In this document: piece by piece, positions 1 through 64,000 of the stretch | How positions within the stretch are numbered: position 1 is the stretch's first letter | Layout of the letters: the number at the start of each line of letters is the position of its first letter | NCBI GenBank assembly: GCA_021829645.1 | Contig: JAKBPI010000002.1 | Span: 83,568 to 147,567 of the forward strand | Direction of reading: 5' to 3' | DNA: 64,000 nt | Origin: Actinomycetes bacterium | GTDB taxonomy: Bacteria; Actinomycetota; Acidimicrobiia; Acidimicrobiales; Bog-793 | Translations under genes and position numbers: made by a program | Notes under the pieces: generated by a model | Databases searched by the model: none | What the model was told of the DNA's origin: nothing | What the model saw: the letters and a program-made list of their open reading frames with translations, nothing else

Positions 1-267
1 TGTATCAAGGGGTGATCCTTGACGGGGAATTTCTCCTGTGAATGTGCCGAAGGTATCTGTATCTATATCAATCGTTTCTATCCGAAAACTGACGACATGG
101 AGGAAAGGGGGAGCAATGAGCGGAAGTTTGTCATGTTTGGTGGCCAAAACCCCTAGTATGTCCATGTAGGGGTGTCGCAATTCGCTTTGCTGTTTGATAT
201 CGGCAAGATCTTTCGGAGACGGAGAGGTATCTCTGCTGTCGTTTCTACCTTGCACTTTTCGCAACAT
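1..267 (-). CDS. Hypothetical protein, N-terminal fragment (gene runs off the left edge of the window)
   Basis: The minus-strand frame is open from ATG (complement of 265-267) to position 1. I checked all 89 codons and found no stops. Translation begins MLRKVQGRNDSRDTSPSPKDLADIKQQSELRHPYMDILGV... No motif recognised. Confidence 0.4.
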   Translation of the reverse strand, partial: MLRKVQGRNDSRDTSPSPKDLADIKQQSELRHPYMDILGVLATKHDKLPLIAPPFLHVVSFRIETIDIDTDTFGTFTGEIPRQGSPLDT

Positions 268-712
268 ATTTTAAGTCTATATTAAAGATTGTCGAACAAT
301 AATGTATTGTTTGCCGGGAGCAGCTACTGCCTTTTCACTTCTCCTCAGGATGCTTGTTGTTAAATGTCTTATGTGTGTATCATTTTTTGCGGTTCTGCTT
401 TATCGAGACCATGGAACTGTAGTTATGGCGAGGCTTATTCCTATATTTCCAAGGAGATCCCTCGTGGTGAATTTAGGTAATGCAATCTACGGACACGATT
501 GCTTTTAGCCATTGAAGATGATTTAAACAGTGGTGAAGCAGAATCGGATGTTTCAGCGTTTTTTTGTGATGGAAATCTTGTTTTTAATGGCGGCTTATGT
601 TTCAAATACAGGCAAGTAAACGTTTTTGCAATTGCCAGGTCTGTTTGGCTGAAAATCTCTATACGCTTTAGTTCTGTATATTGTCCTACAAGAGTGGTTG
701 ATGATAAATAAA

Positions 713-742
713 ATAGAGCCCCGCAGTAATGCGGGGCTCTAT
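713..742 (-). terminator. Rho-independent terminator downstream of the GH12 gene
   Basis: Perfect 12-bp stem (atagagccccgc / gcggggctctat) with a 6-nt loop, about 35 nt past the stop at 776-778. On the minus strand it is followed by a T-rich tract (complement of gataaataaa). Confidence 0.7.
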
Positions 743-775
743 CAGATCAGCGCAAACTGTCTAATCTTGATTTAT

Positions 776-2539
776 TTATGAACAACTCACACTGACCGGT
801 GAAACAGTACCGGTGTCTGTGCCCTGGAATCCGAATGAAGCGGACTGACCGGCGCTGACTGAGCCATTGTAAGATTCGTTGGCGGCAGTCACCGAAGAAC
901 CGGATGTACTTGTCTGAGCGTTCCAAGCATTGGTTATTGCAGCGCCAGCCGGCAAGTTGAAGCCTGTGTTCCAACTTGAGAGAGGCGAAGAGCCTGCCGT
1001 AACGGTCACGGTTGCCGTAAATCCTCCGGCCCACTGGTTTGTGATGGTCATTGTTGCCGAGCAGGTTCCGTTTGTAGCAGGAGCAGCTGTTGTGGTAACG
1101 GGTGCGGCAGTTGTGGTGGTCGGTGCGGCAGTTGTGGTAACGGGTGCAGCTGTAGTGGTGGTAGGAGCAGCTGTTGTCGTTGTAGGTGGAGTTGTGGTGG
1201 AAGTCGTACCGCACGGTTGACCGTTTAGCGTGAACGAGGTTACCGGTGAAACAGTACCGGTGTCTGTGCCCTGGAATCCGAATGAAGCGGACTGACCGGC
1301 GCTGACTGAGCCATTGTAGCTTTCATTTGTAGCAGTAACCGAAGAGCCGGATGTACTTGTCTGAGCGTTCCAAGCATTGGTTATTGCAGCGCCAGCCGGC
1401 AAGTTGAAGCCCACGTTCCAACTTGAGAGAGGCGAAGAGCCTGCCGTAACGGTCACGGTTGCCGTAAATCCTCCGGCCCACTGGCTTCCGATGGTCATTG
1501 TTACACCACAAGAAGAAGTTGTCACAGGAGCAGCTGTTGTCGTTGTAGGAGCAGCTGTGGTTGTAACAGGAGCAGCTGTTGTCGTGGTAGGAGCAGTTGT
1601 GGTGGTTGTAGGAGCTGTTGTAGTCGTAACAGCCTGTGTAGTTGTGGTTGGTGCAGCTGTTGTGGTGGTAGGAGCACCGGCACCGTTTGTACTGAACGAG
1701 AAGCTGTTAGTGGCAAGTCCTGTACCGTTCTGCCAAATCTCAAAACCTGCTTCAATGGCGTCTAGGTACCAAGAGCTTTGCATGTAGCCAAGCTTGATGG
1801 ATTCCTGAACCAGTGGTGCAAGCTGTAGGTTGGTTACAGAAGATGTAGTGTTGGCCATGACAAAGGATACGTCTTCCCAGTGTCCACCTGATGAGTTCGT
1901 CATCTGAGAGGCCCAGATGTTGAACGGTATACCATCCAGAGTAGCTGTAGCTACTACTGATCCTGCTGGTTGAGCTCCGTTGTGGTTCAACCAAATCATC
2001 ATTTCTTCACCTGTAGGCAAGGTAGGAGCAGATGATGGGTCAAACCAGTTGTCGTAAGCTACGTCATAGGTTCCATCGGTTGAATTTTCCGTTGTGGACC
2101 AAGAAGTAACCACACCGCTGTTGATGGCAGACACAGCCAACGGCAATCCGTCAGGATTCTCGGAAGCAGGACTTCCGCCGAATGGGTGACGACCGGCAAT
2201 GATGTCCGGGTATACACCCGGTGTGTAGCCGGGCTGTGCAATGGCTGAACTGGCAACTTTGAAGTCCGCTCCGCCATCTGTTGATACACAAATAGCAGCT
2301 GTGGAGTCCCACTCATCTACGGAGAGTACGTACTGACCGCCTGCCAAAGGTGCAGTGTTGTTGTTGGCTGTACCTGAAGTGTTGCAAAATGTGGCAGCCG
2401 CAGAAGTGGCGGCAGAAGCAACAGTTGCCGATTCGGCCAGTATGACCGGTACCGCAGTAACTGCCAGAGCTGCTGAAGCAAGAAAAACCTTGCTAAGTTT
2501 TAGCTTAGGCATGTGTAGTTTAATCAAACTGAAATTCAA
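776..2539 (-). CDS. Secreted glycoside hydrolase family 12 endoglucanase with two C-terminal CBM2 carbohydrate-binding modules joined by Thr/Pro/Ala linkers
   Basis: N-terminal signal-peptide-like KLKLSKVFLASAALAVTAVPVILA. GH12-like catalytic motifs EEMMIWL and EAGFEIW. Two CBM2-like modules (C..M....QWAGGFTATVTV...W.......NAWN...FGFQG...C). TTTTAAPVTTT linkers. TTG start 5 nt after an AAGGAGGA Shine-Dalgarno sequence. Confidence 0.85.
   Translation of the reverse strand: MNFSLIKLHMPKLKLSKVFLASAALAVTAVPVILAESATVASAATSAAATFCNTSGTANNNTAPLAGGQYVLSVDEWDSTAAICVSTDGGADFKVASSAIAQPGYTPGVYPDIIAGRHPFGGSPASENPDGLPLAVSAINSGVVTSWSTTENSTDGTYDVAYDNWFDPSSAPTLPTGEEMMIWLNHNGAQPAGSVVATATLDGIPFNIWASQMTNSSGGHWEDVSFVMANTTSSVTNLQLAPLVQESIKLGYMQSSWYLDAIEAGFEIWQNGTGLATNSFSFSTNGAGAPTTTTAAPTTTTQAVTTTTAPTTTTTAPTTTTAAPVTTTAAPTTTTAAPVTTSSCGVTMTIGSQWAGGFTATVTVTAGSSPLSSWNVGFNLPAGAAITNAWNAQTSTSGSSVTATNESYNGSVSAGQSASFGFQGTDTGTVSPVTSFTLNGQPCGTTSTTTPPTTTTAAPTTTTAAPVTTTAAPTTTTAAPVTTTAAPATNGTCSATMTITNQWAGGFTATVTVTAGSSPLSSWNTGFNLPAGAAITNAWNAQTSTSGSSVTAANESYNGSVSAGQSASFGFQGTDTGTVSPVSVSCS
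795..1502. repeat. Intragenic tandem duplication, period 447 bp; the two CBM2-coding units (795-1055 and 1242-1502) are nearly identical at the DNA level
   Basis: Direct comparison of the two blocks shows long identical runs, for example accggtgaaacagtaccggtgtctgtgccctggaatccgaatgaagcggactgaccggcgctgactgagccattgta in both copies. Only a handful of substitutions elsewhere. Confidence 0.9.
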
Positions 2540-3350
2540 ATCTTCCTCCTTGGAGATCTTATTTATGAATTATTTCCTTTTTCTTCTGACGCTTTTTAAA
2601 GTAGCGGTAACGTGCTATGACGGTACCTAAAGGTACTTTTTCGCATGAAGAAGATGGCTGGTTTCCGTTTGATATACGAGCCCCCCTCGCAATATCTCTA
2701 TGGATATTACAAAAAACTTTTTTGAAGCATTGTAGGCACCTGCCAAAAACGCTGAATTCTTGTAAACCCTCCTCTCTTAAGCGTTGAATGAATGTACTAT
2801 ATAAATAGTAAGATCTGATAGAAGTTATGTCAATATCAAATGTAGCTTTTGATCAGGTATTACTCTCGGTAACAACAATTACCACTCATAGTAATAGTTA
2901 CTCACTTTGAGTAAAATATTGAACTGTTTGTGTGATAAATTCCTGCAATAAAGATAGTATAGGCTGACCTATATGTATTATCTTAGATATAGAGAAGTAG
3001 ATAGATCATAATGCTAATCAAAGCTATCTCATATAAGTTCTTTGTATCATATGTGTTTATGAGGCATTAATCGTAGTAAATTGCAGATAAGTTTTTATAT
3101 AAAAGTTTTTAATAATCTATTTTTTAGTTGTTTTCATATATAAAAATTTATTGTAAGCAAGTTACAAAATAAAGCAATATAGTAATGAGTCATATCAGAA
3201 TTTTTCCAAAGCAGTACTTTACTGCCTCGTTTTCTTGACGAGCTGTCGCAATTTTTATTTGCATAGTAAGTTGTGCTCTGGATGTATTTGATTTTGGAGA
3301 ATCAGGATGGGGAGTAGTCTTTACTGACTCCTTATTGCTACACTTAATGT

Positions 3351-3548
3351 ATGAGGCATTTTCTTGGTATACCTGCCGTGATATGGATTGGTCAACTCGC
3401 ATATGTTGTGGTAGCTTTAGCGCTTTTGACGGTATTGCTAAAAAATATCAAGCCCGCCAATAAGACCCAGTTTATAGGACTTTATGTTATCGCTATGGTG
3501 GCCTTGAACGTAATGTGGCGAATCGCGGTATCCCGCTTTTTGAGGTAG
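3351..3548 (+). CDS. Possible small membrane protein (65 aa, two hydrophobic segments)
   Basis: The ORF encodes IPAVIWIGQLAYVVVALALLTVLL and FIGLYVIAMVALNVMW stretches. No recognisable family. It lies at the edge of an AT-rich spacer. Confidence 0.25.
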   Translation: MRHFLGIPAVIWIGQLAYVVVALALLTVLLKNIKPANKTQFIGLYVIAMVALNVMWRIAVSRFLR

Positions 3549-3662
3549 CCGTAGATGTAAACAATTGCAGGTATGGTATGTCTTCACTGGGAGAAAACTT
3601 TTTATCTGTTCCGGTTAGGGGAGTCGTTACCGCGAAGACATTTTTTGCTGTATCGTTTTATT

Positions 3663-4940
3663 ATGGTTTCTTCATTTGTTAGTGATGCCAATTTTTCTGA
3701 AGGGAATTTGTCCTTTCTTGGCGAAGACGTAAAAAAAGCCTCTGCTGTACTGCGTAAAACGGACAGTGCTACCAGAGACATGGCTTTGACGTCAGCGGCT
3801 GAAGCACTTCTGGAAGATTCCGGAGAAATCATCAAGGCGAACAAAATCGACGTGGAGGCGGCTAAAGCTGCCGGACAGACTGATACTGTCGTAGACAGGT
3901 TGCGCTTGGACGAGACACGAATTGCCAAAATGGCTTCGGCTATTAAGGATGTGGTCGCCCTGCCTGATCCTCTTGGTCAGGTTGTCTCTGGATGGGTTAG
4001 GCCAAACGGTTTGCGTGTAAAAAGAGTAAGAGTACCTCTTGGCGTGGTAGGCATAGTCTACGAAAACAGACCAAATGTGACATCAGACGCCGCCGCTCTC
4101 TGCTTGAAGTCTGGAAATGCCGTTATGTTGCGCGGGAGTGCCGGAGCTATTAACTCTAATGTAGCCATAGAAAAGTCGTTGCGTGTCGGTCTAGAGGCAG
4201 CCGGTCTACCTTTGTCAGCCATTACGTTGATAAAAGACGTGAAACGCGAAACCGTGGCGGACTTTGTGCGGCTAGATAAGTTTATAGATTGTCTTATTCC
4301 CAGAGGTGGCCCCGGACTCATCAAATTAATTAAAGAGAATGCAACCGTGCCCTATGTCATAGATGGTGATGGCAACTGTCATGTTTATGTAGATAAAGAT
4401 TGTGACTTAGAAATGGCCATAGACATAGTAGTAAATGCCAAGACAAGTCGTCCGGGCGTATGTAACGCCATGGAGACACTGCTACTGCACAAAGACATAG
4501 CCGAGCAATTTCTTACCATGGCCGATACTCCATTAGCCGGGGTAGAGTTGCGGGGTGATGATGCGAGTCGATCCGTTTTGTCGAGAATGCTGGAAGCGAC
4601 CGAAGACGATTATGCAAGAGAGTTCCTTGATCTTATTATGGCGGTTAGGGTGGTAGATGACATCGATATGGCCATTGAACACGTTAATAAGTATTCCAGC
4701 GGACATTCGGAGGCCATAATAACCAACGACTATAAGGCGGCAAGTAAGTTTATGGCAGAAGTGGATGCCGCCGCTGTACTGGTCAATGCCTCTACTCGCT
4801 TTATCGATGGAGGAGAATTGGGTTTGGGTGCCGAAATAGGTATATCCACCCAAAAACTGCATGCCAGGGGTCCTATGGGTGTGGCAGAACTGACGTCTGT
4901 AAAATTTATTGTAGAAGGTAACGGTCAGGTCAGGAAGTAG
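3663..4940 (+). CDS. proA: Gamma-glutamyl phosphate reductase (glutamate-5-semialdehyde dehydrogenase)
   Basis: Full-length ProA-like sequence with the catalytic-Cys region RPGVCNAMETLLLH. I placed the start at the internal ATG 3663, which gives 425 aa, the usual ProA size. The ORF is open from 3573. Confidence 0.9.
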   Translation: MVSSFVSDANFSEGNLSFLGEDVKKASAVLRKTDSATRDMALTSAAEALLEDSGEIIKANKIDVEAAKAAGQTDTVVDRLRLDETRIAKMASAIKDVVALPDPLGQVVSGWVRPNGLRVKRVRVPLGVVGIVYENRPNVTSDAAALCLKSGNAVMLRGSAGAINSNVAIEKSLRVGLEAAGLPLSAITLIKDVKRETVADFVRLDKFIDCLIPRGGPGLIKLIKENATVPYVIDGDGNCHVYVDKDCDLEMAIDIVVNAKTSRPGVCNAMETLLLHKDIAEQFLTMADTPLAGVELRGDDASRSVLSRMLEATEDDYAREFLDLIMAVRVVDDIDMAIEHVNKYSSGHSEAIITNDYKAASKFMAEVDAAAVLVNASTRFIDGGELGLGAEIGISTQKLHARGPMGVAELTSVKFIVEGNGQVRK

Positions 4941-4990
4941 CCATCAAGCTATAATTTGAGAAATGGAGTGCAAATATTAATACCGCTGAC

Positions 4991-5887
4991 ATGAAAGATA
5001 AACTGCATCAAGTAGGTTATCTCGCCGATGATTATATAGCTACATCAGTAATGTTGGCAATCAAGTTGTCCAAACCCATATTGCTGGAAGGACCGGCTGG
5101 AACAGGTAAAACGGAATTAGCCAAAGCTGTCTCTAAGGCTTTGGGAAACCCTTTGATCAGGCTTCAGTGTTATGAAGGACTTGACGAGGCAAAAGCCCTA
5201 TATGAATGGGATTATGCAAAACAACTTCTTGCTATACAGATAGCTCAGCGTAATGCATTGCCGACAGATGGCGGGCAAAGCGCTTTAGGAGATGACAATT
5301 CACAAAATGTCAAAGTCATGAAGTCTATTTTCAGCGAAGATTTTTTATTGACCAGACCTCTTCTGCAGGCCATTACTTCGCGTAATCAAGTAGTACTTTT
5401 GATCGACGAAGTAGACAGAATCGATATCGAAATGGAAGCATTGTTTTTGGAAGTGCTTTCAGATTTTCAAGTTAGCATACCTGAACTGGGTACGTTGACG
5501 GCTGTAAGTCAACCTGTAGTTTTTTTGACTTCAAACGATACGAGAGATCTCTCGGAGGCCCTGAAAAGGCGGTGCCTTTATCTGCATTTGGACTACCCGA
5601 CACCGGAAAGGGAAGCGGCTATCATCAGAATGCATTTACCGGATATAGACGATTATTTGATCAATGAAATAACCCATTTTGTCGCATCTTTGCGCGAATT
5701 GGATTTGGAAAAACCCCCTTCCATATCGGAAACTCTAGATTATGCTACGGCTTTGGTCATGCTCTCTGCCTCGCATATCACCGACGAGGAAGCACGGACT
5801 GTGATAAACCTTCTTCTAAAATACAAATCTGATTTAGATAAAGTCAAAATAATGTTGGAGAAAGGTCTTGAGGCTAAAAAAGAGTAG
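4991..5887 (+). CDS. MoxR-family AAA+ ATPase (CoxD-like)
   Basis: Walker A LLEGPAGTGKT and Walker B VVLLIDEVDR. About 300 aa. Immediately followed by a VWA partner gene. Confidence 0.85.
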   Translation: MKDKLHQVGYLADDYIATSVMLAIKLSKPILLEGPAGTGKTELAKAVSKALGNPLIRLQCYEGLDEAKALYEWDYAKQLLAIQIAQRNALPTDGGQSALGDDNSQNVKVMKSIFSEDFLLTRPLLQAITSRNQVVLLIDEVDRIDIEMEALFLEVLSDFQVSIPELGTLTAVSQPVVFLTSNDTRDLSEALKRRCLYLHLDYPTPEREAAIIRMHLPDIDDYLINEITHFVASLRELDLEKPPSISETLDYATALVMLSASHITDEEARTVINLLLKYKSDLDKVKIMLEKGLEAKKE

Positions 5888-5985
5888 CAGTTCAACCGGA
5901 CTTTGCTGTTGCTGTACTAGTCAATTGACAACTGCGTTGCAAGTGGAGAAATCAAAAAACGTTGTGACGATAGAGGGTGGTTTTG

Positions 5986-7575
5986 ATGGCTGCATTTGAT
6001 ATGTTTACCGATTTCGTAGCCGAACTTAAAAGATCAGATATTCCCGTTTCGGTTGTGGAAGAAATAGAGTTGGCTAAGGCCCTTGAAATGATAGATCTTT
6101 CCTCTCTGCTCGAGTTGAAATATGCCATGATGGCTACCCTCATTAAATCTTCTGCCCACATAGAAGTGTTTGAGCTGTTATTCGCAAAGTATTTTTCTGT
6201 TTGGCAGTCGGTTGGGCATGAAAGTCTTGCCGAGGCAGTGCTTCTTCAGGACTCAATGTTTAGCTCTTATCGCTCCCGTCTTGCTGAGAACCAAGGTTTC
6301 CAAAATGGATATTACGATGCAAATCTCAACCACAGAGACCGTTTGGATATAAGTCATAGTGAGTTAGAGGCGGCTAAAAGAATCCTTTTGGAAGCCATCT
6401 TGTCCGGTGATGAACGAGCAATAGCGTTGCTGGCAAAATCATTGGCGGCAAAGCTGTCGAATGTGGCATCTGAAAAAATCATTTCTAATTCATACTACCT
6501 GTCGCTTTTTTCGCGGCTACTTGGCTTGGATGAGGTTAAAAGACTTTTAGGCATAGCCATCGCTTCTCTTGGGCAGCCACAAAGACCTGACAAAGGAAGC
6601 GATGAGCTTACTTCACTGTCGGACTCTTTATCGGAAAAGCGGATCAAAGAATTAGCCGAGATTGCCCAATTGGGCGAAGTAGGGGCGGGTCTGCTTGCCA
6701 GAGACTTTGAGTCTATGTTAGCTAAATTTACGGCTCTGCTGAGTTCTGAAATAGCAAGCATCATCTCCGCTATCAAAAAAGACGGAGCGGAACTGCCACC
6801 CAAAACAGTAGGTAATTTTGAGTTCTTGCGTGCCGACGAGAACGAGTTGAATTTGATGAGGAAAGAATTAAAGCCTCTCTCCGGAATCTTGGCGGCCAGA
6901 CTGAAAAAAACATCTTACAGAGGTAAATACAAAAAAGTCAATTTTCATTCTACTTTTCGCAAGTCCCTTGCTACCCAAGGGGTGCCTTTCAATCTTTTGT
7001 ACAAAAGAGTCAACGCGTCAAAACCCGAGATTACCGTTATTGCCGACGTTTCTGGGTCTGTGGCCTCGTTTGCCAGGTTCAGCCTGCATTTGATAACTGC
7101 GATAGCCGATGAGTTTGACAAAGTCAACTCATTTATATTCATAGACGAGATCTTGGATGTGACAAAGCAGTCTAAGGGCAGAAAAGATTACGCCGAAATG
7201 GAAGATTTTATAGGTTTGGCCGCAGCTGCTTCCGTCAAGGGGCATTCTGACTATGGCTATGCCTTACAGGCTTTTACTGATAGATATATGAAAAACGTTC
7301 TGTCTCCGCGCACAACCGTTATTTTGCTCGGTGATGCCAGAAGTAATTATCATCCCCCCAGACCGGATTTGTTGGCTGCCATCAAAAAGCGTTCTAAGAA
7401 TCTTTACTTTATCAATCCGGAACCCAGACGCTACTGGAATACAGGAGACTCTATCGTGGACGTCTATGGAGCTGTTTGCGACAAAGTCGTGGAATGCAGA
7501 ACATTAAATCAGCTCGCTGACTTCATTGATACCTTAAGTGGACACACGGGGTCCTTCGGAGCGATTAGTCTATAG
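5986..7575 (+). CDS. VWA-domain protein, CoxE-like partner of the MoxR ATPase
   Basis: C-terminal VWA domain with MIDAS-like motif VIADVSGSV, and ILLGDARSN. ATG 5986 lies 8 nt after AGAGGG. The ORF is open from GTG 5977. Confidence 0.8.
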   Translation: MAAFDMFTDFVAELKRSDIPVSVVEEIELAKALEMIDLSSLLELKYAMMATLIKSSAHIEVFELLFAKYFSVWQSVGHESLAEAVLLQDSMFSSYRSRLAENQGFQNGYYDANLNHRDRLDISHSELEAAKRILLEAILSGDERAIALLAKSLAAKLSNVASEKIISNSYYLSLFSRLLGLDEVKRLLGIAIASLGQPQRPDKGSDELTSLSDSLSEKRIKELAEIAQLGEVGAGLLARDFESMLAKFTALLSSEIASIISAIKKDGAELPPKTVGNFEFLRADENELNLMRKELKPLSGILAARLKKTSYRGKYKKVNFHSTFRKSLATQGVPFNLLYKRVNASKPEITVIADVSGSVASFARFSLHLITAIADEFDKVNSFIFIDEILDVTKQSKGRKDYAEMEDFIGLAAAASVKGHSDYGYALQAFTDRYMKNVLSPRTTVILLGDARSNYHPPRPDLLAAIKKRSKNLYFINPEPRRYWNTGDSIVDVYGAVCDKVVECRTLNQLADFIDTLSGHTGSFGAISL

Positions 7576-7580
7576 AAGAT

Positions 7581-8594
7581 ATGAGCATATTAGTGACCGG
7601 CGCGGCCGGATTTATAGGTTCCAACTTTGTCCGCTATTACAGAGAGGCGCATCCGGAGGAAGAGATTGTCTGTCTTGACGTGCTGACCTATGCCGGCAAC
7701 TTGGAAAATCTTGAACCATATCTTTCTTCGGGAGACATAGACTTCTTTCGGGTCGACATAGGTGATTTCGACGAAGTGTCAAAAATCCTCCGGAGTAAAC
7801 AGGTAGAAACAATAGTGAACTTCGCAGCGGAGTCACATAACAGTCTGGCCGTACTCGACCCCAAGAGGTTTTTTGAGACAAATGTTTTGGGCACACAGGC
7901 TCTCTGCGAAGCCGCTTTAAAATCTTCGGTAAGCAGGCTCCATCACATCTCTACGTGTGAGGTATATGGAGACCTGGCGCTGGATTCAGACGAGAAATTC
8001 AGGGAGGATTCTCCCTATCGACCCCGTACCCCTTACAATGCCTCCAAGGCCGCTTCTGATCACGTCGTCAGGTGCTACTTTGAGACATTTGCATTGCCGG
8101 TTACGATCACCAATTGTTGCAACAACTACGGTCCGTATCAATTCCCGGAGAAGGTTATACCATTGTTTTTGTCCAGAGCTTTAGACGATCTGCCTCTTCC
8201 GGTGTATAAGTCTTCTGCCAATCGCAGGGAGTGGATACACGTTCTGGATCACTGCCGCGCTGTAGATGAAGTGCTCAAGCGTGGTGTGATCGGAGAGACT
8301 TACCACGTTGGAACAGGTAGGGAAGCCAGCGTCAGTGAAATTGCCGATTTTATTTTGAGCTTTACCGGGAAGCCCGACTCTCTGATAGAAGTAGTTCCGG
8401 ACAGACCCGGACATGACAGACGCTATCTTTTGGATTCGGAAAAAATTGCCAAAGAACTTGGCTGGCAGCCGTCGATCGAGTTCGAAAGCGGTTTAGAGGA
8501 AACAGTTGCTTGGTATACGGAGAATGAAAGCTGGTGGCGGAAACTCATCGGAAGGTCGCCCGTTGTGGAAGGTACATGGACAGAGCAAAAGTAA
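7581..8594 (+). CDS. rmlB: dTDP-glucose 4,6-dehydratase
   Basis: Extended-SDR motifs VTGAAGFIGSN and YNASKAASD. Typical RmlB length and the YAGNLENL motif. Confidence 0.9.
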   Translation: MSILVTGAAGFIGSNFVRYYREAHPEEEIVCLDVLTYAGNLENLEPYLSSGDIDFFRVDIGDFDEVSKILRSKQVETIVNFAAESHNSLAVLDPKRFFETNVLGTQALCEAALKSSVSRLHHISTCEVYGDLALDSDEKFREDSPYRPRTPYNASKAASDHVVRCYFETFALPVTITNCCNNYGPYQFPEKVIPLFLSRALDDLPLPVYKSSANRREWIHVLDHCRAVDEVLKRGVIGETYHVGTGREASVSEIADFILSFTGKPDSLIEVVPDRPGHDRRYLLDSEKIAKELGWQPSIEFESGLEETVAWYTENESWWRKLIGRSPVVEGTWTEQK

Positions 8595-8645
8595 TTTTTG
8601 TTGCCAGCCTGTCTGACTTGTCGGACAGTTCTAAATGAGGAGTTT

Positions 8646-9521
8646 ATGCGTATACTGCTAACCGGCGCCGGCGGACAACTCGGTCAGGACCTTGTGGCTG
8701 CTTTTCAACATCAGAACGAAGCAAGGCAGACAGGAAAAAGATCAGATATACTGGCTCTTTCGCGTGAACAGTTGGATGTTTCTTCGCGTGATCGGGTATA
8801 TAGCGTCTGTCACGACTACGAACCGGATGTGATCATCCATCCGGCGGCTTGGACCAAAGTGGACGAATGTGAGTCAAACCCAGAAAAAGCTTACGCTATC
8901 AATGCCTGTGGAACTAAATACTTTAGCGACATGGCCAAAACCCTGGGTGCTTATATGCTGTACGTCTCCACCGACTATGTATTTGACGGACGGAAACCTT
9001 CACCGTATGTGGAATGGGACACACCCAATCCTCTTTCAGTGTACGGTAAGTCAAAATTGGCAGGGGAACAGGCAATGGCCTCGGTTCCTTTTCATGCGAT
9101 CATCCGTACTTCCTGGGTGGCCGGTTACGGTGGGGCCAATATGGTAAAGACAGTTATGAAGTTGCTTGCGGAAAGAGAAAGTTTGCAATTCGTAGAAGAT
9201 CAGATTGGTTCACCCACTTTTACGGCCGATTTGGCCGATAAGATCTTGGAGATAACTTCAGCCAGATTGACCGGTACTTTTCACGTTACGAATTCAGGCG
9301 TTACTTCTTGGTACGAATTTGCCTCTGAGATAGCTACTCTGCTCGGCTATGGTAAAGAAAAAGTTCTTCCCGTAAAAACAGCCGACCTATTTCCTCCTCG
9401 GCCCGCTCCGCGACCGGAAAATTCAGTTTTGGATAATATGGCATTGCGTATTGAAGGTTTACGGCTTTTGCCGGACTGGCGGGAATCGCTGGCCGGTTTG
9501 GTACATCGTTTGAGAGACTAA
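8646..9521 (+). CDS. rmlD: dTDP-4-dehydrorhamnose reductase
   Basis: MRILLTGAGGQLG N-terminus and YGKSKLAGE active-site motif, 291 aa from ATG 8646. The ORF is open from TTG 8598. Confidence 0.85.
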   Translation: MRILLTGAGGQLGQDLVAAFQHQNEARQTGKRSDILALSREQLDVSSRDRVYSVCHDYEPDVIIHPAAWTKVDECESNPEKAYAINACGTKYFSDMAKTLGAYMLYVSTDYVFDGRKPSPYVEWDTPNPLSVYGKSKLAGEQAMASVPFHAIIRTSWVAGYGGANMVKTVMKLLAERESLQFVEDQIGSPTFTADLADKILEITSARLTGTFHVTNSGVTSWYEFASEIATLLGYGKEKVLPVKTADLFPPRPAPRPENSVLDNMALRIEGLRLLPDWRESLAGLVHRLRD

Positions 9522-9631
9522 AAATTACTATGGTCCGGTTCTAAGGTATTGCCATAAAGTATTTTCGTTTGGTAAGGGTCTTATTGCGGTGATTGTTGGA
9601 GAAATAATAAATTGCGGAGACATACAACATA

Positions 9632-10540
9632 GTGCGTAGAAAATTGAAAACAGAGGAAAAGGATACGACGGCTACAGCTGTTATCGTCAACTATAACGCC
9701 GGAACGGCTCTTTTGTCCTGTGTGAAAAGTGTTATTGAAGAGGGATTACCGGTGGTGGTAGTGGATAACGCTTCTAAAGACGACTCTATAGTGTCTGTAA
9801 AAGAAACTTTTGCAGACACAAAGGTTATCACCCTCGATAACAATCTGGGTTATGGCTCGGCCGTAAACATAGGGACGGACTCCCTGCAAACGGACTATAT
9901 CTTGGTGATGAATCCAGATGTCAATCTAACCCCTCAAGCTTTTTTGACTCTGAAAAAAGTCTTGGATGAAAACGACGATGCGGCATTAGTGGGTCCTAAG
10001 TTGATTTATCCGGACGGGGGATTTTATCCGTCGGCTCGCTCTTTTCCTTCTTATACGACCGCTTTTGCACACGCTTTTTTGGGCATATTTTGGAAAAATA
10101 ACAAGTGGTCTAAGCGCTACCGCCTGGAAGAGGGGGCAACAAGTCCTGCCTGGCTACAAAGAAGAGAGGTGGACTGGGTATCGGGTGCCTGCTTTTTGGT
10201 ACGCCGGGTTGCCTTTGAGGCCATCAACGGTTTTGATACCGGGTACTTTATGTATGTAGAAGATCTTGACCTGTCTTGGCGACTGAAAGAAGCAGGGTGG
10301 CGCATACTTTTCGAACCGGAATCCGTTGTGGTACACGATCAGGGTTTGTCGGCGAGAAAGCACCCATACAAGATGACGGTGGCTCATCATATTTCCACAT
10401 GGCGATTTGTCTGTAAGACCAACAGAGGAAGTTCGGCGATTTTGCTCCCCTTTATAGGAATCGCACTTTTAACGAGAATGATAATTGCTATTATTAAAGA
10501 GTTTTATACTGAAGAGAAGTCCAAAACTATTGGACGCTAA
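9632..10540 (+). CDS. Family 2 glycosyltransferase (rhamnosyltransferase WbbL-like)
   Basis: GT2 N-terminal signature VIVNYNAG...VVVVDNASKDDS and ILVMNPDV, YVEDLDLSWR. Sits directly after rmlD, as wbbL does in mycobacteria. Confidence 0.75.
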   Translation: MRRKLKTEEKDTTATAVIVNYNAGTALLSCVKSVIEEGLPVVVVDNASKDDSIVSVKETFADTKVITLDNNLGYGSAVNIGTDSLQTDYILVMNPDVNLTPQAFLTLKKVLDENDDAALVGPKLIYPDGGFYPSARSFPSYTTAFAHAFLGIFWKNNKWSKRYRLEEGATSPAWLQRREVDWVSGACFLVRRVAFEAINGFDTGYFMYVEDLDLSWRLKEAGWRILFEPESVVVHDQGLSARKHPYKMTVAHHISTWRFVCKTNRGSSAILLPFIGIALLTRMIIAIIKEFYTEEKSKTIGR

Positions 10541-10560
10541 AGGGATGGGATCGCAAAGTC

Positions 10561-11604
10561 ATGGCCAAAGGATCATTTAGCAAAACCGTTGCACGGGCTG
10601 CAGCCAGCGGCGGTTCCAAGGGCTATAAAGCTCAGGCGCCTAGGGGCTGGTACATGATGTTGTCTTTGATAGTCATTGGGGGCTTTGCTCTGATCGGCTA
10701 CAGCAGATATGAAAACAACTACGTAGCACCTGCCATACCGCCTACGTCAGCAGATCACTGGTATGCGGCTTTGGGCGTTGACATATGCGGCACTATCGAG
10801 CCCAACTTGGGAGCTAACTCCAACATTTCCACCGTGGGTATCAGAACATTTGGTAACGGAATCATCGATATCGATCCGGGTGCTGTTTCCAAGCCGTCTC
10901 TTTTCACCGGTAAACACGCCACTCTGGGCAATTTTGTTTCGCATTACAAAGGACTTGTGCTGAGTGCAGCAGTGCTTGGGTTACCAAATCCGGCGTACGT
11001 TGCACCCTCTTCTACTACAACTTCTTCTACCACCACCACAGCGGTAACGACTCCCACTTCCAAGACTACGACAACTTTGTCCAAGTCGTCTTCTTCGAAG
11101 GGGTCCGCCACCACAACGACCGCTGTCACTACGACTACTTCTACAAAAACTACGACTACTTCTACAAAATCTGTCGCCAAGAAAGCCACTACCACCACAA
11201 CGGCTGCTCCTGTGACCAAGCCGCTTGTGTCCAACGGTCAAGCCTGTACTCCTTCACTCGGCTCAGACAGGGGTACCGGTCGTGTGTTGGTGGAGGTCTG
11301 GTCCTCTCCCAAGGCCAAAGGCAAGATATACAAGGGAAATCCCAACAATCTGCGCCTGGCTAACGGTCAAATGATTACGTTAGGCTTTGTTCCACAGAGC
11401 GTAACATCCCTGCCTGAGCCCAAGTCCAAAGCCACACTTGAGTCTGACCTTCAACCCAATGGCAGTTCCGGTGCTCTCGGTGCTTCAGGATCAGCAGCTC
11501 AGTCCAAGCTGAAAAAGGCTCTCGAATCCACCACAACGGTATCAGCCAAAAAAGCTACGCCTAAGGCCTCCTCGAAAGCCACCGCTAAAGGTAAAAAAGG
11601 CTGA
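10561..11604 (+). CDS. Membrane-anchored protein with a long Thr/Ser-rich low-complexity linker; function unknown
   Basis: Single N-terminal TM segment (WYMMLSLIVIGGFALIGY), a globular segment, then about 90 aa of TTTSSTTTTAVTTPTSKTTTT-type sequence and a Lys/Ser/Ala-rich tail. Confidence 0.6.
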   Translation: MAKGSFSKTVARAAASGGSKGYKAQAPRGWYMMLSLIVIGGFALIGYSRYENNYVAPAIPPTSADHWYAALGVDICGTIEPNLGANSNISTVGIRTFGNGIIDIDPGAVSKPSLFTGKHATLGNFVSHYKGLVLSAAVLGLPNPAYVAPSSTTTSSTTTTAVTTPTSKTTTTLSKSSSSKGSATTTTAVTTTTSTKTTTTSTKSVAKKATTTTTAAPVTKPLVSNGQACTPSLGSDRGTGRVLVEVWSSPKAKGKIYKGNPNNLRLANGQMITLGFVPQSVTSLPEPKSKATLESDLQPNGSSGALGASGSAAQSKLKKALESTTTVSAKKATPKASSKATAKGKKG

Positions 11605-11796
11605 TCACGAAGTTATTTTATTGCACGCGCAACTAAAATTTACATACAAATAAAACATCTTTTCGGTATGTGATATTTCTGTGATGGTATGATTACAAGA
11701 AGTGAATAAATTTCCGTCTCGCATGTGCGCGAATAAGGATTTATGCTACTATGTAGCTTGTGAAATAATAAACATGGTGACCATAAGGAGAAATGC

Positions 11797-12876
11797 GTGT
11801 TAGCAGTAGTGCTTGTCGGCGGCGAAGGAACAAGACTTAGACCACTTACCAATCATCTACCCAAACCCATGCTTCCCATAGTAGAAAAACCCATGATTGC
11901 AAGAATCGTAGACTGGCTGTCTGCCCACGGGGTAGACGAAGTCGTCTTGGCCTTAGGCTATAAGCCCGATGCCTTTGTGGATGCATTTCCCGACGGCATT
12001 GTAGACGGTGTCAAGATCCACTACGCCACCGAACCCTCTCCCCTTGATACGGCGGGAGCTATTCGATATGCGGCAGAATCCGTAGGGGTAAGGCAGGGAC
12101 CGATGGTCGTCGTCAATGGCGATATCGTTACGGATTTGAATCTTACTGATTTGATTCACTTTCACAGGGAGAGCGAAGGGTTAGCCACTATTTCTTTGAC
12201 TCCGGTCGAAGACCCTTCCGCCTACGGCGTTGTGCCGACCGACCCTTACGGCAGAGTGTTGGCATTCATAGAAAAACCGGCAAAAGACAAAGCCCCTACC
12301 AATTTAGTCAACGCCGGTATTTACGTACTCGACTCGACCATGATGAATCTGATAGATTCCGACAGGCGTGTTTCCATTGAAAGGGAGATATTCCCACTTC
12401 TCGTGGAAAGAGGAGAACTGTTTGCCATGGCATCTGATGCTTATTGGTTAGATACCGGTACTCCGGAAAGATTTCTTCAGGCACAGTTAGATCTATTGAG
12501 CGGTATGAGGATATACGGTAACGATATAGATTACGTGGAAAAGCGCGGCAATGTATTTTTGTCACCCGGCACTGAGTTGGAAGCCGAAACCAAGGGCAAT
12601 GTCTACATGGGATTTGCATCCAAAGCTGCTGCAGGTTCTTATCTGCACGACGCAGTGATAGGGAGCGGATCGCTTGTGGCTAAGTGGGCCAAAGTCATCA
12701 GATCCGTTATTATGCCGGGAGCAAAAATCCACGAAGGTGCCATTATTGAAGATTCAATTATCGGCCCTGACGCAGTGATCGGAGCGGCTGCCGAAGTAAA
12801 AAATTCTACAATTGTAGGGGCAGAGTCCACAGTTCCGAGCGGAATGCTCTTAGATAGTGCCAGACATTCTCTATAA
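11797..12876 (+). CDS. Mannose-1-phosphate guanylyltransferase-like NDP-sugar pyrophosphorylase
   Basis: N-terminal VLVGGEGTRLRPLT..LPKPMLP nucleotidyltransferase signature plus a C-terminal left-handed beta-helix-like repeat region. 359 aa, GTG start. Confidence 0.8.
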   Translation: MLAVVLVGGEGTRLRPLTNHLPKPMLPIVEKPMIARIVDWLSAHGVDEVVLALGYKPDAFVDAFPDGIVDGVKIHYATEPSPLDTAGAIRYAAESVGVRQGPMVVVNGDIVTDLNLTDLIHFHRESEGLATISLTPVEDPSAYGVVPTDPYGRVLAFIEKPAKDKAPTNLVNAGIYVLDSTMMNLIDSDRRVSIEREIFPLLVERGELFAMASDAYWLDTGTPERFLQAQLDLLSGMRIYGNDIDYVEKRGNVFLSPGTELEAETKGNVYMGFASKAAAGSYLHDAVIGSGSLVAKWAKVIRSVIMPGAKIHEGAIIEDSIIGPDAVIGAAAEVKNSTIVGAESTVPSGMLLDSARHSL

Positions 12877-12888
12877 TGTAACTCTTAT

Positions 12889-13881
12889 ATGAGAGTTTTA
12901 GTTACCGGCGGAGCCGGCTTTATAGGATCGAATTTGGTTGACCGTCTTTTGGCGGAAAATTTGGAAGTTGACGTTGCTGACGACCTTTCCAGCGGGTCTC
13001 TTTCGAATCTGGCTGAAGCCAGAGCATCGGGCGGCAAACTCAAGTTCCACAAAATTGACATTCGATCTCAGGACATCTTCGAACTTTTTAGAATACGTCA
13101 GCCAGAGGTGGTGTTCCACTTGGCAGCTCAAATCAGCGTTACCAAATCGGTGCGCGAACCTCTCCTGGATGCCGGTATAAACGTTTTGGGATCGCTTCAG
13201 GTGATAGAAGCAGCCAGAATCTCAGGCGCCAGGAAAGTCGTGTTTGCGGCAAGCGGAGGTTCTCTTTACGGAGACTTAGAGCCGGAAGAACTACCGGTGG
13301 CTGAAACGCATCGGCGCGATCCCCGCTCCCCCTATGGGCTGGCAAAAAAAGTGGTGGGGGAATATCTTGCACTCTATCGAGAACTCTATGATTTGGAGTT
13401 TACGGCATTGGCTTTGGCCAATGTTTACGGCCCACGTCAAGACCCATATGGGGAAGGAGGCGTGGTGTCTATTTTTGCCAATAACTTATTGGCCGGCAAA
13501 GTTTCCACTATTTATGGCGACGGCAATCAGACGAGAGATTTTGTGTTCGTGGATGACGTAGTGGACGCTTTTGCTCGGGCCAGAACAAAAGGTTCCGGCC
13601 TGCTGATGAATATCGCCACAGGGAAGCAGGTCTCAGTGAACGAACTGTATAGTACGATGGCCTCTGTGGTCTCCGGTGATTTGAAGCCGGTATATGCAGA
13701 GACGAGGGAAGGCGAAGTGCTGGCCAGTGCTCTCGATCCTTCGAGGGCTGCCATCCACTTGGGGTGGAAGTATTGGACCGGTCTGCCAGAAGGCGCAAAA
13801 GCCGTTTTGGATTACTTTAGGGCAGGACACAGAGTCAAAGTTCTGACGGAAGAGGACTTTACCAGGAAGGATGACAATTGA
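12889..13881 (+). CDS. NAD-dependent epimerase/dehydratase (UDP-glucose 4-epimerase-like)
   Basis: VTGGAGFIGSNLV Rossmann motif and YGLAKKVVGEY (YxxxK). Confidence 0.8.
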   Translation: MRVLVTGGAGFIGSNLVDRLLAENLEVDVADDLSSGSLSNLAEARASGGKLKFHKIDIRSQDIFELFRIRQPEVVFHLAAQISVTKSVREPLLDAGINVLGSLQVIEAARISGARKVVFAASGGSLYGDLEPEELPVAETHRRDPRSPYGLAKKVVGEYLALYRELYDLEFTALALANVYGPRQDPYGEGGVVSIFANNLLAGKVSTIYGDGNQTRDFVFVDDVVDAFARARTKGSGLLMNIATGKQVSVNELYSTMASVVSGDLKPVYAETREGEVLASALDPSRAAIHLGWKYWTGLPEGAKAVLDYFRAGHRVKVLTEEDFTRKDDN

Positions 13882-14798
13882 TTGTCGTATTGGCCGGGGG
13901 GACTGGCGCTGCCAAATTTCTGAGCGGTTTGATCCAGGTGATGAAAAGAGAAGATATCTACGTCGTAGGCAACACCGGAGACGATGCGGTTTTCTTTGGT
14001 TTGCACGTGAGTCCCGATTTGGATACAATTTGTTATACCTTGGCGGGTGAAGTCAACTCCGCCACCGGTTGGGGGCTGAAGAGCGAAACTTGGCATGCCA
14101 TGGATACGGTTGCCCGCTATGGAGGGGATACTTGGTTCCATCTGGGTGACAGAGACTTGGGCACTCATCTTTACAGAACAGCTCGCCTTCGGGAAGGTGC
14201 ACTACTATCTACCGTGACTGAAGAAATTGCTGAAGCTTGGCAAATCGGCGTGGACTTGGTGCCGATGTCTGATGCTCCGGTGCGTACTTACTTAGAACTC
14301 TTGGACGGGACGGAAGTGGCATTTCAGGATTACTTTGTGAAACTCCGTCACTCGGTTCCCGTTGAAGCGGTAACGTTTCGAGGTGCTTCTCAGGCGACTC
14401 CGACAGAAGGTATTCTGGAAGCTTTTGCGGCAGCAGAGCGCATTATTTTAGCCCCTTCTAACCCTATTGTCTCTATAGGTCCCATATTGGCTATCCCTGC
14501 CGTCAGGAACGCGCTGGAAAAGTATAGAGATAAAGTAAGAGCCGTTTCTCCGATAGTGGCCGGTGTCGCGCTCAAAGGTCCGGCTGACAGATTACTCAGA
14601 GAGTTGGGCCACGAAGCATCCGTTGTCGGGGTAGCCGGTCTTTTGGCAGACGTGACGGACACGTTGGTGATAGATGAACAGGACGCAGCGCTGGCCAAAA
14701 GCATAAGCGGCTTAGACGTCAGACCCGTCGTGACAAATACCATTATGTCGACTCCGGAACTTGCCAAAAAACTTGCTTCGGTGGTTATAGATTGTTAA
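13878..14798 (+). CDS. cofD: 2-phospho-L-lactate (or EPPG) transferase of F420 biosynthesis
   Basis: VVLAGGTGAAKFLSGL N-terminus and overall CofD/FbiA-like sequence. The TTG start overlaps the upstream stop by 4 nt. Confidence 0.85.
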   Translation: MIVVLAGGTGAAKFLSGLIQVMKREDIYVVGNTGDDAVFFGLHVSPDLDTICYTLAGEVNSATGWGLKSETWHAMDTVARYGGDTWFHLGDRDLGTHLYRTARLREGALLSTVTEEIAEAWQIGVDLVPMSDAPVRTYLELLDGTEVAFQDYFVKLRHSVPVEAVTFRGASQATPTEGILEAFAAAERIILAPSNPIVSIGPILAIPAVRNALEKYRDKVRAVSPIVAGVALKGPADRLLRELGHEASVVGVAGLLADVTDTLVIDEQDAALAKSISGLDVRPVVTNTIMSTPELAKKLASVVIDC

Positions 14799-14799
14799 C

Positions 14800-15567
14800 G
14801 TGACAAAAAGCGAGTTAAGCATTTTTGGCGTGCACGGGATACCGGATATTGCCCGTGGCGACGATCTGGCAAAGATTATTGGCGAGAGGGTCGAGCCAAA
14901 AGATTATGACGTTCTCGTCGTTACGCAAAAAATAGTATCCAAGGCAGAGGGGCGTGTCGTAAAGCTCGACGACGGGGGTGATCCAAAAAACACTCCGCAA
15001 GAAGAAAGCCCTTCTTATGCAGAGGAAAGGCTCCGAGCTTTGGCAACAGCCAAAGAACAAATTGTCCTTTCTGAATCCGTCAGGATTCTCAGACGCCGCG
15101 GATCTCTGGTGATAGCCGAAACAAAGCACGGCTTTATCTGTGCCAATGCCGGGGTAGATCTCTCCAACGTGGAGAGCGGCTATGCGGTGCTTTTGCCAGT
15201 AGATCCGGATTACTCGGCTGCCAGGATCAGGGCCCGCATCAAACACCTATTCGGAGTAGAGGTGGGGGTCGTCATCACTGATACCTTCGGTAGAGTATGG
15301 CGACAGGGTCTGGTGGATGTGGCTATAGGCGTAGCGGGTATCGGGGCCATCAACGACCTCTGCGGGACAGAGGACGCCTATGGAAACGTACTTCATGCCA
15401 CCAAAGTATGTATAGCCGATGAGTTAGCGGCCGCGGCAAATCTGGTTATGGCCAAAGCCGACAAAGTCCCGGCAGCAGTCATCAGAGGTCTGGATAGGGA
15501 TCTCTTCAGGGAGTCTTCCGTAAAGGGGGAGATTGTCAGATCACATAGGGAAGACTTTTTCCGGTGA
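14800..15567 (+). CDS. cofE: Coenzyme F420-0:L-glutamate ligase, single-domain CofE type
   Basis: CofE-like sequence (GIPDIARGDDLAKII, VVTQKIVSKAEGR, TDTFGRVWRQG). 255 aa with no additional C-terminal domain. Confidence 0.85.
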   Translation: MTKSELSIFGVHGIPDIARGDDLAKIIGERVEPKDYDVLVVTQKIVSKAEGRVVKLDDGGDPKNTPQEESPSYAEERLRALATAKEQIVLSESVRILRRRGSLVIAETKHGFICANAGVDLSNVESGYAVLLPVDPDYSAARIRARIKHLFGVEVGVVITDTFGRVWRQGLVDVAIGVAGIGAINDLCGTEDAYGNVLHATKVCIADELAAAANLVMAKADKVPAAVIRGLDRDLFRESSVKGEIVRSHREDFFR

Positions 15568-16880
15568 AAAGCTCCGCTTGGTCAAAAGCGGCCACGGCTG
15601 AAGGGTTTGCTATTACTTTGGTGGCAGATCAACTGCGCCAAAGGGTTCCAGGCGGTATAGGCGTATATATTCTCGGTCTGCTGCAAGGCTTCAGTGGGCT
15701 CTGCAGCGAGTCTATAACCGGCGTCAGTATAGGCGAAAGCCTGCGGCTTACCTTGTTTGCCTCAAAACAAGACTCTGAACAGGATCAACTGAAGGACTTT
15801 ATCGCCTCCCGGGATAAGAATTTGTCCGGCAGGGGAGTTTCCTTTTCTCTTGTCGAAAAGACAGCCAACTCACGTGCTTTTATGACGGCCTGTCGTTTCG
15901 GTTTATTATCCGTGCCCCAATCTGATTTGGTAGCGGCCACTTCTCTCGTTGTGCCCAAATACAGGGGAGTCCTGAGTGTGGCTTTGCATGACCTGGCTTT
16001 CAGGGATACCCCGGAGAGCTTTACGTCACACGGGCGCAGATGGCACGAAGCAGCTCTCGTGCGGGCACTGAAAAGGGCATCCGGTTTTAGCGTGCCCACC
16101 GCGGATATGGCTCTTAGAGTACGAGAGATGACAGACAAGCCGGTGGCTGTGATCGGATACGGCTGTGATCATTTACCAGAACCTGATGTTGCGGGCGCCG
16201 AAAAAATTCTGCATCGCATCTTGGGCGACACCTACGACCGAGAACACAAACTGCTACTTACGGTAGGCACCCTGGAGCCGAGAAAAAATTTGGCAAGGAT
16301 CATAAGAGCTTTTTCTGCTGTCAGGGACTCCTATCAGGGTAAAGTATCACTGCTGGTCATAGGACCTCAGGGTTGGGGGGAGATGCCTGAGGTATCAGAA
16401 GGGGTGTATTTGCTGGGGAGGGTTTCAGAGGGAGAACTGGCGGCTTTTTACAAAATTGCCTATGCCCTGGTCTATGCTCCCATATTAGAAGGCTACGGAT
16501 TGCCGGTGGTCGAAGCATTTTATTCCGCTCTGCCGGTCATCTCCTCCGATGTGCCCAGTGCGGGTGGGGCTACCTTGTCCGTGGATCCTCTGGCCGAGGC
16601 GGACATAGCAGCCAAAATTTTGGACGTGCTCACAACTCCCTCATTGCGCAGTGACCTCATACGACGGGGCGCAGAACGGCTGGCGGGAAATCGGTGGCGA
16701 GATATTGCCTTGCAGCATCTGCTGTTCTGGCGTTATTTGCAGGTAAAATATGCGTATCCCGCCGGGCATGTGGAGATGCTGCAAAAAATCGGCATTAGTC
16801 AGGAAAATGCCGGAGAAGACGGTTTTAAATTGTTTTACGAAGCCAAAGACTTATCCGCAGAACTCCGATTGTTCGCCTAG
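15564..16880 (+). CDS. Family 4 (GT-B fold) glycosyltransferase
   Basis: VGTLEPRKN and EGYGLPVVEAF motifs. The GTG start overlaps the cofE stop (GTGA). Confidence 0.7.
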   Translation: MKSSAWSKAATAEGFAITLVADQLRQRVPGGIGVYILGLLQGFSGLCSESITGVSIGESLRLTLFASKQDSEQDQLKDFIASRDKNLSGRGVSFSLVEKTANSRAFMTACRFGLLSVPQSDLVAATSLVVPKYRGVLSVALHDLAFRDTPESFTSHGRRWHEAALVRALKRASGFSVPTADMALRVREMTDKPVAVIGYGCDHLPEPDVAGAEKILHRILGDTYDREHKLLLTVGTLEPRKNLARIIRAFSAVRDSYQGKVSLLVIGPQGWGEMPEVSEGVYLLGRVSEGELAAFYKIAYALVYAPILEGYGLPVVEAFYSALPVISSDVPSAGGATLSVDPLAEADIAAKILDVLTTPSLRSDLIRRGAERLAGNRWRDIALQHLLFWRYLQVKYAYPAGHVEMLQKIGISQENAGEDGFKLFYEAKDLSAELRLFA

Positions 16881-16964
16881 GGAAGAGAGAAAGAACTGAG
16901 CGAGTCATACCGTAAGGGTAGTGTTCCGGAGAAGACGGAACCTATCGATGTACAAAACTACAAT

Positions 16965-18116
16965 TTGTTGTTAAATGCAACCGGTGTACCCGAAAATCCG
17001 GCTGGAGCCGGCAGGTATATCTACGAACTGGCGAGGGTGGCAGCGGCAAAGCCGGATTTGTCTCTTTTGCTCTGTACGAGGAGAAATGACATCCGGAGGT
17101 GGCTTGGGATACTGCAGGACGCCAAGCATAACAGGATTATTCCCGTGGCCCCGTCTTCGCGCCCTGCAAGAATGTTTTACGAAGAGTTTTTACTGCAACG
17201 CTTGGCAGGCAGTATTTTTGCGGACAACCCTCGGCTATCTCGGAATTTAGTGCTGCATGGACCTCACTATGTGATACCCCCTTTTCGCAGTATTGCCAAA
17301 GTGGCAACGATACACGATTTGACTTTGGTGGAACACAGGGAGTGGCACGAACCTTCCAAAGTGCTTTATTTCACTCATGCCATAAAGCAAGCTGTGGCCC
17401 ATGCCCAGGCACTGGTCTGCCCCAGCGAGTATACTGCCAGGAAACTTTCCGATATTTTTAACCCAAAATGTCCCATCGTTGTGGCCAGGCACGGTATAGA
17501 TCTGGGTCTTTTTTGCCCTTCCTCTCCGGATATTGCCGTGGAAGACAAAGAACTTCTCGAATCACCGGGCATTTCCCGTCGCTACATACTGCATGTGGGT
17601 ACCCTGGAACCGCGTAAAAATATTCCCCTTCTGATAAAGGCCTTTGACGTCATAGCCGAAAGGGACAAAGAAATATCGTTGCTGTTAGCCGGTGGTAATG
17701 GTTGGCGGATGGGGGGGATAGATAAAGCCATAGGCGCTGCCAAGAACGCGCAACGTATCAAAAAGCTGGGCTACGTATCAGATAGGCAGGTAGCGGCACT
17801 GCTTCGCCGAGCGGCAGCGGTGTGTTATCCCTCAGCGGAAGAGGGCTTTGGGCTTCCGGCTGCCGAAGCAATGGCTTGCGGGGCACCGCTGGTGACGACT
17901 GAAGACAGCGCCATGGCTGAAATGGTGGGCAAAGCTGCTCTGTTGGTCCCGGTCGGCTCTTTTGGTCTTTTGGTAGAAGCTTTGCAGGTCGCTCTTGCCG
18001 GCGGAAGGGAAACAGAGTCACGCAGACTGCTGGGGATTGAGATGTCTTACAATTTTACTTGGGAAAAATCATTAAAAAATCATCTTAAGGCTTACGAACT
18101 CGCTTTAGGTGGCTAG
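16965..18116 (+). CDS. Family 4 (GT-B fold) glycosyltransferase
   Basis: HVGTLEPRKN and EEGFGLPAAEAMACGAPLV motifs. The start codon is uncertain: TTG at 16965, with the frame open from 16881. Confidence 0.75.
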   Translation: MLLNATGVPENPAGAGRYIYELARVAAAKPDLSLLLCTRRNDIRRWLGILQDAKHNRIIPVAPSSRPARMFYEEFLLQRLAGSIFADNPRLSRNLVLHGPHYVIPPFRSIAKVATIHDLTLVEHREWHEPSKVLYFTHAIKQAVAHAQALVCPSEYTARKLSDIFNPKCPIVVARHGIDLGLFCPSSPDIAVEDKELLESPGISRRYILHVGTLEPRKNIPLLIKAFDVIAERDKEISLLLAGGNGWRMGGIDKAIGAAKNAQRIKKLGYVSDRQVAALLRRAAAVCYPSAEEGFGLPAAEAMACGAPLVTTEDSAMAEMVGKAALLVPVGSFGLLVEALQVALAGGRETESRRLLGIEMSYNFTWEKSLKNHLKAYELALGG

Positions 18117-18125
18117 TTTTAATAT

Positions 18126-19028
18126 GTGCGCGCATTTATAACCGGAGTAAGCGGTTTCGTGGGAAAGTGGCTAAGTGCCCATCTGGCTGATCACGGCGAT
18201 GAGGTATTTTCCATTGACGAATCCGTGGATGTAAGAGACGAAGCAGCCTTGAGGGAAGTGCTCCGGGCTGCGGTTCCTGAAGTTATTTACCACTTAGCTG
18301 CTCTCACTCACGTGGGACGCTCTTTTGAAGACCCCATCAGCTATCTGGAAGTCAATACGGTGGGAACTTATAAACTCTTAGAGGCTGCCAGATCTCTTGT
18401 TGAGCTACCCAAAGTGATTTTGATAAGTTCCGCCGAAGTTTACGGTTTGACTTGTCAAAATAAAGACGGTGACCCTATTACAGAAGAGGACCCCGTTTTG
18501 CCGGCCACACCATATGCGTTTTCGAAAGTGGCAGCGGAATACGGCGGTTTGCAGCAGATGTACTCTTATGGGCTTCCCGTGGTGTTGGCTAGGCCTTTCA
18601 ACCACATAGGACCAGGACAAAGTGATGCTTTTGTCGTATCGGCCTTGGCAAAGCGCATAGCGGCAGCTGAGATATCCGGTGAAAAGTACATTCCGGTGGG
18701 CAATCTCGCTGCCAAGAGAGATTTTACTGATGTCCGGGACGTAGTAGCCGCCTACAGGATGATGGCCGTGGAGGCCAAGGCGGGCGAGGCTTACAATATC
18801 TGCTCCGGCAAGGCAGTGGCCATATCGGAGATTGCCGAAGATCTGATTAGGATTTCTGCCTCCGACATCGAACTACGCAGAGATGAAAGTCTCCTCAGAC
18901 CGGTGGATTTGCCGGTCTTATACGGATCTCCGGCCAAATTGCAAGACGTCACTTCTTGGGAGCCGGTTATTCCCCGTGATCAAACCCTTTCGGACGTTTT
19001 GACATATTGGCGAGAGCATCTTTCATAA
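18126..19028 (+). CDS. NAD-dependent epimerase/dehydratase (GDP-4-keto-6-deoxymannose reductase-like)
   Basis: ITGVSGFVGKWL Rossmann motif and YAFSKVAAEY (YxxxK). 300 aa, GTG start. Confidence 0.7.
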   Translation: MRAFITGVSGFVGKWLSAHLADHGDEVFSIDESVDVRDEAALREVLRAAVPEVIYHLAALTHVGRSFEDPISYLEVNTVGTYKLLEAARSLVELPKVILISSAEVYGLTCQNKDGDPITEEDPVLPATPYAFSKVAAEYGGLQQMYSYGLPVVLARPFNHIGPGQSDAFVVSALAKRIAAAEISGEKYIPVGNLAAKRDFTDVRDVVAAYRMMAVEAKAGEAYNICSGKAVAISEIAEDLIRISASDIELRRDESLLRPVDLPVLYGSPAKLQDVTSWEPVIPRDQTLSDVLTYWREHLS

Positions 19029-19224
19029 GGTTTTTCATAAATCCACAGGTTTTTGTTGTCCTCTCACGCATGTGATTGACGTGCTCATCCGGCCTGTAAT
19101 CTTTGGCTATTTCTCTAATCGTTCCGTAAATACGTTTTCCGGACATCACAGAAAAACCCACGGCCGTATAAAACAAGTCTTCAAAATCTTTTTTGAGTTT
19201 ACTGGCGGCTTCTTTTTCGTTCAT
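18967..19224 (-). CDS. Possible small charged protein (85 aa), phasin-like by composition
   Basis: The ORF has protein-like composition (KKDFEDLFYTAVGFSVMSGKRIYGTIREIAKDY). Its 3' end overlaps the convergent epimerase gene by 62 nt. No firm family call. Confidence 0.3.
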   Translation of the reverse strand: MNEKEAASKLKKDFEDLFYTAVGFSVMSGKRIYGTIREIAKDYRPDEHVNHMRERTTKTCGFMKNLMKDALANMSKRPKGFDHGE

Positions 19225-19355
19225 ACCGATATTTTACCCCGAAGCCAGGGGAAGGCAAGCATTACTTTTTACCAGTTACCGGTGTTTCTTTGGCCGGCAC
19301 AAACTTACTTAGGCGGCTGTAGATAAAATTCTGCGATAGCGGCTAAAATAAAGCA

Positions 19356-21920
19356 GTGGCTCCGCCGAAAATAGACACAGATGCCGTGCTGGCCGAGAGA
19401 GACAAAAGCTTTGCTCTGGGAGAGTTTTTGTCTTGGGTTTCTGAAATAGGCATCACTCTCTATGAAGCCCAAGAAGAGGCCGTCAGTGCGGTATTCGACG
19501 ACTGTCATACGATTGTCACCACCCCCACTGGCTCCGGCAAAAGTCTTGTCGCTTTGGCTGCGCATTTGTCCGCTATGGCATCCGGGGTAAGGTCGGCTTA
19601 CACGGCTCCGGTAAAAGCTTTGGTGTCAGAGAAATTTTTTTATCTATGCGACGTTTTAGGTCCAGATAAAGTCGGCATGATGACCTCGGATGCCTCCATA
19701 AACCCGGAAGCCCCAGTTATCTGTGCCACGGCAGAAATAGTAGCCAACATGGCGCTTAGGGCTGGGGAAAGCACCCCGTTTGGCCAGGTAGTGATGGATG
19801 AGTTTCACTTTTACGGTGATCCCGAGCGCGGCTGGGCTTGGCAGGTTCCGTTACTTGAGATGAGACATGCCCAGTTCATACTGATGTCAGCCACTCTGGG
19901 AGATACCTCCGCTATTGAAAAAGGCTTATCAACCCGTACGCACAGAGAAGTAGCGGTGATCCGCTCCGTCAGGCGCCCTATTCCGCTTGTATATGACTAC
20001 AGCAGACTTTTACTCCACGACACCATTGGTGAGCTGATACATGCCGACAAGTCTCCTCTCTATGTCGTGCATTTTACACAGGCTTCGGCGGCAAAACATG
20101 CTCAAGCCCTGACCTCGTTACAGGTTCTCACTAAAAGGGAGCGAGAACAAATTGCTGAAGAAATCGGCGATTTTCGTTTTTCAAAAGGTTATGGCGTAAC
20201 CCTTTCCAGGCTACTGCATCACGGTATCGGTATTCATCACGGTGGTATGCTGCCAAAATACAGGCGCCTCGTCGAGCGCTTGGCGCAGAGCGGACTGTTG
20301 AAAATTATCGTGGGTACCGACACCTTGGGGGTCGGCGTCAATATGCCGATCAGAACAGTTCTTCTGACCAGTCTCAATAAATACGACGGAGTTTCCACCA
20401 GACTGCTTTCGGCCAGAGAATTCCATCAGATAACCGGGCGCGCCGGGCGGGCCGGATTTGATCAGGTGGGCTATGCCGTCCTGCAGGCACCGGAACACGT
20501 GGTGGCCAACGAAGAAGCCATTCGCAAAGCAGAAAAGAAAGCCGGATATGGCGCTAAAAAGAAAGTAAAAGTAGTGCCGGTAAAAGCACCTAAAGGTTTT
20601 GTGCATTTTGACGAGACCACTTTCAGAAATCTTATCGCCGCTTCTCCGGAGGCTTTGGTTTCAAGGCTGAAAGTGGATCATGCCGTGATATTGAATATCC
20701 TAGATAGGCCGGGTGACAATTGCCTGGCTCTGCGCAATCTCTTGACGGACAATGACGAAGAACGTTCGGTGCAGCGCAAGCTTATCAGGAAAGCAATAAG
20801 TATTTACCGCTCTCTGCTTGCCGCCGGAGCTTTGGAGAGACTTGCACAAAAAGACGAATTTCAGAGATCGGTCAGGGTATCTCCTGATCTGCAGAGAGAC
20901 TTTGCCCTAAATAATCCGCTCAGCCCCTTTGTTTTGGAGGCCATACCGGTGCTCGATCCGCTTTCTTCCATTTACGACCTGGACGTCATTTCGGTGGTGG
21001 AATCAACGTTGGAAAATCCCGGAGCAATCCTGTCAGCTCAGCTAGATAAGGCGCGCTCTATATTGATAGGCGAGCTCAAATCAGCCGGTGTGGAATATGA
21101 AGAGAGAGTAGAGGCACTTGAAAAACTAGAATATCCGAAGCCACTGCGGGATTTTATCTATGCACTTTTTAACGAGTACAGAAAAGTGCACCCCTGGGCG
21201 AGAGACAATAACATTTCTCCCAAATCGATAGTCAGGGATATGTATGAAATGGCGATGGGCTTTAATGAATATGTCGCTTACTATGGTTTGACCCGCTCGG
21301 AAGGTCTTCTGTTGCGTTACCTTTCCGATGCCTATAGGGCTTTACAGCAAAACATACCCGAAGATTGGAAAACGGACTCCCTGGATGACATCCTTTTGTG
21401 GTTGGGCGAGTTAGTGAGACAGGTGGACTCCAGTCTCTTGGATGAGTGGGAAATGCTTCGAGAGATGGGTGATACCATGGCGGCACTGGGACTAAAGACG
21501 CAGCTGGGCTCCTCTTCTTTAGGGAACAAAGCAGAGAGTGCCTCCGCTTCTCTGAGTGAAAACAAGCGAGCATTTCGGATCATGATTCAGAATGCGGCAT
21601 TTTATAGGGTAGAACTTATTTCTAAAAAGGATACAGAAGCCCTGGCGGAAGGCGAGGAACGGGGAGGTTTTGGCGCCAGGAAGTGGCAAAGTGTCATAGA
21701 CGACTATTTTGCTACTTGTGACTCAGTGGATATTTCTCAGAGTGCAAGAAGCTCAAAGCTGTGTGTCATCACCGAAGGCAAGACATCCTGGCTTGTGGAT
21801 CAAGTGGTTGCCGATCCGAATGAAAACTATGATTTTAGAATCGAAGCAGAAATTGACTTGGCTGAATCGGATCTTGTGGGGTATCCAGCCTGGCGTACGC
21901 TAAGAGCGGGACGCCTGTAG
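19356..21920 (+). CDS. Ski2-like DEAD/DEAH-box helicase with a long C-terminal domain (DUF3516-type architecture)
   Basis: Walker A TPTGSGKS, motif II DEFH, motif III SATL, HHGGMLP, motif VI QITGRAGRAG. About 400-aa C-terminal extension. GTG start. Confidence 0.85.
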   Translation: MAPPKIDTDAVLAERDKSFALGEFLSWVSEIGITLYEAQEEAVSAVFDDCHTIVTTPTGSGKSLVALAAHLSAMASGVRSAYTAPVKALVSEKFFYLCDVLGPDKVGMMTSDASINPEAPVICATAEIVANMALRAGESTPFGQVVMDEFHFYGDPERGWAWQVPLLEMRHAQFILMSATLGDTSAIEKGLSTRTHREVAVIRSVRRPIPLVYDYSRLLLHDTIGELIHADKSPLYVVHFTQASAAKHAQALTSLQVLTKREREQIAEEIGDFRFSKGYGVTLSRLLHHGIGIHHGGMLPKYRRLVERLAQSGLLKIIVGTDTLGVGVNMPIRTVLLTSLNKYDGVSTRLLSAREFHQITGRAGRAGFDQVGYAVLQAPEHVVANEEAIRKAEKKAGYGAKKKVKVVPVKAPKGFVHFDETTFRNLIAASPEALVSRLKVDHAVILNILDRPGDNCLALRNLLTDNDEERSVQRKLIRKAISIYRSLLAAGALERLAQKDEFQRSVRVSPDLQRDFALNNPLSPFVLEAIPVLDPLSSIYDLDVISVVESTLENPGAILSAQLDKARSILIGELKSAGVEYEERVEALEKLEYPKPLRDFIYALFNEYRKVHPWARDNNISPKSIVRDMYEMAMGFNEYVAYYGLTRSEGLLLRYLSDAYRALQQNIPEDWKTDSLDDILLWLGELVRQVDSSLLDEWEMLREMGDTMAALGLKTQLGSSSLGNKAESASASLSENKRAFRIMIQNAAFYRVELISKKDTEALAEGEERGGFGARKWQSVIDDYFATCDSVDISQSARSSKLCVITEGKTSWLVDQVVADPNENYDFRIEAEIDLAESDLVGYPAWRTLRAGRL

Positions 21921-22050
21921 CATGTTTGCCGTCCGGTAATGTGTGCCAAATCTTATTTCTAACCATTACACCCGATAGTTACCGGCTTGCAGGATTGTCA
22001 AATAACGGCTTTTGAAGTATCTGTTTGAGATAATTGTCTCTCAACTCTTC

Positions 22051-23904
22051 TCAGTTGGCCAAAGATTGATTCTCAAAGCTGGTTTCCAAAAAATCGAGTA
22101 CTTCTTTGGCCGGTATGGGTCTGGAGAGCAGAAAACCCTGTCCGGTGGCACACTTTTCTTCCAGGATCTCGTTTAGCTGTATCCTGCGTTCGATGCCTTT
22201 AGCGGCAGTAGTAATGCCGAGAGATTTGCCTAGATTGAAAAGTGATCTGGTGATTTCTTCACCGCCTACCGTGTCCAGGAGTCTCAGTACTAAAGATCCG
22301 TCTATTTTCAGTTGATCGATGGGAAGATGACGGAGCTGGGCCGCCGTTATAAACTCTTTCCCAAAATCATCTACTATCAGGTGAACGCCGAGCTGTTTTA
22401 ATGACTTCAAAATTTGTTGTGAAGTCTCTATATCGTGTAACAGAGCCGTTTCGTTCAGGTCTAATCCGAGCAGATATCCTGGTAAACCTGAGAATTGTAA
22501 AGCCGAAGATACGTCAGCAATGAATCTTTCCGAGTGCAGGTGAGTGTCACTTGTGTTGACAACAACCAACGTCTGATAACCGCTGTCTCGCCACAGGGCG
22601 GCCTGCCGGCAAGCCTCGTGCAGGGCCCAATTGCCAACCTCTTGAAGCAGGTGGGCTTCGGCCAGCATCGGCAAAATTTCTCTGGCAGTCATTGAGCCCT
22701 TGGTGGGGTGCTCGTATCTGATCAGGGCCTCCATGGCTACGACCCGCATCGTATTGAGGTCGAATGCCGGTTGAAAATCAAGGTAAAATCTATTTTCTGC
22801 CAAAGCTCTGCCCAATTCGATATCAAAGCCGGGCAGGGCGGTTTCCTGCAGGGTCATCTCCGGGGCAAAAATTACAAACCTATTTTTACCCGAGGATTTG
22901 GCTTTATACATGGCGATGTCGGCGTTTCTCAGTAATTCGTCCGGTTCTTCTTCGATACCGCTGGCCACTCCGATGCTGGCCGTTACGCGGATTTGATGCC
23001 CCGGAGTTGAAGCAAGAATAAACGGTTCATGTAAAGCCGTGACGAGACGTCTGGCGATTGTGGTTTCGTTGTCCGCACTGCTGGAAGGCTCGGCTGCTAC
23101 CACGAATTCATCTCCGCCCAGTCTGCCCAAGGTGTCGCTGCTCCGCAAGGCCTGTGTAAGGCGTTTGGTAACGGAGCGAAGGAGTTCATCTCCGCCGCTG
23201 TGTCCAAAACTGTCGTTGATCGATTTAAAGTTGTCTATATCCAAGAACAGAACGGTGATCGGCAAGCCTGTCCGTCGGGAACGAAGCAGCATTTGATTTA
23301 TTCTGTCCAAGAGGAGATTTCTGTTAGGTAAAGACGTAAGGGGATCATGGGTAGCCTGAAAAGCCAGTTCTTTTTGGTGTTCTATCACCTCTTGCCGCAG
23401 GTGCTGTCTTACCTGTTCAAAAGAAGTGGACATACGCACCAAAGTGGCATCCGTGCTTCTGTTGATCATGGATAAAGCTTTCAATAGGTCCTGTTGATTT
23501 AAAGAGTTAGTGATAGCATAGTTATGTACAAGTCGAGTGGCAAGATCCCGCCATTTTAAACAGCGCCTGGTAAGTTCGTCCAGAGGTGCTATAGCTTCGG
23601 CTGCCAGTCTGCCAAAGACCGAGGCGGCGATTAGGCCATTTTTTGAAGCATTGTCGATGCTGCCACCCTGCATCCAATCGGACACGGCTTTTGTCGCCTG
23701 CATAGCGGCGTTGAAAAATTCGTTTTCCCCCATCGTACCGAAGTCCACGGAGTTTGGAGTAATGGGTGCCAGAGCATCCACAATTTCTTCACTGTGGTCT
23801 TCAAGGAGTTTACCCAATCTGGCTAAGTCATCGCTTCCGGACGCGTTGGTATCAGTTTCGTCCAGATAGATGTCTTCGTCGCCGAATTCGTCTTTAGGTG
23901 TCAT
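22051..23904 (-). CDS. GGDEF-EAL dual-domain c-di-GMP turnover protein with an uncharacterised N-terminal region
   Basis: Intact GGDEF (RLGGDEFVV) with an RSSD I-site 5 residues upstream. EAL domain motifs EALIRY, DDFG, QGFLLSRP. Confidence 0.9.
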   Translation of the reverse strand: MTPKDEFGDEDIYLDETDTNASGSDDLARLGKLLEDHSEEIVDALAPITPNSVDFGTMGENEFFNAAMQATKAVSDWMQGGSIDNASKNGLIAASVFGRLAAEAIAPLDELTRRCLKWRDLATRLVHNYAITNSLNQQDLLKALSMINRSTDATLVRMSTSFEQVRQHLRQEVIEHQKELAFQATHDPLTSLPNRNLLLDRINQMLLRSRRTGLPITVLFLDIDNFKSINDSFGHSGGDELLRSVTKRLTQALRSSDTLGRLGGDEFVVAAEPSSSADNETTIARRLVTALHEPFILASTPGHQIRVTASIGVASGIEEEPDELLRNADIAMYKAKSSGKNRFVIFAPEMTLQETALPGFDIELGRALAENRFYLDFQPAFDLNTMRVVAMEALIRYEHPTKGSMTAREILPMLAEAHLLQEVGNWALHEACRQAALWRDSGYQTLVVVNTSDTHLHSERFIADVSSALQFSGLPGYLLGLDLNETALLHDIETSQQILKSLKQLGVHLIVDDFGKEFITAAQLRHLPIDQLKIDGSLVLRLLDTVGGEEITRSLFNLGKSLGITTAAKGIERRIQLNEILEEKCATGQGFLLSRPIPAKEVLDFLETSFENQSLAN

Positions 23905-24149
23905 TTGTTTTCAGATTATCGCATAAGGCATGAGTCTCGCTCATCGGCTGACGGCTAATTTACGCTAATTGTCTGATATTTATCTTTTTATGGTCGGTGA
24001 TTTGGTATGGGATACCCAGAGGTGCAATTAAGTATTATGAAATGCGATATAAAATCCGTTTGCTATCGATTTGACGCAAGATGCCCGTCATGTTTTTAGT
24101 TTGATCGCCGGTATTCGTCAGGGTATATCTTGTTATAGTTTAATGAGAG

Positions 24150-25517
24150 ATGCTTTGTGTCAATCCCGCCACCGGTCAAAAGCTGTATGAAATACCAGAG
24201 ATGACAGAGGACGAACTTTACCGCTCATTGGAACTTTCTCGCAGCTGTTTTGCGTCTTATCGCAACACCACTCATGAAGAGCGTTCTGTTAAGTTAAAAG
24301 CTTTTGCCGATGTCATGGAAGCCTCCAAAGCTCATCTTGCCCGCAGGATTACCCAGCAGATGGGTAAACCTATCCGTTCTGCTGTCGCCGAAGTGGAAAA
24401 ATCCGTCAAGGCAATCAGACACTATGCTGCCTATGGGGAAAAATATCTGACAGATGAGGCAATAGAAGCCGGTAGTATTGGGGCAAAAAAGGCCTACAAG
24501 ACATATGAACCACTGGGACCAATCTTGGCCGTCATGCCATGGAATTTCCCAATTTGGCAGGTAATTCGTTTTGCCGCCCCCGCTTTGGCGGCCGGTAACG
24601 TCTGTCTTGTGAAGCACGCCGAAAATGTATGGGAAACCGCCTATGCCTTAGAGGAGTTGTCGCTTGAGGCCGGGTTTCCGCCGGGATGCTTTCTCTCTCT
24701 CAATGTGGGAGTGCCGGCGGTTGAAAAAATAATTTCCTCGGGATTTGTTGCCGGTGTGACACTTACCGGCTCGGTGGTGGTGGGTATAGAGGTGGCGACA
24801 AAATCAGCCCCACACCTACTCCCGGTGGTATTAGAGCTTGGCGGGAGTGATCCTTTCATCGTATTAGAAGATGCAGATTTAGAAAGAGCCAGCTCTTATG
24901 CCGTGATGTCACGCTTTTCTAACGGCGGACAGTCCTGCATAGCGGCAAAGCGCATTATCGTGCATGAGCGGATAAAAGATCCTTTCACAGAACTCTTCTT
25001 GGAAAAAGTTTCTCGGCTGAATGTAGGAGATCCTCTGCAGGAAAAAGTTGATATGGGGCCGGTAGTGAGCGAGAAGGCTCTTTGTGTCTTGGAAGACATG
25101 ATAGATGACGCCGTAATAAAAGGTGCAAAAATTTTATGCGGCGGTAAGCGTTTGTCAAGGAGAGGTTTTTATTTGGAGCCTACCGTTTTGGAAGGTATTA
25201 CTTCGGAAATGGCCGTATACTCACAGGAGGTTTTTGGCCCGGTGGCCTCCCTCTTTACTGCTCTAAGCGATTTGGAAGCAGTGGATATGGCCAACGATAC
25301 CCCATACGGATTAGGTGCTGCCATATGGACGAGCGATGAGGAGAAGGCGCTTTCGTTGGCAAAACTTCTCAGGTGTGGGATGGTGTCGGTCAACAGAGAA
25401 GTGGCTTCATATCCCGAGTTGCCGTTTGGCGGCATAAAAATGTCAGGTTACGGCAGAGAACTCGCTGCCGAGGGAACCAGATCGTTTTGCAATTGTAAGA
25501 CAATTGTTATAGATTAA
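24150..25517 (+). CDS. NAD(P)-dependent aldehyde dehydrogenase (succinate-semialdehyde dehydrogenase-like)
   Basis: ALDH motifs ELGGSDP and catalytic-Cys region NGGQSCIAAKR. 455 aa. Confidence 0.85.
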   Translation: MLCVNPATGQKLYEIPEMTEDELYRSLELSRSCFASYRNTTHEERSVKLKAFADVMEASKAHLARRITQQMGKPIRSAVAEVEKSVKAIRHYAAYGEKYLTDEAIEAGSIGAKKAYKTYEPLGPILAVMPWNFPIWQVIRFAAPALAAGNVCLVKHAENVWETAYALEELSLEAGFPPGCFLSLNVGVPAVEKIISSGFVAGVTLTGSVVVGIEVATKSAPHLLPVVLELGGSDPFIVLEDADLERASSYAVMSRFSNGGQSCIAAKRIIVHERIKDPFTELFLEKVSRLNVGDPLQEKVDMGPVVSEKALCVLEDMIDDAVIKGAKILCGGKRLSRRGFYLEPTVLEGITSEMAVYSQEVFGPVASLFTALSDLEAVDMANDTPYGLGAAIWTSDEEKALSLAKLLRCGMVSVNREVASYPELPFGGIKMSGYGRELAAEGTRSFCNCKTIVID

Positions 25518-25603
25518 TGAATTCCTGCTTTTGCTAACCAAAATCGTAACTTAAAAGTCATCTTGAACTGATTAAGTTGTGTGAATTGGATAACATTTGC
25601 AAG

Positions 25604-26854
25604 ATGAACACTAAGTTTTCTGACGGGAGAAACAAAAAATTAAACGTACTTTTATCGGGACGTTTGATCAAATTGGGTGTGGCCTCTTTGGTGGGATTGG
25701 GAACCCTTTCTGCCATATTGATTTTTTTGACTTCTTCGACAGCGGCACAGAACGTTTCGCTTAAATCTAGACGAAGAGAGACTACTCTGACAGCTTCTAA
25801 AGACAGCGCAGATACCGGAGTAGGTAAAGGCGTACATAAAACTCAGGCGGCCATTAGTCATCCATTACAAATTGTCAGAGAATTTCCTAAAGATCACAGC
25901 CTTGATGCTAACGGGTTGGGAGCCATAGTCGTCAACTTCAACGCACCGCTGAAAAGACACGCTCAGCATCCAACTCTTTCTCCCAAGGTTCCGGGCAGAT
26001 GGCAAAAAACAAATACCTCTTTTGTCTTTAGACCATCGGTGGCAATTTTGCCCAACACACTGGAAACCGTCACGGTTCAAGCCGGTGTGACTTCCAAGAC
26101 CAGAGGGAAATTGGCAAAATCATCTTCTTTTGAATTTGCTACTAGAGCCGGATCTACTTTACGTGTTGATCAAATTTTGGCTGAGCTAAATTACCTGCCC
26201 TTCCACTTTGTTGCGTCTCTGCCTAAAGAGAGAAATCCGGTTATTGGCCTTGTGGATGCCGCCAAATATTTCTGGAATCCCCCCGGCGGTACTTTTAATT
26301 GGGATTTCAAACCACCGGCTTCCTTAGCTGCAAATTGGTCTCCCGGGGTGCAAAACGAGATGTTCTCGGGAGCCCTGGTGGCGTTCGAATCAGATCACAA
26401 TCTACCTATGTCAACCGCGGTGACTACACAGGACTGGCAAGTGCTGTTGAAGGCCTCCATGGATCCGGCGGCATATCAAAATCCGCATGGTTACGACTAT
26501 GCTTTGGTGCAAGAAGGTTCTCCGGAAACACTTACCGTATATCACAACGGACAAGTCGTGCTCGACACTCCGGCCAACACCGGTATTTCTTTGACTCCCA
26601 CGACACTCGGAACCTTTTATGTATACGAAAAACTGCCATATCAGGTTATGAAAGGTGTCAATCCGGACGGAGTCCCTTATGCCGATCCCGTTCAATACGT
26701 ATCCTATTTTGACGGAGGCGAGGCTGTTCACTACATCTATAGGGCCGAGTATGGCTTTCCTCAAAGTCTGGGATGCGTGGAACTTCCCATTACAGCCGCC
26801 CCTACGGCGTATAACTATTTACCGTATGGGACTCTGGTGACAATCGAGCTGTAA
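25604..26854 (+). CDS. L,D-transpeptidase (YkuD domain) with an N-terminal membrane anchor
   Basis: TM segment LIKLGVASLVGLGTLSAILIFL. C-terminal YkuD-like catalytic region HYIYRAEYGFPQSLGCVELP. ATG 25604 chosen; the ORF is open from TTG 25577. Confidence 0.8.
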   Translation: MNTKFSDGRNKKLNVLLSGRLIKLGVASLVGLGTLSAILIFLTSSTAAQNVSLKSRRRETTLTASKDSADTGVGKGVHKTQAAISHPLQIVREFPKDHSLDANGLGAIVVNFNAPLKRHAQHPTLSPKVPGRWQKTNTSFVFRPSVAILPNTLETVTVQAGVTSKTRGKLAKSSSFEFATRAGSTLRVDQILAELNYLPFHFVASLPKERNPVIGLVDAAKYFWNPPGGTFNWDFKPPASLAANWSPGVQNEMFSGALVAFESDHNLPMSTAVTTQDWQVLLKASMDPAAYQNPHGYDYALVQEGSPETLTVYHNGQVVLDTPANTGISLTPTTLGTFYVYEKLPYQVMKGVNPDGVPYADPVQYVSYFDGGEAVHYIYRAEYGFPQSLGCVELPITAAPTAYNYLPYGTLVTIEL

Positions 26855-26888
26855 GATATTATATGTTTGGTGGTAATAAACCATGAGG

Positions 26889-26912
26889 TAGCTATCTAAG
26901 TAGCTATTTTTT
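26889..26912 (+). terminator. Possible weak terminator after the L,D-transpeptidase gene
   Basis: tagcta / tctaag / tagcta hairpin (6-bp AT-rich stem) followed by tttttt. Confidence 0.3.
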
Positions 26913-27774
26913 CTTACCTATTTTGATAAGTTATTACACATAACTATCAAATATTATAGAGTAACCCCTCATATCGTAAGCAGCGAATTGGTATCCGCGC
27001 CGAACAACTTTCTGATAACTCAGATGCTTTGCATCACTTTATTGTCAGCGCAATTCCCGCTGGCATGGGCCATATATGAGATCACGGGATCTCAACAGAA
27101 TGGTAACGGTAGAGAATCTTTTCTCGTGTCGCTTTACTTTGATGAGAAGACAAACGTCGAGCTTATTGTCATGCGGGACTCTCGGAAGCGCTAATCACTT
27201 TGCGGAGTCGTGTCTGGACGGAAACATGACGTATGGGCAGTGCTTCATGCGTGGTCACGCGATACCGTTAACGTGCTTTCCGCTAAACATATGCCAAAGG
27301 CATTATGAGGCCTACTTCATTGAGTAAGAAGATCCAGATCCGGTCCGGTTTGCGGAGGAATGCCGGAGTTTGATGCCTATATCCGGGATGCTTTGGGCGC
27401 AGTGATATGGATTTTTTAATCGCGAAGATGACGAGCAGGTACCAAGTGTTTTTCCCTTGGAAAGAACCTGAACCGGATCCTCCCGGCAACTGTCACCGAA
27501 GCATACCGGGGCTAACTACGGAGGTAAAGAGGTTTGCTTTACCCGTAAAGGCAATAAGTGCCGGTGCAGGGACCTCGGAGTTATCCCCGGAGCCATGGCA
27601 AAAGCTATATTGTGCCCGGTCTGGGCGGTCAGATCGGTTATTATGGATTCCTCATATGGGTAGGGAGACGTCTCTCGCGAAGCTCATTTAAGGATTTCCG
27701 TTAGTTCTCTGAATGACACGGCAAAATCTCGAATGAAAAGGACGGATCGGCATCAGTCGCGAGCATGCTCACAA

Positions 27775-27950
27775 GCCTACTATGAAGCGGTGAAGACAAG
27801 TCGGATCCGGTGGGAGCCGTCCATGGCTGGTTCGGATCCTTAACCATAAAGGAGCGGAAAAGATTCGGGCTTACAAGGATCCCGGTGCTCTGGCATTACG
27901 GCATAAAAGAGCTGATACCGAAAACCGCGTTCTGTGAGCAGATATGCTGT
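27775..27950 (-). pseudogene. Possible decayed fragment of an HUH/Y1 (IS200- or COG1943-like) transposase
   Basis: The minus-strand reading gives TAYLLTERGFRYQLFYAVMPEH. After a 1-nt frame slip it continues GILVSPNLFRSFMVKD. This resembles the ...MP(N/E)HxH-hydrophobic-LL.P core of Y1 transposases. The N-terminus is missing, the second His is lost, and there are several stops downstream. Confidence 0.2.
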
Positions 27951-27971
27951 GTAAAAATCATCAGATGAAGT

Positions 27972-29081
27972 TTACACGTTGAATCTGAATTCGACTACGT
28001 CGCCGTCTTGCATAACGTAGTCTTTGCCTTCGATACGTACTTTCCCTTCGGATCTGGCGTTTGCCACTGATCCGTACTTGATCAGGTCTTCATAGCCGAT
28101 AATTTCAGCCTTGATAAAACCCCTTTGAAAATCGCTGTGAATGACTCCGGCTGCCTCGGGTGCTTTGGCACCGGCCTTGATCGTCCAAGAACGTACTTCT
28201 TTGGGACCGGCAGTCAAAAAACTCTGTAGTCCAAGAGTGGCAAAAGCCGTTTTGATGAGTTGTGATAGACCGGTCTCGTCTTGTCCGTAGGAGGAGAGCA
28301 GTTCCAGCTTTTCTTCCTCCGATAAAGTGTTCATCTCTGCTTCCAGCCCGGCTGACATGAATATGAAGGGAGAGGGAGATACCGCCTCTATAAGTTCTCG
28401 GTGATGATTCGTATCGGAAATGTCGTCTTCTCCGATGTTGAAAACGTAAATGGTTTTTTTGGCCGTCAAAAGGTGCATTTCTTTCAGGTATTTATCGGCA
28501 TATTCGTTGTTTACAAATTCTTTCCCTTGCGGTGAAGTCAGAGCTTTTTCTGCCGTTATGCCTTTTGAGAGTTCCTGGAGTAAAAATTGTACGGCTTCGG
28601 AGGCTTTGGCAGCCTCGGGCTTTACTTTGGCTTCTTTGGCCACTTTGGTGACTCTGGATTCCAAAGTTTCCATATCTGCCAGAATCAATTCGGTGTTAAC
28701 TGTTTCTATGTCCGACAGAGGGTCGGCATGTCCGGCTACATGGATAACATCGGGGTCCGAAAACACCCTGACAACTTGGCATATGACATCCGTTTCCCTG
28801 ATGGCAGCCAGGAATTTATTTCCTAACCCCTCTCCTTTGGACGCTCCGCTGACGATGCCGGCAATATCTACGAAAGTAACGGCGGAAGGAATTATTTTTT
28901 GGCTATCGTAGAGTTCGGCCAATTTTTCTAGTCGTTCGTCCGGGACGTTGACCACGCCCACGTTAGGTTCGATGGTGGCGAAGGGATAGTTAGCCGCCAA
29001 TATATTATTGGATGTCAGGGCGTTAAAAAGCGTTGATTTACCCACGTTGGGCAGACCTACTATCCCTACGGATAAACTCAA
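27972..29081 (-). CDS. ychF: Ribosome-binding ATPase YchF
   Basis: GIVGLPNVGKSTLFNALT P-loop and the conserved C-terminal DGDVVEFRFNV. 369 aa. Confidence 0.95.
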   Translation of the reverse strand: MSLSVGIVGLPNVGKSTLFNALTSNNILAANYPFATIEPNVGVVNVPDERLEKLAELYDSQKIIPSAVTFVDIAGIVSGASKGEGLGNKFLAAIRETDVICQVVRVFSDPDVIHVAGHADPLSDIETVNTELILADMETLESRVTKVAKEAKVKPEAAKASEAVQFLLQELSKGITAEKALTSPQGKEFVNNEYADKYLKEMHLLTAKKTIYVFNIGEDDISDTNHHRELIEAVSPSPFIFMSAGLEAEMNTLSEEEKLELLSSYGQDETGLSQLIKTAFATLGLQSFLTAGPKEVRSWTIKAGAKAPEAAGVIHSDFQRGFIKAEIIGYEDLIKYGSVANARSEGKVRIEGKDYVMQDGDVVEFRFNV

Positions 29082-29282
29082 AGTGTTTTATCTCCTTAGC
29101 TCGACGTTCAGCCATTGTAACAAAGTTTTCCTTTATAAAAAACCTTATGCTTAAAAGTATTACTGAAGCCCGTGTAGTATTTTTCCGGAGGCAGTTATTT
29201 TATTCAGAGATTAGGGTCACATTCTGGTATCTCCTATTGGAAAGAAGACTTTTGTGATTTACCATGAGTACAAGTCGCTAAA

Positions 29283-29963
29283 TTGACAAGAGTGAATACT
29301 TCGGTAAAAAAAGAAACAACGCCACCGGCCGTAAAGCCACTGTTGCGGGGTTACCTACACTTAGGCGCCCTTTTTGTGTCACTGGTGGCAGGTCCTATCC
29401 TGATAAGTCATGCAAAAAATTCCAAAGAATATTTTGCTCTGTCGGTCTACGCTGCATCACTGGTATTTCTTTTTGGCGTCAGCTCCCTTTATCACAGAGG
29501 GAACTGGTCTTATGGGGCCAGGAGGATATTCAAGCGTCTTGATCACGCCACGATCTTTTTTGCCATTGCCGGAAATTATACGGCGGTAGCCCTCTTGGTT
29601 CTTAGGGGCTGGTCAGAAACTTTTGTACTGGTTTTGGTATGGGTGGGTTCGGTGACCGGTGTGGTTATCAGAGAAATATTTTTGGACTTGCCCAAATCTC
29701 TGACGGCAATTCCTTATGTGGTCGTGGGTTGGGCAGCGCTCTTTGTATTGCCGCAGTTTTGGCGGGGTCTGAGCGGACCCGGTTTTGTGTTGACTGTAAT
29801 TGGCGGGTTAGCTTACACCGCCGGTGCCATAGTATACGGACTAAAGAAACCCAACCTCAACCCCAAAGTATTTGGTTATCATGAATTGTTTCATGCCTTT
29901 ACGATCATCGGAGCGGGGTGCCAATTCGCATCTATAGCCGCTTTTGCACTCCCTAGATCGTAA
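29283..29963 (+). CDS. Hemolysin III / PAQR family membrane protein
   Basis: Seven hydrophobic segments with the LDHATIFFAIAGNYT and YHELFHAFTIIG motifs. TTG start. Confidence 0.85.
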   Translation: MTRVNTSVKKETTPPAVKPLLRGYLHLGALFVSLVAGPILISHAKNSKEYFALSVYAASLVFLFGVSSLYHRGNWSYGARRIFKRLDHATIFFAIAGNYTAVALLVLRGWSETFVLVLVWVGSVTGVVIREIFLDLPKSLTAIPYVVVGWAALFVLPQFWRGLSGPGFVLTVIGGLAYTAGAIVYGLKKPNLNPKVFGYHELFHAFTIIGAGCQFASIAAFALPRS

Positions 29964-30014
29964 TAAAAATGCCATATACTATTTTTTGACGGCAGTTTCA
30001 ACTTATCCGTAGTC

Positions 30015-30953
30015 ATGCATGAGGGCATATTTAGTACAATAGTTATTATGCCTATGAAGCCGATTAAATTTGATCTGACAAACGCTCTTAGCGCTTGGGG
30101 GTTTTCGCCTTTTCAGATCGGCGTCATCATTGTGTTGCTGGCACTTGCCGTTTGGTATGCCTACGGTACTTATCTGCTTGCCGTCAGGGGGCGTAAGTGG
30201 TCTAACTGGCGTTTTTTGTCTTTTATCTTAGGTCTGTTTTTGATAGACATAGCCCTGCAGTCCCCGCTCGCTGCTTTTACCGCATCTTATTTTCAGGCTC
30301 ACGCCCTTCAGCACTTGGTTTTGATGGCGGGTGCACCTCCCTTGCTTGCCCTTGGGGCACCCTCTACTCTCTTGTTGCAGACGGCAAGCAGAAAAAACAA
30401 AACGCTTTGGCTCAAGTTTTTACATTCAAAACCTTTTTCTTTTATTTCCCATCCGATCCTAGTGTGGTTTTTGTATTACGGAGCGATGTTTGCGTTTTTC
30501 TTGACTCCGGCGATAGGCTTTGCTATGGAACATATGGCTCTCATGGACGTGATCAACGTGGGATTTCTTCTGGGAGCAACCCTCTTTTGGTGGCCGATTA
30601 TCGCCGTTGATCCGATACCAAAATGGCAAATGGATTACGGGGCGAAGTTGATTAATCTATTGTTGGGTGTTCCCGTGGAGGCATTTTTAGGTATTACCAT
30701 CATGATGAACCACTCCACGGTAGCCCCTATGTATAGCCTGTCCAGTACACATGCCGGCGGAGGTATTTTGTGGTCCGCATCGGAACTCTTTTCAGTGGTG
30801 GCCATAGTACCAATTTTCTTCCAATGGATGCACTCGGAAGACAGGAAAGCTGCCCGCTACGACAGAACAATAGATTTAGGTGTGTTCGATCCGGAAGCTG
30901 AAGCACAAGCTGCAATAGTGGCGGTCATAGCGGCTCCGCCGACTGGAAAATAG
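30015..30953 (+). CDS. Cytochrome c oxidase assembly factor CtaG-like membrane protein
   Basis: Polytopic membrane protein with HALQHLVLMAGAPPLLALGAP, typical of the caa3-type CtaG family. The start codon is uncertain. Confidence 0.65.
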   Translation: MHEGIFSTIVIMPMKPIKFDLTNALSAWGFSPFQIGVIIVLLALAVWYAYGTYLLAVRGRKWSNWRFLSFILGLFLIDIALQSPLAAFTASYFQAHALQHLVLMAGAPPLLALGAPSTLLLQTASRKNKTLWLKFLHSKPFSFISHPILVWFLYYGAMFAFFLTPAIGFAMEHMALMDVINVGFLLGATLFWWPIIAVDPIPKWQMDYGAKLINLLLGVPVEAFLGITIMMNHSTVAPMYSLSSTHAGGGILWSASELFSVVAIVPIFFQWMHSEDRKAARYDRTIDLGVFDPEAEAQAAIVAVIAAPPTGK

Positions 30954-31151
30954 ACAGAAGAATAATTCTGCTGTCAAGCATCAGTGTCTTAGGCACCTTT
31001 TTCATATAGATCGATATATTGTAGAAAGTAATCACGCAATATTATTGATTCCTATCAGAACACTACAAAATACTAAAGTGCACTTTAAATATTTTTACAA
31101 ACATCGCCCTATCACGTCATATATGGGGTAGTTTCAGCTACCCTTGTTTAT

Positions 31152-33005
31152 ATGTGCGGCATTATAGGGATAACCGGTTCAGACGACACCGTAGCGGCTT
31201 TATTGGACGGTCTGGCTTTGCTGGAATACAGAGGCTACGATTCGGCAGGTATAGCTATTGTGGAGCCGTCCAATACAATCTTTAGAATGAGGGCTGCCGA
31301 ACAAGGCGGGTCTTTGTATCATCTTGCCAACGGCTTATCGAAAGAAAAAGCCGGAAGCCTCAACCATACGGCAGGGATAGGTCATACCAGGTGGGCAACA
31401 CACGGAGCACCTACGGTTACAAATGCTCACCCTCACGTGGACTGCACTTCTGCTTTGGCAGTTGTGCACAACGGCATTATCGAAAATCACAACCGCTTAG
31501 CCCAAGAGCTCAAATCAAGAGGTCATACTTTTAGCTCGGAAACCGATACCGAGGTCATAGCGCATTTAGCAGAAGAACAAATTGCCGGAGGCAAAAGCGT
31601 AAAAGACGCAGTCATTGCCCTATTGACGATACTGAGAGGAGCCTTTGCCCTTGCTTTGGTGCACAGGGACTCTCCCGATACTATCTATGCGGCAAGGAGA
31701 ACCTCTCCTCTCATTATTGGGTCTGAGTCCGGGGTAGGTCTGCTGGCTTCTGATGTGGCGGCCATGATCGACAAAACCAGAAACTTATTTGAGCTCGGAG
31801 ATGATCAGGTAGCTGAAATCCGCCCCGAGGAATTCAAGGTTTACGATCACCTCGGAGTGGAGATGCAGCCAAAACCAATACGTGTCGGCTGGTCCACAGA
31901 AGCCGCCCGCAAAGGCGGATTTCCCGACTATATGTCCAAAGAAATTCACGAACAGCCGACAGCTCTTTCCGAAACCATATTGGGTAGACTCGAAGCGTCC
32001 GGTGCAACTTACTTGGAAGAATTAGAGATAGAAGACAGTCGCTTGGCAGCTATTGAGAGAGTGTTGCTGGTTGCCTGCGGATCCAGCTATCATGCGGCTT
32101 TGGCTGGCAGGCATGCCATAGAAGCTTGGGCTAAGATACCGGCTGAAGTGGATATAGCGAGCGAAATGCGTTATAGGGCAATGCAAATTCCCGCCAATAC
32201 TTTGGTGGTGGCTATCAGTCAGTCCGGCGAGACAACAGATACCTACCATGCCATGCGACAGGCTCGTTCTCAAGGGGTTATAACTTTGGCCGTCACTAAC
32301 GTAGTCGGTTCTTTGATGACCAGAGAAGCCGACGGGGTGTTGTATACCAGGGCCGGTCCGGAGATCGGTGTGGCCTCCACCAAATGTCACATAGCACAAT
32401 TGGCTCTTTTGCAGTGTCTTGCTCTCCGCCTGGCTGATCTGAAAGGGACGCTGTCCGATGCGGAGAAGTCGGCGGTTGCCACGGAAATATTGGCCCTGCC
32501 GGCCCTCGTTGAGCAGACTTTGGCATCGCATGAGCAGTTTCGCAAAGTTGCCGAACGCTATGCCGAATCCAGAGATTTTTATTATCTGGGAAGAAGGCTC
32601 GGCTTTCCCGTGGCCTTGGAAGGTGCTTTAAAACTAAAGGAACTGGCCTATGTGCGTGCCGAAGCCTACCCGGCGGGAGAGATGAAGCACGGACCTATTT
32701 CTTTAATAGAGCCGGGTTCTGTCGTCGTCGTGGTGGCAAAGCGTTCTTCGCTTTGGGAAAAAATTATGGCCAACGTGGAGGAAATGAGGGCAAGGGGCGC
32801 TACGGTGATCGCTGTTTCCGATGAGGGAGACGAAGAGACCGCATCTTTGGTGGATGACGTCTTAGAAACTCCTCCCGTGACGGAAGTATGCTCGCCGGTC
32901 ATAGGTGTCTTACCCCTACAGGTGTTCGCCTATACGGTTGCCAAAGCCAAAGGTCATGACGTGGACCGTCCGCGTAACTTGGCCAAAGTGGTGACCGTAG
33001 AGTAA
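31152..33005 (+). CDS. glmS: Glutamine--fructose-6-phosphate aminotransferase
   Basis: MCGIIG N-terminal nucleophile, SIS-domain SQSGETTDT, C-terminal ...NLAKVVTVE. 617 aa. Confidence 0.95.
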   Translation: MCGIIGITGSDDTVAALLDGLALLEYRGYDSAGIAIVEPSNTIFRMRAAEQGGSLYHLANGLSKEKAGSLNHTAGIGHTRWATHGAPTVTNAHPHVDCTSALAVVHNGIIENHNRLAQELKSRGHTFSSETDTEVIAHLAEEQIAGGKSVKDAVIALLTILRGAFALALVHRDSPDTIYAARRTSPLIIGSESGVGLLASDVAAMIDKTRNLFELGDDQVAEIRPEEFKVYDHLGVEMQPKPIRVGWSTEAARKGGFPDYMSKEIHEQPTALSETILGRLEASGATYLEELEIEDSRLAAIERVLLVACGSSYHAALAGRHAIEAWAKIPAEVDIASEMRYRAMQIPANTLVVAISQSGETTDTYHAMRQARSQGVITLAVTNVVGSLMTREADGVLYTRAGPEIGVASTKCHIAQLALLQCLALRLADLKGTLSDAEKSAVATEILALPALVEQTLASHEQFRKVAERYAESRDFYYLGRRLGFPVALEGALKLKELAYVRAEAYPAGEMKHGPISLIEPGSVVVVVAKRSSLWEKIMANVEEMRARGATVIAVSDEGDEETASLVDDVLETPPVTEVCSPVIGVLPLQVFAYTVAKAKGHDVDRPRNLAKVVTVE

Positions 33006-33059
33006 TCGATATCGGGTTGAGTGGGCAATTTTTGAATTTTCTGTTGATTTTTGGAGAGG

Positions 33060-33431
33060 ATGCAGTTGTTTGGAGTGGGGATAGACGTTGTCGATTTACA
33101 GCGCTTTCGAGAAATTCTAATCAGGCGTCCCAAGATAGCGAAAAAAATATTTTCAGAAAAAGAACTGGAAGACATGGACTCCAGATCCGACCCCGTGCCT
33201 GGATTGGCGGGAAGATTTTGTGCCAAAGAGGCCTTTTTGAAAGCCATGGGTAAAGGTCTTTTTGTCTGTGATCTGCGAGAAATAGAAGTACATAAAACAA
33301 CTTCTGGGGCACCCAAGCTGCACCTTAGAGCCAAAGCGGCTGTACTGGCTAACGAACTGGGTGCCGAGAGGTTTGATATTTCTATTTCCCACAGTGATCT
33401 GGTCGCGACAGCCGTGGTGATAATAAGCTAA
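33060..33431 (+). CDS. acpS: Holo-[acyl-carrier-protein] synthase
   Basis: MQLFGVGIDVVDLQRF N-terminus. ATG 33060 is preceded by GGAGAGG. ISISHSDLVATAVV at the C-terminus. Confidence 0.85.
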   Translation: MQLFGVGIDVVDLQRFREILIRRPKIAKKIFSEKELEDMDSRSDPVPGLAGRFCAKEAFLKAMGKGLFVCDLREIEVHKTTSGAPKLHLRAKAAVLANELGAERFDISISHSDLVATAVVIIS

Positions 33432-33478
33432 AACTTAATCGCATCCCTTCTTTTCTTAGAGTGTTTTATTAGGCTAAT

Positions 33479-34906
33479 TTGTTATATGTGAAGCCAGTTT
33501 TTACTCCGGAAGAAATGAAGCAGATAGATGCAGAAGCACACGCCAAAGCGGGTATCGATACTCTCATAGAGCGGGCCGGATTTGCTCTAGCCAGACGGGC
33601 GCTTTTTCTTTTAGGCGGCACTTACGGAAAGCGGGTCATCGTATTTGCCGGGAACGGCAATAATGGTCAAGACGGCAGGGTGGCCGGTAGGATTCTGGGA
33701 CAACGGGGTGTCAGGGTAGCGACGGTAGAGGTGAGCCAGGCTCCGGAAAGTCTGCCGGAATGCGATCTGGTCATAGACGCCGCTTTTGGTACCGGTTTTC
33801 ACGGTAGATTTCATGCCCCACGACTTACCCCGGGCACTAAAGTACTGGCAGCGGATCTGCCGTCTGGTTTGGACGGCAATACGGGTATTGCCAACGGATA
33901 CATTTTGACAGCTGATACTACCGTCACCTTCGGTGCTTATAAGCCGGGCTTATTGCTGAACGACGGTTTGCTCAATTCCGGAGACATAGAACTTGCTCCC
34001 ATAGGTTTGGAAGAGGTCGCTCCGGATGCCTGGCAGCCCACCATTCACCTCGTGGAGGACAGTGACGTCTGTACTTTACTTGCCGATCGACCGCGAAACG
34101 GTCATAAGTGGAATGCTCCGCTTTATGTGCTAGCCGGTTCCAGACAGATGCCGGGAGCGGCATCTTTTGTGGCAGAGGGTGCTTATAGAGCAGGAGCCGG
34201 GATGGTCAGACTTGCCATACCCGGTTTTGAGGGCACTCCGACGGCTAGTTTAGAAGCCGTTTACCGAGAGATTCCTGCTCTAAATTTCGCCGATAGAGTT
34301 TTGGAAGACATCGGCAGGAGCAAAGCCATGGTGATCGGACCCGGTCTGGGTGTAAATACCGAGCAGGACTATCAGATCAAGCGGCTGATTGCAAGTGCGG
34401 CGATACCAATTGTGATTGACGCGGATGCTGTCGCCGCCTTGGGGACAGTCGAAGAGGCGGAGAGAATTTTGGCCGGTCGAAGGGCGCATGCGGTCATTAC
34501 TCCGCATGACGGCGAATATACCCGACTCGTGGGATCCCGTCCCGGCGCCGATAGGATAGCGGCGGCTGCCAACCTGGCCAAAAAACTCAGGGTAACAGTG
34601 CTCCTGAAAGGACCGACAACTGTAGTGGCTGATCACAGTGGTAAAGTACTGATAGTAGCTTCCGGATCTCAAAATCTTTCCACAGCCGGAACCGGTGATG
34701 TCTTAGCCGGTGTGACAGGAGCTTTTCTGGCCCGCGGGCTCACCCCGTTTTTTGCCGCAGCTTTGGCTGCCCACGTGCATGGCAAGGCGAGTAGGTTGGG
34801 TTGGCGAGATGCCATGACGGCTTCCGAGCTACCGGTTTTGGTGGCAAAAGTTTTGCATGAAATAAAAGGAGAGCGCAGTTATCCCAGGTATTTTTCCCAC
34901 GAGTAA
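33479..34906 (+). CDS. nnr: Bifunctional NAD(P)H-hydrate repair enzyme (epimerase / ADP-dependent dehydratase)
   Basis: GNGNNGQDG (YjeF N-terminal domain) and GTGDVLAG (carbohydrate-kinase domain). TTG start. Confidence 0.85.
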   Translation: MLYVKPVFTPEEMKQIDAEAHAKAGIDTLIERAGFALARRALFLLGGTYGKRVIVFAGNGNNGQDGRVAGRILGQRGVRVATVEVSQAPESLPECDLVIDAAFGTGFHGRFHAPRLTPGTKVLAADLPSGLDGNTGIANGYILTADTTVTFGAYKPGLLLNDGLLNSGDIELAPIGLEEVAPDAWQPTIHLVEDSDVCTLLADRPRNGHKWNAPLYVLAGSRQMPGAASFVAEGAYRAGAGMVRLAIPGFEGTPTASLEAVYREIPALNFADRVLEDIGRSKAMVIGPGLGVNTEQDYQIKRLIASAAIPIVIDADAVAALGTVEEAERILAGRRAHAVITPHDGEYTRLVGSRPGADRIAAAANLAKKLRVTVLLKGPTTVVADHSGKVLIVASGSQNLSTAGTGDVLAGVTGAFLARGLTPFFAAALAAHVHGKASRLGWRDAMTASELPVLVAKVLHEIKGERSYPRYFSHE

Positions 34907-34915
34907 GGCGTTTAC

Positions 34916-36121
34916 GTGAATAATATTTTCAGAAACAATTGGCTAGAAGTTGATCTAGATGTCTACGCACAAAACGTCAGGGCCCTGAAGTCTCTCATTG
35001 GCAATTCCCGGCTGTGTGCCGTGGTGAAAGCCGACGCTTACGGACACGGGGCCGTAGAGATTTCTGCAGTTGCTTTAAAAAACGGTGCAGATATGTTAGC
35101 GGTCGCTTTGGTTGAGGAAGGAATAGTCCTTCGGGAAAATGGTATTATGGCTCCCATACTGTTGCTTTCAGAGCCGGAGCGCGAAGGTATCAGAGAAGCC
35201 GTCAACCACAATCTCATCCTTACTCTATATACGGGAAACGGGGTCAAAGCAACTGCTGAGGCCTACCGGGCTTTTGCGGATACAAAAAAGCCCTGTGGTA
35301 CGGTCGATACGGCTTTAGGGGTCCATGTCAAAATCGACACGGGAATGCATCGCGTGGGAGTGTCGGAAAGAGGCCTCCCCGATCTTTTGGATGTCATCTC
35401 TTCTTCTGGGGTATTGAAACTCGTCGGCTTTTGGAGCCATCTGGCCGTGGCTGACGATCTTGATAACCCCTTTACGGAGTTACAGCTAAAAAGATTCTAT
35501 GAAGCATACGAACGAATTGTATTGCGACATGAGATAAAGGCTAAGCCGGGGGAAAAGGTTTTGTTACACATTGCCAATTCGGCGGGGGCGATTTATCATA
35601 AGGATACCAGACTGGATATGGTGCGTTCCGGTATAGCTCTTTATGGCTATCTCCCCTCGCCATCCTGTCAACCGGAGTCGAAATCAGAGCAGGACATCCT
35701 CTCTTTGATAAAGCCCGTTCTGTCTTGGAAAACAAAAGTGCATCTAACCAGGGTTGTCAAAAAAGGAGACGCCCTCAGTTATGGTTTGCTACGCCCGTTG
35801 GAAGAGGATTCTCTGGTGGCTGTGATACCGGCCGGGTATCATGACGGGATATCCAGAGCCCTTTTTCGGGTTGGTTGCGACGTTTTGATAGGGGGTAAGA
35901 GAAGGCCTATAGCGGGTCAAGTGACCATGGACCAGATCATCGTCGACTGCGGGCGGGACGGCGATGTAATGCCGGGAGATGAAGCCGTGATCCTTGGTAA
36001 GCAGGGCAATGAAGAGATAACGGCACAGGAATGGGCCGAGAAGTTGGATACAATTTCCTATGAAATTGTCTGTGGGATAGGACCGAGAGTGCCGAGGCTG
36101 TATTTGCAGGGAAGTAGGTAA
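34916..36121 (+). CDS. alr: Alanine racemase
   Basis: PLP-lysine motif AVVKADAYGHG. C-terminal region MDQIIVDC... and ISYEIVCGI. GTG start. Confidence 0.9.
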   Translation: MNNIFRNNWLEVDLDVYAQNVRALKSLIGNSRLCAVVKADAYGHGAVEISAVALKNGADMLAVALVEEGIVLRENGIMAPILLLSEPEREGIREAVNHNLILTLYTGNGVKATAEAYRAFADTKKPCGTVDTALGVHVKIDTGMHRVGVSERGLPDLLDVISSSGVLKLVGFWSHLAVADDLDNPFTELQLKRFYEAYERIVLRHEIKAKPGEKVLLHIANSAGAIYHKDTRLDMVRSGIALYGYLPSPSCQPESKSEQDILSLIKPVLSWKTKVHLTRVVKKGDALSYGLLRPLEEDSLVAVIPAGYHDGISRALFRVGCDVLIGGKRRPIAGQVTMDQIIVDCGRDGDVMPGDEAVILGKQGNEEITAQEWAEKLDTISYEIVCGIGPRVPRLYLQGSR

Positions 36122-36208
36122 AGGTCATGTGTGAGCCTTTTGGAGACTGCGTAGTCTGTCTCTGCCAAAAGAAAAGTTTTCTTCCTCCCGCGTCTCCGGG
36201 AAACATCT

Positions 36209-36787
36209 ATGGATAAGCTGAGTTCGGAACTGACATTGTTGTCGGAGCAGGCCTCTTCCTGTACGGCATGTCGGCTTGCTCCTACCAGAAAAAACGTTGT
36301 TTTCGGAGACGGAAACTGTCTTTCCGATCTGATGGTGATAGGCGAAGCTCCGGGCAGGGAAGAAGATATTCAAGGTCTTCCTTTTGTGGGCAGATCCGGA
36401 AAGTTGTTGGGCAGGCTTTTGCTGGAAGAGATGGGGATAACGAGAAAAGATTACTATATAGCTAACATAATCAAATGTCGTCCTCCGGAAAACAGAAACC
36501 CACTTCCGGATGAAGTGGCAGTGTGTCGCCAGTTTATAGAGGGACAAATAAGCCTGATACAACCAAAAGCGATCCTCACTTTGGGCAATTTCGCCTCTCA
36601 GGCAGTTTTGGAATCCAAGGAAGGCATTACAAAACTGCGCGAACACGTATTTGATAAAGTTATAGGAAATGTAAGTCTCAAAGTTGTTCCGACTTATCAT
36701 CCTTCCTATGTCTTGAGGGCCGGTGGTATGGCTATGGCCGAAATGAGAGCAGATATAGTAAGGGCAAAAAAATTATTAGGCCAATAA
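36209..36787 (+). CDS. Family 4 uracil-DNA glycosylase
   Basis: CTACRL Fe-S Cys pair, GEAPGREED motif A, YHPSYVLR motif B. Confidence 0.85.
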   Translation: MDKLSSELTLLSEQASSCTACRLAPTRKNVVFGDGNCLSDLMVIGEAPGREEDIQGLPFVGRSGKLLGRLLLEEMGITRKDYYIANIIKCRPPENRNPLPDEVAVCRQFIEGQISLIQPKAILTLGNFASQAVLESKEGITKLREHVFDKVIGNVSLKVVPTYHPSYVLRAGGMAMAEMRADIVRAKKLLGQ

Positions 36788-36817
36788 AAACTATCATGAT
36801 GTAAGAAAATATTTGCA

Positions 36818-37414
36818 ATGATGACCATATTTCTTGAAACAGTAATAACCGGAGACGATAAAACAAAAGCTTTTGGTGCCGCTTTTGCCAAATGCGTGGC
36901 ACCACAGGATTTAATTTTACTCGTAGGAGATCTGGGAGCGGGAAAAACCACGTTTGTCTCGGGTGTCGTAAACGCGCTCTGTCCGGGGGAAGAAGCCACG
37001 AGCCCTACCTTTACATTGGTGCACAGATATCGAGGTATAGAATTTGATGTCATGCATGCCGACCTGTGGCGTTTGGATACAGAAAAAGAGATTTTGGACT
37101 TATCCATTTGGGAAGAGTTAGAAGAAGGGGCAGTAGCTTTCGTCGAGTGGGGAGACAAAGCGGGAGAGTTGCTGGGAATACCGGATTATCTGATATCTTT
37201 CAGAGAATACGAACAGACCTCTAGGCTGGTCCGTATTTTTTTCCCAATGAAGAAAGCAACAGAGAAAGATATCGCTTTGTTTTGCGATATGGCAGCCGCT
37301 GAAGCCGGCATAGGCGAGATAATGTTACAGGATAGCTCAGAGAGAGTTTCTTATGTAAAAGCGGTGTTGGAAGCGGGCGGGATCAGTGTTACAGAAAGGC
37401 AAATCGTAAAATAA
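36818..37414 (+). CDS. tsaE: tRNA t6A37 biosynthesis ATPase TsaE, with a C-terminal extension of about 45 aa
   Basis: P-loop GDLGAGKTTFVSGV, SPTFTLVH and WGDKA motifs. Confidence 0.8.
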   Translation: MMTIFLETVITGDDKTKAFGAAFAKCVAPQDLILLVGDLGAGKTTFVSGVVNALCPGEEATSPTFTLVHRYRGIEFDVMHADLWRLDTEKEILDLSIWEELEEGAVAFVEWGDKAGELLGIPDYLISFREYEQTSRLVRIFFPMKKATEKDIALFCDMAAAEAGIGEIMLQDSSERVSYVKAVLEAGGISVTERQIVK

Positions 37415-37450
37415 GTACAATTGATATGTACCTATACGATAGAGAATCCG

Positions 37451-38317
37451 ATGAATAAGCAAAATTCCAATAATGTACTGCTGGCGATAGAAACCGCTAC
37501 TTTTGAAGTAGGGGCTGCTCTTGTTATTGATGGTGAAGTTGTGGGTGAACTATCGCAACCGGCAGAGAATCGCCATGCCGAAGAACTTTTTGTTCTTATC
37601 GAACAACTGCTTATTACAGCCGGTATCCGGCTTGGGGACGTAGGTGCTTTTGCCGTGGACATTGGTCCCGGTCTCTTTACGGGACTTCGAGTCGGAGTCG
37701 CTGCCGCCAATGCTCTGGCCTATGCTTTATCTCGTCCCGTCATTGGTATATCCGGCACCTCTGTTCTTGGAGAAGCACTGCTGGGAAATCTTCCGGATCA
37801 TAACTCCGAGACTCTGGCTGTACCGGTGTTGGACGTAAGGAGGGGAGAGGTAGCTTTTGAACTGAACGGACAGTTTTTATCTGGGCCTCGGCATGCTGTG
37901 CTCGACTCCGCTACTTCAGGCGGGGTAACAGAAGGAACATTAAGCCTTGGGAGTCCAAAGTATTTTTGCCAAACCCTGGTGTCATTTATTGATCAAATTA
38001 CACGCAATAAAACCACAGACTCTGTCTTTCTGGGTGCATCCAAGGCACTTTGTCTGCTGATAGCCGGAAGTGGTGCCTACCGTTATCGTGAAACGCTGGA
38101 AAGTGATTTGAGAGATTTATTGGGTGAATATGAAAACGTTACTTTTTCGTTCGCAAAGGGTTTTGCTACTCCGCCCATATCGGTCTTGGGGGCATTGGCA
38201 TATGACCTTTTTCAAAAAGGCGGATTATCTTCCGAAGGATCTTTACAAAAGCCACTCTATTTGCGTGAAGCAGATGCCAAAGTCGGCGCTTGGAAAAATG
38301 CCAAAATCGGCAAATAG
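37451..38317 (+). CDS. tsaB: tRNA t6A37 biosynthesis protein TsaB
   Basis: LLAIETATFEVGAAL N-terminus and GPGLFTGLRVGVAAANALA motif. The start is ATG 37451 or TTG 37421. Confidence 0.75.
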   Translation: MNKQNSNNVLLAIETATFEVGAALVIDGEVVGELSQPAENRHAEELFVLIEQLLITAGIRLGDVGAFAVDIGPGLFTGLRVGVAAANALAYALSRPVIGISGTSVLGEALLGNLPDHNSETLAVPVLDVRRGEVAFELNGQFLSGPRHAVLDSATSGGVTEGTLSLGSPKYFCQTLVSFIDQITRNKTTDSVFLGASKALCLLIAGSGAYRYRETLESDLRDLLGEYENVTFSFAKGFATPPISVLGALAYDLFQKGGLSSEGSLQKPLYLREADAKVGAWKNAKIGK

Positions 38318-38753
38318 ATTTTGTATATATACATAGTTAGTTTGCAATTTAGATAAATCATTACGTGCAATATTCTAGGTAAAGATATTTTATCTATAAC
38401 TTTGAGTTAAATACTTTTACCATAAGTACCGTTGTCTCACATAAAAAAATAACTCGATAGGAAAAATTCATTTTACTTTATGATCATGGCATGCAGATAA
38501 ACAAATTGCCATTTTATAAACCTCATGATTTTGTAAGTAAAAACCAGTAGGTATGTAAACCGATCGATTCTCTGTTGTGGGTAAAAGCATCATAGAGATA
38601 TGTCAATGATACCAAAGGGGTGCTATGGAGAGTAATATGCGGCTGTTAGGGAATAGCTTACAATTGGACTCGTGTATTTCGAATATATCGCAGATCCTCT
38701 GAATCGTCCAGCAGATCTTGTATTGCTCCATAATGGGAAGTATAATGTGAAGT

Positions 38754-39566
38754 ATGGGATCTACTTCACCGGCCAAAGTGCTAAAAATCAACCTTGATCC
38801 GGTTGCAGAAGTTCATTTAAAGATGCCACCACTTGAGAAAGTGCTTGCTGATGTACGCTTTAGCCAGACACCGGAATTGATTAGCGACGAAGTTGAGCAG
38901 CTAATTTCGTCATATCTCAAAAGATATCCGGTACGTCGGCAAGTCCAGTCTGTGCGGCTTAATGTCAATCCCGTCTCTTCTTCTGTCTCACAAGAATCCG
39001 TTGTTGTCCGAACTTTTTCCGACACGGAGAACTCTTGGGTGATTACACTTTCTGCTTTTTCTGTTGGTATTTCGACAACAAGCTATCATTCCAGGGATGA
39101 TTTTTGTGAACGAGCCTACGAAGTATTTGAAGCCGTAGACCTCGTAGGCAAACCTCCCATTGTCGATCGAGTAGGCATGCGCTATATCAACCGGATTACG
39201 GATCCCTCCCACCTGTCTCGCCTTGATGACTATGTCGAACCGAGGCTGAGAGTTCTTGACGGTATTGTAGATGGAGATACTCCGATAGAATACAGTGTTT
39301 CTAATTCACTTATTCAAATCTCGGATAGCGAACGCATGAAAGTCCAGAGTGGTGTATTGCCGCCATCGGTGACATTTGACCCCGCATTCACACCTGTTGA
39401 TGCTAAATCTTGGATACTTGATTCAGACGTTTTTACTATAGGTGGGCAGATCTTATTTGAGCCGCAAGCGCTTAAAGAGCGTCTTGAGAGGTATTCTACC
39501 CATGCGTATTCTGTATTCCGTTGGGCAACAACAGCTGCTTTGCTCGAGGCTTTTAGTAAAGGGTAA
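38754..39566 (+). CDS. Uncharacterised protein resembling the TIGR04255 family (about 270 aa)
   Basis: N-terminal PPLEKVLADVRFSQTP and central VDRVGMRYINRI match my recollection of the TIGR04255 signature (PL.ev..evrF ... GlRYiN). Size also fits. Not verified by HMM. Confidence 0.55.
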   Translation: MGSTSPAKVLKINLDPVAEVHLKMPPLEKVLADVRFSQTPELISDEVEQLISSYLKRYPVRRQVQSVRLNVNPVSSSVSQESVVVRTFSDTENSWVITLSAFSVGISTTSYHSRDDFCERAYEVFEAVDLVGKPPIVDRVGMRYINRITDPSHLSRLDDYVEPRLRVLDGIVDGDTPIEYSVSNSLIQISDSERMKVQSGVLPPSVTFDPAFTPVDAKSWILDSDVFTIGGQILFEPQALKERLERYSTHAYSVFRWATTAALLEAFSKG

Positions 39567-39586
39567 CCTAGGGGAGAGATGAGACC

Positions 39587-40204
39587 ATGACGACGCTGAC
39601 TTTGGAGGAAGACTCGGTTGATACCGATTCCAGCGCGATATCAGAGAAGTATGTGAAGACATGCCTACAAATTATAGGTTTAAATGATTACAGCGCTTCC
39701 ACTGGCATTCTTCTTATTGACGATAGCGAGTTTATAATAGGACAGCAGATTAAACATATCTTAGTTGAGCGGAAAGCAAAAAAAGACTTTACCGATTTCC
39801 CTTCAGTCCTCACTGGCCTAAGGGCACGCTCCGGATTGACATGGAATGAGTTGTCATCTGCTCTCGGAGTATCCAGACGGGCACTTCACCATTGGACGAA
39901 AGGGCAAAGAATATCTGGTTTTCATATTCAACGGCTTGAGGAGTTAGTGCGCCTTATCAATAAGACGGCATGTGGTGATCGAGATCAAACACGAGCCAAA
40001 CTACTTATACCCCGAGACGATGGTCAGTCTCTTCTTTCACAATTTGCTCAAGCTTCTAAACTTCCTCGCTCTGTTCCGATCTCTCATCTAACGTTAGGTG
40101 ATTTTTTCGATGCCGAGCCTTTAGCAGAGGTTGCTGTTGTCGCTACACCCAAAAAGAGAAGTACCATACCTCCAAAGCATATTCCGCCGAGGGATAAGTC
40201 TTAG
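39587..40204 (+). CDS. XRE-family helix-turn-helix protein with flanking domains of unknown function
   Basis: Central HTH LRARSGLTWNELSSALGVSRRALHHWTKGQRIS. ATG lies 20 nt after the upstream stop and is preceded by GGGGAGAG. Confidence 0.65.
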   Translation: MTTLTLEEDSVDTDSSAISEKYVKTCLQIIGLNDYSASTGILLIDDSEFIIGQQIKHILVERKAKKDFTDFPSVLTGLRARSGLTWNELSSALGVSRRALHHWTKGQRISGFHIQRLEELVRLINKTACGDRDQTRAKLLIPRDDGQSLLSQFAQASKLPRSVPISHLTLGDFFDAEPLAEVAVVATPKKRSTIPPKHIPPRDKS

Positions 40205-40208
40205 TGTC

Positions 40209-41189
40209 ATGGATTCAATAAAGCAGAAGCAAGCAATTGAGTATGCTCGGAAAGTGCGGTCTTATATTCAAGGCGAGGTGCTTGACGCCCCCGATCTGTG
40301 TGTTGTGCTTGCATCCTCTAAATGGCCAATGCGCGAAATTTCAGAAGAAGCAGCGCAGCAGTATCAAGGGGTTGCGGATGTTGTTGTTGTCCCCGATCCC
40401 GTAGATCATGTTGTTCTCGTCACTCAAACATGTGATCTGCAAAGAACAGATGCTAACAATATGTTGTGTCAAGTGGCGCCGCTTGTCGATGTGAATGAAA
40501 AGTTTGCCTATGAAGTAATGAAGGGTAGACGACCGGGATGGGCAGCGGTTCCTTGGTATTCAAACTCAGCAGCAGTCGATTTATCCCGTATTACGACTGT
40601 CGAGCGCAGTGTTATTGCTGAGGCTCCTTCCCTTGGGCGTCCCAAAAGTCAAGATCAAAGTTCGTGTTTTTCTGAAGCGGTGAGCAGACACTTTACCCGG
40701 GTTGCTTTACCGGATGAACTTGTTGCGGTTCTCAAGCCTTTTTTGGAAGAGATTAAAAAGCGCCACGATCGCAACACACCGTTGGGAAGCTGTATTGCCA
40801 AGATCCCAGCAAGTGGCCTAAGAGTTGAGGTGGCTGAGTCTGATGGCTCAACTCACGTGCTCTTACTCGTCGTGCTTGAACCACAGGATTTTCCTGAACT
40901 TGCCCACGGAGTTGAAGTGAATCAGAAGATTGTTGACGATTTTATCCGGGAAGGTGAGACTTATGCTGCTGAGAGAGCACTTAATTTAAATAACCCGCTT
41001 TGTTGTCGGCAAGGATGGCTAGCGCTTACAGATATCTGGAGATCCTTGATTATCAAAGTGATTGAGGATAATGAATATAATATGACTTGCGATGTAGAAG
41101 TGCTTTCTGGCTATGAAATGAATTTTACGCGTCTTTGCAATTCCTCAGAACTTGATCTAGCTTATTTGAGTACGAGAGGTGACCTATAA
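40209..41189 (+). CDS. Hypothetical protein (327 aa), no recognisable domain
   Basis: ATG lies 4 nt after the upstream stop. Contains VVLVTQTCDLQR and CCRQGW. No P-loop or obvious catalytic motif. The ORF-track start at 40131 would overlap the HTH gene. Confidence 0.6.
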   Translation: MDSIKQKQAIEYARKVRSYIQGEVLDAPDLCVVLASSKWPMREISEEAAQQYQGVADVVVVPDPVDHVVLVTQTCDLQRTDANNMLCQVAPLVDVNEKFAYEVMKGRRPGWAAVPWYSNSAAVDLSRITTVERSVIAEAPSLGRPKSQDQSSCFSEAVSRHFTRVALPDELVAVLKPFLEEIKKRHDRNTPLGSCIAKIPASGLRVEVAESDGSTHVLLLVVLEPQDFPELAHGVEVNQKIVDDFIREGETYAAERALNLNNPLCCRQGWLALTDIWRSLIIKVIEDNEYNMTCDVEVLSGYEMNFTRLCNSSELDLAYLSTRGDL

Positions 41190-41323
41190 GCCATTGCCGT
41201 TAAACAGCTAAAGTATTAAAACAGTTCCTATGTCTCATTGTTAAGTCGTTACCCATAAGGTAATTGTCAAAAGTACAGTTAGCTGAATGCTGCTTTTATA
41301 TCTTCAGGAGTCAAGTAACTTGA

Positions 41324-41911
41324 TTACTTTCCGGATTCAACCCAAAACCTATTTAAAGCAGACTGTACTTTCACAAACCATACTATGGTACCAAGAAGAG
41401 GTAATAGGAACCAAAGACCTGTTGTGCTTCGCACAGGGGAGTATTTCCCTTGGAGCGAATAGGCTTTTTCAATTTCATAAGGAAAAATAAAAAAAGCCAC
41501 GGGAGAAAGGAAAAACCATAGCAGTAAAGCTCCAACCCCGCTCATACCTCGACCGGTAGCACTTTTAAGTTCGTCATTGACAGCATATGCCCAAAACAAG
41601 CTATAGATTCCTAAGGTAACAATATACAATAAAATCATTATCCCTACCGGTCTTTCTTTACCCACAGAAGTCCTTGCAGCCGAAGGGCTTGGGGGTGGCA
41701 TGGTTGCAGTGGCAACCCCGCTATTTTCAATGGACCGAAGTTGATTTTCCTGACCGGTTGAGATTTGGGATGACTGTCCGGCAGAGGATTCGTAATCTAC
41801 CGAACTTACTGAAGCAGGGGTAGAGGACACAGAGACTTGCGCTCCGCAATTGGTACAAAAAAGTGAACTGCCGGACTCATAGCCCGTACCGCACTTAGAA
41901 CAAAATGGCAC
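41324..41911 (-). CDS. Zinc-ribbon protein with a DUF4234-like membrane domain
   Basis: CSKCG...CTNCG double Cys pairs at the N-terminus, a Ser-rich linker, then hydrophobic ILLYIVTLGIYSLFWAYAVNDELK typical of DUF4234. Confidence 0.7.
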   Translation of the reverse strand: MPFCSKCGTGYESGSSLFCTNCGAQVSVSSTPASVSSVDYESSAGQSSQISTGQENQLRSIENSGVATATMPPPSPSAARTSVGKERPVGIMILLYIVTLGIYSLFWAYAVNDELKSATGRGMSGVGALLLWFFLSPVAFFIFPYEIEKAYSLQGKYSPVRSTTGLWFLLPLLGTIVWFVKVQSALNRFWVESGK

Positions 41912-42705
41912 TCGATTACCCCCTATTGGTTTATGACTTGTAGTGATGATACATACACTTTAAGTCACTACAAAAATAATTGAAGCCAGTTTACTAACCA
42001 GTAAATATCTTGTCAACAATTAGGATAAAAATTTATGATCACATTGTATTAAGTTGTGCTATGTGGAATAGGGCAATTTTTGGAGTTGCAACAAATCAAT
42101 ATGACTGAGTTATAGTATATCTCTACATGCATTGCTATACAAATTTGTAACTTTTATATAACCTAAATAGGTATTTGATTTTCTATAAAACACATGACGT
42201 CTATCATAGATTTTTACAGTCCACTGGATCTATAGTAGTAAAAGAGAAGAGCAGATATTAAGAGATGAGGAATGATCTGCTTTTGTCTATGCACAACTGG
42301 GATTTAGAGCGAGACTTCTTTGCGAATCGATTTTAGCCACACCCCTAAAAATGAGTGTTGTATGTCAACCTAGTGTATAAGTGTTGGGAGTAGTCAATTA
42401 GACAAAGCTTGCCCGGTCTTATTCATATTGATGTGCAATTGTCATTTGGGGTCAATTTTATACGGGCAGAGTGTGGGACAATCGATATATGCGGCTATGA
42501 AGTTGAGTAGTGATTTTGTTGTTTAGAGAGTAATTGGTATGCCGGCTAAAAATTTGTAACCTTCCTAGATCGGGGTACAATACAGAAGAACCGGTATGCT
42601 AAGTAGAACGGCTGTGAATTTTGCACTATACTAAAAGGTCACAGGACAACCCGTGTCTATGGCAGAAAGATGCTTATGTAATCGGGTGATTTAAAAGAAG
42701 TCTAA

Positions 42706-43317
42706 GTGGATCTGTTAAAATCTGTCAAAATCAATTCGCAACTTTTACCCGAGACAGGCAGGGAATACGTTTTGCGTATTGCCAAGATGCGCCAGTCACA
42801 CGTAAAACAGGTACTTCTGATCGAGAGGGAAGTTTTCCCCAGGCCGTGGACTGCTGTGATATATGCCAGCGAACTAAGTCAGCCGGAGACTCGCAGCTAC
42901 TACGTTGCCAAGATAGGTCGACACGTAGTCGGTTACGCCGGGTATATGGTCATATCGGGTGAGGCGCATATCACTACTCTGGCAGTTAACCCAAAGTGGC
43001 AACACAACCATATCGGAATGCTACTGCTGTTCCGTCTTTTGAGCGATGCCACCGGGATGTCCCTTGAGGCAGCCACTCTTGAGGTGAGAGCCAGTAACGT
43101 AGCGGCTCAGAAGCTTTATTTTAAATTTGGTTTTACTCCTGCCGGCATCAGAAAAAATTACTATGCCGAAGTGAATGAAGATGCCATAGTAATGTGGGCG
43201 GAAAATTTGCGGTCGGCAGAATATGCCGAAAGATTGAAATCATTGGGTGCATATCTACAGGAAAAGCTCTCCTTAGAAGGGGATTTGGAGTATAAGGCCC
43301 TTGTGAGGGTCAAATAA
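42706..43317 (+). CDS. rimI: Ribosomal-protein-alanine N-acetyltransferase
   Basis: GNAT fold motifs (IEREVFPRPW, ITTLAVNPKWQHNHIG, LEVRASNVAAQKLYFKFGF). The start is GTG 42706 or ATG 42787. Confidence 0.8.
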   Translation: MDLLKSVKINSQLLPETGREYVLRIAKMRQSHVKQVLLIEREVFPRPWTAVIYASELSQPETRSYYVAKIGRHVVGYAGYMVISGEAHITTLAVNPKWQHNHIGMLLLFRLLSDATGMSLEAATLEVRASNVAAQKLYFKFGFTPAGIRKNYYAEVNEDAIVMWAENLRSAEYAERLKSLGAYLQEKLSLEGDLEYKALVRVK

Positions 43318-43324
43318 GAATAAT

Positions 43325-44365
43325 ATGAAAGGCATGACAAGCGTTTCGGACACAGCGGGAAAGCCACCCGTCTCTTTGGTGTTGGGAATAGAAACTTCCT
43401 GCGATGAAACAGCGGCTGCCGTCGTAAAAGACGGTCGGAAAACGATCTCCTCTGTGGTCTCAAGCCAGATAAAACTCCATGAAGATTTTGGGGGAGTTGT
43501 GCCCGAGATCGCTTCTCGCTCTCACCTGGAATCAGTTATTTACGTAGTGAAGAAAGCGCTTTTGGAAGCCGGCTTGGATGACACCGGCAGCGGAGTGGAC
43601 GCCGTGGCCGTTACCAACGGTCCTGGCCTTATCGGTGCTTTGCTGGTGGGACTTTCGACCGCAAAAGCACTGGCCATGGCTTGGGGAAAACCTTTTATTG
43701 CCGTCAATCATTTGGAAGGTCATCTTTACGCGGCATTGCTCGAGAACGAAGACTTTGCCATGCCGGCAATCGTGGAGCTTGTCTCTGGCGGTCATACCCT
43801 AATTATTTTTATGGAAACCTTGGGCAAGTATCACATTATCGGCTCCACGGTAGACGATGCGGCCGGAGAGGCTTTTGATAAAGTGGCAAGGTTTTTGGGT
43901 CTTGGATATCCCGGTGGCCCTGCCATAGAGCGGATAGCCGCTCTGGGGGATGAAAGTGCAGTCGGATTTCCGCAGCCCATGCTCAACCAGGGTTTAAACT
44001 TATCCTTCAGTGGTTTAAAAACAGCCGTGGTGAATTTTTATAAGCAAAATCCAGACTTTTCCATTCCGGACATAGCGGCCTCTTTTCAGCGCTGTGCGGT
44101 AAATGTACTGGTCTCTAAAGCCGCAGCTGCCGTCAAAGAGACGGGGGCCAAAAGCATCTGTCTTGCCGGAGGGGTAGCGGCAAATTCTTTACTCAGAGCC
44201 GAAACGGAAGCAGCGGCTAAAACCCTTGGAGTCTCTTGCTATTTACCTTCCAGAGCCATGTGTACCGACAACGCGGCCATGATCGCCGCCGCCGGTTTTC
44301 ACAGACTCCAAGCCGACGGAGAGTCGTCTCTTGCCGTCGGTGCTGCTGCCAATTTGAGACTTTAG
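43325..44365 (+). CDS. tsaD: tRNA N6-adenosine threonylcarbamoyltransferase
   Basis: LGIETSCDETAAAVV, NHLEGHLYA and SGGHT motifs. 346 aa. Confidence 0.95.
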   Translation: MKGMTSVSDTAGKPPVSLVLGIETSCDETAAAVVKDGRKTISSVVSSQIKLHEDFGGVVPEIASRSHLESVIYVVKKALLEAGLDDTGSGVDAVAVTNGPGLIGALLVGLSTAKALAMAWGKPFIAVNHLEGHLYAALLENEDFAMPAIVELVSGGHTLIIFMETLGKYHIIGSTVDDAAGEAFDKVARFLGLGYPGGPAIERIAALGDESAVGFPQPMLNQGLNLSFSGLKTAVVNFYKQNPDFSIPDIAASFQRCAVNVLVSKAAAAVKETGAKSICLAGGVAANSLLRAETEAAAKTLGVSCYLPSRAMCTDNAAMIAAAGFHRLQADGESSLAVGAAANLRL

Positions 44366-44454
44366 CTCTTTTCGAAGATACATTACGAGATCCGCATCTT
44401 TTTTGCAAGTACTGCAAACAGCTCTTTTTTGGTTATTTCCAGAATCTAGAAATC

Positions 44455-44498
44455 TTATCAGGTAAGCCTGATAAGATAATTCAGGTAAGCCTGATATA
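44455..44498. promoter_or_regulatory. Two tandem DtxR/IdeR/MntR-type palindromic operators directly upstream of the NRAMP gene
   Basis: TTATCAGGTAAGCCTGATAA (44455-44474, 8-bp arms) and TCAGGTAAGCCTGA (44481-44494) are spaced 23 bp apart. The second ends 16 nt before the ATG. The core AGGTAAGCCT differs at one position from the AGGTTAGCCT of the DtxR/IdeR box. Confidence 0.6.
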
Positions 44499-44510
44499 CT
44501 AGGAGACCAG

Positions 44511-45812
44511 ATGGAACCCAAAGTTGGTATTGAAGTGCACAGAGAGCAAGCCTCGATACCGGATAAGACTGATGTCACCGTGACGAAAAAGCGTCATATG
44601 GCGAAGTTGGTATTTTTGGCTGTTTGGGGACCCGGACTGATAGTCATGTTGGCAGATACCGACATAGGGAGTTTGGTAACGGCTGCTCAGTCCGGGGCAC
44701 AGCTGGGTTACAAAATGATTCTTCCCAATCTCATTTTGATTCCGATTCTCTATGTGGTACAAGAAATGACCGCGAGACTGGGGATTCTCACCGGTAAAGG
44801 ACACGGTGCTCTGATCAGAGAACACTTCGGTAAGAAATGGGGACTTCTCTCGGCGGGGACTTTGTTTGCCTCTTCTATTGGTGCCCTTTTGACTGAATTC
44901 GCCGGAGTTGCCGGTGTAGGGGCACTTTTCGGATTGTCTCCGAATATAACTGTCCCTGTGGCAGCGGCCTTTTTGATAGGCGTGGCCTTTACGGGTAGCT
45001 ATCGACGGGTGGAAAGAATAGGTGTCGCACTGGGTTTGGCAGAGTTGGTTTTCGTTCCGGCAGTTTTTTTGTCTCATCCGAATGTGCATCAGGTCATACA
45101 CGCTTTTGGTCAGGTGTCACTGCATAAGCACTCCTATACGGTGCTTTTAGCGGCCAATATCGGTGCGGTGATAATGCCCTGGATGATTTTTTATCAGCAG
45201 GGCGCTGTTATCGACAAAAACTTAACCAAGTCGAATCTACGAAGTGAAAAACGCGATACGCTCTTTGGCTCTTTCCTAACACAGTTTATAGCCGTTGCTG
45301 TGGTGATAGTTTTTGCCGCCACCATTTGGGCACATCATGGCGGGGGATCCTCGCTTTCGACTGTGGAGAGTATGGCAAGGGGATTACAGCCTTATCTGGG
45401 AAACGTGGCGGCAAAAGTTATTCTCGCCGTGGCACTTACCGGAGCAGCTTTAGTGGCGGCGCTTGTGGCGTCTTTGGCAGGTACCTGGGGACTTTCGGAA
45501 GTATTGGGCTGGCATCACAGCCTCAATGAAAGACTCTCGGCTAATAATGCAAAGTTTTATGTCGCATACGCTTTGGTGCACATCATAGGTGCCATGGTAG
45601 TGCTGGCAAACGTAGATTTGGTGAGTTTGGTAATAGATGTGGAAGTTATGAATGCACTATTACTTCCGATAGTGCTGGGGTTTTTACTGACCCTGGAGGC
45701 AAAGGTACTTTCTGCTCCTTATCGCATGAAAGGAAGTTATCGCGTTGTTGCTACTCTTTTATGCCTTATCACGGTAGGCTTTGCACTCTATAGTATCCCC
45801 ACTGTCATTTGA
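44511..45812 (+). CDS. mntH: NRAMP-family divalent metal (Mn2+/Fe2+) transporter
   Basis: Polytopic membrane protein with an NRAMP-like N-terminal GPGLIVMLADTDIGSLVTAAQSGAQLGYKMI. AGGAGA Shine-Dalgarno sequence upstream. Confidence 0.8.
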   Translation: MEPKVGIEVHREQASIPDKTDVTVTKKRHMAKLVFLAVWGPGLIVMLADTDIGSLVTAAQSGAQLGYKMILPNLILIPILYVVQEMTARLGILTGKGHGALIREHFGKKWGLLSAGTLFASSIGALLTEFAGVAGVGALFGLSPNITVPVAAAFLIGVAFTGSYRRVERIGVALGLAELVFVPAVFLSHPNVHQVIHAFGQVSLHKHSYTVLLAANIGAVIMPWMIFYQQGAVIDKNLTKSNLRSEKRDTLFGSFLTQFIAVAVVIVFAATIWAHHGGGSSLSTVESMARGLQPYLGNVAAKVILAVALTGAALVAALVASLAGTWGLSEVLGWHHSLNERLSANNAKFYVAYALVHIIGAMVVLANVDLVSLVIDVEVMNALLLPIVLGFLLTLEAKVLSAPYRMKGSYRVVATLLCLITVGFALYSIPTVI

Positions 45813-45816
45813 AAAA

Positions 45817-47097
45817 CTAGCCAGGAATAGCTTCAGTAAGCTTTTGTGCAGTTTTGACAATCGTTTCAGCAATGCCGATATCTTCATCGGTCATCAAATT
45901 GGCCATTATCTTAAGCAATATGGACATCACTGTTTTGGAATTCATGCCGGTTGAGATGAGTACGCGAAGTAAATTGGGTTTTCCCATAAGCTGTAAGAAG
46001 AGGCGGGCAACTTTGTAGTAGCGACCATAGTGTAAATCCAGTAATGACTGATATTCTGTCAGTTCACTTGGATTGTCATAGCGTACTGCTTTACTGAGCA
46101 CGGACGCTGCCAGTCGCCCGGATTCATACGCATAAGATATGCCTTCGCCGTTGAAAGGGTTGATAAGACCGGCAGCATCTCCTGCTACCAAATAGCGATG
46201 TCCGCTGAGAGGGGCATTTGACATGCCCATGGGTAGCTTGCCTCCGGTTGGTTCCGAAAGACGGTTCTTTTCTCCCAGTCCCCATGAGGCAGGAGTCTGT
46301 TCTACAAAAGTATCCAGTAAGTGGGTGGTGTTTACTTCTTTCCACTTTGCCATGGTGGATACCAGTCCTATCCCTACGTTGACTCGGCCATCGCCGAGTG
46401 GGAAAATCCATCCGTAACCGGGTAATAGGGTGCCGTCATGTGAATAGATGTCCAATTGGGATTCTATATAAGGGTCGTGACTTCTGGATGAAGTATAGTA
46501 GCCGCGGATGGCTAAAGCGAACGGCAATTTTCTGTCACGCTTCACATCCATGGAACGACCTATCCGGGAATTTGATCCGTCAGCGATCAGCAGATAGTCC
46601 GCTTTGACAGAGATATACGTATCGCGTTGCTTATCTTTTATTTGTATACTGACGCCGTCCTCAGTCGTGCTTACTTCAGTAGCTTCACAGCCTTGCCAAA
46701 TTCGTGCCCCCGCCGCTTTGGCATTTTCCAGGACCAGGGCGTCAAGGTCGTAACGGGTGATGACGTATCCATATTCGGGTAGTCCGGGGATTTTCGGCCA
46801 ATCGAGGGTAAGCTCTTTCCCAAAAGCCCTTGTACGTAAACCGAAATATTTATGGAAAGAGGCCAGAGAGGTTTCCAGCCCCATGTCGGTGAGTTGTCTG
46901 ACGGCACGCGGTGTGAGTCCATCTCCACAAGTTTTTTCCCTAGGGAAAAGTTTCTTTTCTGCCAGTATTACGCTGTAGCCGTTGGAGGCCAACCAAAAAG
47001 CGGCAGAAGACCCCGCCGGCCCTCCTCCGATGATGACTACGTTGCACGTCGATTCGTCAGGCAGGTTCCGTAAAGGTATATCGGTGTCAGTTTCCAC
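45817..47097 (-). CDS. Geranylgeranyl reductase family FAD-dependent oxidoreductase (menaquinone reductase-like)
   Basis: VVIIGGGPAGSSAAFWLA FAD motif, GDAAGLINPFNGEGI. 426 aa. Confidence 0.85.
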   Translation of the reverse strand: METDTDIPLRNLPDESTCNVVIIGGGPAGSSAAFWLASNGYSVILAEKKLFPREKTCGDGLTPRAVRQLTDMGLETSLASFHKYFGLRTRAFGKELTLDWPKIPGLPEYGYVITRYDLDALVLENAKAAGARIWQGCEATEVSTTEDGVSIQIKDKQRDTYISVKADYLLIADGSNSRIGRSMDVKRDRKLPFALAIRGYYTSSRSHDPYIESQLDIYSHDGTLLPGYGWIFPLGDGRVNVGIGLVSTMAKWKEVNTTHLLDTFVEQTPASWGLGEKNRLSEPTGGKLPMGMSNAPLSGHRYLVAGDAAGLINPFNGEGISYAYESGRLAASVLSKAVRYDNPSELTEYQSLLDLHYGRYYKVARLFLQLMGKPNLLRVLISTGMNSKTVMSILLKIMANLMTDEDIGIAETIVKTAQKLTEAIPG

Positions 47098-47271
47098 AGG
47101 AAGATTCTACATTTTCCGAAAGGCAATTGTGACATTTGAGTCTCGAGCGAGAATTATTATGCATTTCTTCCCTACCCCTATGGCCTCTTGGCGCAATTTA
47201 TATTGTTCATTCCAAAGAATGAAGCTTTAAATTTGGTATGCCCCTTCAATCCGTGCTAAAAATTAATAGCG

Positions 47272-47730
47272 ATGGGAAGTCTTAACAGTTACTTACCGAT
47301 ATTTTTATTGGCCGTATTAGCCGTGGCGTTTGCCGCTCTTTCGTTGGTCGCCTCCAAATTGCTGGCGCCGAAGCGGCCTACCGTTGCCAAAGAAGAGCCT
47401 TACGAGTGTGGCATAGTACCGACTTACGAGCCGCCCCGCCGTTTCCCGGTGCGGTTTTATTTGGTGGCCATGATCTTTGTGATCTTTGACGTAGAAGTAA
47501 TATTTCTTTTTCCTTTTGCAGTAATATATAACCAACTGGGAAGATTTGGCCTGGTTGAGATCATAGTTTTTGCACTGGCAGTATTTTTCTCCTTTATATA
47601 CCTTATTGCTAACGGTGCCTTAGATTGGGGACCGGTTAAGGCGACAAAGCCGAATATCGGAGACGGTGCCATGCGGACGACGAGAGGAACCGTCAGGCGT
47701 TACGGTTCTAAAGACAACAAAGCCGCATAG
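47272..47730 (+). CDS. nuoA: NADH-quinone oxidoreductase subunit A
   Basis: Three TM segments and the KEEPYECGIVP motif. First gene of a 14-gene nuo cluster. Confidence 0.9.
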   Translation: MGSLNSYLPIFLLAVLAVAFAALSLVASKLLAPKRPTVAKEEPYECGIVPTYEPPRRFPVRFYLVAMIFVIFDVEVIFLFPFAVIYNQLGRFGLVEIIVFALAVFFSFIYLIANGALDWGPVKATKPNIGDGAMRTTRGTVRRYGSKDNKAA

Positions 47731-47858
47731 CTGTCCTTGTCGCCCCATGACAGATAAGCTCGTTTGCTTATCCTTGTGAATAGATTTGCTAAGTTTATAA
47801 GCGGGTGTTTTGAGCTCTTGTAAAAGTATAAGAGCATTGAGTTTGGAGGAGGTTCCGG

Positions 47859-48443
47859 GTGTCTTCTTGGAAGGGTTTGGAGTCACTGAGTCATAATTTC
47901 CTTACCGGTACCCTGGAAGGCTTTGTCAAATGGTCGCGCAAGTCAAGCATGTGGCCGGCCACCTTCGGATTAGCCTGCTGTGCCATAGAAATGATGGCCG
48001 CCGGAGCCGCCGACTTTGACTTAGCCAGATTCGGCATGGAAGTCTTTCGTCCCTCACCGAGGCAGTCAGACCTGATGATCGTAGCCGGCAGGGTTTCACA
48101 GAAGATGGCCCCGGTGCTCCGCCAGGTATACGATCAGATGGTGGAGCCAAAATGGGTAATTTCCATGGGTGTATGTGCTTCCACCGGCGGCATGTTCAAC
48201 AATTACGCCATAGTGCAGGGAGTGGATGAAATAGTTCCCGTGGATGTTTACGCTCCGGGTTGTCCTCCCGCCCCGGAAACGCTTATTCACGCCATTTTGA
48301 CTTTACATGAAAAAGTTATGACGGGGGAAATAACAAGAAGAAGGGACAAAACGGGAAGCGGAGCCGGAATAGATTTGGCCGAAGAGACACCGGGGTGGGT
48401 ACAGGCCTCTGCTACTCCCGTGAGAATCGGGACCCCCAAATAG
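47859..48443 (+). CDS. nuoB: NADH-quinone oxidoreductase subunit B
   Basis: [11 protein letters not shown] and GCPPAPE N2-cluster Cys motifs. GTG start after GGAGGAGG. Confidence 0.9.
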
Positions 48444-48466
48444 TGACTGACAATCGATTGGATAAT

Positions 48467-48979
48467 ATGTCGGAAAATACACAAACCCAAGACGAGCTCA
48501 TCACTTTGTTGGGTATTGACGGTTTGACCTTTACCTCGGACAACGTGATAACGTTTTTCCCAACCAGAGAGCAATATCATGATTTGGCGTTAAGGTTAAA
48601 AGAGCTTTCTTTTGTCACCTGTTCTGACCTGTGTTCAGCGGACTACCTGAGACACTTTGAGCGGCCCCTGCCGGTAGGGGTAACTCCGGAACGTTTTGAA
48701 GTCGTGGTGAATCTTTTATCCCTGTCTTTGCGCCGACGTGTAAAAATACGTGTACAGGTACCGGAGACGGATCCGAGTCTGGAAACGCTTTTCTATGTTT
48801 ATCCCGGAACGGAAAACATGGAAAGAGAAGTATATGACCTGATGGGGATCAACTTTGAAAACCACCCCGACATGACAAGGATTCTCATGCCAGAGGACTG
48901 GGAAGGACATCCCTTACGCAAAGACTATGCCGTAGGGAGAGTGCCGGTTCAGTTCAAAGAGGCCCCCGGTCCGAGATAG
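48467..48979 (+). CDS. nuoC: NADH-quinone oxidoreductase subunit C
   Basis: REVYDLMGINFENHPDMTRILMPEDWEGHPLRKDY. ATG 48467 chosen, 23 nt after the nuoB stop. Confidence 0.9.
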   Translation: MSENTQTQDELITLLGIDGLTFTSDNVITFFPTREQYHDLALRLKELSFVTCSDLCSADYLRHFERPLPVGVTPERFEVVVNLLSLSLRRRVKIRVQVPETDPSLETLFYVYPGTENMEREVYDLMGINFENHPDMTRILMPEDWEGHPLRKDYAVGRVPVQFKEAPGPR

Positions 48980-49046
48980 AAGGACTTTTAGAAAAAAGAA
49001 GTTTGTCAAAGTATTGTGCCAAAATATTATGAAGGAGAAAAAATAG

Positions 49047-50543
49047 TTGCCTGAAGACGATTACAGCGATTCGTCTGAGAACGATCCGTTCGCATCCGGC
49101 GTCGTCTTGGATGAAGAGGGTGACGGAGTGGACGGCGATAGCGTTGACACTGACCCTTTGAACGAAGAATTGCCGGAAGAGTACTCCGCTACCGACGAAG
49201 ATCCTTTATATGACGAAATCGATATCGAAATGGGCACATATGAAGGTGATCAGCAATTGGAGCCGGTGGCTGACACCTCGCCCATAGAACTTCTGATCGA
49301 GCAAGGCGCCGTATTGCGCCTGCCGGAATCTGCTGCTGTAGTGCTGGACCCCGATGAATCAGAAGCCAGTTTTGGTGAAGATGAAACCATGATCATTAAC
49401 CTGGGTCCGCAGCACCCCTCTACGCACGGTGTATTGCGAGTCATGCTGGAGTTGGAAGGGGAGACAGTAATCAGGTCGAAGCCGGTTATCGGTTACCTGC
49501 ATACCGGTATGGAAAAGACAGCCGAAGAACTTACTTATGTTCAGGGAGCTACGAATGTAACCAGGATGGATTATCTTTCTCCTTTGAACAACGAACTCGT
49601 TTGGTCTCTGGCGGTGGAAAGTTTGCTGGATATCGAGATGCCGCCCAGGGCTACCTGGATCAGGATGCTGATGTCTGAAATGAACAGGATATCCTCTCAT
49701 GTCATGTGGGCAGCCACTAACGGTATGGACTTAGCTTCCACGACGATGATGATTTTTGGTTTCAGGGAAAGAGAAATGGTGCTTTCGTTTTTCGAAAAAA
49801 CCACCGGACTCAGGATGAATCACAATTATATCCGTCCGGGCGGAGTGGCAGCAGATTTGCCGGACGGCTGGGAAGACGATATCTCCGTCATCATCGACAC
49901 CATTGCCTCCAGGCTTGACGACTATGATGAACTACTTACCGGACAGCCAATTTTCAGACAGAGGACCGAAGGGGTTGGCGTTATCAGCGCTGAGTTGGCC
50001 TTGGCACTTTCGGCCACCGGACCGGTGTTGAGGGCGGCTGGAGTTCCCTGGGACTTACGAAAAGACATGCCGTATTTGGCTTACGAAGAAGTGGATTTCG
50101 ATGTGGTGGTGGGAACGATCGGGGATACCTTTGACCGTTACGCCGTCAGACTCAATGAGATAAGGGAATCTATCAGAATTGTAAGACAGATTTTGGAAAA
50201 GATGCCTACCGGTGACTACAGGGTACAGGATCCCAAAGTCACTCCTCCGCCGAGGCGACGTATAGACGAATCGATGGAAGCCCTTATTCACCATTTCAAG
50301 ATTTTCACCAGAGGATTTGAACCAAAGGTAGGGGAAAGCTACGTAGCCGTCGAATCTCCGCGCGGTGAGTTAGGGTGCTATTTGGTGTCGGACGGATCAA
50401 ACAAGCCTTACCGGATGCACATCCGCGGACCAAGCTTTGTCAATTTACAAAGCGTGCCGGCACTGCTCAGAGGTTCTCTGCTGGCAGATACCATAGCAAT
50501 TTTGTCTTCGGTAGATCCGGTTTTGGGAGAAGTTGACAGGTGA
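49047..50543 (+). CDS. nuoD: NADH-quinone oxidoreductase subunit D with a highly acidic N-terminal extension
   Basis: NLGPQHPSTHGVLR and the C-terminal VDPVLGEVDR. TTG 49047 lies 9 nt after GAAGGAG. About 118 aa precede the GPQHPSTHG motif. Confidence 0.85.
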   Translation: MPEDDYSDSSENDPFASGVVLDEEGDGVDGDSVDTDPLNEELPEEYSATDEDPLYDEIDIEMGTYEGDQQLEPVADTSPIELLIEQGAVLRLPESAAVVLDPDESEASFGEDETMIINLGPQHPSTHGVLRVMLELEGETVIRSKPVIGYLHTGMEKTAEELTYVQGATNVTRMDYLSPLNNELVWSLAVESLLDIEMPPRATWIRMLMSEMNRISSHVMWAATNGMDLASTTMMIFGFREREMVLSFFEKTTGLRMNHNYIRPGGVAADLPDGWEDDISVIIDTIASRLDDYDELLTGQPIFRQRTEGVGVISAELALALSATGPVLRAAGVPWDLRKDMPYLAYEEVDFDVVVGTIGDTFDRYAVRLNEIRESIRIVRQILEKMPTGDYRVQDPKVTPPPRRRIDESMEALIHHFKIFTRGFEPKVGESYVAVESPRGELGCYLVSDGSNKPYRMHIRGPSFVNLQSVPALLRGSLLADTIAILSSVDPVLGEVDR

Positions 50544-51208
50544 GTAAAGATTCAATGAAACAAAACAACGACTATATGGAAAAAATGTTGGCAAGAAAAA
50601 CCCCCAGTACCGGCGGCGGCTTTTCTGCTGAGGGCATGAAGAGGGCAGAGGCTCTCATGGCTCTCTATCCGGTTAAGCGCTCAGCTCTCATCCCTATGTG
50701 TCATTTAGCTCAGGGCGAGCACGGCTGGTTAACCGAAGAGTGTATAGAAGAGATAGCGGCACTTGTCGGGGTATCACCAGCCGAGGTGAGCGGGACTGCC
50801 AGTTTTTATGACATGCTGCACTTAGAGCCGGTTGGACAGTACGTGATTTCGGTGTGCACTAACATCGCCTGTATGCTTGCCGGGGCTTACGAGCTCTTAG
50901 AAGCAGTTGAGGAAAGACTAGGTATCGCCTCGGGACAAACCGATAAAGACATGCGCTTTACCTTGGAGGAGGCGGAGTGTTTGGGTGCATGCGACACGGC
51001 CCCTTGTCTGCAGGTAAACTCCAGATTTTTCGGTCCGATGAACTCGGAATCCTTTGATAAACTCATAACCGATTTGGCCTCCGGGGCTTTGGCAGGTGTG
51101 GTACCGCCTCATGGGGTGCTTTCCAGAGTCGAACGGGTTTTTTCCCTAACGACAAAAGGCGCCACGGATGCAGCACAAATGGACACCACGGATGCGGGGC
51201 AAAAATAA
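50540..51208 (+). CDS. nuoE: NADH-quinone oxidoreductase subunit E
   Basis: 2Fe-2S Cys pattern VCTNIACMLAG ... ECLGACDTAPCLQVN. Confidence 0.9.
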   Translation: MSKDSMKQNNDYMEKMLARKTPSTGGGFSAEGMKRAEALMALYPVKRSALIPMCHLAQGEHGWLTEECIEEIAALVGVSPAEVSGTASFYDMLHLEPVGQYVISVCTNIACMLAGAYELLEAVEERLGIASGQTDKDMRFTLEEAECLGACDTAPCLQVNSRFFGPMNSESFDKLITDLASGALAGVVPPHGVLSRVERVFSLTTKGATDAAQMDTTDAGQK

Positions 51209-51209
51209 T

Positions 51210-52535
51210 ATGCTGAATGAACCTATCGTCACAAAAAGAATGGGATTTGAAGATTCCTATACTTTGGAAAGATACCTGGCCACCGGAGGTTACGAAGGTC
51301 TGAGAAAAGCTCTTTCTATGACAAGAGAACAGGTAAAAGAAGAAGTCAACAAAGCCAGCCTTCTGGGTCGAGGCGGAGCCGGTTTCCCGGCGGGCAGAAA
51401 GTGGTCGATGCTGCGCCAAGCTCCTACTTCTTACTTGGTCATCAACGGAGACGAAAGCGAACCGGCCACGTTTAAAGATCACCTTTTGGTAGAAAGAGAT
51501 CCCCATCAGCTCATCGAGGGGACGATGATCGCCGCTTATGCCTTGGGTGTTTCGCAGGCTTTTATTTTTACCAGAGGTGAATTTGCTCTGGGGATAGAGC
51601 GCTTGACGGCCGCCTGCAATGAGGCTTATGAATACAATGCCGTGGGAAAAAACATTTTCGGCAGCGATTTCTCAGTCGACTTAGTGATACACCCGGGTGC
51701 CGGTGCTTATATCTGTGGTGAAGAAACCTCTCTTATAGAATCCCTGGAAGGCAACAGAGGATTTCCTAGAATCAAACCTCCTTTTTTCCCAGCCGTGACC
51801 GGTCTTTATGGTGAGCCGACTGTTGTGAACAACGTGGAGACCATGTCCAATTTGCCTTGGATAGTTTTGAACGGCGGGGACGCTTTTGCCGCCTTGGGGC
51901 AGGGATCTTCAGCCGGAACCAGACTTTTTGCCCTCTCGGGCAGAGTCAACAGGCCGGGTTGGTATGAATTGGAAATGTCTAAAACCACGTTCAGAGATCT
52001 GATTTATGACAAAGACCTCGGCGGCGGAATAATAGGAGACAAAAAAATCAAAGCTTTTATTCCCGGCGGGGTTTCTGCCCCCTGGTTTTTTGAAGAGCAT
52101 TTAGACATGGGTCTCGATCAGGATGCCGTGGCAAAAGCCGGATCCATGCTTGGTTCCGGTTCCGTTGTGGTCATGGACGAGACGACCTGTGTCGTACGGG
52201 CTTCTTGGCGCATTACCAGATTTTTTCATCGGGAATCCTGCGGGCAGTGCACTCCGTGTCGGGAAGGGTCAGGTTGGCTGGAAAAAATTATGCGCAGAAT
52301 TGAGGAAGGGTCGGGCAGACCGGAAGATCTCGATTTGCTGATGGATGTCTGTGATTCCATAGCCCCAGGGGTTACCTGGCCGCCGCAGCAGACTACTATT
52401 TGCGTATTGGGTCCGTCTATTCCGAGCTCCATAGCTTCTGCCATACGTCACTTACGAGATGAGTTTTTGGAGCACATTAAACTGGGGCACTGCCCGTATG
52501 AGAAAGATCACATTTTGACCGGAGCCGCGCGATGA
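51210..52535 (+). CDS. nuoF: NADH-quinone oxidoreductase subunit F
   Basis: GRGGAGFPAGRKW (FMN/NADH site) and ESCGQCTPCREG (N3 cluster). ATG 51210 lies 2 nt after the nuoE stop. Confidence 0.95.
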   Translation: MLNEPIVTKRMGFEDSYTLERYLATGGYEGLRKALSMTREQVKEEVNKASLLGRGGAGFPAGRKWSMLRQAPTSYLVINGDESEPATFKDHLLVERDPHQLIEGTMIAAYALGVSQAFIFTRGEFALGIERLTAACNEAYEYNAVGKNIFGSDFSVDLVIHPGAGAYICGEETSLIESLEGNRGFPRIKPPFFPAVTGLYGEPTVVNNVETMSNLPWIVLNGGDAFAALGQGSSAGTRLFALSGRVNRPGWYELEMSKTTFRDLIYDKDLGGGIIGDKKIKAFIPGGVSAPWFFEEHLDMGLDQDAVAKAGSMLGSGSVVVMDETTCVVRASWRITRFFHRESCGQCTPCREGSGWLEKIMRRIEEGSGRPEDLDLLMDVCDSIAPGVTWPPQQTTICVLGPSIPSSIASAIRHLRDEFLEHIKLGHCPYEKDHILTGAAR

Positions 52536-55342
52536 CCGATACAGTTCACACTCAAAATCAAGCCGAGGAGGAAGAGAGGGACAATACTGTCAATATAGTT
52601 ATTGACGGCGTTGCCATCAAAGCAAACGAAGGGGAGCTTTTGATAGAAGCTGCCGAGCGTAACGGTATTTTTATACCGAGATTTTGCTACCACCCCCATA
52701 TGGAGCCGGTGGGAATGTGTCGTATGTGTCTTGTCGAGGTTTCTGGCCCCCGCGGCTTTGCTCTCCAGCCGGCGTGCTATCTAAAAGTACAAGAAAATAT
52801 GGAGGTAATGGCCTCTTCCGATAAAGCCAAAAGAGCCCAAGAAGGCGTGTTGGAACTGTTGCTTATCAATCATCCCCTCGACTGTCCGGTGTGTGACAAA
52901 GGAGGTGAATGTCCTCTCCAAGATCAGACCATGTCATACGGACCCGGTGAATCCCGCTTTATCGAGGAAAAAAGACACTTTGATAAACCCATTGAGTTGG
53001 GTCCTCTTACGTATTTAGACCGCGAGCGCTGCATCCAATGTGCCAGATGTACCAGGTTTGCCGCAGAAGTGGCCGGAGAACCGCAGATTGATTTTGCCGG
53101 CCGTGGCGACATGACCATGGTGGCAACTTCGCCAACCCGTCCGTTCGACTCTTATTTCAGCGGCAATACTGTTCAGATATGTCCCGTGGGGGCTCTGACA
53201 GCCAAAGCCTATCGCTTCAAGTCGCGACCATGGGACTTGGAACAGGCGGAAACCACCTGCACGCTCTGCTCTGTGGGATGCAGAGAAGTGGCTCAGTCTT
53301 CCGCCGGAGAATTGGTTCGCTATCTTGGTGTCGATAACCTAACCCTCAATCAAAGCTGGCTCTGCGACAAAGGACGCTACAGCTTCGAAGCTGTAAAAAA
53401 TGGTCGTGTCCTTACGCCATTGGCAAGACACGAAGGTGTCTTGGAGGAAGTAAGGTGGGCAGATGCTTTGGCTGACATTACAGCCGGCATCCGTGCCGGC
53501 CTTGCCAAAGGTGGCGGTGATCAGATAGCCGTCTTGGGCGGAGCCAAGTTTACCAACGAAGACAATTACATGTGGGCCAGACTCGCCAAAGGGGTATTTG
53601 GCAGTGAATTGGTGGATGCACAGTTGGGCGACGGTTTTAACGCAGAGTTAGCTCTGGCATTGCCGAGAGCCGGTATAGAAGAGACGGTAAACGCTAGGAC
53701 GGTGGTGCTCATAGCCGGGGATCTGAAAGAAGAGTTGCCTGTACTGTACTTACGCCTTTATCAGAATCTGGCCAAAGGCAAGACTAAGTTGATAGAGATC
53801 TCTCCGACTCATACTTCTCTGTCGGACCTAGCCAAAATAAAGCTTTCTCCGAGACCGGGTGAATTGTTTTCCATAACCGAAGACATTTTTGATGTCACAA
53901 AGAATTCTGTGGGATCTCTAAAAGACGAAAGCGTGATTTCATCTATTCGTCAATTCTTAGACGTAAGAGAGGAAACTTCTGCCGACGACGGTGAAGGTAT
54001 AGTATTTGTTGTCGGCAACGCCAACTTAGCTGAAGCTCCTATCTATCTCGAAGAGTCTCTCAAGTTAATTGCCGCCAAACTTCCTAAAGCCAAGTTTTTA
54101 CCTGCTCTGAGACGCGGTAATATTTTTGGGGCTCTTGACATGGGCCTTGGACCGAATTTGTTGCCCGGCAGGATAAATAAAGACCGGGGCGATTTCTTCA
54201 GAAGAACATGGGGGACTTTGCCGGCTTCACCGGGGATCGGGACGCCAGAAATTCTCGCTAAATGTGCAGCGGGAGAGGTATCTGTTCTGGTTCTTCTTGG
54301 GGCAGATCCGTTGTCTGACTTTGTTGACCAGGCACTAGTGCAAAAAGCTTTTGAAAACACGCCTTTTATAATCTCTTTGGCCAGCCATATGGATCCGTCG
54401 GCGACTTCAGCCGACGTTGTGCTGCCGGTACCATATATGGGCGAGACAGCCGGTACGGTTACTAACTTGGAAGGCAGGGTTTCGGTACTCGGTCAAAAAG
54501 TTACGCCGCCCGCCTTGGCCAGACAGCCTTGGCTGATTGCCGCCGACATAGCCAGATTACTAGAAGAAGATTTTGGTTTATACACTCTTGAAGAGGTATC
54601 ACAGGAAATTGCCGATACCGTCTCTCTGTACAGAGGGGTATCTCTTGCTTCCCTCAAGCGCTTTGGCGGAGACGGAGTGTTTGTGCCGGTAAAGGCTGCG
54701 AAAGTCAAGATCGCTTCTTCGACGAAGTCCATTTTTGATCCAATAGCCGTTCCCGGAATAGCTTCTGTCGAAGAGCAGGGAGCACCCATCAAGACAGGCT
54801 CAGCTAAACCGATAGCGCTGCAAGACGGCAACACGAAAGATTCTTCTGCCGAGGCTTTGGCAAAGGGAGACGCCCGGTTGATTTCCCTTGCTGACGTAAC
54901 TTCTGCAACCAGGCATGCAGGAGGACTTGATGTGATAGCAGAACCTAAGTCTGACAAGTACAGTCTCAGACTTATTCTGCAAAGAGACCTCTACGACGCC
55001 GGAAGCACTCTCGTCAACTGTCCCACATTGGCATCTTTGGGAGGAGTACAAGAAATTCTCCTCGCACCAAGTGCGGCAAGCGGTTTTGGCTTACAAAATG
55101 GCTCGCCGGTCAATGTGACGGGAAGAGGGCAGATGATTGAAGCACAAGTCAAGATAGACAAGTCGCTGTCTCCCGGCTTGGCTGTTTTGAAAGTAAATAA
55201 AAGCAAGGCGAATGATATCTTTTCCGCCGATGTTTCAGACGGTATTGCTTCGGGGCGAGCCGAACTTTTGGTAGACGCTTCTGCCTTGGTCACCGATATA
55301 CGCCTTGAAACCAAGCACGATAAGAAGAAGGAGTTAGGGTAA
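52532..55342 (+). CDS. nuoG: NADH-quinone oxidoreductase subunit G (long form, 936 aa)
   Basis: N-terminal 2Fe-2S and 4Fe-4S motifs (CYHPHMEPVGMCRMCLVEV, HPLDCPVCDKGGECPLQD, CIQCARCTRF, CPVGALT) followed by a molybdopterin-oxidoreductase-like region. Confidence 0.95.
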   Translation: MTDTVHTQNQAEEEERDNTVNIVIDGVAIKANEGELLIEAAERNGIFIPRFCYHPHMEPVGMCRMCLVEVSGPRGFALQPACYLKVQENMEVMASSDKAKRAQEGVLELLLINHPLDCPVCDKGGECPLQDQTMSYGPGESRFIEEKRHFDKPIELGPLTYLDRERCIQCARCTRFAAEVAGEPQIDFAGRGDMTMVATSPTRPFDSYFSGNTVQICPVGALTAKAYRFKSRPWDLEQAETTCTLCSVGCREVAQSSAGELVRYLGVDNLTLNQSWLCDKGRYSFEAVKNGRVLTPLARHEGVLEEVRWADALADITAGIRAGLAKGGGDQIAVLGGAKFTNEDNYMWARLAKGVFGSELVDAQLGDGFNAELALALPRAGIEETVNARTVVLIAGDLKEELPVLYLRLYQNLAKGKTKLIEISPTHTSLSDLAKIKLSPRPGELFSITEDIFDVTKNSVGSLKDESVISSIRQFLDVREETSADDGEGIVFVVGNANLAEAPIYLEESLKLIAAKLPKAKFLPALRRGNIFGALDMGLGPNLLPGRINKDRGDFFRRTWGTLPASPGIGTPEILAKCAAGEVSVLVLLGADPLSDFVDQALVQKAFENTPFIISLASHMDPSATSADVVLPVPYMGETAGTVTNLEGRVSVLGQKVTPPALARQPWLIAADIARLLEEDFGLYTLEEVSQEIADTVSLYRGVSLASLKRFGGDGVFVPVKAAKVKIASSTKSIFDPIAVPGIASVEEQGAPIKTGSAKPIALQDGNTKDSSAEALAKGDARLISLADVTSATRHAGGLDVIAEPKSDKYSLRLILQRDLYDAGSTLVNCPTLASLGGVQEILLAPSAASGFGLQNGSPVNVTGRGQMIEAQVKIDKSLSPGLAVLKVNKSKANDIFSADVSDGIASGRAELLVDASALVTDIRLETKHDKKKELG

Positions 55343-56595
55343 TGCCTGTATTGGCTACAGCAGATTTAGGTGACCCACTTTTTTCCCATGGATTCGGACT
55401 GGCTGTTTTTGTCATCATCTTGGTAAAAGTTTTGGTGGCTTTTGGGGCCCTTTTGGTGTCAGTGATGCTGATGATTTGGTTTGAACGCAAAGTTATCTCT
55501 GACATGCAAAACCGTATAGGACCTAACCGGGCCGGACCCTTTGGTCTGTTGCAGACGTTGGCAGATGGTACAAAGTTATTTTTCAAAGAAGACCTTTTGC
55601 CGAACAGGGCAGATAAGTTTGTGTTCAGGTTGGCGCCGCTTTTGTCTTTGGTCCCGGCCTTTTTGATGTTTGCCATCGTGCCGGTAGGCGGAGTGGTGGA
55701 CATAGCCAATCACGTCGTGGAATTGCAAGTGGCAGATCCGCCAATAGGAATCCTGTTCATGTTGCTCGTTTCATCCATAGGCGTATACGGTGTCATGCTG
55801 GCAGGGTGGGCTTCCGGTTCTAAGTATCCGCTACTGGGTTCGATAAGAGCCTCGGCACAGATGATCTCTTACGAGGCCGCCATGGGTCTTTCTGTAGTGA
55901 TAGTGATTTTGGAATCCCATGCCCTTTCTACACGGGCCATTGTTGCCAGCCAAGCTCAGCATTTTTGGCAGTGGAATGTATTGCGACTGGGCATAGTACC
56001 TTTTGTGATATTTTTTATCGCTTCTACGGCGGAGTTAAACAGACCTCCTTTTGACTTGGCAGAAGGAGAGTCAGAACTTGGCGGAGGCTTCCACACCGAA
56101 TACTCCTCCATACGTTTTGCTCTCTTCTTTTTGGCTGAGTTTATGAATACCATCACGATGTCGGCCATCGTGGTGACGCTGTTTTTCGGTGGTCCGGACG
56201 GACCGGGATTTCACGTCCTGCCTTGGTTATGGCCGATTCTTTGGTTCTTGGGCAAAACAACCGTTTTTTGCTATATCCAAGTCTGGATAAGGGCATCTCT
56301 GCCTAGAATGCGCTATGACCAGTTGATGAACTTGGGGTGGAAGCAACTCATACCGCTCTCCCTTGTCTGGTTGTTGATCGTTGCCGCCATGATGTACAGC
56401 GTTGCTTGGGGATTTGCTGTAGCAGTAGGTTCAATAGTGGCGTTTTTATTGATTACGAGGGCCGGCAGGGTATCTGCTTATAGGCGTAAGGAAGCTGAGA
56501 AATCGCTTCCGGTCGGCAGAGCGGTTTCTCTGCAGGGTCCCACTGGTTTGGTGACGGGTGAGAGCGTCGCCCCTTATGAGGAAACGAAGGGTTAA
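55342..56595 (+). CDS. nuoH: NADH-quinone oxidoreductase subunit H
   Basis: WFERKVISDMQNRIGPNRAGPFGLLQ and AESELGGGFHTEYS-like (GESELGGGFHTEYS) motifs. Confidence 0.95.
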   Translation: MPVLATADLGDPLFSHGFGLAVFVIILVKVLVAFGALLVSVMLMIWFERKVISDMQNRIGPNRAGPFGLLQTLADGTKLFFKEDLLPNRADKFVFRLAPLLSLVPAFLMFAIVPVGGVVDIANHVVELQVADPPIGILFMLLVSSIGVYGVMLAGWASGSKYPLLGSIRASAQMISYEAAMGLSVVIVILESHALSTRAIVASQAQHFWQWNVLRLGIVPFVIFFIASTAELNRPPFDLAEGESELGGGFHTEYSSIRFALFFLAEFMNTITMSAIVVTLFFGGPDGPGFHVLPWLWPILWFLGKTTVFCYIQVWIRASLPRMRYDQLMNLGWKQLIPLSLVWLLIVAAMMYSVAWGFAVAVGSIVAFLLITRAGRVSAYRRKEAEKSLPVGRAVSLQGPTGLVTGESVAPYEETKG

Positions 56596-56597
56596 TC

Positions 56598-57290
56598 ATG
56601 GGTGTATCGGACGGTTTGAAATTTTTTGGTGGATTCAAACAAAGCATTAAACAGGTTGCTGAGCCCAGAGTCACCACGCAGTATCCAAAGGAGAAAGCTC
56701 CCAAGCCACCGCGTCTACATGGCAGACACGTGTTGAATCGCTATGAAGACGGTTTGGAAAAATGTATAGGATGTGAACTATGCGCGGCCGTCTGTCCCGC
56801 TGACTGTATTTATGTGCGCGGTGCAGACAACGACTTGGATACTCCGACATCTCCAGGAGAGCGTTACGGATATGTCTATGAAATCAATTATTTGCGCTGT
56901 ATACACTGCGATCTTTGCGTAGAAGCCTGCCCTACGGAGGCTATAACGGAAAGCAAAATGTTTGAGTTTTCTTTCACCTCGAGAGCCGATGCCATCTATA
57001 CCAAAAAAGAACTTGTTGTAGATGATGAAGGCCGTCCGCAGCATATGCCTTGGGAGGACTGGAGATCAGAAGACGAGTTGCACACCTCGGGATGGATGCG
57101 GGCGACTTCTCCGGCCGGAAACGCCGCCATGGAAGGCGAAGTCCAATGGTCAGCCGAGCTTGGCTATGGGACAAGATATCCAGAAGGCGGACAAAGCGAG
57201 AAACGCAACGACGAACTGACGGGAAACATATCCATTAGGGAAGTGGAAAAGAAGAAAATATCTATTAAGCTGGGGGGTAAAGTACGCTGA
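56598..57290 (+). CDS. nuoI: NADH-quinone oxidoreductase subunit I
   Basis: Two ferredoxin motifs, CIGCELCAAVCP and CIHCDLCVEACP. Confidence 0.95.
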   Translation: MGVSDGLKFFGGFKQSIKQVAEPRVTTQYPKEKAPKPPRLHGRHVLNRYEDGLEKCIGCELCAAVCPADCIYVRGADNDLDTPTSPGERYGYVYEINYLRCIHCDLCVEACPTEAITESKMFEFSFTSRADAIYTKKELVVDDEGRPQHMPWEDWRSEDELHTSGWMRATSPAGNAAMEGEVQWSAELGYGTRYPEGGQSEKRNDELTGNISIREVEKKKISIKLGGKVR

Positions 57291-58018
57291 TGGGCGCATA
57301 TACTTTAGTTGCAGCCATATCTTCTCACCCCACTATTCCTGACATAATAACGTTTGTGATAGCAGCCTTGGCTGCGCTGGTGGGAGCAATGGGGGTCGTA
57401 TTTACTCGTAATCCGGTACATTCCGCTCTCATGTTAGTAGCGACACTTTTTTCTGTTGCCGTATTGTTTGTAGAGCAAAATGCACAATTTTTGGCCGCCG
57501 TCCAGGTGATCGTCTATACAGGGGCAATAGTGGTACTTATTTTGTTTGTGATAATGCTACTTGGTGTAGACAGAAGAGAAGTCGGTATTATCGATGCCTT
57601 CAGGGGTCAGCAATACTATGCGGTGCTCTTGGGTCTGCTCATACTGCTAGAAGTTCTCTTGCTATCCAAAAGCAATTCTTGGATTACCGGGGCACATTCG
57701 ACGACAAAAGCGATTTCTTCTTCATCCTCCAACGTCTCCCAGTTGGGTCAAACACTTTTTACGACGTATCTGATACCTTTTGAAGCAACTTCGGCCCTTT
57801 TGGTTGTCGCCGTAATAGGAGCAGTGGTATTAGCCAGGAGGCCAAGGCAAAAAGACGGGCAAAGTCTTGGAGGACAAAGCGAATTGCAGGGAGACAGTCC
57901 TGAGGGTTCCCATGACGAGGAAGACACTTCTGTACTTGTCTCAGGCGGAGAAGAAAACCTTACCTCTGCAGAGATGGCCGTAACGGGAGCCGGTAGCGAA
58001 TCGGAGGTGAAAGAATGA
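57290..58018 (+). CDS. nuoJ: NADH-quinone oxidoreductase subunit J
   Basis: Position in the operon, hydrophobic profile and the [10 protein letters not shown] motif. Acidic/Ser-rich C-terminal tail. Confidence 0.85.
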
Positions 58019-58320
58019 GTATAGCCCCCTCGTGGTACTTGACTTTGGCCGCCATGCTGTTCAGCATTGGGGTAATAGGCCTTTTGATAAGGCGAAATGT
58101 ATTGGTGATGTTGATGTGCGTAGAGTTAATGCTGAACGCCGCCAATTTGACTTTCGTGACTTATTCAAGAGCTTTGAACGACATTTCCGGTCAGGCTGCC
58201 GTATTTTTTGTGTTGGTAGTGGCGGCAGCGGAAGTTGTCGTGGGGCTTGGTATCATAGTCGCTATTTTCAGAAGAAAAACCGGCGCGACAGCCGACGACG
58301 TACATCTACTAAAGGACTAA
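58015..58320 (+). CDS. nuoK: NADH-quinone oxidoreductase subunit K
   Basis: 101 aa, three TM segments, [11 protein letters not shown] and [11 protein letters not shown] motifs. Confidence 0.9.
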
Positions 58321-58327
58321 GGGTTAT

Positions 58328-60226
58328 ATGCTTGATCTTGTTTTTCTGATTCCTCTTTTACCTCTGGCAGGCTTTGCAATTCTTGTGTTATTCGGCCGTA
58401 AGCTGGGTAACCCTTTGGCCGGCTGGTTGGCAAGTACTATGGTATTGGCGAGTTTTGGCATTGCCATAGCGGTCTTTACGGGTCTTTTTCAAAGGCAGCC
58501 CGACAACAGGTCCTATACACAGCACTTTTTTGAGTGGCTGAACGTTGGTCATTTGCATATAGGTGTGGGTGCTTTGGTAGATCCGCTTTCCATGACGATG
58601 GTGGCTTTTATCACCGGAGTCTCAGCGCTTATCCACTTTTACTCGATAGGGTATATGGAACACGATAAGGACTTCACCAAGTTCTTCGTGTATTTGAATC
58701 TCTTCGTGTTTTCCATGCTGATGCTGGTGCTCGGAGACAATCTACTGGTTACTTTCTTTGGTTGGGAAGGCGTGGGTGTATGTTCTTACTTCTTGATTTC
58801 TTTCTGGTTTGAACGTCCCAGTGCTGCCAGTGCCGGCAAGAAGGCCATGATCTATAACAGGATCGGAGACGGCGGATTCCTGCTGGCAATTTTCTTGGTC
58901 TATTCCAGGGTAGGGAGTCTGAGCTACACTTATATCTTTTCACATCTCAACCGTATTTCTCCGACTGACATGACAGCCGTCGGTTTGCTTTTGTTCTTGG
59001 CTGCAGCTGGAAAGTCCGCACAAACACCGCTTTTCCCCTGGTTGGCAGATGCTATGGAAGGCCCCACTCCCGTGTCGGCTTTAATCCATGCCGCCACAAT
59101 GGTGACCGCTGGCGTTTATTTGATGTGCAGAATTAACCCCATACTGCATTTGACGCCGGACGCCGCCCACGTGGTCGCTTGGGTTGGGGCAGCCACTGCA
59201 TTCTTGGGGGCGACAAGTGCCTGCGCTCAGCAAGACATCAAAAAGATATTGGCCTATTCAACGGTTTCTCAACTTGGTTTTATGTTTATGGCAGTAGGGG
59301 TGGGAGCTTATGTAGCCGCCATATTTTTGATGCTAACCCACGCTTTCTATAAAGCCCTTCTTTTCCTTGGGGCGGGATCTGTTATACATGCCATGGACGA
59401 TGAACAGGATGTAAAGAAAATGGGCGGTTTGGCAAAAGTGATGCCAATTACAGCTGTTACTTTTGCCGTCGCCTGGTTATCTATAGCCGGTGTGCCGCCT
59501 TTCAGCGGGTTTTGGTCAAAAGGCGACGTCTTGCAAAATTCATGGGCGCTTTCACCGGGACTCTGGGCCATAGGGGCATTTTCAGCACTTCTGACCGCGT
59601 ACTACATGGGAAGAGAGTTTTCTCTAGTGTTCCTCGGCGAATCCCGCTGGAAAGGTCAAAACACTACGGCGAAATCCCATGAACTCCATCCCCACGATCC
59701 GCGTTTTGTGATGAAGTTTCCCCTCGTAGTGTTGGCTTTTGCCGCCGCTTTTGCCGGCTTTTTGAATTTGCCCTTTCATCCCGATTTTGTCTTTTTGGAA
59801 AAATGGCTCAACCCTGTAGTCGGGGCATCGCTGCTAAATCATAATTTTTCTATCGGGGCCGAGTGGGCATTTGCTCTGGTAGACGCAGCTATTGCCATAG
59901 TGGGAGCCTCAGTGGCCTGGTCACTCTGGAAATCGCGTTCTGACAGGGAAAACCTAGAGCCCGGACTTTTACAAAAAGCATGGGGGTTAGATAACGCCAT
60001 AGATAGACTTTTTGCCAAAACTTCGGAAAGATTGGCTGTTCTTCTGGCAGGCAGTGTGGATTTGAAAGTGATAGACGGAGCCGTTAATCTGATAGGTAAA
60101 CTGACTGTTTCTTCGGGTAAGATATTCCGCAAGGTACAGACGGGTTATGTGCGCATGTATGCCCTATTCTTTACGGCGGCTTCAATAGCAGTGTTGGCTT
60201 ATTTGATGACTAGGGTGGCTTCATGA
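58328..60226 (+). CDS. nuoL: NADH-quinone oxidoreductase subunit L
   Basis: Antiporter-like subunit with GWEGVGVCSYFLISFW, TPVSALIHAATMVTAGVY and a C-terminal lateral-helix region. Confidence 0.95.
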   Translation: MLDLVFLIPLLPLAGFAILVLFGRKLGNPLAGWLASTMVLASFGIAIAVFTGLFQRQPDNRSYTQHFFEWLNVGHLHIGVGALVDPLSMTMVAFITGVSALIHFYSIGYMEHDKDFTKFFVYLNLFVFSMLMLVLGDNLLVTFFGWEGVGVCSYFLISFWFERPSAASAGKKAMIYNRIGDGGFLLAIFLVYSRVGSLSYTYIFSHLNRISPTDMTAVGLLLFLAAAGKSAQTPLFPWLADAMEGPTPVSALIHAATMVTAGVYLMCRINPILHLTPDAAHVVAWVGAATAFLGATSACAQQDIKKILAYSTVSQLGFMFMAVGVGAYVAAIFLMLTHAFYKALLFLGAGSVIHAMDDEQDVKKMGGLAKVMPITAVTFAVAWLSIAGVPPFSGFWSKGDVLQNSWALSPGLWAIGAFSALLTAYYMGREFSLVFLGESRWKGQNTTAKSHELHPHDPRFVMKFPLVVLAFAAAFAGFLNLPFHPDFVFLEKWLNPVVGASLLNHNFSIGAEWAFALVDAAIAIVGASVAWSLWKSRSDRENLEPGLLQKAWGLDNAIDRLFAKTSERLAVLLAGSVDLKVIDGAVNLIGKLTVSSGKIFRKVQTGYVRMYALFFTAASIAVLAYLMTRVAS

Positions 60227-61947
60227 ACTCGTTTCCGTATTTGACAGTTTTACTGCTGATTCCGATAGGTGCGGCCGCAGCGTTACTTTTCGTGCCAGGT
60301 AAGTATAAAAAACTTATCCATATAGTTTCTGTTGTGACTTCGGTCGCTGTATTTGGATTTTCTGCTTTGATTCTCGACGAATTCAAGTCGGGAGTGGCCG
60401 GATATCAAATGACAACCGTGCATTCCTGGTTTGGATCACTTGGCATACAATATAGCCTTGGCATAGATGGAATCTCTTTATTCCTAGTCCTCATGACTAC
60501 ACTTTTGTTCCCGATAGCCTTAGCCGGAGCAAATGAAAAAAAGAATACAAAGTCTTTTGTCATTTGGACACTTCTTTTGGAAGCGGCCTGCCTGGGAAGT
60601 TTCTTGGCTACCGACCTTTTGCTTTTCTTTATCTTCTTCGAAGCCACCCTGGTGCCGGTCTACTTTTTGATAGTGCAATTTGGCTACGAAAGACGGGGTT
60701 ATGCCGCTGTCAAATTCTTTGTCTATACTTTCCTGGGGTCGGCTTTTCTCCTAGTGGGTATTCTGGCATTGGCCTTTATTCATCAATCGCAAACCCATGT
60801 TCTGACTTTCAATGTTACTCAATTGGCCAATACACACCTTGATTCCATGGCGGAAGTGCTGTTGTTCTTGGCCTTTACGGCGGCATTCGCGGTCAAAGCA
60901 CCGATTTTTCCTTTTCACAGCTGGTCTCCCGATGCCTATTCGGAGTCTCCCACGTCTGGTTCCATACTCTTGGCCGGTGTTATGGCTAAACTCGGAAGTT
61001 ACGGTGTGATTCGTTTTGACCTGGGTCTGTTTCCTCACGCGGTAGTAATGCTGGCTCCGCTGTTTTTGACTCTTGGGGCAATAGGTATTATTTACGGGGG
61101 GATTGTAGCAGCCAAGCAAAAGAATCTAAAAAGATTGGTCGCCTATTCCTCTCTTGCCCACCTGGGTTTTATCATTATGGGAGCTTTTGCTCTTTCTAAC
61201 GAATCAGTTTCTGGTGCCGTATTGCAGATGCTGAATCACGGTATCTATACGGCAGCCCTTTTCCTGCTGATTGCCATGATCTACAGACGCAGAGGCACAC
61301 ACTTACTCTCCGGGATGAGCGGCATGCAAAAAAGTGCTCCTATATTAGCGGCAGTATTTATATTGATGGTTATGGCTTCCATAGGGGTGCCCGGGCTCAA
61401 CGGTTTTGTCGGCGAGTTTCTTATTCTGGCTGGTACTTTTATTACCCACAGATGGTGGGCGGTGGTGGGTGTATTAGGCGTAGTGGTTGCCGCCGTTTAT
61501 CTGCTCTGGGCCTACCAGCAGGTTTTTCATGGTCCGGAAAAGGGAGATCATATTGAAAGTGAGCCAAAAGACCTCACTATGAAAGAAGGCATGGTACTTG
61601 CGCCTTTGGTGATTTTGGTGATATTGCTGGGTGTCTATCCTAAACCGTTTCTTGATAGGATTACTCCTTCAGTAGATAAGTTGATTACCCATGTGGAACA
61701 AAAATCTCATGTGAACTTACCTATTCCGGCTCAGCCTACGGCTCTTTCGGTAAAAGCTTTCCCGTTGGTGAGTATCGGTCAAAGGGTCCAAAGTATCACC
61801 GAGTTGTCTGGTCCAAGACCAAGCTTACTTTCAACCGGGATAAACAACAGCGGGGGAGATACAAAGAGTTGCAGAAATTACATGTGGTCACCCCCCGCAC
61901 ACCAAGTATCTCTACCGAGCATTTCCTGTCAGGTGGGGATATCATGA
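60223..61947 (+). CDS. nuoM: NADH-quinone oxidoreductase subunit M
   Basis: Antiporter-like subunit (VKAPIFPFHSWSPDAYSESPTSGSILLAGVMAKLG). About 60-aa non-hydrophobic C-terminal tail. Confidence 0.9.
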   Translation: MNSFPYLTVLLLIPIGAAAALLFVPGKYKKLIHIVSVVTSVAVFGFSALILDEFKSGVAGYQMTTVHSWFGSLGIQYSLGIDGISLFLVLMTTLLFPIALAGANEKKNTKSFVIWTLLLEAACLGSFLATDLLLFFIFFEATLVPVYFLIVQFGYERRGYAAVKFFVYTFLGSAFLLVGILALAFIHQSQTHVLTFNVTQLANTHLDSMAEVLLFLAFTAAFAVKAPIFPFHSWSPDAYSESPTSGSILLAGVMAKLGSYGVIRFDLGLFPHAVVMLAPLFLTLGAIGIIYGGIVAAKQKNLKRLVAYSSLAHLGFIIMGAFALSNESVSGAVLQMLNHGIYTAALFLLIAMIYRRRGTHLLSGMSGMQKSAPILAAVFILMVMASIGVPGLNGFVGEFLILAGTFITHRWWAVVGVLGVVVAAVYLLWAYQQVFHGPEKGDHIESEPKDLTMKEGMVLAPLVILVILLGVYPKPFLDRITPSVDKLITHVEQKSHVNLPIPAQPTALSVKAFPLVSIGQRVQSITELSGPRPSLLSTGINNSGGDTKSCRNYMWSPPAHQVSLPSISCQVGIS

Positions 61948-62023
61948 TCAGCGATTTATACATTTATAAAAAAGGAACGACCAACTTGATTTTCCATAGC
62001 TTTTGTCGTAGTGGAGGTATCTC

Positions 62024-63562
62024 ATGATAACGGGAGTAATCGCGGCGCAAGCACTGCATTTGCCGCACGTGAATTACACAACTATCATGCCCGAGTTGAT
62101 CCTATTGGGTGGCATGCTCGTACTGTTGTTAGTCTCTGCTCTTTTTAAGAAGGCTCTGCCCAGAGATTTTTATGCGACTTCCGTGGTAGGGGTGGGGGTC
62201 GCCTCACTCATAGCTTCGCTTGTGTTGTACCATGACGTGGCCTCACACGGTCCCTTTACGGCAATAGCTCATTCTATTGATATAGACGGATTCTCTGTAT
62301 TGTTTCTGACCCTTGTCTCTTGTATTATGATCGTCTATCCGTTTTTTGCTCACGCTTACCTGCAACGGGAAGGACTGGATGGGGTTGAGTTTTTTGCTCT
62401 TCCTCTGATCTCTGGAGCAGGAGCTATGTTTATGGCATCAGCTAATGATCTGATTCTTATTTTTCTTGGTCTTGAAATACTCTCCTTACCTCTGTATGTG
62501 ATGGCCGGAATGGATCAGAGGCGCGAAGCATCCGGAGAAGCGGCAATGAAGTACTTTATTATGGGTGCTTTTTCTTCCGCCATCTTTTTATACGGAATGG
62601 CCCTGACGTATGGCGCAACCGGATCACTGAATTTAGCCGAAATTAGTGCCTTTCTTGCTAAAAACTATATTTTTGGCAATGGTGTTCTATTGGCCGGAAT
62701 GGGGCTTCTGCTTATAGGGTTTTTGTTTAAAATAGCTGCTGTGCCTTTCCACTACTGGTCGCCGGATGTTTATCAAGGGTCTCCCACTATTGCTACCGGC
62801 TTTATGGCAGCTATTGCCAAAGCGGGAGCATTTGCCGCCATGATAAGAGTCTTTATGGCCACTTTTCCCACTTTGGCTTCCGATTGGCAACCTCTACTGT
62901 GGGTGATAGTGGTGTTGACCACACTCTTTGGAGCAGTAGTGGCGCTGGTGCAAAAAGACGTAAAAAGAATGCTTGCCTATTCATCCATCAACCAGGCAGG
63001 TTTTATTTTGTTGGGCTTGCAGGCAGATACTTCTAAAGGTATCGGTGCAAGTCTTTACTACGTGTTTATCTACTCATTTTTAATCCTCGGCACCTTTGCC
63101 GTGGTGGCAATAGCTGGGGCAAGGGGTGACGCCATACACGATATAGATGACCTGAGGGGCTACGCCAAGTCGCATCCTTTCTTGGCAACTTCATTGGCAA
63201 TATTTCTTGTCGCCCAAGCCGGTGCCCCTTTTACAACGGGGTTCTTGGCAAAACTACAGGTCGTAACGGCAGCTATTGATGCACATAGCTACGCCTTGGC
63301 TGTAATTGCCATGATAAGTGCCGCCATTGCCACGGGTTTTTACCTGAGGATAGTGTATGTCATGTTTGGCGACGGCACCGACACACGAGTAAGCGTGCCA
63401 GCTGAGAAAGAAGTATATTCGGTATCACCCCTTGGTCAATTGGGTGTTTCCCCATGGCTCTTCACGGGTATAGTTCTTTGTCTATCGGTAACTATTCTAT
63501 TTGGGTTCTGGCCTCAGCCATTGGTTGATTTTGCCACGCACGCAAAACTTCTTTTTGTCTAA
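62024..63562 (+). CDS. nuoN: NADH-quinone oxidoreductase subunit N
   Basis: Antiporter-like subunit (FKIAAVPFHYWSPDVYQGSPTIATGFMA). Last gene of the cluster. Confidence 0.9.
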   Translation: MITGVIAAQALHLPHVNYTTIMPELILLGGMLVLLLVSALFKKALPRDFYATSVVGVGVASLIASLVLYHDVASHGPFTAIAHSIDIDGFSVLFLTLVSCIMIVYPFFAHAYLQREGLDGVEFFALPLISGAGAMFMASANDLILIFLGLEILSLPLYVMAGMDQRREASGEAAMKYFIMGAFSSAIFLYGMALTYGATGSLNLAEISAFLAKNYIFGNGVLLAGMGLLLIGFLFKIAAVPFHYWSPDVYQGSPTIATGFMAAIAKAGAFAAMIRVFMATFPTLASDWQPLLWVIVVLTTLFGAVVALVQKDVKRMLAYSSINQAGFILLGLQADTSKGIGASLYYVFIYSFLILGTFAVVAIAGARGDAIHDIDDLRGYAKSHPFLATSLAIFLVAQAGAPFTTGFLAKLQVVTAAIDAHSYALAVIAMISAAIATGFYLRIVYVMFGDGTDTRVSVPAEKEVYSVSPLGQLGVSPWLFTGIVLCLSVTILFGFWPQPLVDFATHAKLLFV

Positions 63563-64000
63563 TCTTGATGTCAACGTATTTATGTTGTTCAGTGTTATCT
63601 CCATCTAGATAAACCATAAGTACCGGGTGAACTTTATACAATAGATAACCTTAAAAAAGTGCAAAATGTCAACTATAGAAGCATGTATTGTGGCAAGGTC
63701 TATTTATTCTCAGCAACCGTTTTGCTTACACTCATTTCAGATATAGGACTTATCGCGTCCGCTGCTATTTCTGTCTCTGCCACTACTTTTTCAGAGAGAC
63801 GGAAAATCAACTCACTGCTCTTGTGTCTCTTGGAATCAATGACCCAGTCGGATGAGCTTTTGATTCATCAGGCAATCTCTGTGTGTTAGATTACGGCAAA
63901 AGCACCGTTTATGTCATACCGGACCATACTTTTGCTATATCCGCCTCATCACTTCCCAATACCACAACCGGAACTACCACAACTAGCTATGGCTACCGAA

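Follow-up and report, generated by a model that had tools for sequence, protein, structure and literature searches.

A mobile three-gene cassette of TIGR04255, Xre-type HTH and MazF-fold proteins, probably an undescribed toxin-antitoxin or defense module

Three co-directional genes, here called g1, g2 and g3, lie between tsaB and rimI, among housekeeping genes, in the stretch of DNA considered in this study (64,000 nt of an actinomycete contig, hereafter the window). The two flanking genes are normally adjacent, within the operon tsaE-tsaB-rimI-tsaD. The question raised by the locus is whether the three genes constitute a unit and, if so, of what kind. An earlier note, made from the sequence by itself, proposed an abortive-infection or toxin-antitoxin-like module. 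The positions of the genes and of the features discussed below are collected in Table 1.

Table 1. Genes and features of the cassette (positions are those of the window)
Feature	Position	Strand	Description
g1	38754-39566	+	TIGR04255 family protein, ATG start, 270 aa
g2	39587-40204	+	Xre-type HTH protein, 205 aa
g3	40209-41189	+	Uncatalogued family, ATG start, 326 aa
HTH motif of g2	39818-39943	+	Residues 78-119, Pfam HTH_3 envelope
MazF/PemK-like fold domain of g3	40266-40643	+	Approximately residues 20-145
TQTCD motif of g3	40422-40436	+	Residues 72-76, seen in alignments
Shine-Dalgarno sequence of g2, GGGGAGAG	39571-39578	+	8 nt upstream of g2 ATG; direct reading
Candidate promoter	38718-38746	+	TTGTAT 38718-38723, 17-nt spacer, TATAAT 38741-38746; direct reading
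Perfect 8-bp inverted repeat, GTGAAGTA-N7-TACTTCAC	38747-38769	unstranded	Straddles g1 start codon

The tight coupling of the genes described in the earlier note, with spacers of 20 nt between g1 and g2 (containing a strong Shine-Dalgarno sequence) and 4 nt between g2 and g3, was confirmed by the list of open reading frames and by reading of the junctions. The motifs it quoted are likewise all present: PPLEKVLADVRF and VGMRYINR in g1, GLTWNELSSALGVSRRALHHWTKGQRIS and AKLLIPRDDGQSLLSQF in g2, and VVLVTQTCDLQR in g3. The length it gave for g3, 327 aa, required correction to 326 aa: the mechanical open reading frame begins at TTG 40131, and alignments of homologues favor ATG 40209. The -10 box of the candidate promoter stops 7 nt before the ATG of g1, a position from which the mRNA of the three genes may be leaderless. 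A consensus scan did not report this promoter, because the -35 box agrees at only three of six positions. The inverted repeat is only suggestive as a candidate operator for the HTH protein g2: its score was reached once when the 150-nt region was shuffled 100 times, and no consistent counterpart of the palindrome was found in 18 other loci. The AT-rich island in which the genes were said to sit is confined to the flanking non-coding stretches (GC 0.40 at 38001-39000 and 0.40-0.42 at 41001-43000); within the genes the GC content is 0.45-0.47, near the window's typical 0.44-0.53. Scans of the island for Rfam families and tRNAs were negative, and a repeat scan turned up nothing convincing at its boundaries.

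The gene order is conserved well beyond the window. It is kept there and in all 24 of 24 further independent loci with a g3-related third gene, distributed over four phyla (Actinomycetota, Cyanobacteriota, Alphaproteobacteria and Gammaproteobacteria). The triad occurs in metagenome-assembled genomes of Actinomycetota and on plasmids of Kocuria and Paenarthrobacter; of the cyanobacteria Chroococcidiopsis and Gloeocapsa; of Rhizobium, Sinorhizobium and Sphingomonas; and of Acinetobacter baumannii, Vibrio and Pseudomonas luteola. A scan of genome contigs with narrow patterns yielded 7 loci, and a nucleotide search of complete E. coli genomes with the Vibrio triad was negative. At most of the other loci the genes are joined by 4-nt stop/start overlaps. 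The arrangement is not due to chance, since all three open reading frames have homologues and the order recurs in 24 loci, and the three genes are well supported as one conserved operon. The co-occurrence on which the earlier proposal depended is thus decisively in evidence, the triad having been found at every sampled locus with a g3-related third gene. The pairwise identities of g1, g2 and g3 also correlate across 18 loci (Pearson 0.89-0.96). Mean identity across loci is 0.37 for g1, the most conserved, 0.33 for g3 and 0.27 for g2, the most divergent.

The cassette is horizontally mobile. One identical g3 protein was found in two different chromosomal contexts, the window's copy separates tsaB from rimI, and the neighbors of the triad vary by locus, often being mobile-element or conflict genes. 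The former include integrases, IS elements, relaxase and type IV secretion genes and an actinomycete integrative conjugative element (AICE). The latter include toxin-antitoxin genes (HepT/MNT, PemK, and HigB with an M78-HTH protein) and genes related to defense (a DpdE-like helicase, E 6e-215; PDC-S01; SLATT; and a multiubiquitin/ThiF system). The association with defense islands is qualitative: of the 20 loci tallied, about 15 show it, and the tally has no control set. A phage-borne cassette was considered and rejected, because a PHROG scan and tblastn against phages returned nothing for g3 and one weak match for g1, on an unannotated contig of 6.8 kb.

The earlier note saw in g2 an Xre-type HTH and a resemblance to antitoxins. 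The HTH is secure: g2 matches PF01381 at 26 bits (cut-off 23), as do 10 of 11 orthologues. The resemblance is mixed. In its favor, the profile of g2 orthologues, when compared to solved structures, finds MbcA (6fkg_C, E 9e-5) as its best match, along with HigA2 and the Xre/MbcA/ParS-like 8qnl. The alignment with 8qnl, sub-significant and collinear, extends into the 'R..L..P' segment to which the earlier note had drawn attention, and g2 has a conserved segment, 'TR..LL.P...G.S', C-terminal to the HTH. With hhalign, g2 aligns collinearly to a protein annotated as an MbcA/ParS/Xre antitoxin, at sub-significant values (E 0.011, probability 4%). Against it, g2 falls below the cut-off of PF20432 (16.4 vs 25.8 bits), the matches to this model in 7 of 11 orthologues (best E 1.4e-4) are also read as below cut-off, and the toxin-binding domain PF09722/DUF2384 is absent, at E up to 1, from scans of the window's g2, the orthologue set and 8 distant homologues. 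PADLOC matches of g2 are at the level of the HTH only (mad1 and RmrA, E 0.007 or weaker). Taken together, these comparisons weakly support g2 as an antitoxin- and repressor-like protein.

A search for proteins homologous to g2 returned only 2, because g2 evolves fast, and orthologues were drawn from the loci instead. Invariant amongst them are S82, L84, S96, R97, R98 and W103, while the N-terminal extension is variable (70-90 aa). Most carry a hydrophobic stretch of about 20 residues before the HTH, rich in Ala, Gly and Thr (e.g., RKFIACVLMAGCAVTGTLATVTPADA). A transmembrane reading of this stretch was rejected: the positive-inside rule would set the HTH outside the cell, and so a hydrophobic segment bound to a partner is more plausible.

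The assignment of g1 to TIGR04255, first made from its motifs, is borne out by the NCBIfam model (112.9 bits, cut-off 30; E 2.2e-32), which aligns over positions 2-251 of 252; g1 has no Pfam match. No paper mentioning TIGR04255 was found in the literature searched, and neither g1 nor its profile matched any solved structure by sequence. The AlphaFold2 model (pLDDT 87.4) predicts two tandem beta-alpha-beta4-alpha units, a TBP-like or helix-grip fold. All fold matches are weak (TM below 0.45), the list comprising TBPs, VETF-like factors, AdoMetDC and EspG. Matches in PDB and BFVD were to binding proteins (TBP, EspG, START/PYL), and none was to an enzymatic fold. The likeness to the TATA-binding protein superfamily, whose giant-virus members and human TBP appear among the matches, is in the model only a resemblance of fold class: TM-scores are low (0.2-0.43), AdoMetDC, EspG and START proteins reach similar scores, and there is neither sequence similarity nor an internal repeat detectable by hhalign of the two halves of g1. 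Characterized TBP domains other than TBP itself occur as single copies (PMC3597702). Ten polar or aromatic residues of g1 are invariant: Y58, D116, R120, R143, Y144, R147, D209, W220, D223 and R256.

One account of g1 is suggested by the hydrophobic stretch of g2. In a system like TAC, g1 would be the dedicated chaperone of an aggregation-prone antitoxin, g2, and g3 would be the toxin. The translational coupling of g1 and g2 and the matches of g1 to EspG chaperones point in this direction, but the latter have TM-scores below 0.2, and g1 has no match to SecB, the TAC chaperone, either by sequence or among the top 50 fold matches in PDB. Moreover, the stretch is degenerate in the window's g2 and absent from several loci (L023, L025 and L027). 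I consider this account very unlikely.

In the third gene the earlier note recognized no motif apart from a beta-strand-like segment, and structural prediction goes further. In the AlphaFold2 model of g3 (pLDDT 93.8), a MazF/PemK-like barrel at the N terminus is followed by a helical linker and then by an alpha/beta domain at the C terminus. With Foldseek, the top 28 matches in PDB are all chains of the MazF family (probability 0.87-1.00, E from 2.3e-3), with TM-scores of 0.48-0.67 on the target and at most 0.25 on the query, the latter low because the match spans only about a third of g3. The limits of the domain given in Table 1 were deduced from the secondary-structure string rather than from an alignment printout. 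At the level of sequence g3 belongs to a large uncatalogued family (126 close clusters; 1,142 representatives at 50% identity). No model of Pfam, NCBIfam, PADLOC or PHROG matches g3, PF02452 (PemK_toxin) included, nor does Pfam match any of 39 distant relatives or PADLOC any of 40 family members, and neither g3 nor its profile finds anything among PDB sequences, the profile at E up to 10. Compared by hhalign to a small MazF alignment (including one sequence from locus L006), g3 gives a probability of about 1%, which is not significant, the best local match being ADLSRITTVERSV of g3 against LLEQIRTIDKQR of MazF. The motifs QGEV/RGDV, VVLLTQTCD/RPVLVIQND and ADLSRITTVERS/LLEQIRTIDKQR appear to be collinear in the two families. 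The link between g3 and MazF is thus predicted at the level of fold only, with modest Foldseek E-values.

Conservation within the family is pronounced, the set of conserved residues comprising QG(D/E), [ST][QD]xCD and R-x3-[FL]P. Even among relatives at 12-25% identity, C75 and D76 do not vary and Q73 hardly does, and R164 is also invariant. The catalytic residues of MazF are Arg and Thr/Ser (R25 and T48 in B. subtilis MazF). In a mapping made at the level of motifs, g3 shows no invariant Arg at the position of R25. In place of the catalytic pair g3 appears to have another group of conserved residues (Q/C/D/R), and hence the comparison does not imply that g3 acts as an RNase. A reading of the QxCD motif as that of a cysteine protease was rejected, there being no invariant His in the alignments. 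To our knowledge, most other proteins seen with the CcdB/MazF/PemK fold are toxins, and the predicted MazF-like N-terminal half of g3 offers a concrete candidate effector for a toxin-antitoxin reading.

The lack of evident MazF catalytic residues might also be taken to mean that the roles are swapped, with g1 the effector or toxin and g3 a sensor or adaptor whose MazF-like barrel is a binding module. The high conservation of g1 would be in keeping with an active site, as would its many invariant residues of polar or aromatic type, and a plasmid of Rhizobium sp. CB3060, where two unrelated genes take the place of g2 and g3 after a TIGR04255 gene, shows that g1 can work with other partners. I regard the swap as quite unlikely, however, in view of the missing enzymatic fold match of g1 and its affinity with binding proteins, the toxin pedigree of the g3 fold, and the order of the genes. 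In Xre-RES operons the antitoxin gene precedes the toxin gene and is tightly coupled to it, the order in which g2 and g3 occur.

A different possibility is that nothing in the cassette is toxic. It might be an accessory regulatory or sensory operon of mobile elements, an HTH regulator with two proteins that bind ligands or nucleic acids, possibly with a part in regulating the transfer of the element, in exclusion or in the response to stress. Consistent with this, no toxin, nuclease or defense HMM matches g1, g2 or g3, several copies adjoin conjugation or relaxase genes, and others (in the window and at loci L017, L018 and L025) lie in ordinary chromosomal contexts; TBP-like and helix-grip folds, furthermore, are typically binding modules (PMC3597702). 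Yet there is no constant neighboring gene to regulate, and the sporadic, phylum-hopping spread with identical copies in different contexts, the fast-evolving middle gene, the 4-nt overlaps, the MazF-type fold of g3 and the MbcA/HigA-like HTH protein are hallmarks of toxin-antitoxin or defense cargo and not of a regulator dedicated to one element. A non-toxic operon therefore seems unlikely.

The explanation I favor, tentatively and at somewhat less than an even chance, is that of a three-component toxin-antitoxin or abortive-infection module that is mobile, with the part of effector falling to g3, that of antitoxin and repressor to g2, and that of sensor or chaperone to g1. The cassette would be self-contained and transcribed as a single operon. 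Its effector would be g3, with its predicted N-terminal domain of the CcdB/MazF/PemK fold, while g2, in which a partner-binding segment would come after the HTH as in antitoxins of the Xre/MbcA/ParS type, would both neutralize the effector and repress its own operon. The third subunit, g1, translationally coupled to g2, may sense a trigger, either nucleic acid or a small ligand, or alternatively may stabilize g2 through the hydrophobic N-terminal stretch of the latter. Were g2 lost or sequestered, or were g1 to pass on a signal, g3 would be released and would then arrest the cell. I infer in this way the identity of the toxic partner, its neutralization, the role of g1 and any phage-defense phenotype. 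As with type II toxin-antitoxin systems, the genes are co-directional, tightly linked, inherited together and horizontally moved. Against this explanation, g1 (270 aa) and g3 (326 aa) exceed the usual size of classical type II toxins.

A more specific version, which I hold to be doubtful, is that TIGR04255 proteins are bacterial two-repeat TBP-like sensors that gate a MazF-fold effector by way of an MbcA-like antitoxin, the whole being an unrecognized three-component immune or addiction system present in several phyla. What is sensed would be a foreign nucleic acid or ligand, and TIGR04255 would serve as a sensing module able to pair with other effectors as well, as perhaps on the Rhizobium sp. 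CB3060 plasmid.

How does the cassette compare with systems already described? It is close in plan to the group Xre-RES, MbcA-MbcT and ParS-ParT, in which an Xre-like HTH antitoxin gene lies directly upstream of a partner gene and is coupled to it. MbcA, as noted, is the best match of the g2 profile among solved structures, and the distribution is similar, COG5654-Xre being plasmid-prone and sporadic (PMC2701414). However, the cassette lacks a RES or ART toxin: Pfam, NCBIfam and PADLOC give no RES match for g1 or g3, and MbcT and ParT are not among the fold matches of either. In its place is the 326-aa g3, with its MazF-like N-domain. The cassette also differs in its obligatory upstream third gene and in the N-terminal extension of g2 and the failure of g2 to satisfy PF20432 or PF09722. 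GndRX (PMC12457610), an ordinary pair of the RES-Xre type, has no bearing on the cassette.

With MazEF, PemIK and CcdAB the likeness is limited to the fold of the N-terminal domain of g3. That protein is three times longer, with its additional linker and C-terminal domain, it goes unmatched by PF02452 and by hhalign, its conserved set is Q73, C75, D76 and R164, and the antitoxin of the cassette would be of the Xre type, not MazE, PemI or CcdA. Like the cassette, the tripartite systems TAC (HigB-HigA-SecB), HipBST and paaR-paaA-parE have an HTH protein gene among three that are transcribed together, and a third component that plausibly modulates antitoxin or toxin. In contrast to them, the accessory gene of the cassette comes first, and g1 (which is not SecB-like), g2 and g3 are not homologous to their components. 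Finally, Makarova et al. 2009 predicted two-gene toxin-antitoxin-like modules of ArsR and COG3832, a START/AHSA1 helix-grip protein (PMC2701414). These too combine a helix-grip or TBP-like protein and an HTH protein in a sporadic mobile module of unassigned mechanism, but with COG3832 in place of TIGR04255, ArsR in place of Xre and no third gene, and they are enriched on chromosomes (PMC2701414), while the cassette is found on plasmids.

The triad was not found described in the literature and databases searched and, in agreement with the earlier note, no PADLOC model matches g1, g2 or g3 as a component of a named system. Judging from sequence comparisons and structural models, the triad is probably an undescribed toxin-antitoxin or defense module, and its strict synteny makes the idea directly testable by simple experiment. 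If it is true, a context would be provided for TIGR04255, annotated across bacterial genomes with no known role, and g3 would represent a large new family in which the CcdB/MazF toxin fold occurs in a novel architecture and with a novel set of conserved residues. The repertoire of toxin-antitoxin and defense systems carried by plasmids and integrative elements would gain a new three-component module, one present on plasmids of clinically relevant Acinetobacter and Vibrio.

The cassette, three co-directional genes to which I will refer as g1, g2 and g3 (together, the triad), lies within a 4.4-kb stretch between the end of tsaB (38317) and the start of rimI (42706). The housekeeping genes on either side (34916-38317 and 42706-44365) run in the order alr, a uracil-DNA glycosylase-like gene, tsaE, tsaB, the island, rimI, tsaD. 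Since tsaE-tsaB-rimI-tsaD is normally one contiguous operon, the cassette and a divergent gene for a zinc-ribbon/DUF4234 membrane protein look like an insertion between tsaB and rimI. The description of this region as an AT-rich island, given in an earlier note, suits the non-coding flanks (GC about 0.40) but not the three genes themselves (0.45-0.47, near the norm for the window). Scans of the island yielded neither tRNA nor Rfam matches, and no repeats that would convincingly mark its boundaries. The sequence of the window is matched by a metagenome-assembled genome (GCA_027323855.1), and 13 contigs carry its g3, in two places among those displayed, with identical downstream neighbours in both.

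Features of the stretch between tsaB and rimI (window positions)
Feature	Position	Strand	Length	Remarks
Intergenic region, tsaB to g1	38318-38753		436 nt	AT-rich
Sole ORF of that region	38603-38791	minus	62 aa	overlaps g1 start
TATAAT box	38741-38746			7 nt upstream of g1 ATG
Inverted repeat	38747-38769		8 bp	perfect, GTGAAGTA-N7-TACTTCAC; spans g1 start codon
g1	38754-39566		270 aa	ORF list, junctions read directly
g2	39587-40204		205 aa	ORF list, junctions read directly
g3	40209-41189		326 aa	ORF list, junctions read directly
Zinc-ribbon/DUF4234 protein	41324-41911	minus	195 aa	N-terminal zinc ribbon; membrane domain PF14018, E 4.5e-12
Region upstream of rimI	41912-42705		~800 nt	AT-rich, GC about 0.40

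The three genes and their spacers, 20 nt between g1 and g2 and 4 nt between g2 and g3, are as first described, except that g3 had been given 327 aa, and all of the motifs then quoted are found in the sequence. A strong Shine-Dalgarno sequence (GGGGAGAG) lies inside the first spacer, 8 nt 5' of the g2 ATG. The mechanically called ORF of g3 begins at TTG 40131; the alignment of homologues favours ATG 40209. The inverted repeat at the start of g1 was equalled in 1 of 100 shuffles. Together with the TATAAT box it may represent a leaderless promoter with a candidate operator, a reading that can be put only as a possibility, since the other triad loci show no counterpart of the palindrome. The DUF4234 gene, which lies with the triad between tsaB and rimI, is missing from every other triad locus and is therefore probably separate cargo. 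The region upstream of rimI lacks ORFs of at least 50 aa and matches no Rfam family; it could be either what is left of the inserted element or an extended control region of rimI-tsaD.

The conservation of the triad is the strongest result of the analysis. Outside the window it was found, in the same order, in 24 further independent loci. The conflict or toxin-antitoxin reading proposed in the earlier note is supported in part, strongly as regards the architecture and conservation of the cassette. As scored with HMMs built from each of the three proteins, g1, g2 and g3 occur exactly once each, in the stated order and on one strand, in every sampled locus that was sufficiently long and had a g3-related third gene (for two of the metagenome loci the genes upstream were recognised solely from their size and order), and in most loci stop and start codons overlap by 4 nt. 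The loci include ten from actinobacterial metagenomes or MAGs, five from more distant metagenomes, and plasmids of Actinomycetota and cyanobacteria (Kocuria rosea, Paenarthrobacter ureafaciens, Chroococcidiopsis thermalis, Gloeocapsa), alphaproteobacteria (Sinorhizobium americanum, Rhizobium etli, Sphingomonas paeninsulae) and gammaproteobacteria (Acinetobacter baumannii, Vibrio furnissii, Pseudomonas luteola). The triad accompanies all 7 of the 7 plasmid matches of the window's g1, and the sole exception is a TIGR04255 gene on a plasmid of Rhizobium sp. CB3060. Triads are rare on plasmids (about 16 of 72,556). Over 18 loci the pairwise identities of the three proteins are strongly correlated (Pearson 0.89-0.96), g2 being the most divergent. 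A search of phage sequences found no phage-borne g3, and complete genomes of E. coli had no nucleotide match to the Vibrio triad.

The neighbours of the triad vary from locus to locus. The same g3 protein (P0053) is encoded at 8001-8981 of both L016 and L017, two unrelated chromosomal contexts, each time accompanied by its g1 and g2, and one of the copies lies directly downstream of two integrase (tyrosine recombinase) genes; the identical copies speak for a recent transposition or integration. At distances of up to about 6 kb from triads are found mobile-element genes (integrases, IS4, IS110, ISAba1, relaxase/MobC, T4SS genes, DNA methyltransferases and an actinomycete integrative conjugative element with RepSA/FtsK), other toxin-antitoxin genes (HepT/MNT, PemK, HigB with an M78-HTH protein, Fic) and defence-related genes (SLATT, a multiubiquitin/ThiF/DUF6527 system, a DpdE-like SNF2 helicase, PDC-S01). 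Neighbours of these types occur at about 15 of 20 tallied loci, a qualitative count made without a control set. In one locus (L001, 810-4214) the gene directly upstream of the triad encodes a 1,134-aa SNF2 helicase that matches the PADLOC model of DpdE (E 5.9e-215), a component of a 7-deazaguanine DNA-modification system. In another (L006, 6954-7934, minus strand) a convergent gene of 326 aa shares about 30 nt with the 3' end of g3 and adjoins an AICE-type integrative element (RepSA, FtsK/SpoIIIE); its product has no Pfam, PADLOC or g3 HMM match.

In several respects the cassette looks like typical type II toxin-antitoxin or abortive-infection cargo. The reading that I tentatively favour, at somewhat short of an even chance, is a three-component module in which g3 would be the effector, g2 would serve as antitoxin and repressor, and g1 would be an accessory subunit, either sensor or stabiliser. 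It is favoured because of the tight coupling of the genes, their strict co-inheritance and sporadic spread across phyla, their carriage on plasmids and islands, the rapid evolution of the middle, MbcA/HigA-like HTH protein and the CcdB/MazF fold of the protein downstream.

The proposed effector belongs to an uncatalogued family. Pfam, NCBIfam, PADLOC, PHROGs and the sequences of the PDB gave no match for it, and 40 members of the family (that of the window plus 39 distant relatives) all lack relevant Pfam or PADLOC annotation. The family comprises 126 clusters at 90% identity, with a uniform length of about 326 aa, and at 50% identity 1,142 representatives with E ≤1e-3, 840 of these with E ≤1e-10. 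AlphaFold2 models g3 with very high confidence (pLDDT 93.8, pTM 0.81), and the model's top 28 PDB fold matches are all toxins of the MazF/PemK/YdcE/MoxT type (probability 0.87-1.00; TM on target 0.48-0.67; E from 2.3e-3), covering approximately residues 20-145. Compared profile against profile, g3 and a small alignment of MazF sequences gave no significant match; the top local pairing, of ADLSRITTVERSV with MazF LLEQIRTIDKQR, is the equivalence expected from the fold match. Residues kept in relatives at 12-25% identity are Q21-G22, C75-D76 (within a [ST][QD]xCD motif, where Q73 is nearly invariant), R164-x3-P168 and a C-terminal D..LS tail. The model thus gives g3 a predicted effector-type fold, but MazF-type RNase chemistry is not inferred, because the canonical Arg/Thr pair is not evident. 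The alternative of a non-toxic regulatory or sensory operon I consider unlikely.

The first protein, g1, is an unambiguous, full-length member of TIGR04255 (112.9 bits against a cut-off of 30), without a match in Pfam, PADLOC, PHROG or PDB sequences. Its AlphaFold2 model (pLDDT 87.4) consists of two tandem beta-alpha-beta4-alpha units, and no internal sequence repeat is detectable. PDB fold matches are weak (TM ≤0.3) and diverse: AdoMetDC, EspG chaperones, TBP, phage SAM lyase and START/PYL proteins. The best BFVD match is an unnamed viral protein of 202 aa (A0A515MGR4; E 5.7e-8; TM 0.43 on query, 0.55 on target), which suggests that some viruses encode a fold related to the model; further matches are giant-virus TBPs and VETF-like factors. 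The model permits g1 to be called TBP-like or helix-grip at the level of fold class only. That the roles are swapped, with g1 as the effector, is quite unlikely. In the exceptional Rhizobium locus (L033, plasmid pCB3060_2, 3995-6168), two unrelated genes, of 288 and 218 aa and with no HTH, g3 HMM or Pfam match, come after the TIGR04255 gene, which adjoins a multiubiquitin/ThiF/DUF6527 cluster and IS110. TIGR04255 may be a modular unit with alternative partners.

The middle protein has an Xre-type HTH at residues 78-119 (PF01381, 26 bits against a cut-off of 23). A profile of 11 orthologues matches MbcA (6fkg_C, E 9e-5), HigA2 and the Xre/MbcA/ParS-like 8qnl, the last alignment extending through the conserved 'TR..LL.P' segment. 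Alignment by hhalign with an annotated MbcA/ParS/Xre antitoxin from a Chroococcidiopsis plasmid is collinear over 80 columns and non-significant (E 0.011, probability 4%). From its sequence g2 appears antitoxin-like in build, and it is not a demonstrable family member, because PF20432 falls under threshold in the Pfam scan and PF09722 is in no scan output, distant homologues included. The loose resemblance to Xre/MbcA/ParS antitoxins pointed out in the earlier note is weakly supported, by the profile matches, and not by these two families. The N-terminal 70-90 residues are variable. Most actinobacterial orthologues have there, before the HTH, an Ala/Gly/Thr-rich hydrophobic stretch of about 20 aa (residues ~30-60 in L001, L006, L008, L009, L016 and L019; e.g., RKFIACVLMAGCAVTGTLATVTPADA), which resembles a signal or transmembrane segment, an implausible topology for a DNA-binding protein. 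A toxin-antitoxin-chaperone-like variant, in which g1 would chaperone this hydrophobic N-terminus, is likewise quite unlikely; in the g2 of the window the stretch is degenerate.

As a three-component module, the cassette comes closest, among known systems, to Xre-RES/MbcAT, in antitoxin type, gene order and plasmid bias, and to MazEF/CcdAB, in the effector fold of g3. Tests of sequence membership were negative for both, and unlike Xre-RES/MbcAT the cassette is without a RES toxin and has an obligatory third gene. No PADLOC v2 model matches it, and literature searches, including toxin-antitoxin-oriented ones, found neither a mention of TIGR04255 nor a triad-like system. Pairs of ArsR-type HTH and COG3832 helix-grip proteins, predicted to be toxin-antitoxin-like modules (Makarova et al. 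2009, PMC2701414), offer an analogy, not a homology. I rate the cassette as a probable toxin-antitoxin or defence-type module of new composition. It is a solid candidate for an undescribed, widespread three-gene conflict module, though no surprise of principle. TIGR04255 would gain a functional context from the triad, and with g3 a new family of over 1,000 clusters would be established.
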